DNA from: Promethearchaeota archaeon
Lineage (GTDB): Archaea; Asgardarchaeota; Lokiarchaeia; Sigyniarchaeales; SOKP01
Length of the DNA: 14,239 nucleotides
Direction of reading: 5' to 3'
NCBI GenBank assembly: GCA_004524535.1
Contig: SDNY01000096.1
Location: 1 to 14,239 of the forward strand
Of this stretch, positions 1 to 14,239 are shown piece after piece (the stretch's first letter is position 1; every line of letters starts with the position of its first letter). Both the position numbers and the translations under genes were made by a program. The notes under the pieces were generated by a model. It searched no databases, was not told the DNA's origin, and was given only the letters and a program-made list of their open reading frames with translations.

Positions 1-33
1 AATTTTAATTTATTGTTTTTAAAAAATTAGATC

Positions 34-582
34 CTATTCTATTCTTCCGCATGCTTTTAAAATCGCTATTACTGTGTCTCTAAAAACATCATTTATATTA
101 GTACCTTCTTTTGCACTAGTTTCGTAATAGGTCAAGGCATTTAACTCATTTTTTAAGGATTCTCCATCATGTAATGCTATTTCTCTATTTCCTTGGTTTG
201 CTAAATCTAATTTATTACCAACTAAAATGCTTGTTTTTTCACCAACTACTTTTTTTACTTCTTCTTCCCAGTTGGGCAAATTAGCAAAAGAACTTCTTCT
301 TGTTAAATCAAATACATAAATAATACCCGCCGCACCTCGATAAAAAGGTGGACGAACAAATGAGAAATGTTTCTGCCCAGCAAGATCCCAAATCTGAAGT
401 TTAATGTTTAAATGTGGATATTCTGGAAAATTCTCAGATTTCGCTGAGAAATTAGAACCGATTGTCATAAGATAATTCTCTTTAAAAGTATCCTCGGTGT
501 AGCGAAGAACCATAGAAGTTTTTCCTACTCCACCATCCCCAACCACACATATTTTAAAAATATAAGATTGTTTTGAACTAAT
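34..582 (-). CDS. Rab/Ras-like small GTPase (Asgard type)
   Basis: G1 GDGGVGKTS, switch I TIG, G3 WDLAGQ, Rab-like FYRGA, G4 GNKLD, G5 ETSAK. The ORF-track start at 546 cuts off the beta1 strand. The frame stays open upstream as ISSKQSYIFKIC to an ATT at 582-580, which follows an in-frame TAA and lies 8 nt after GGTGA (595-591). The start is uncertain. Confidence 0.93.
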   Translation of the reverse strand: MSSKQSYIFKICVVGDGGVGKTSMVLRYTEDTFKENYLMTIGSNFSAKSENFPEYPHLNIKLQIWDLAGQKHFSFVRPPFYRGAAGIIYVFDLTRRSSFANLPNWEEEVKKVVGEKTSILVGNKLDLANQGNREIALHDGESLKNELNALTYYETSAKEGTNINDVFRDTVIAILKACGRIE

Positions 583-807
583 TTACTGATTCACCAATTA
601 AGAGTTTTTTTATAATGTTCAATATAGCTGTATAAGATATTATTATCTAAAGCACCTATCTAAACTTCTCTTATAATTTAAATTTTTATAATATTATAAT
701 TATATTCAATAAATAAAAGTTTCATTATATCAATAGATACATAGCAATAAATAAATATATAGTAATTAATTTTTTTGGGTTAATTCATAAGATAAGTGTT
801 ATATTGT

Positions 808-1575
808 ATGGAAACACATGAAAAAAAAATTTCCGATTTTGCTAACCTCATAATCAAATCTAAAAATATTGTGGCTTTAACTGGAGCAGGAATGAGCACC
901 GAATCGGGCATTCCAGATTTCAGAAGCCCGGATACAGGCTTATGGGAAAAAGTAGATCCAAATGAGTTTGCTTCAGTACATTCCTATGTCTCAAATACAG
1001 GAAAAAATCTTGAATTTATGCTGGAACTTGGAATAACAATATTTAGAGCGAAACCGAACAAAGGACATAAAGCTTTAACTAGATTGCAAAGGCTTGGAAA
1101 GCTAAAGGGTGTTCTAACTCAAAATATAGATGGTCTCCATCAAAAAGCCCATATAAAAAATGTGGTGGAATTGCATGGAACAGTCAACGAGGCCATTTGT
1201 ATGAATTGCAGAAAAATTTATCCAATAACGACTATGATAAATCAATTTATAAAAGAAAGAACAACACCATACTGTTTAGATTGTAATGGTATATTAAAAC
1301 CGAATGCAATATTCTTTGGAGAGCCATTAGAATCGAAAGTTTTGGACGCCGCCAATAAAATGCTTGCTAATTGTGATTTATTAATTATACTTGGAAGTAG
1401 CTTGCTTGTCTATCCAGTTGCCTTTTATCCACACAAGGTTCTTGAAGAAGGAGCAAAAATATGCATTATCAATATTCAAGAAACTGACATTGATCCTTAT
1501 TCAGAAGTTGTTTTTCACGAAAAAATCGGTACCATTCTGCCACAAATCGTTGAAATAGTCGAAAAAGAAATATAA
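808..1575 (+). CDS. cobB: NAD-dependent protein deacylase, Sir2/sirtuin family
   Basis: Motifs GAGMSTESGIPDFRS, TQNIDGLH, ELHG, Zn ribbon CxxC...CxxC, KPNAIFFGE and GSSLLVYP. ATG at 808 preferred to GTG at 796. Confidence 0.95.
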   Translation: METHEKKISDFANLIIKSKNIVALTGAGMSTESGIPDFRSPDTGLWEKVDPNEFASVHSYVSNTGKNLEFMLELGITIFRAKPNKGHKALTRLQRLGKLKGVLTQNIDGLHQKAHIKNVVELHGTVNEAICMNCRKIYPITTMINQFIKERTTPYCLDCNGILKPNAIFFGEPLESKVLDAANKMLANCDLLIILGSSLLVYPVAFYPHKVLEEGAKICIINIQETDIDPYSEVVFHEKIGTILPQIVEIVEKEI

Positions 1576-1588
1576 TCAATATTAAAAG

Positions 1589-2182
1589 TTGATAAGCTGC
1601 GTGAATAGAGAAAAATTAAAGGCAATTACGACGTATCTTAAATGCATGAAACCAATCCTTCTGAGTCATCACCCTGAGTGTGAAAAATTTGAAAAAAACC
1701 ACACAATCAATATAGGAAAATATCGATTTTGTATAGGGTGTTATGTAGGTTATCCTTCTGCTTTAATTGGAATTTTTGTTATTCTTTTTTTAAATCTAGT
1801 AGAAATATTTAATTCATTCTGTTTTTTAATTACCTCATTGGTCTTAATATCAACCTTTGTTCTTAGTCCATTAAACTTAACTAGAATAAAAGCTATTAAG
1901 ATAATTCAAAAATTTTTAATTGGTCTAGGGGCGGCATTTCTTTTTTGGTATATATTTACTTTGCAAAATCCATTTTTTCTTAATTTTTTTTATTTTATTT
2001 TGGTCTTTGGATTCTTAATAATATTGTTAAATGTTTACCATGGTTATAGTTTTCATAAAATTTGTAAAAAGTGTGAATATTCAATGGATTGGAATAACTG
2101 TCCTGGTTTTAAGAAGATTAATGAATGCTTAGAAAAACATAACTTAAACTTTACGTTTAGTACTCCGGAAAAAATAGAATAA
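1589..2182 (+). CDS. Membrane protein with Cys/His clusters (DUF2085-like, putative metal binding)
   Basis: SHHP...HT...FCIGCYVGY, about 4 hydrophobic helices, C-terminal CKKC...CPGF. Lies 13 nt after the sirtuin stop. The family call is tentative and the start is uncertain. Confidence 0.6.
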   Translation: MISCVNREKLKAITTYLKCMKPILLSHHPECEKFEKNHTINIGKYRFCIGCYVGYPSALIGIFVILFLNLVEIFNSFCFLITSLVLISTFVLSPLNLTRIKAIKIIQKFLIGLGAAFLFWYIFTLQNPFFLNFFYFILVFGFLIILLNVYHGYSFHKICKKCEYSMDWNNCPGFKKINECLEKHNLNFTFSTPEKIE

Positions 2183-2295
2183 TTTTATGAAAAAAAAATT
2201 CAATCTTAAGATTTTAAATAAAATCGAGGATGAGTTTAACCTTTTAATTTAAAGTCAATAACTTTTAATAATTTTATAGTCTAATTTGATTTATT

Positions 2296-2769
2296 ATGAA
2301 TAGTTTAGTAGTATATTATTCGAGAACAGGAAAAACCAAGGAAGTTGGCAACTTAATTTCAGAAAAATTATCTTGTGATGTGGAAGAAATATTTGACACA
2401 AAAAAAAGATCTGGAATATTAGGATTTATTAAATCAGGTAAAGATGCTATAAAGAAAAAGTTAACAACACTTGAAGAGATAAATAAAAATCCGGATTTAT
2501 ACGATTTAATTATAATTGGAACCCCTATTTGGGCCAGTAATATGTCAACTCCAATAAGAACATACATTTCTGAACACAAAGATAAGTTTAAAAACATAGC
2601 ATTCTTTTGCACTGAAGGTAGTAAGGGAGGTGTGAAATGCTTTGAAAATATGGAGAATTTATGCGATAAAAAACCTATGGCAACTCTTGAAATTAATAAA
2701 AAAATGATTAAGAAGGACATTTATATCGATAAAATCAAAGATTTTGTTGAAGAAATCAAAAAAAGTTAA
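2296..2769 (+). CDS. Flavodoxin family protein
   Basis: FMN phosphate loop YYSRTGKT, IIGTPIWAS, AFFCTEG. Confidence 0.9.
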   Translation: MNSLVVYYSRTGKTKEVGNLISEKLSCDVEEIFDTKKRSGILGFIKSGKDAIKKKLTTLEEINKNPDLYDLIIIGTPIWASNMSTPIRTYISEHKDKFKNIAFFCTEGSKGGVKCFENMENLCDKKPMATLEINKKMIKKDIYIDKIKDFVEEIKKS

Positions 2770-2830
2770 TTGCTAAGTCATTTCAGATTCTTTTTCTAAA
2801 AGAAATAAGAAAAAAAAAGAAAAATTAGGT

Positions 2831-3214
2831 TTAAAATACCCATAGTACTACGCCAATGAGAGCTGAAATTACAAGTATTAAGATAATTATTATTATTACT
2901 GCTGCAATAACCGCTATAATAGTGACGAGAATAGCAGAACCGAAACCAATGTTATGCCGAGCGGCAATAATTGCCCAACAGATGAGTAATCCGATTAGGA
3001 CAGCTACAACAAGCCATAAAAATGTGTTTGGTAAGAAAAATATTAGTAACCACATAATTACAGTACAAACTAAAGCCGTTGCAAACACTTGACCGAATTC
3101 CCTGTTATCCGAATCTACAAAACCTAAACCGATTTTAAGAAATATCGTTATAAAGATCAGAAAGAAGATAAATATTAGAACCCACAATAATACAAGAGCC
3201 AATAGAGATGCCAT
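2831..3214 (-). CDS. Small integral membrane protein (about 4 TM), unknown function
   Basis: 127 aa, almost entirely hydrophobic with short polar loops, ATG start. Confidence 0.8.
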   Translation of the reverse strand: MASLLALVLLWVLIFIFFLIFITIFLKIGLGFVDSDNREFGQVFATALVCTVIMWLLIFFLPNTFLWLVVAVLIGLLICWAIIAARHNIGFGSAILVTIIAVIAAVIIIIILILVISALIGVVLWVF

Positions 3215-3419
3215 TTCTTACAACTCTTCTTAAAATTTATTCATTCTATTGTTTTATTAAAATTAGAATTAAAATTATAATTCACTTAAAATTTATAAAT
3301 TTGATCTTTTTTAATTAGAAGTTCTATTTTCATTAATGTCGGAACATACAAGTAATAAAATTACACTATTGGATTTACTTTTACTTTTACTCTCCTCACT
3401 CTATCCCTATGAAAATAAA

Positions 3420-3454
3420 TTTCTTTTAAGAGAAAAACCTTTTCTCATAAAGAA
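3420..3454. other. Imperfect inverted repeat in the divergent intergenic region upstream of iRadA
   Basis: tttcttttaagagaaaa-acc-ttttctcataaagaa. Could be a hairpin or an operator. Confidence 0.35.
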
Positions 3455-3492
3455 AACAATTCCCATGTACATATTTTAAAAAGGCAGAATTT

Positions 3493-3530
3493 AGAAAATT
3501 GTCGGTGGCTTCTTTTTTTTTTTAAAAGTC
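3493..3530 (+). promoter_or_regulatory. Putative iRadA promoter (AGAAAATTnTCG, T-run, TTTAAA box)
   Basis: TTTAAA at 3521-3526, 25 nt before the ATG at 3546. Similar layout to 8011-8045 upstream of the PolB2 operon. Confidence 0.45.
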
Positions 3531-3545
3531 ACATTATTTCATGTA

Positions 3546-4298
3546 ATGCCGTTTGATTCAGGATTCAGGGTATACAAAAAAAATAACAGAATTCCCGTCG
3601 TTTCAAGTGGAGATTCCACGCTAGATGAGTTGTTGTCTGGTGGTTTTCAAAAAGATTTAGTCTATTTGCTCTACGGTGACAAAAAAAAGACGACAGATAT
3701 TTTGTTGACAACCGCAGTTATCACGCAAAAGGCTTTTGCCAATGGAGGACTTGGAGAGGGGATTAAAATTGCTTTCATTGATGGAAATAATCGCTTCAAT
3801 CCATATAATGTGAGTAAATTTGCAGTTTCTCAACATTTATCGCCTCGAAAAGTCCTAGAAAACATCGTTATTGCCCGAGCATTTACTTGGGATCAGATGA
3901 TCGAACTTCTGGAAAATAGACTTTCTACGCTTGAACATGTCAAGGTTGTGTTAGTTTCAGGAATCACGACCTTGTTTCAAAGCTATGAAAAACAAACTTT
4001 CGAAGACTTGTTAAAAGCAATAGGGGGAATCAAAGACATTCTTTCAAAGACCAAGCCTTTAATTGTTTTAACTGCCCCTTTGAACGAATTTTCTCTCTTT
4101 AGGCCTAAAGGTGGAAATATTATTTCTCATTTCGGGAGCGTGCTAATATTGATAAACGACAACGAGCGTTATGTAGAATACAAGCTCGTTCAACATCCAT
4201 TTAAACAGGAAAAGCAGCTTTTAAAGTGGAAACCCCGAACCCCTAAAAAGAAATTGTCAAATCCCCTTAAAAATACGACATTAGATTGCTGGTTTTAA
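3546..4298 (+). CDS. Inactivated RadA/RecA-fold paralog (iRadA, the type associated with PolB2)
   Basis: SSGDSTLDELLSGG (RadA TGxxxLDxLLGGG), IAFIDGNNRFNPY, IARAFTWDQM. Walker A is degraded (YGDKKKTT) and Walker B lacks Asp (VVLVSG). C-terminus NTTLDCWF is PIP-like. Confidence 0.88.
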   Translation: MPFDSGFRVYKKNNRIPVVSSGDSTLDELLSGGFQKDLVYLLYGDKKKTTDILLTTAVITQKAFANGGLGEGIKIAFIDGNNRFNPYNVSKFAVSQHLSPRKVLENIVIARAFTWDQMIELLENRLSTLEHVKVVLVSGITTLFQSYEKQTFEDLLKAIGGIKDILSKTKPLIVLTAPLNEFSLFRPKGGNIISHFGSVLILINDNERYVEYKLVQHPFKQEKQLLKWKPRTPKKKLSNPLKNTTLDCWF

Positions 4299-4321
4299 GG
4301 TGTGTCTACATTTCTATTTCC

Positions 4322-4605
4322 TTAAATTTTTAGTAAACGGCTACCATGAATTATAGTTAGAATTTCAACAAATTGAATCTTATTTCTATAAATAATTCGA
4401 TAATTATGAAAAATAATTTCTCTTATGTTTGGATTATCAAGTTCTGGTACTATTCGCCCTATCTTTGGGAAGTCTTTTAGTTTTTGGGCGCTTTCATAAA
4501 GTTTTTTCATAAAAAGATTTGCGTAATTTTTAGAATCACGTGCAATATAATTATAAATTTCGTGTAGTCTTCTAATGCACGTTCATTCCATTCTATTCTA
4601 ACCAT
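4322..4605 (-). pseudogene. RelE/ParE-family toxin, frameshifted
   Basis: ATG 4605-4603 reads MVRIEWNERALED. One base is missing at ~4566/4567, and the other frame continues LHEIYNYIARDSKNYANLFMKKLYES...FPKIGRIVPE...YRIIY...ILTIIHGSRLL. The span is 284 nt (95 codons minus 1) and overlaps the antitoxin stop. Confidence 0.85.
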
Positions 4606-4784
4606 TTTTCGATGATTTCTTTAGCTTTTTCATTTGATACTTTTTTACTATCATCAGCATCCTTAATCCCCCGAAATATTTTTTCTCTTACATATAAGTG
4701 ATACATTATATCTTCTACAGTTACATCATTTGGAAGCGATTTAATAAATGAAATAATTTGGTCTTTTAAATTTTCAGAACTCAT
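4593..4784 (-). CDS. Antitoxin of the RelE/ParE-type pair
   Basis: 63 aa with LPNDVTVEDIMYHLYVREKIFRGIKD...EKW, typical of small antitoxins that precede ParE toxins. Overlaps the toxin start by 13 nt. TTTAAATA box at 4818-4811. Confidence 0.85.
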   Translation of the reverse strand: MSSENLKDQIISFIKSLPNDVTVEDIMYHLYVREKIFRGIKDADDSKKVSNEKAKEIIEKWLE

Positions 4785-4826
4785 GATTATTTTTATAATG
4801 GAAAATGAAGTATTTAAAGATAGTTG

Positions 4827-4870
4827 TTATTTCTTCTTTTTATACATGTTTGGATCTTTTTTTTTTAAGT
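4827..4870 (-). repeat. Short orphan copy of the DUF3795-like gene 3' end
   Basis: Minus strand encodes KKDPNMYKKKK-TAA versus KKDPRMYKKKTE-TAA in the intact gene. + strand ttctttttatacatgtttggatctttttttt matches ttctttttatacatgcgtggatctttttttt at ~6766-6796. Confidence 0.85.
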
Positions 4871-5024
4871 ATTATTGATAATCGACAACGAGCGATATGT
4901 AGAATATACACTCGTTCAAAATCCATTTAAACAGGAAAAGCAGCTTTTAAAGTGGAAACCTCGAGATCCAAAGAGAAAAACATCGAATCCTACCACTAAT
5001 AATACAATTGATTGTTGGTTTTGA
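4870..5024 (+). repeat. Long orphan copy of the iRadA 3' end
   Basis: Ungapped match to 4144-4298 (offset 726). Hand count: 120/150 nt and 39/49 aa identical over 4875-5024. Perfect 40-bp block 4921-4960 = 4195-4234. Ends NNTIDCWF-TGA, has no in-frame ATG, and is preceded by an in-frame TAA at 4866. Confidence 0.95.
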
Positions 5025-5167
5025 CTGGAAATCTTTGATTAAACTAATATCGTTATAGAGCTTATGTTGGTAATTTATTTTAGGAATATTTAAATACAAA
5101 TTGTGGGTTTAAAAAATTAAGATTATTTTTATTTAAAAATCAAAAATAGTTGAGGTGTAAAATAAAA

Positions 5168-5266
5168 ATGGCAAAAAAGAAAGCTCCCGCAAAGAAAAAA
5201 CCAGCAAAAAAAGCTCCCGCAAAGAAAAAACCAGCAAAAAAAGCTCCCGCTAAAAAGAAAAAATAA
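5168..5266 (+). CDS. 32-aa Lys/Ala/Pro-only microprotein resembling the histone H1 C-terminal tail
   Basis: MAKKKAPAKKKPAKKAPAKKKPAKKAPAKKKK (17 K, 9 A, 5 P). SD GAGGTG at 5152-5157, 10 nt before the ATG. TTTAAA boxes upstream and a T-rich tract downstream. Absent from the ORF track. Confidence 0.8.
   Translation: MAKKKAPAKKKPAKKAPAKKKPAKKAPAKKKK
5181..5250 (+). repeat. 30-bp perfect tandem repeat (2.3 copies) inside the microprotein
   Basis: aagctcccgcaaagaaaaaaccagcaaaaa at 5181-5210 and 5211-5240, with a partial copy at 5241-5250. Confidence 0.95.
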
Positions 5267-5308
5267 CGAAAACAAAATATTTCCTTTTAGCTATTAGAAA
5301 TTTATCTT

Positions 5309-5476
5309 TTAAAGATTTATTCCTTTTTTTTTATATTGATTTGGATTCTTTTTCTCAAGAGTGAGAGGATCTCCACCATATTGGATTTTTTTACCTTGAT
5401 AATAAAGAGTAGAATTTTCCTCACAGATTTTATTCCATTCTTCCACCCCCAGCTTTTGTATCATAATCGAATTGTA
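5309..5476 (-). repeat. Long orphan copy of the DUF3795-like gene 3' end
   Basis: YNSIMIQKLGVEEWNKICEENSTLYYQGKKIQYGGDPLTLEKKNPNQYKKK versus intact YNLIMIQKHGLEKWNEICEEKSKLYYEGKKIKYGGDPLTLEKKDPRMYKKK (6917-6765). 39/51 aa identical by hand, no gaps. Confidence 0.95.
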
Positions 5477-5499
5477 CGACCTTGGATTGTTGGTTCTAG
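5475..5499 (+). repeat. Short orphan copy of the iRadA 3' end
   Basis: t acg acc ttg gat tgt tgg ttc tag = TTLDCWF*, versus t acg aca tta gat tgc tgg ttt taa at 4274-4298. 20/25 nt identical; all 5 differences are synonymous third positions. Confidence 0.85.
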
Positions 5500-5621
5500 A
5501 TTAAACAATCTTAATGTATTAAGTCAATTATCCAATTATCCAGTTTTGAAGATGATCTATTAAATTTTTATATTTCTTTTTTGTCATAATAATCTTATAA
5601 CTTAAAGTTTAATTTTTAATG

Positions 5622-6734
5622 TTAATCATTCCTATTTTTTTTTCTTTTTTTCTTTCCTGCTAAATAAAGGATGCAACATCCAGGGCAAATAGACATTAAT
5701 TTATTTTTTCGCATATATGTCCGGAATTTTTGATAATTTTCGCCATTCCATATCTCTTCAATAGTATTCTCGTAAAGGTTTCCTAATATAAGGTCGTAAA
5801 ATGCATGGCAAGGAGCTATATCTCCAGCGGCGGTAATATCGACACTAACCCAAGGCACTAAACATCCACCATAAGTGTCTGACATATCATTCCATCTTGC
5901 TTCGATATAGGCTTTAAGATTTTCTGGAGAGAACGTAGGAGGTTCGAGTATAACAATTTTTCCGATATTTTTTAAGTGTGTGACTACTTTATTAACTTGC
6001 TGGGCCAACTTATTGGTATCCACATCATTAAAATCTCGAGGGGATCTAATAAATCCCTTCCAATAACTATCACTTGTGATCCCAAAGTTAGATCTAATCA
6101 TTTCTGCGTATTTACTACCCATCTCTTCTGTTAGGAAGTTTTGCATCTGGATTGTTATATTGTTAATGGCTGATAGGTTGAGATCTTCAAGAAAAAATTG
6201 CTCAATAGAATGATAATTTTTAGGAGTTACTGTATAAAGGATACCGATATATGGTTTTTTCTTCTTAGCTATTAATTTTTCTTCATGAAGGGTTTCGATA
6301 CCATTAAAAGCTTTATCATGGCTTCCTTTACCACGCATTTCATCTGTTATTTCACGAGGCCCATCAATTGATACCCTCACAGAATCGAAATCCGTTCGAA
6401 CCAGCATTTTAGCGTGTTCTGCTAATAATGTACCGTTAGTAGGAGTGTCTATAATGGATCCTGCTTCTTTAATTGTACAAATAACTTCTTCTATGAAGGG
6501 GTACATGAGAGGTTCTCCTCCAAAAAGACTGTAAAATGGCTTAGATGGAGTCAAATCGTGAATAATCTGCTTCACTAACTCAAGTTCTAATGATATTGGT
6601 TTTCTTCCAAGTTTAGAGCTAGAATAAGCCCCAGTTTCTCCCCAAAAATAACACATTTTACATCTGAGATTGCAATTCTCCGTTAAATGGAGTATAACAC
6701 TTCTAGGTAAGCCACGCTTTCCGCTAATTGACAC
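5622..6734 (-). CDS. Radical SAM protein with C-terminal SPASM/Twitch domain
   Basis: CNLRCKMC, GGEPL, TNGTLL, VSIDG; C-terminal CLVPW...GDIAPC...LGNL...IWNG...CPGCC. GTG start 21 nt after the DUF3795-like stop. Confidence 0.93.
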   Translation of the reverse strand: MSISGKRGLPRSVILHLTENCNLRCKMCYFWGETGAYSSSKLGRKPISLELELVKQIIHDLTPSKPFYSLFGGEPLMYPFIEEVICTIKEAGSIIDTPTNGTLLAEHAKMLVRTDFDSVRVSIDGPREITDEMRGKGSHDKAFNGIETLHEEKLIAKKKKPYIGILYTVTPKNYHSIEQFFLEDLNLSAINNITIQMQNFLTEEMGSKYAEMIRSNFGITSDSYWKGFIRSPRDFNDVDTNKLAQQVNKVVTHLKNIGKIVILEPPTFSPENLKAYIEARWNDMSDTYGGCLVPWVSVDITAAGDIAPCHAFYDLILGNLYENTIEEIWNGENYQKFRTYMRKNKLMSICPGCCILYLAGKKKRKKNRND

Positions 6735-6755
6735 TATGCTTATCCCTTGCCGGAT

Positions 6756-7166
6756 TTATTCTGTTTTCTTTTTATACATGCGTGGATCTTTTTTTTCAAG
6801 TGTTAAAGGGTCGCCGCCGTACTTAATTTTCTTTCCTTCATAATATAATTTTGACTTTTCTTCGCAAATTTCATTCCATTTTTCTAATCCATGCTTCTGA
6901 ATCATAATTAAATTGTATACTTTTGAATTATGAGGAGCAAAAATCTCAAAATTTACAATAGGTTGAAGCATTTCACACGGAAAATCTGCACATTCATAAC
7001 AAAAATTGTATCCCTTACTTGTAACACATTCATAAGTCTTGCATACTGGAAAATCTTTTACTTGGCCTTTTTGTTCTAGGCATCCTTTACAATTATAGAA
7101 CTTTACTCCCGGACATCTTTTACAATAGATTCCACAAGGAGCGTGCCATTTTAGTTCATCACTCAT
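6756..7166 (-). CDS. DUF3795-like Cys-rich (putative Zn/Fe-S) protein
   Basis: APCGIYCKRC, CKGC, CKTYEC, FCYECADFPC and N...IQKHGLEKW, the typical DUF3795 Cys pattern. Confidence 0.85.
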   Translation of the reverse strand: MSDELKWHAPCGIYCKRCPGVKFYNCKGCLEQKGQVKDFPVCKTYECVTSKGYNFCYECADFPCEMLQPIVNFEIFAPHNSKVYNLIMIQKHGLEKWNEICEEKSKLYYEGKKIKYGGDPLTLEKKDPRMYKKKTE

Positions 7167-7387
7167 AATATCATCTTATTAAATATTGTATAGTAAATAT
7201 TTTTTTTACTTATTATAAATAAGTTATCTAAAACGGAATATAAATCATCATTTCAGTAAAGAAAAAAGGAGGATCAATCCAATTTTTTAGTTTTCATTAC
7301 CATAACACGAACAATTAAAATATTATTTAAGTATTTATTATATCATATCTACTAAAAAGTATAAGAATTCTAGAGATGGTTTAATTT

Positions 7388-7918
7388 ATGTCAGATCATA
7401 TAATCAAAATAGTTATCGGTGGAGATGGTGGTGTTGGGAAAACTACGCTATTAAATAGGTTTGTTCATGATGAATTTGATTTGAAAACTCAAATGACTAA
7501 GGGTCTTGAATTCTTTCATAAGGAAATTGAAATTGAAGATAAGAATTATGAACTCATTATATGGGATTTAGGAGGCCAGGCACAATTCAAAAGGCTTTTC
7601 CCTAAGTCTAAATGGATCGAAGGCACTTTAGGTGCCCTAGTTTTATTTGATTTAACGCGCTTTAACAGTTTAAATAATCTATATTTTTGGTTGGACTTGT
7701 TAGATCAACAAGGGGACATCCCTATATTGATTATTGGATCTAAGCTTGATATGATCGACGGGGACTCAAAAGATATTGACGATGTAGTATTGAGTATCTT
7801 GGAAGTAAATGACAATTATTTTGATTATATAAAGACCTCTTCTTTAACAGGAGAAAACATAAACGAATCTTTTGAGCTGTTGGTAAGGAAAATAATGAGC
7901 AACGAGAATGTTTCCTAA
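7388..7918 (+). CDS. Rab/Ras-like small GTPase (Asgard type)
   Basis: IKIVIGGDGGVGKTT, TKG, WDLGGQ, variant G4 GSKLD, variant G5 TSSL. No C-terminal Cys. Confidence 0.92.
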   Translation: MSDHIIKIVIGGDGGVGKTTLLNRFVHDEFDLKTQMTKGLEFFHKEIEIEDKNYELIIWDLGGQAQFKRLFPKSKWIEGTLGALVLFDLTRFNSLNNLYFWLDLLDQQGDIPILIIGSKLDMIDGDSKDIDDVVLSILEVNDNYFDYIKTSSLTGENINESFELLVRKIMSNENVS

Positions 7919-7999
7919 TCAATAATTCTCTTTATTAAACTAAAGTGAGCTCTAAATTAAGCTCTATAATTTAAATCCTCTCTTAATTCTATTAAAATA

Positions 8000-8048
8000 G
8001 TCATGAAATCAGAAAATTTTCGCCGTATTTTTTTTTAAATTTCATGAC
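8000..8048. promoter_or_regulatory. 10-bp perfect inverted repeat bracketing the putative promoter of the PolB2 operon
   Basis: GTCATGAAAT (8000-8009) and ATTTCATGAC (8039-8048) enclose AGAAAATTTTCG and a T-run/TTTAAA box. Confidence 0.5.
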
Positions 8049-8072
8049 AAATTACTTCTTTTGGTAATCATT

Positions 8073-8342
8073 ATGGGAAGAACCGTGCCTTCTTTTAGGC
8101 CTGCGTTAGAACATGAAATAGAAAGCTGGAAGGATTTTAAAAGAGCGCTTCGCCCCGAAGATCAGGAACTTTTTCACAAATTAATGAATTTTGCTCGAAT
8201 TCACGCCGATGCGGGGAGTTTGAGCGCCCGTCCAATGCTTTCAGAAATATTATTCATGTCTTTCGCAGTCGAACAAGAAAAAAAAATCGAGTTTTTAGAG
8301 AAAAAAATTAAAGAATTGGAAGAAAAATTAAAGGATAAATAA
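8073..8342 (+). CDS. Small helical PolB2-associated protein (arCOG07300-like)
   Basis: Characteristic N-terminus MGRTVPSFRxALExEIxxWKxFxRALR and a C-terminal coiled coil. Ends 1 nt before polB2. ATG 8073 preferred to TTG 8061. Confidence 0.85.
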   Translation: MGRTVPSFRPALEHEIESWKDFKRALRPEDQELFHKLMNFARIHADAGSLSARPMLSEILFMSFAVEQEKKIEFLEKKIKELEEKLKDK

Positions 8343-8343
8343 T

Positions 8344-10746
8344 TTGGTTTCTCAAGAGCAATTTGACGGCTGGCTTTTGGATGTTTCAACTTTTAGTGAA
8401 GGGGTAATTCTCTGGGTTAAAAAAGAAGGGAAAAATGTGAAGATATTTCAAGATTTTTCCCCTGAATTTTTTGCCGTGCCCAATAAAAGCGCTGGCAACG
8501 ATTTAAAAAGATTAAAAAACATTCTAAAGTCTCATCCAAAAGTAAAATGTGTTCGCATCTGTGAAAAATATGTGAAGTTAGAGGATCATGGGAAAACGAA
8601 AATTTTTGGTGTTTCCGTGTCAAAACCTTCAGTATTTAAAAAGGTGATTAGCGAAATCGACGAAGTAGGGCTTTTTACTCTCTATAATACGGATCTACCG
8701 ATCTCGCAGATGTATTTCTACATAAACGATCTATTCCCGATGTCTCGCTGTAAATTTACAGTGAAAATTGAGAGGGACAAAAGGAAAAAGGAAAAAGTTA
8801 TGCGTTTGCTCTCCTTAGAGTTGAAGGACGATAATGAAGAACTATTTTATGAATTGCCTCCGTTAAGGGCAGTGTGGTTAGATATTAAAGTCCAGAAGCG
8901 CGGAATTAGAGCATACTACAACGACCCTCTTGCTTACGCTATAGTAAGTATTGTGGAAAATGATGAAAACAATGTTCCAAGAGCAGATGGCTACAAAAAG
9001 CGCAAAATTCTGATCGATTTGGCTGACGAGGCAGAAAATCTGATAATGATAAGTAGAGTAATTGAGAAAATCGATCCCGATATAATTCTCACGCAGAACG
9101 GAGATGAGTTCATGTTTCCATATTTGGTTGCACGTGCGTCAAAAAATCGTGTATCAATGGATCTTTACTTATCTCGAGATAAGACTCCCCTTAAAAACTG
9201 TCTTATTGAACTTTCAGGGGGTTCTGACCATTATATGTCCTATGGAATTATTCGACGTCGTTCAAAAACTCAAGTTTATTTTACGGGAAGATTTCATTTG
9301 GACACGACCACTTACGCCAGCCTTCACTTCACTGAAGGAAACATTCCTGGCGTTATTGAAGTAGCACGCATATCCCGGGTCCCTCTCCAACGATTAGCAC
9401 GAATTACAATCGGCGGAGCATTGCAGTCGATTCAATTTTACAATGCCTATAAGCTCGATCATTTAATTCCTCCGTTTAAGAAAAGTCCTGAGGGATTTCG
9501 GTCTGGAATGGATTTGATATATGGAGACCGAGGAGGACACATCTTCCAGCCTTTAATTGGTGTGTTTGATCAAGTGGTTGAGCTTGATTTTTCTTCAATG
9601 TATCCTTCTTTAATGTCGGAATATAATGTCTCTTCAGAAACAATAAACTGCAAGTGCTGTAAGGATGATGGAACTGGGATTAAAGTACCTGGATTGGATT
9701 TTCACATTTGTACCAAAAGACGAGGTATCATTGCAGAGTCTATCAGCTTACCCTTGGGAAAAAGGTTGCAGTACAAGGACTATAATAAAACTCACGATGA
9801 AATTCGATACAAATTCACTGACATTGCCCTGAAATGGGTGCTTGTTGTAAGCTTTGGGTATTTAGGGTTTAAAAACGCCCGCTTTGGGAAGATAGAGGCT
9901 CATCAGACGGTCTGTGCTTTTGCTCGTGAATTTCTCATGCGTGCTGCAGAGATTGCCGAGAGATATGGGTGCCAAATTATTCACGGCATTGTAGACTCTC
10001 TATGGCTGAAAGACACAAAGGGAAGGACTCCTGAAGAATTCGACAATGTGACCAAGAAAATCGTCGAAGATATTTCAAAAGAGACAAGGATTCCTATGAA
10101 TTGGGAAGGAAGGTATAATGTAATAGTATTCCTTCCATCCCGGGCAGAACCTGATATACCTGCACTCAGTCATTACTGGGGCATCAAAAGCGACGGAGAA
10201 CTTAAGGTAAGAGGCATTGAAGTCAGGCGACGCGACATCCCAAAAATCGTAAAAGACGCCCAATATACACTTATTGATGTGTTCAAAGGTGCGACTTCTG
10301 TTGAAGAATTCATGGATAGAATTCCCGACGCAAGAAAAAAGCTCTTTGAATATGTGGATCGAATACTCTCAGGCAAGATATCGAGAGAAGAACTGACAAT
10401 AAAGCAAAGGATCTCTCGTAAACCTTCGGCTTACAAAGTAAATTCATATCAAGCTGTCGCAGCAAGGCAACTGGAACGATCTGGGGTTGTAACCTCGGCA
10501 GGAAAAAATGTAAGATACATAATTCTCAACGCAGAAGCCGATCCTAACTTTCCAGAAAAAAAGGTAATCCTTTCAGACTTGTACGACCCAAGGAAACATC
10601 AATACGACAAAAAAAAATACATCGAATTGTTAAAAAGAGCGTTTGAAAACATCTTTCCTTTTGAATTCCCTGAGCTTGAAATCTTATTGACAAAAGATTA
10701 TAAAAATAGTTCTGTTCAAAAAGATTTATCATGTTTTGTGGATTAA
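8344..10746 (+). CDS. polB2: Family B DNA polymerase, archaeal PolB2 group
   Basis: Motif A ELDFSSMYPS; motif B LKWVLVVSFGYLG; motif C altered to IHGIVDSLW (YGDTDS in replicative PolB); KVRGIEVRRRD; Cys insert CKCC...HIC; degraded exonuclease motifs (LDIKV, NGDEFMFPYL). TTG start. Confidence 0.93.
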   Translation: MVSQEQFDGWLLDVSTFSEGVILWVKKEGKNVKIFQDFSPEFFAVPNKSAGNDLKRLKNILKSHPKVKCVRICEKYVKLEDHGKTKIFGVSVSKPSVFKKVISEIDEVGLFTLYNTDLPISQMYFYINDLFPMSRCKFTVKIERDKRKKEKVMRLLSLELKDDNEELFYELPPLRAVWLDIKVQKRGIRAYYNDPLAYAIVSIVENDENNVPRADGYKKRKILIDLADEAENLIMISRVIEKIDPDIILTQNGDEFMFPYLVARASKNRVSMDLYLSRDKTPLKNCLIELSGGSDHYMSYGIIRRRSKTQVYFTGRFHLDTTTYASLHFTEGNIPGVIEVARISRVPLQRLARITIGGALQSIQFYNAYKLDHLIPPFKKSPEGFRSGMDLIYGDRGGHIFQPLIGVFDQVVELDFSSMYPSLMSEYNVSSETINCKCCKDDGTGIKVPGLDFHICTKRRGIIAESISLPLGKRLQYKDYNKTHDEIRYKFTDIALKWVLVVSFGYLGFKNARFGKIEAHQTVCAFAREFLMRAAEIAERYGCQIIHGIVDSLWLKDTKGRTPEEFDNVTKKIVEDISKETRIPMNWEGRYNVIVFLPSRAEPDIPALSHYWGIKSDGELKVRGIEVRRRDIPKIVKDAQYTLIDVFKGATSVEEFMDRIPDARKKLFEYVDRILSGKISREELTIKQRISRKPSAYKVNSYQAVAARQLERSGVVTSAGKNVRYIILNAEADPNFPEKKVILSDLYDPRKHQYDKKKYIELLKRAFENIFPFEFPELEILLTKDYKNSSVQKDLSCFVD

Positions 10747-10771
10747 GTGAGTTCGCGAATAATTATTAAAA

Positions 10772-10792
10772 TTGAGTGTCAAAGTTACTCAA
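10772..10792. terminator. Small hairpin between the convergent polB2 and UbiA-like genes
   Basis: TTGAGT-9 nt-ACTCAA within a 50-nt convergent gap. Confidence 0.25.
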
Positions 10793-10796
10793 CCCA

Positions 10797-11765
10797 TTAT
10801 ACTGAGAGTAAGATTGCCATTAACATTGTTAACATACCGAAGGAAACTAATAAGCCTGCTTTCTTTGGAATTTTATTATTTGAGATGCTACGTCGGGTTA
10901 ATAAACAAGCCAAGCCAACTAATGGAATATATATGATGATCATAATAAATAAAAACGCCCTAGGATAAGCAATACCCTTAAATAGGACAGTTAAGAGTAG
11001 AGTTACATATATACCCCCTGCTAGAGCAATTGCAATAATTTGAGAAAACATGGACTTTTTTAATAAATCCTTACTCTGAGCGTTAGTTAATCTTATATTG
11101 ACCGATCTTTTCTTTAAATTTTTTTTTATTTTGTCCTTTGTTGGTGCTTTATCCTTTTTTGAAAAAATCCTTTTACGCAGGTTCTTGATCCTATGTTTCT
11201 TTTCTTTTACTATATCTTCTAAATCTCTTGCTTCTTTTATATATTCTCTTGATAATTGTAGAAAAAAGAAAGTAAAAAAGAAAAATAAGACATATATTGG
11301 AAAGATTACAAGATTTAGACTAGCTCCATAGATTAAACCAAGAGAAAATGATAGACACATTAAAATTTTTATAACAATCTCACTTTTATCTTTTTTTGAT
11401 GCAAAGAGACTGAGTCCTATCCAGAGACCTCCAATTACAATAAGTGGAATTAATATAAGAATATCAAGATTAAAGACTGCCATATTTATTAAAGTCACGG
11501 TAAATCCAATGGCATACATAATGATACTCATAATAAATGCATGTAATGATATTTTTTCATCAGAATTTTGAAGATATTTAACCATCAGTAAGCCCGAAAG
11601 CGCTAGAAATAAATATGCTGTTATCCCAAGTAATATATTTGTTTCATATCTACCAATTCCTACGTTAAATCTAGTAAGATATAGTCCGAAAACTACGATA
11701 ATCATCCCTTTAATACAAGTTTCCCAGAAATCTCTTAATGCATTTCCATTCTTTTTCTTATTCAA
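10797..11765 (-). CDS. UbiA prenyltransferase-like (DGGGP synthase-like) multi-pass membrane protein, degenerate
   Basis: About 8-9 hydrophobic segments. LSREYIKEARDLED resembles the second UbiA Asp-rich motif (REIIKDIED). The first NDxxD motif is not seen, and a long Lys-rich loop follows the second motif. Confidence 0.6.
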   Translation of the reverse strand: MNKKKNGNALRDFWETCIKGMIIVVFGLYLTRFNVGIGRYETNILLGITAYLFLALSGLLMVKYLQNSDEKISLHAFIMSIIMYAIGFTVTLINMAVFNLDILILIPLIVIGGLWIGLSLFASKKDKSEIVIKILMCLSFSLGLIYGASLNLVIFPIYVLFFFFTFFFLQLSREYIKEARDLEDIVKEKKHRIKNLRKRIFSKKDKAPTKDKIKKNLKKRSVNIRLTNAQSKDLLKKSMFSQIIAIALAGGIYVTLLLTVLFKGIAYPRAFLFIMIIIYIPLVGLACLLTRRSISNNKIPKKAGLLVSFGMLTMLMAILLSV

Positions 11766-11779
11766 TTTTTTATCATCTC

Positions 11780-13846
11780 TTATGGTGCCTTATAATATCT
11801 CGAACTATTACTAAAATTAAGTTCTAAGTAGTGACCTTCATGTTCTATGATTGTTCTAGTTGTATAAAAATCTTGCTGGCAATATTGATTATCGAATCGT
11901 TTATAATCTCCTAAATCAATTTCAATACCATCTACATACATAGGTTCATCCCAACTCACAGTCACATCGCCTTGAGAAGGGGAAGTATAACTAATATCAT
12001 ATCCTAAGGATAATGGAGTAACACTCATGGTGATATCCAATATAGCGTCCTGAAAATTCTCAAAAGATCCATAAGTATCCTTATCACCTAATTCTACAAC
12101 ATATAAATTCTTAGAACCTCGGGTTTGAAGCTCGTAATCTGAAACCCATGTTGAAGGTTCATAAGTGTAAAGTGCCACATAACCGTCATCTTTAGCACCC
12201 ATTGACCATTTATCGGTCAAATAAACATCTTCAAAAGCCCATTGAGGAAAATAAGCATGGTTATAAAATTTAAAGCCTGTAAAGAGATTCATTAAGAATA
12301 TCATTAACTCTGCTTCAAATGGCATAACCTCTCTATCGTATTGGATGACACCAATATTCTTATATAAGGTCGCTCGAGGTTTCCACCCGCCCATAAAAAA
12401 TTGGTCTAAACCATGAGTATATCCACCTGGAGAATTTGTAAAAACATAAGCATCATCATCCAAAGTCGCCTGCCAAATCATTTCTTGTGCTCCGTTCATT
12501 CCTTTCATGTGATCTTGTACGCCTGAAAGTTGATAATTTGATGTCCGATATGTATAGATATTTGCAGCCTCAAGCATAATCCCTTGGGTTATCCCTTTGA
12601 TTGTTTGGGAATAATCGCTAAGAGAAAGTCCTTTTATGAAGGCCATGAATTTTATAAAATCCATGAGGATTTGAGGGCCAAATAAAGTCATAGGATCTCT
12701 ATTATTTTCTTCTACATGATCAAATGTTGGTTCAATTGTTTGAGGTGCTAAGTGAGCTTGTAATCCTAACCAATACATTAAATCATCTTCATAGTCTACT
12801 CCATATTTATCTCCTTCACTTAAATATAGATTATGTCTCTCCTTGCTTTCACAATAAAGGGTTGCATTTTGCGCAATTAGTTCAAATATGGGGGGAGGAG
12901 CATAATGATCACTTGTCGCCAAAGCAACTGCTGCCATATTGTTACCATTAGAAGCATAATGCCTTCCTATTCCCAATATAATCCATACCGCCTCTGAGAC
13001 ACTATCGTGTGTAGGTGTGCCTACATGAGAATCGTCATAAGTACGCCCCATTGAAGTTGCATACCTGTTTTTATAATAATTAATAGCAAAACCAAAAGCC
13101 ATCAGATCTAGCACCATGGCTGCTTTTCGCGCAATTTCCTCATCTAAAGCAAAGTCTACCAGATTTACTAAAGCAGCAATATCTTCAACATAATAGGTAT
13201 TTGAGTGCCATTCAGAAAATCCAAATTTACCGCGCCAATTTAACCATTGTTTAACGTAAGGAGTTGCATGTATGACTTTCTCATCTCCAGTCATATCTGA
13301 ATTTTTGAAAATATCACCGGGAAATAATTGTCCAACAAGTAGTTCCGATGTATGATAGAGGATTTGATGATTCTCTGTTGTAAAGATTGCTGAATCACTG
13401 CTAGGTTCATCATGCCAATATTTTGCTTTCCCTAAAGCATCACATACTTTATCCCTTGTAGCTGTAGACAAAATTGATTTATTTATATCTAAATAGAGCA
13501 TCCTAATTAAGGAATTCATTCTAAAATCCATACAATCTTTATATTTTTTAATTGGTCCAAGTGCATCGATAATCGAACTATCATTTACTGCCATATTTAA
13601 ATAAATTCTTGAAGATTGTGCATAAAAATCCTCATAATTTACACTGTCATTTAAATATATATCCTGTCGAGTTCTATATCCAACCGTGGCATTAAAATAA
13701 TCAAACATATCAAAATTTCGAATAAAAGTAGTACGCATCGTGTATTCCCATTGTACATTAATCTCTTCAGCAGATATAAGGGAAATTTGTTGAACAAGTA
13801 TCATAAGAATGATAGGAATCGCTAAAGATCGGGCTTTTTTATACAT
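11780..13846 (-). CDS. Large secreted protein, possibly heparinase II/III or polysaccharide-lyase-like fold
   Basis: N-terminal signal peptide (MYKKARSLAIPIILMILVQQISLISA). Motifs TENHQILY, GFSEWHSNTYY and SMGRTY in a helical N-half; beta-rich C-half. The family assignment is tentative. Confidence 0.6.
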   Translation of the reverse strand: MYKKARSLAIPIILMILVQQISLISAEEINVQWEYTMRTTFIRNFDMFDYFNATVGYRTRQDIYLNDSVNYEDFYAQSSRIYLNMAVNDSSIIDALGPIKKYKDCMDFRMNSLIRMLYLDINKSILSTATRDKVCDALGKAKYWHDEPSSDSAIFTTENHQILYHTSELLVGQLFPGDIFKNSDMTGDEKVIHATPYVKQWLNWRGKFGFSEWHSNTYYVEDIAALVNLVDFALDEEIARKAAMVLDLMAFGFAINYYKNRYATSMGRTYDDSHVGTPTHDSVSEAVWIILGIGRHYASNGNNMAAVALATSDHYAPPPIFELIAQNATLYCESKERHNLYLSEGDKYGVDYEDDLMYWLGLQAHLAPQTIEPTFDHVEENNRDPMTLFGPQILMDFIKFMAFIKGLSLSDYSQTIKGITQGIMLEAANIYTYRTSNYQLSGVQDHMKGMNGAQEMIWQATLDDDAYVFTNSPGGYTHGLDQFFMGGWKPRATLYKNIGVIQYDREVMPFEAELMIFLMNLFTGFKFYNHAYFPQWAFEDVYLTDKWSMGAKDDGYVALYTYEPSTWVSDYELQTRGSKNLYVVELGDKDTYGSFENFQDAILDITMSVTPLSLGYDISYTSPSQGDVTVSWDEPMYVDGIEIDLGDYKRFDNQYCQQDFYTTRTIIEHEGHYLELNFSNSSRYYKAP

Positions 13847-14239
13847 CTCAATAATAAATATTTAAGGGTACTTAAAAAGAATTTTTAAAAACCTCTCTGA
13901 TTTTTGTCGGTACACCCCCGCCTTCTATTCTCTTTTCTTTTCTCTTAAAAGCTTGTACATAATTGTCTTATTCCGTTCTTTCGCAGCGGATTATAATTTA
14001 AAGACCCTAAATATTAATATTCGAATTTTTACTAACTTTATGAATTAGAAAATTTACACGGTGTCTTAATTTATTATTTATAAAATGAGTATTAAAAATA
14101 AGATGTCAAAAGCATTAACAAAAGTATCTTCATATTTCGATTGGGAATTAAAATTTAAAAAAACCTCAAATTTTAAGCATAATACTAATTCTAATTATAA
14201 TTCAAATTTGAATAAAGATAATAAAAATTCCCTTGGAAT

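Follow-up and report, generated by a model that had tools for sequence, protein, structure and literature searches.

Of all known organisms, Asgard archaea are most closely related to eukaryotes, and to our knowledge little is known about their ways of acquiring genes. Tandem integrative islands at tRNA genes or gene 3' ends, for example the tycheposons of Prochlorococcus, carry integrases and have defined att cores. Rhs arrays were reportedly the subject of a paper by Jackson et al. in 2009. For C-terminal displacement arrays (rhs, cdiA-CT/cdiI orphans and the Vibrio cholerae T6SS effector-immunity arrays), the available part of the source proposes an origin by homology-facilitated illegitimate recombination (PMC5361080). 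Two kinds of Asgard mobile element, the aloposons and the integrative elements found in Atabeyarchaeia, measure 1.3-44 kb, carry recombinases or giant genes and use tRNA genes or short att motifs; the accessible portions of these accounts deal solely with elements that bring recombination genes of their own, and displaced gene ends are not mentioned in them (PMC8813620, PMC11529989).

The window, i.e. the whole stretch of DNA analysed here (14,239 nt), is an entire 14-kb contig of a MAG with 198 contigs and 4.4% contamination. It contains a full RadA-like gene with two orphan copies of its own 3' end downstream, and three unlike cargos are located between the stubs. The cargo strands are mixed (-, +, -). 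A layout of alternating RadA-like and DUF3795 tails around three cargos had been put forward in a preliminary description. A self-comparison of the window bore this out: both gene tails were recovered at 72-88% nucleotide identity, and all five pieces were found again to within 1-3 nt of the positions given before. The features of the locus are listed below.

3546..4298, plus strand: full RadA/Rad51-like paralogue (iRadA in the preliminary description), 250 aa; the last ~155 nt are tail 1
4195..4234 and 4921..4960, plus strand: the two copies of a perfect 40-nt repeat (alignment, unitig depth)
4322..4606, minus strand: ParE/RelE-type toxin gene, frameshifted; remaining ORF 4322-4510, 62 aa
4593..4784, minus strand: antitoxin-position ORF upstream of the toxin, 63 aa, without family match
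4827..4868, minus strand: DUF3795 orphan 3' end, 13 codons and stop (self-comparison, translation)
4869..5024, plus strand: RadA-like orphan tail 2, 51 codons and stop, chimeric (self-comparison, identity profile)
5168..5266, plus strand: Lys/Ala/Pro-rich peptide ORF, 32 aa, made of 30-nt repeats (translation)
5309..5475, minus strand: DUF3795 orphan 3' end, ~55 codons and stop (self-comparison)
5476..5499, plus strand: RadA-like orphan tail 3, 7 codons and stop, equal to the original gene end of a G008-type locus
5510..5620, no strand: ~111 nt missing from G008 and L097 (gaps in blastn tiling)
5622..6734, minus strand: radical SAM/SPASM protein, 370 aa, resident (older) cargo (Pfam Radical_SAM and SPASM)
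6756..7166, minus strand: full DUF3795 gene coding for 136 aa, in convergent orientation to the RadA-like gene (Pfam DUF3795)

The RadA-like gene (3546-4298) matched Pfam Rad51 (E 7e-17), its NCBIfam RadA/RadB matches fell short of their cut-offs, and residues 1-250 of the protein align with orthologues in relatives. In the self-comparison, 4144-4296 aligned with 4870-5022 (80.4%, 153 nt, E 4e-35), 5314-5476 with 6753-6917 (72%, 165 nt, E 7e-19; 56 aa, 71%) and 4834-4874 with 6766-6805 (88%, 41 nt, E 6e-7). The tail 2 alignment comprises 51 codons plus the stop in an open frame and is 76% identical to the end of the resident RadA-like protein at the amino acid level. The minus-strand translation of the short DUF3795 stub (4827-4868) is LKKKDPNMYKKKK*. 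Tail 3 (5476-5499) encodes TTLDCWF and a stop; it agrees with the resident gene end in 20/24 nt and with the gene end of G008, the closest relative, in 24/24 nt.

Every stub in the window has kept its frame and stop and is free of indels. Between tail 1 and tail 2, pS is 0.475 and pN 0.136; between the resident DUF3795 gene and its long orphan, pS is 0.96 and pN 0.14-0.16. This synonymous-rich divergence reflects purifying selection, and the orphan tails are therefore foreign functional alleles and not decaying local duplicates. Indeed, the long DUF3795 orphan (5309-5475) is nearest to DUF3795 genes of another genus (80-83%), compared to 72% for the resident gene. It is extremely improbable that the interval was duplicated locally in tandem and that the copies then diverged and exchanged their cargo within this lineage. 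A tandem copy running from one gene tail into the other would give exactly this topology, but synonymous sites are close to saturated at a low level of protein change, no relationship exists among the three cargos, and unit 2, the peptide unit, is 96-100% identical to the metagenome contig L097 and only 72-80% to the resident tails.

Compared with L097, tail 2 shows less than 70% identity to the left of ~4928 but 96-100% starting at 4953, and the whole of 4953-5427 (right part of tail 2 plus peptide unit) matches the L097 locus at 96-100%. The left part of tail 2 resembles tail 1, and its right part is of the L097 type. Judged from these profiles, tail 2 is a recombinant. The perfect 40-nt repeat reported before (4195-4234 and 4921-4960) is real. 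It is represented by one 40-nt unitig of doubled depth (110; neighbours 52-55), and is a candidate crossover or gene-conversion tract.

Related loci were found in a base state and in intermediate states. In G008 the RadA-like gene is followed by ~40 nt, radical SAM and DUF3795, with radical SAM as the sole cargo. The window matches G008 up to the end of its own RadA-like gene, and then again from 5475. L097 has the order RadA-like gene, peptide, DUF3795 stub, RadA-like stub and radical SAM, without a toxin-antitoxin unit. In L099, another metagenome contig, the RadA-like gene is followed by an intact toxin-antitoxin pair. In contigs of run X3, a full DUF3795 gene is joined to the tail of the orphan type, and a G008-type gene end without insert is also present in X3. 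The radical SAM gene occupies the same place in G008 (93% aa identity), L097, L103 and L107. It had been asked whether the two host genes adjoin in relatives, and they do: DUF3795 is the convergent neighbour of the RadA-like gene in 55/90 plus 33/52 surveyed loci. The gap in these full-DUF3795 loci is <=76 nt in 24/55 and 12/33, and 239-8687 nt with varied cargo in the others; in most relatives the slot is empty or filled with other cargo. Orphan stubs occur in 9/142 other loci. The intergenic slot is a gene-gain hot spot. The earlier proposal that slot alleles from related lineages were added in tandem and not swapped is supported by the synonymous-rich orphans, the L097 identity, the base and intermediate states and the empty or differently filled slot of most relatives.

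An independent re-assembly (run X1 contigs) tiles 3500-7200 at an even depth of 51.7-55.5. Across junction J1 (4868/4869) runs a 746-nt contig that spans 4205-4950 and shows zero differences. Junction J2 (5475/5476) was bridged by contigs of runs X1 and X2, the X2 contig (283 nt) coming from a separate study. Both junctions lie inside long contigs and have no k-mers in common with alternative paths. J1 was not found in other samples or surveyed loci. Since the evidence consists of contigs, the reading of the route across the 40-nt repeat depends on equal depth and on the original assembly. A 726-bp circle present at equal depth, in place of an integrated copy, is an alternative form for unit 1, the toxin-antitoxin unit. 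We consider it very improbable that the cargo of coexisting strains, or a small circular molecule, was threaded into one contig. The 14-kb contig belongs to a fragmented MAG, the repeat leaves the graph ambiguous for unit 1, and related alleles co-occur in sediments. Against such an artefact stand the uniform unitig depth with the repeat at twice that value, the junctions free of shared k-mers, the second sighting of J2 and the same kind of stack seen independently in L097.

The toxin gene (4322..4606) matched Pfam ParE_toxin (E 1.6e-10), and its homologue in L099 matched RelE_StbE. Relative to three homologues coding for ~94 aa it carries a 1-nt deletion, leaving only a 62-aa ORF. The 63-aa ORF in the antitoxin position was always paired with the toxin in 16 other loci (62-88% aa identity) and had no family match among Pfam and NCBIfam profiles. 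Thus, the toxin-antitoxin pair named in the preliminary description holds for the toxin family and the upstream partner ORF, but the toxin gene is frameshifted. An intact type II (ParE/RelE) pair was rejected on the basis of this frameshift, although the partner ORF is intact. The 'H1-like' designation of the peptide was not upheld. The ORF is 5168-5266, 32 aa, and had no Pfam match. By hand reading, the aligned stretch of L097 has an ATG-to-TAA frame one codon shorter, and an in-frame form shorter by 33 nt occurs in run X3.

Scanning the genome for orphan 3' ends, as had been suggested, revealed 41/2989 ORFs with a displaced tail downstream on the same strand; a tail lay upstream in 6 cases and on the other strand in 1. 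The other orphan tails were found by protein similarity, which biases their pooled pS/pN. On contig C137 a 323-nt duplicate covers both convergent gene ends and brackets two cargo ORFs, in the manner of attL/attR; this cargo is missing from G005 and G002. When 400 kb of each of two congeners were sampled in this way, 0/339 ORFs of G001 and 2/316 of G008, both weak, had such tails. The genome-wide excess may be lineage-specific.

The preliminary description had noted no integrase or transposase in the window, and none of the 17 window ORFs matched such a family; PF00589 had no match among them. Across the MAG one gene was over the PF00589 cut-off, on contig C126, outside the window contig. In 19 further orphan-tail intervals of the genome, 30 cargo ORFs were examined, and none matched an integrase or transposase family. 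Inverted repeats at the unit borders, likewise reported absent, were not listed at 4868/4869 or 5475/5476. The integron-like behaviour envisaged earlier found no support: an adjacent intI, or any other integrase, and attC-type imperfect inverted repeats at the borders are lacking, and cargo orientations are mixed. An element that integrates site-specifically at gene 3' ends was also rejected, as the 40-nt identity is confined to unit 1 and the junctions shift between loci. Satellite cassettes that depend on a recombinase encoded elsewhere, with att sites in gene ends and tandem insertion of small circles on the model of integrons or tRNA-gene islands, would account for the directional bias (41 downstream, 6 upstream), the repeated use of one slot, the attL/attR-like duplicate on C137 with its cargo absent from relatives, and the perfect 40-nt repeat bracketing the toxin-antitoxin unit. 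They are nevertheless distinctly unlikely, given the lack of integrases and transposases in window and other cargo ORFs, the single PF00589 gene over cut-off in the MAG, repeats that are 72-80% identical and not conserved cores, and the lack of inverted repeats at the borders. Moreover, the RadA-like stubs begin at a different point each time (21, 24, 63, ~104 and 156 nt before the stop across loci).

The joints themselves also vary. The joint between the two stubs of L097 falls on a common CCCC, with 62/63 nt of the G008-type tail. The same two units are joined 36-39 nt away in the window; the stubs measure 168 and 24 nt in the window and ~132 and 63 nt in L097. Microhomology at J1 and J2 of the window is at most 2-4 nt, with ambiguous position. 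From their sequence the joints look illegitimate. DUF3795 stubs range from 13 nt to 168 nt and RadA-like stubs from 21 to 156 nt. Other stacks, at the slot and elsewhere in the genome, are one-sided. The two-sided architecture thus does not appear as a designed feature, since stub lengths vary and identical units were joined at different points. The differing joints would fit equally well if a long foreign or sister-chromosome segment with whole copies of both genes had first been placed in tandem and its head-to-head internal copies then trimmed to 3' stubs by deletions across them. A CCCC joint is typical of deletions, and the stub of locus L137 is decayed (83% identity, in-frame stop). However, 0/142 surveyed loci contained an internal copy, whether full or half-length, of one or the other gene, the stubs of the window are frame-intact without indels, and the breakpoint in tail 2 is explained directly by a crossover within the tail. 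We therefore regard erosion of a longer duplication as unlikely.

With moderate confidence we read the locus as a real chromosomal scar array that arose when DNA of related lineages of Promethearchaeia (Lokiarchaeia-type) was taken in by additive, tail-anchored recombination. For diverged lineages, the only homology still shared around the variable slot would be the conserved 3' coding ends of the convergent pair. An incoming piece would consist of a gene tail, foreign cargo and possibly part of the other gene's tail. A homologous crossover inside the RadA-like gene would be combined with an illegitimate joint at the far end, formed at minimal or absent homology a short distance before the resident stop codon. 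As a consequence of the two joints, the incoming tail would complete the gene, and the old tail and cargo would be shifted downstream and not lost. For the order of events we infer two additions to a G008-type locus (RadA-like gene facing radical SAM and DUF3795), the peptide unit first and the toxin-antitoxin unit second. The RadA-like gene is 97-100% identical to G008 up to ~4110, 90% in the next part and 82% in the last, and the left parts of tails 1 and 2 are only ~87-89% identical to G008, compared to 97-100% for the gene body. A simple two-event history does not predict these left tails, and an extra conversion or exchange must be assumed. The illegitimate joint may have formed first, in a small circle that integrated Campbell-style, or during integration by homology-facilitated illegitimate recombination. 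Both routes had been proposed and both fit the data, with neither favoured; a mosaic breakpoint at the homologous anchor, as expected for the latter, is present in the identity profiles. A dedicated recombinase would not be required, and the array would be a by-product of recombination and not a machine.

Together with its base and intermediate states in other samples, the locus illustrates step by step how host recombination alone can add foreign cargo without any loss. If the genome-wide excess holds in complete genomes, an orphan 3' end downstream of a gene would be a simple signature that could be used to count such events and to identify donors across archaea. A wider and rather doubtful possibility is that conserved 3' ends of ordinary genes are portable landing pads for recombinase-free cassette traffic in Promethearchaeia and a main route by which this genome gains genes. 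Looping out between tail repeats would then release units, among them the 726-bp toxin-antitoxin unit, and small circles or fragments would move between lineages and re-insert at conserved ends through host RadA-type recombination. The 41 displaced-tail genes, with cargo including defence-like, LRR, WD40 and glycosyltransferase genes, would be the footprint.

Like an integron, the locus stacks cassettes at one site, the newest by the anchor and the older ones displaced; unlike an integron, it has no intI, attI, attC or common promoter logic and no fixed junctions. With tandem integrative islands it shares the duplicated target-gene 3' ends flanking each unit, the remnant arrays and the intact target, but here no integrase can be detected, and its repeats represent diverged alleles and not att copies. 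Aloposons and Atabeyarchaeia elements, as far as the accessible text describes them, are likewise integrated cargo-carrying DNA in Asgard genomes. The closest likeness is to C-terminal displacement arrays as outlined in the available part of PMC5361080. There, too, a full gene is followed by same-strand orphan 3' fragments each with its own cargo, a module from another strain anchors in the conserved part and pushes the old module downstream, no integrase is involved, and mosaic arrays spread later by ordinary homologous recombination. Here the orphans also come from other lineages (pS >> pN, the match of unit 2 to L097, the long DUF3795 orphan). On the same partial account the present locus differs in several respects: conserved orthologous ends of ordinary genes replace alternative toxin domains, the host gene and the cargo (toxin-antitoxin, peptide, radical SAM) have no relation to each other, the donor's far end reaches the convergent neighbour and two genes thus contribute stubs in alternation, the array is found in an Asgard archaeon, and the pattern recurs at many unrelated genes of its genome. 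As the tails are 71-76% identical orthologous ends and no variable toxin domain with a cognate immunity gene is present, the locus works like such an array without being a polymorphic-toxin locus. By this comparison, the best reading would be an archaeal counterpart of the bacterial Rhs and T6SS C-terminal displacement arrays.

The window is the entire contig C28, one of 198 contigs in the MAG. In its slot, stubs of a RadA-like gene and of the convergent DUF3795 gene, i.e. 3' ends without the gene body, alternate with cargo ORFs.

Features of the slot (coordinates, strand, description)
3546-4298, plus, RadA/Rad51-like paralogue of 250 aa, converging on the DUF3795 gene (3' end, 4144-4298: tail 1)
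4322-4784, minus, ParE/RelE-antitoxin pair
4827-4868, minus, DUF3795 end, 13 codons
4869-5024, plus, RadA-like end (tail 2), 51 codons
5168-5266, plus, Lys/Ala/Pro-rich ORF, 32 aa
5309-5475, minus, DUF3795 end (long stub), about 55 codons
5476-5499, plus, RadA-like end (tail 3), 7 codons
5622-6734, minus, radical SAM/SPASM gene
6756-7166, minus, DUF3795 gene, 136 aa

Self-comparison of the window returned the repeated gene ends with E-values of 4e-35, 7e-19 and 6e-7, far beyond chance. The shortest piece, tail 3, matches the RadA-like gene end of the closest relative at 24/24 nt. The preliminary description had proposed alternating RadA-like and DUF3795 ends with three cargos, and this layout is borne out with two corrections. 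The peptide called H1-like there did not prove to be so: the ORF begins at 5168 and no family was found for it. A ParE/RelE-antitoxin pair is indeed present and its antitoxin-position ORF is intact, but the toxin gene (4322-4606, minus strand) carries a 1-nt deletion compared to three homologues (in metagenome contig L099, on contig C5 of the same genome, and in genome G112), leaving a 62-aa ORF. A stretch of ∼111 nt at 5510-5620, between tail 3 and the radical SAM stop, is missing in the closest relative (G008) and in metagenome contig L097; a genome search gave no second copy of it.

The assembly was checked against sequencing runs in the form of Logan contigs. Of the sampled words, 95% are present in run X1, possibly the source sample. 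Contigs built from it independently cover 3500-7200 end to end with no difference at all (depths 51.7, 53.2, 55.5 and 54.1), and the 40-nt repeat (4195-4234 and 4921-4960) bounding the 726-bp toxin-antitoxin unit forms a unitig of its own with a depth of 110. The junction 4868/4869 is crossed by an X1 contig (4205-4950), and the junction 5475/5476 by a 9-kb X1 contig starting at 5221. X2, a run of another study, has a 283-nt contig that also crosses the latter junction, with three differences; the former was not found in any other locus or run (four runs, Logan contigs). Since the X1 depth is equal throughout, these data argue for one molecule. They consist of 31-mer contigs, which fit both an integrated toxin-antitoxin unit and a 726-bp circle at exactly equal copy number; with a repeat of 40 nt, an excised form would contain only 31-mers that are already present.

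Orthologues of the RadA-like gene were present in 60/60 related genomes searched. DUF3795 is its convergent neighbour in 15 of 20 fetched loci, a 24-aa DUF3795 stub stands alone in one, and four have neither. The survey was enlarged by 80 metagenome contigs, and those 90 loci were kept that have the whole gene end plus 300 nt or more of downstream sequence. A full convergent DUF3795 gene was found in 55 of them (24 with no more than 76 nt between the two genes, 31 with 245-8687 nt); among a further 52 non-duplicate genome contigs it was found in 33 (gap ≤73 nt in 12). Among the cargo at other loci are an 8-kb oxidoreductase-type operon, a 368-aa ORF, zinc-ribbon/Lys-rich ORFs and distant radical SAM genes. 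This varied cargo and the adjacency across loci mark the two genes as long-standing neighbours with a variable slot between them. Stubs occur in 9 of 142 other loci in all surveys together; this does not count independent lineages, as metagenome and genome contigs may overlap in origin. Matches at 25-33% identity in L042 and L053, and another at 22% in L301, were judged spurious and left out. At two loci (L049 in G023, L051 in G011) the RadA-like gene converges straight on a family-B polymerase; DUF3795 is missing there, and the p93-PolB block lies in inverted orientation. In L052 (G019; 2075-2451) DUF3795 matches in two overlapping pieces, suggesting a frameshift. Among close relatives by one gene family (L236, L237, L248 and others), the records disagree on the phylum, naming Hodarchaeota, Thorarchaeota, Odinarchaeota and even a 'Nanopelagicaceae bacterium', so that the names under which these MAGs are public cannot be relied on.

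The closest relative, G008 (RadA-like 96% identical in amino acids; 95.7% nt identity over window 5628-14239), has only the radical SAM gene in this slot. Window and G008 are collinear as far as the window's own RadA-like gene end, and once more from 5475 on; thus, ∼1.2 kb was inserted in the window, 24 nt before the RadA-like stop codon. L097 reads RadA-like gene, peptide, DUF3795 stub, RadA-like stub, radical SAM gene, which is the window minus the toxin-antitoxin unit. In L099 the RadA-like gene is followed by an intact toxin-antitoxin pair, and homology to the window stops ∼10 nt into the short DUF3795 stub. Three contigs of run X3 add further arrangements. One joins 4264 to 5475 via nine letters, i.e. 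a G008-type gene end without insert; the second holds the end of tail 2, the peptide with one 33-nt repeat fewer, and the start of the long DUF3795 stub; in the third, a tail of the long-stub type runs into a full DUF3795 gene. L099 and the X3 contigs thus demonstrate that unstacked alleles of the kind needed as donors exist in nature.

Tails 1 and 2 differ at 47.5% of synonymous and 13.6% of non-synonymous sites, and the DUF3795 gene and its long stub at 96% and 14-16%, respectively. Every stub in the window keeps its frame and stop. This synonymous-rich divergence and the kept frames and stops indicate that the stubs diverged while functioning in other lineages and were inserted recently. 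By their sequences, the stubs are foreign alleles and not decayed duplicates. A local duplication, against which the substitution pattern speaks, is highly improbable. The long DUF3795 stub matches the resident gene at 72%, less well than DUF3795 genes of another genus, which reach 80-83%. Tail 2 is a recombinant: the stretch of the window from ∼4950 to ∼5445, which takes in the peptide, has 96-100% identity to L097, while left of ∼4928 tail 2 has <70% identity to L097 and resembles tail 1 and G008. Its breakpoint is the end of the 40-nt tract common to tails 1 and 2. The RadA-like gene is 97-100% identical to that of G008, falling to ∼90% near 4110 and to 82% at its end; tail 1 was therefore imported too. 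The earlier proposal that slot alleles from related lineages were added in tandem is hence upheld by the stub divergence, the L097-type tail 2, the G008 base and the L097 intermediate.

In L097 the DUF3795 stub ends ...CCACCCC and the RadA-like stub begins CCCCGAAC..., with four or five C in common; this RadA-like stub is identical to G008 at 62/63 nt. For the same two partners, the DUF3795 stub is 36 nt longer and the RadA-like stub 39 nt shorter in the window than in L097. Either each of the two lineages made its joint independently, or both joints derive from a longer ancestral form through two separate trimmings. At other stacks of this slot, the cut in the RadA-like tail lies 21 nt (L148) and ∼104 nt (L137, decayed) upstream of the stop codon, and a DUF3795 stub alone is found in L143, L301, L041 and L133. 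That the window looks two-sided is a matter of where the individual donor fragments chanced to stop. A longer tandem heteroduplication, later trimmed by deletions, would account for the two different junctions in the window and L097, but longer internal copies were seen in no locus surveyed, and we regard this course of events as rather unlikely.

The simplest account fitting the data is probably one homologous crossover in a conserved gene end combined with one illegitimate joint. The crossover would occur inside the conserved gene end and the illegitimate joint near the resident stop codon, so that the incoming tail would complete the gene and the old tail plus cargo would be pushed downstream. 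Applied once to a G008-type locus this would yield L097, and applied twice the window. The illegitimate joint may have come first (a circle, followed by Campbell integration) or during integration (homology-facilitated illegitimate recombination, HFIR); informative sites in tails 1 and 2, compared to G008 and the loci L095, L096, L097 and L099, did not separate a Campbell-type circle from HFIR. In agreement with the preliminary description, the 17 window ORFs contain no integrase or transposase families and the inverted-repeat list has no entry at the unit borders. For PF00589, a single gene of the MAG scores above the cut-off (contig C126), and there is one weak match besides. An integrase acting in trans is very unlikely, because the junction positions shift and no candidate was found.

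A 75% copy of the toxin-antitoxin pair lies within the same genome (C5, 3278-3688), and related pairs (66-83% identity) are found in many related genomes, L056-L071 among them; the search for a donor gave homologous pairs with 73-83% nt identity. None of 16 fetched toxin-antitoxin loci adjoins RadA-like or DUF3795 genes; since their neighbours are unrelated, the pair is a module moving on its own. Only L099 pairs a homologue with a RadA-like gene. As it is merely 79% identical to the window, the true donor of the toxin-antitoxin unit was not found among the sequences searched. The peptide ORF (5165-5260) consists of three 30-nt repeats. A form 33 nt shorter, in frame, occurs in another sample (run X3), the L097 peptide is one codon shorter by hand reading, and DNA-level relatives (74-83%) lie at other loci in several genomes.

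Displaced tails were also sought throughout the MAG, using a crude set of 2989 ORFs of at least 100 aa whose last 50 residues were searched outside long ORFs within 12 kb. Orphan 3'-end copies on the same strand were found downstream of 41 ORFs; the corresponding numbers are 6 for upstream copies and 1 for the opposite strand. As controls, N-terminal pieces scored 15 times upstream and 9 times downstream, and pieces from the middle 13 times downstream and 4 times upstream. One to three cargo ORFs lie between gene and orphan tail.

Example displaced-tail loci in the MAG (contig, coordinates)
C74, 6068-9869 (stack)
C167, 371-9770 (stack)
C80, 371-10223 (stack)
C103, 16000-20409 (stack)

The 30 cargo ORFs from 19 such intervals include several PIN, UPF0175 and MNT/HepT toxin-antitoxin genes, LRR and WD40 proteins, glycosyltransferases, B12-radical SAM enzymes, DprA and a methyltransferase; 10 have no family, and none is an integrase. 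The other orphans pooled have a pS of 0.48 and a pN of 0.125 (differences per synonymous and non-synonymous site), values biased by protein-based detection. Two-sided layouts are rare in the genome: a sensitive search of the 41 intervals for stubs of the convergent neighbour returned only the window and C137, and the remaining matches, of low identity, were dropped as chance. On C137 (6442-10347) two cargo ORFs, an LRR gene and a 134-aa ORF, are flanked by a 323-nt, 96%-identical duplicate that takes in the ends of both convergent genes; in G005 and G002 the same two genes are adjacent without cargo. This mirrors the layout of the window, the cargo on C137 lying between the duplicates and not inside them. 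The excess of displaced tails is not uniform across relatives: 400-kb samples of congeners had orphan tails at 0 of 339 ORFs (G001) and 2 weak ones of 316 (G008), and a 400-kb sample of G043 had 10 of 289 ORFs flagged, of which 4 were judged credible (starts 66881, 250286, 341331, 381288). Crude ORF calls break down in the repeat-protein region (125-175 kb) that holds the other 6. This region (G043 C1, 125000-175000) has short protein-level repeats, from a giant repeat gene or an array, and inflates orphan counts.

Additive allele stacking in the window is real and well documented, down to the recovery of the base state and an intermediate one. Of moderate weight alone, the locus would carry more if the genome-wide signal turned out to reflect a general way of acquiring genes in these archaea. 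Asgard mobile elements are described as recombinase- or giant-gene-bearing, at tRNA genes or short att motifs (PMC8813620, PMC11529989), and the portions of these two papers drawn on here do not mention displaced gene ends. The literature searched, supplements aside, yielded no description of displaced gene ends in Asgard archaea, which is not proof of absence in print. 'C-terminal displacement' is reported for rhs, and effector-immunity modules are displaced sequentially in V. cholerae T6SS clusters; as far as the sections consulted go, the authors of the T6SS study propose HFIR and note the likeness to integrons without an integrase (PMC5361080). To that extent, the array in the window follows the same displacement logic. 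Unlike these systems, it is no polymorphic-toxin locus: its tails are conserved orthologous ends, its cargo has no relation to the host gene, it alternates stubs of two convergent genes, and it sits in an Asgard archaeon.
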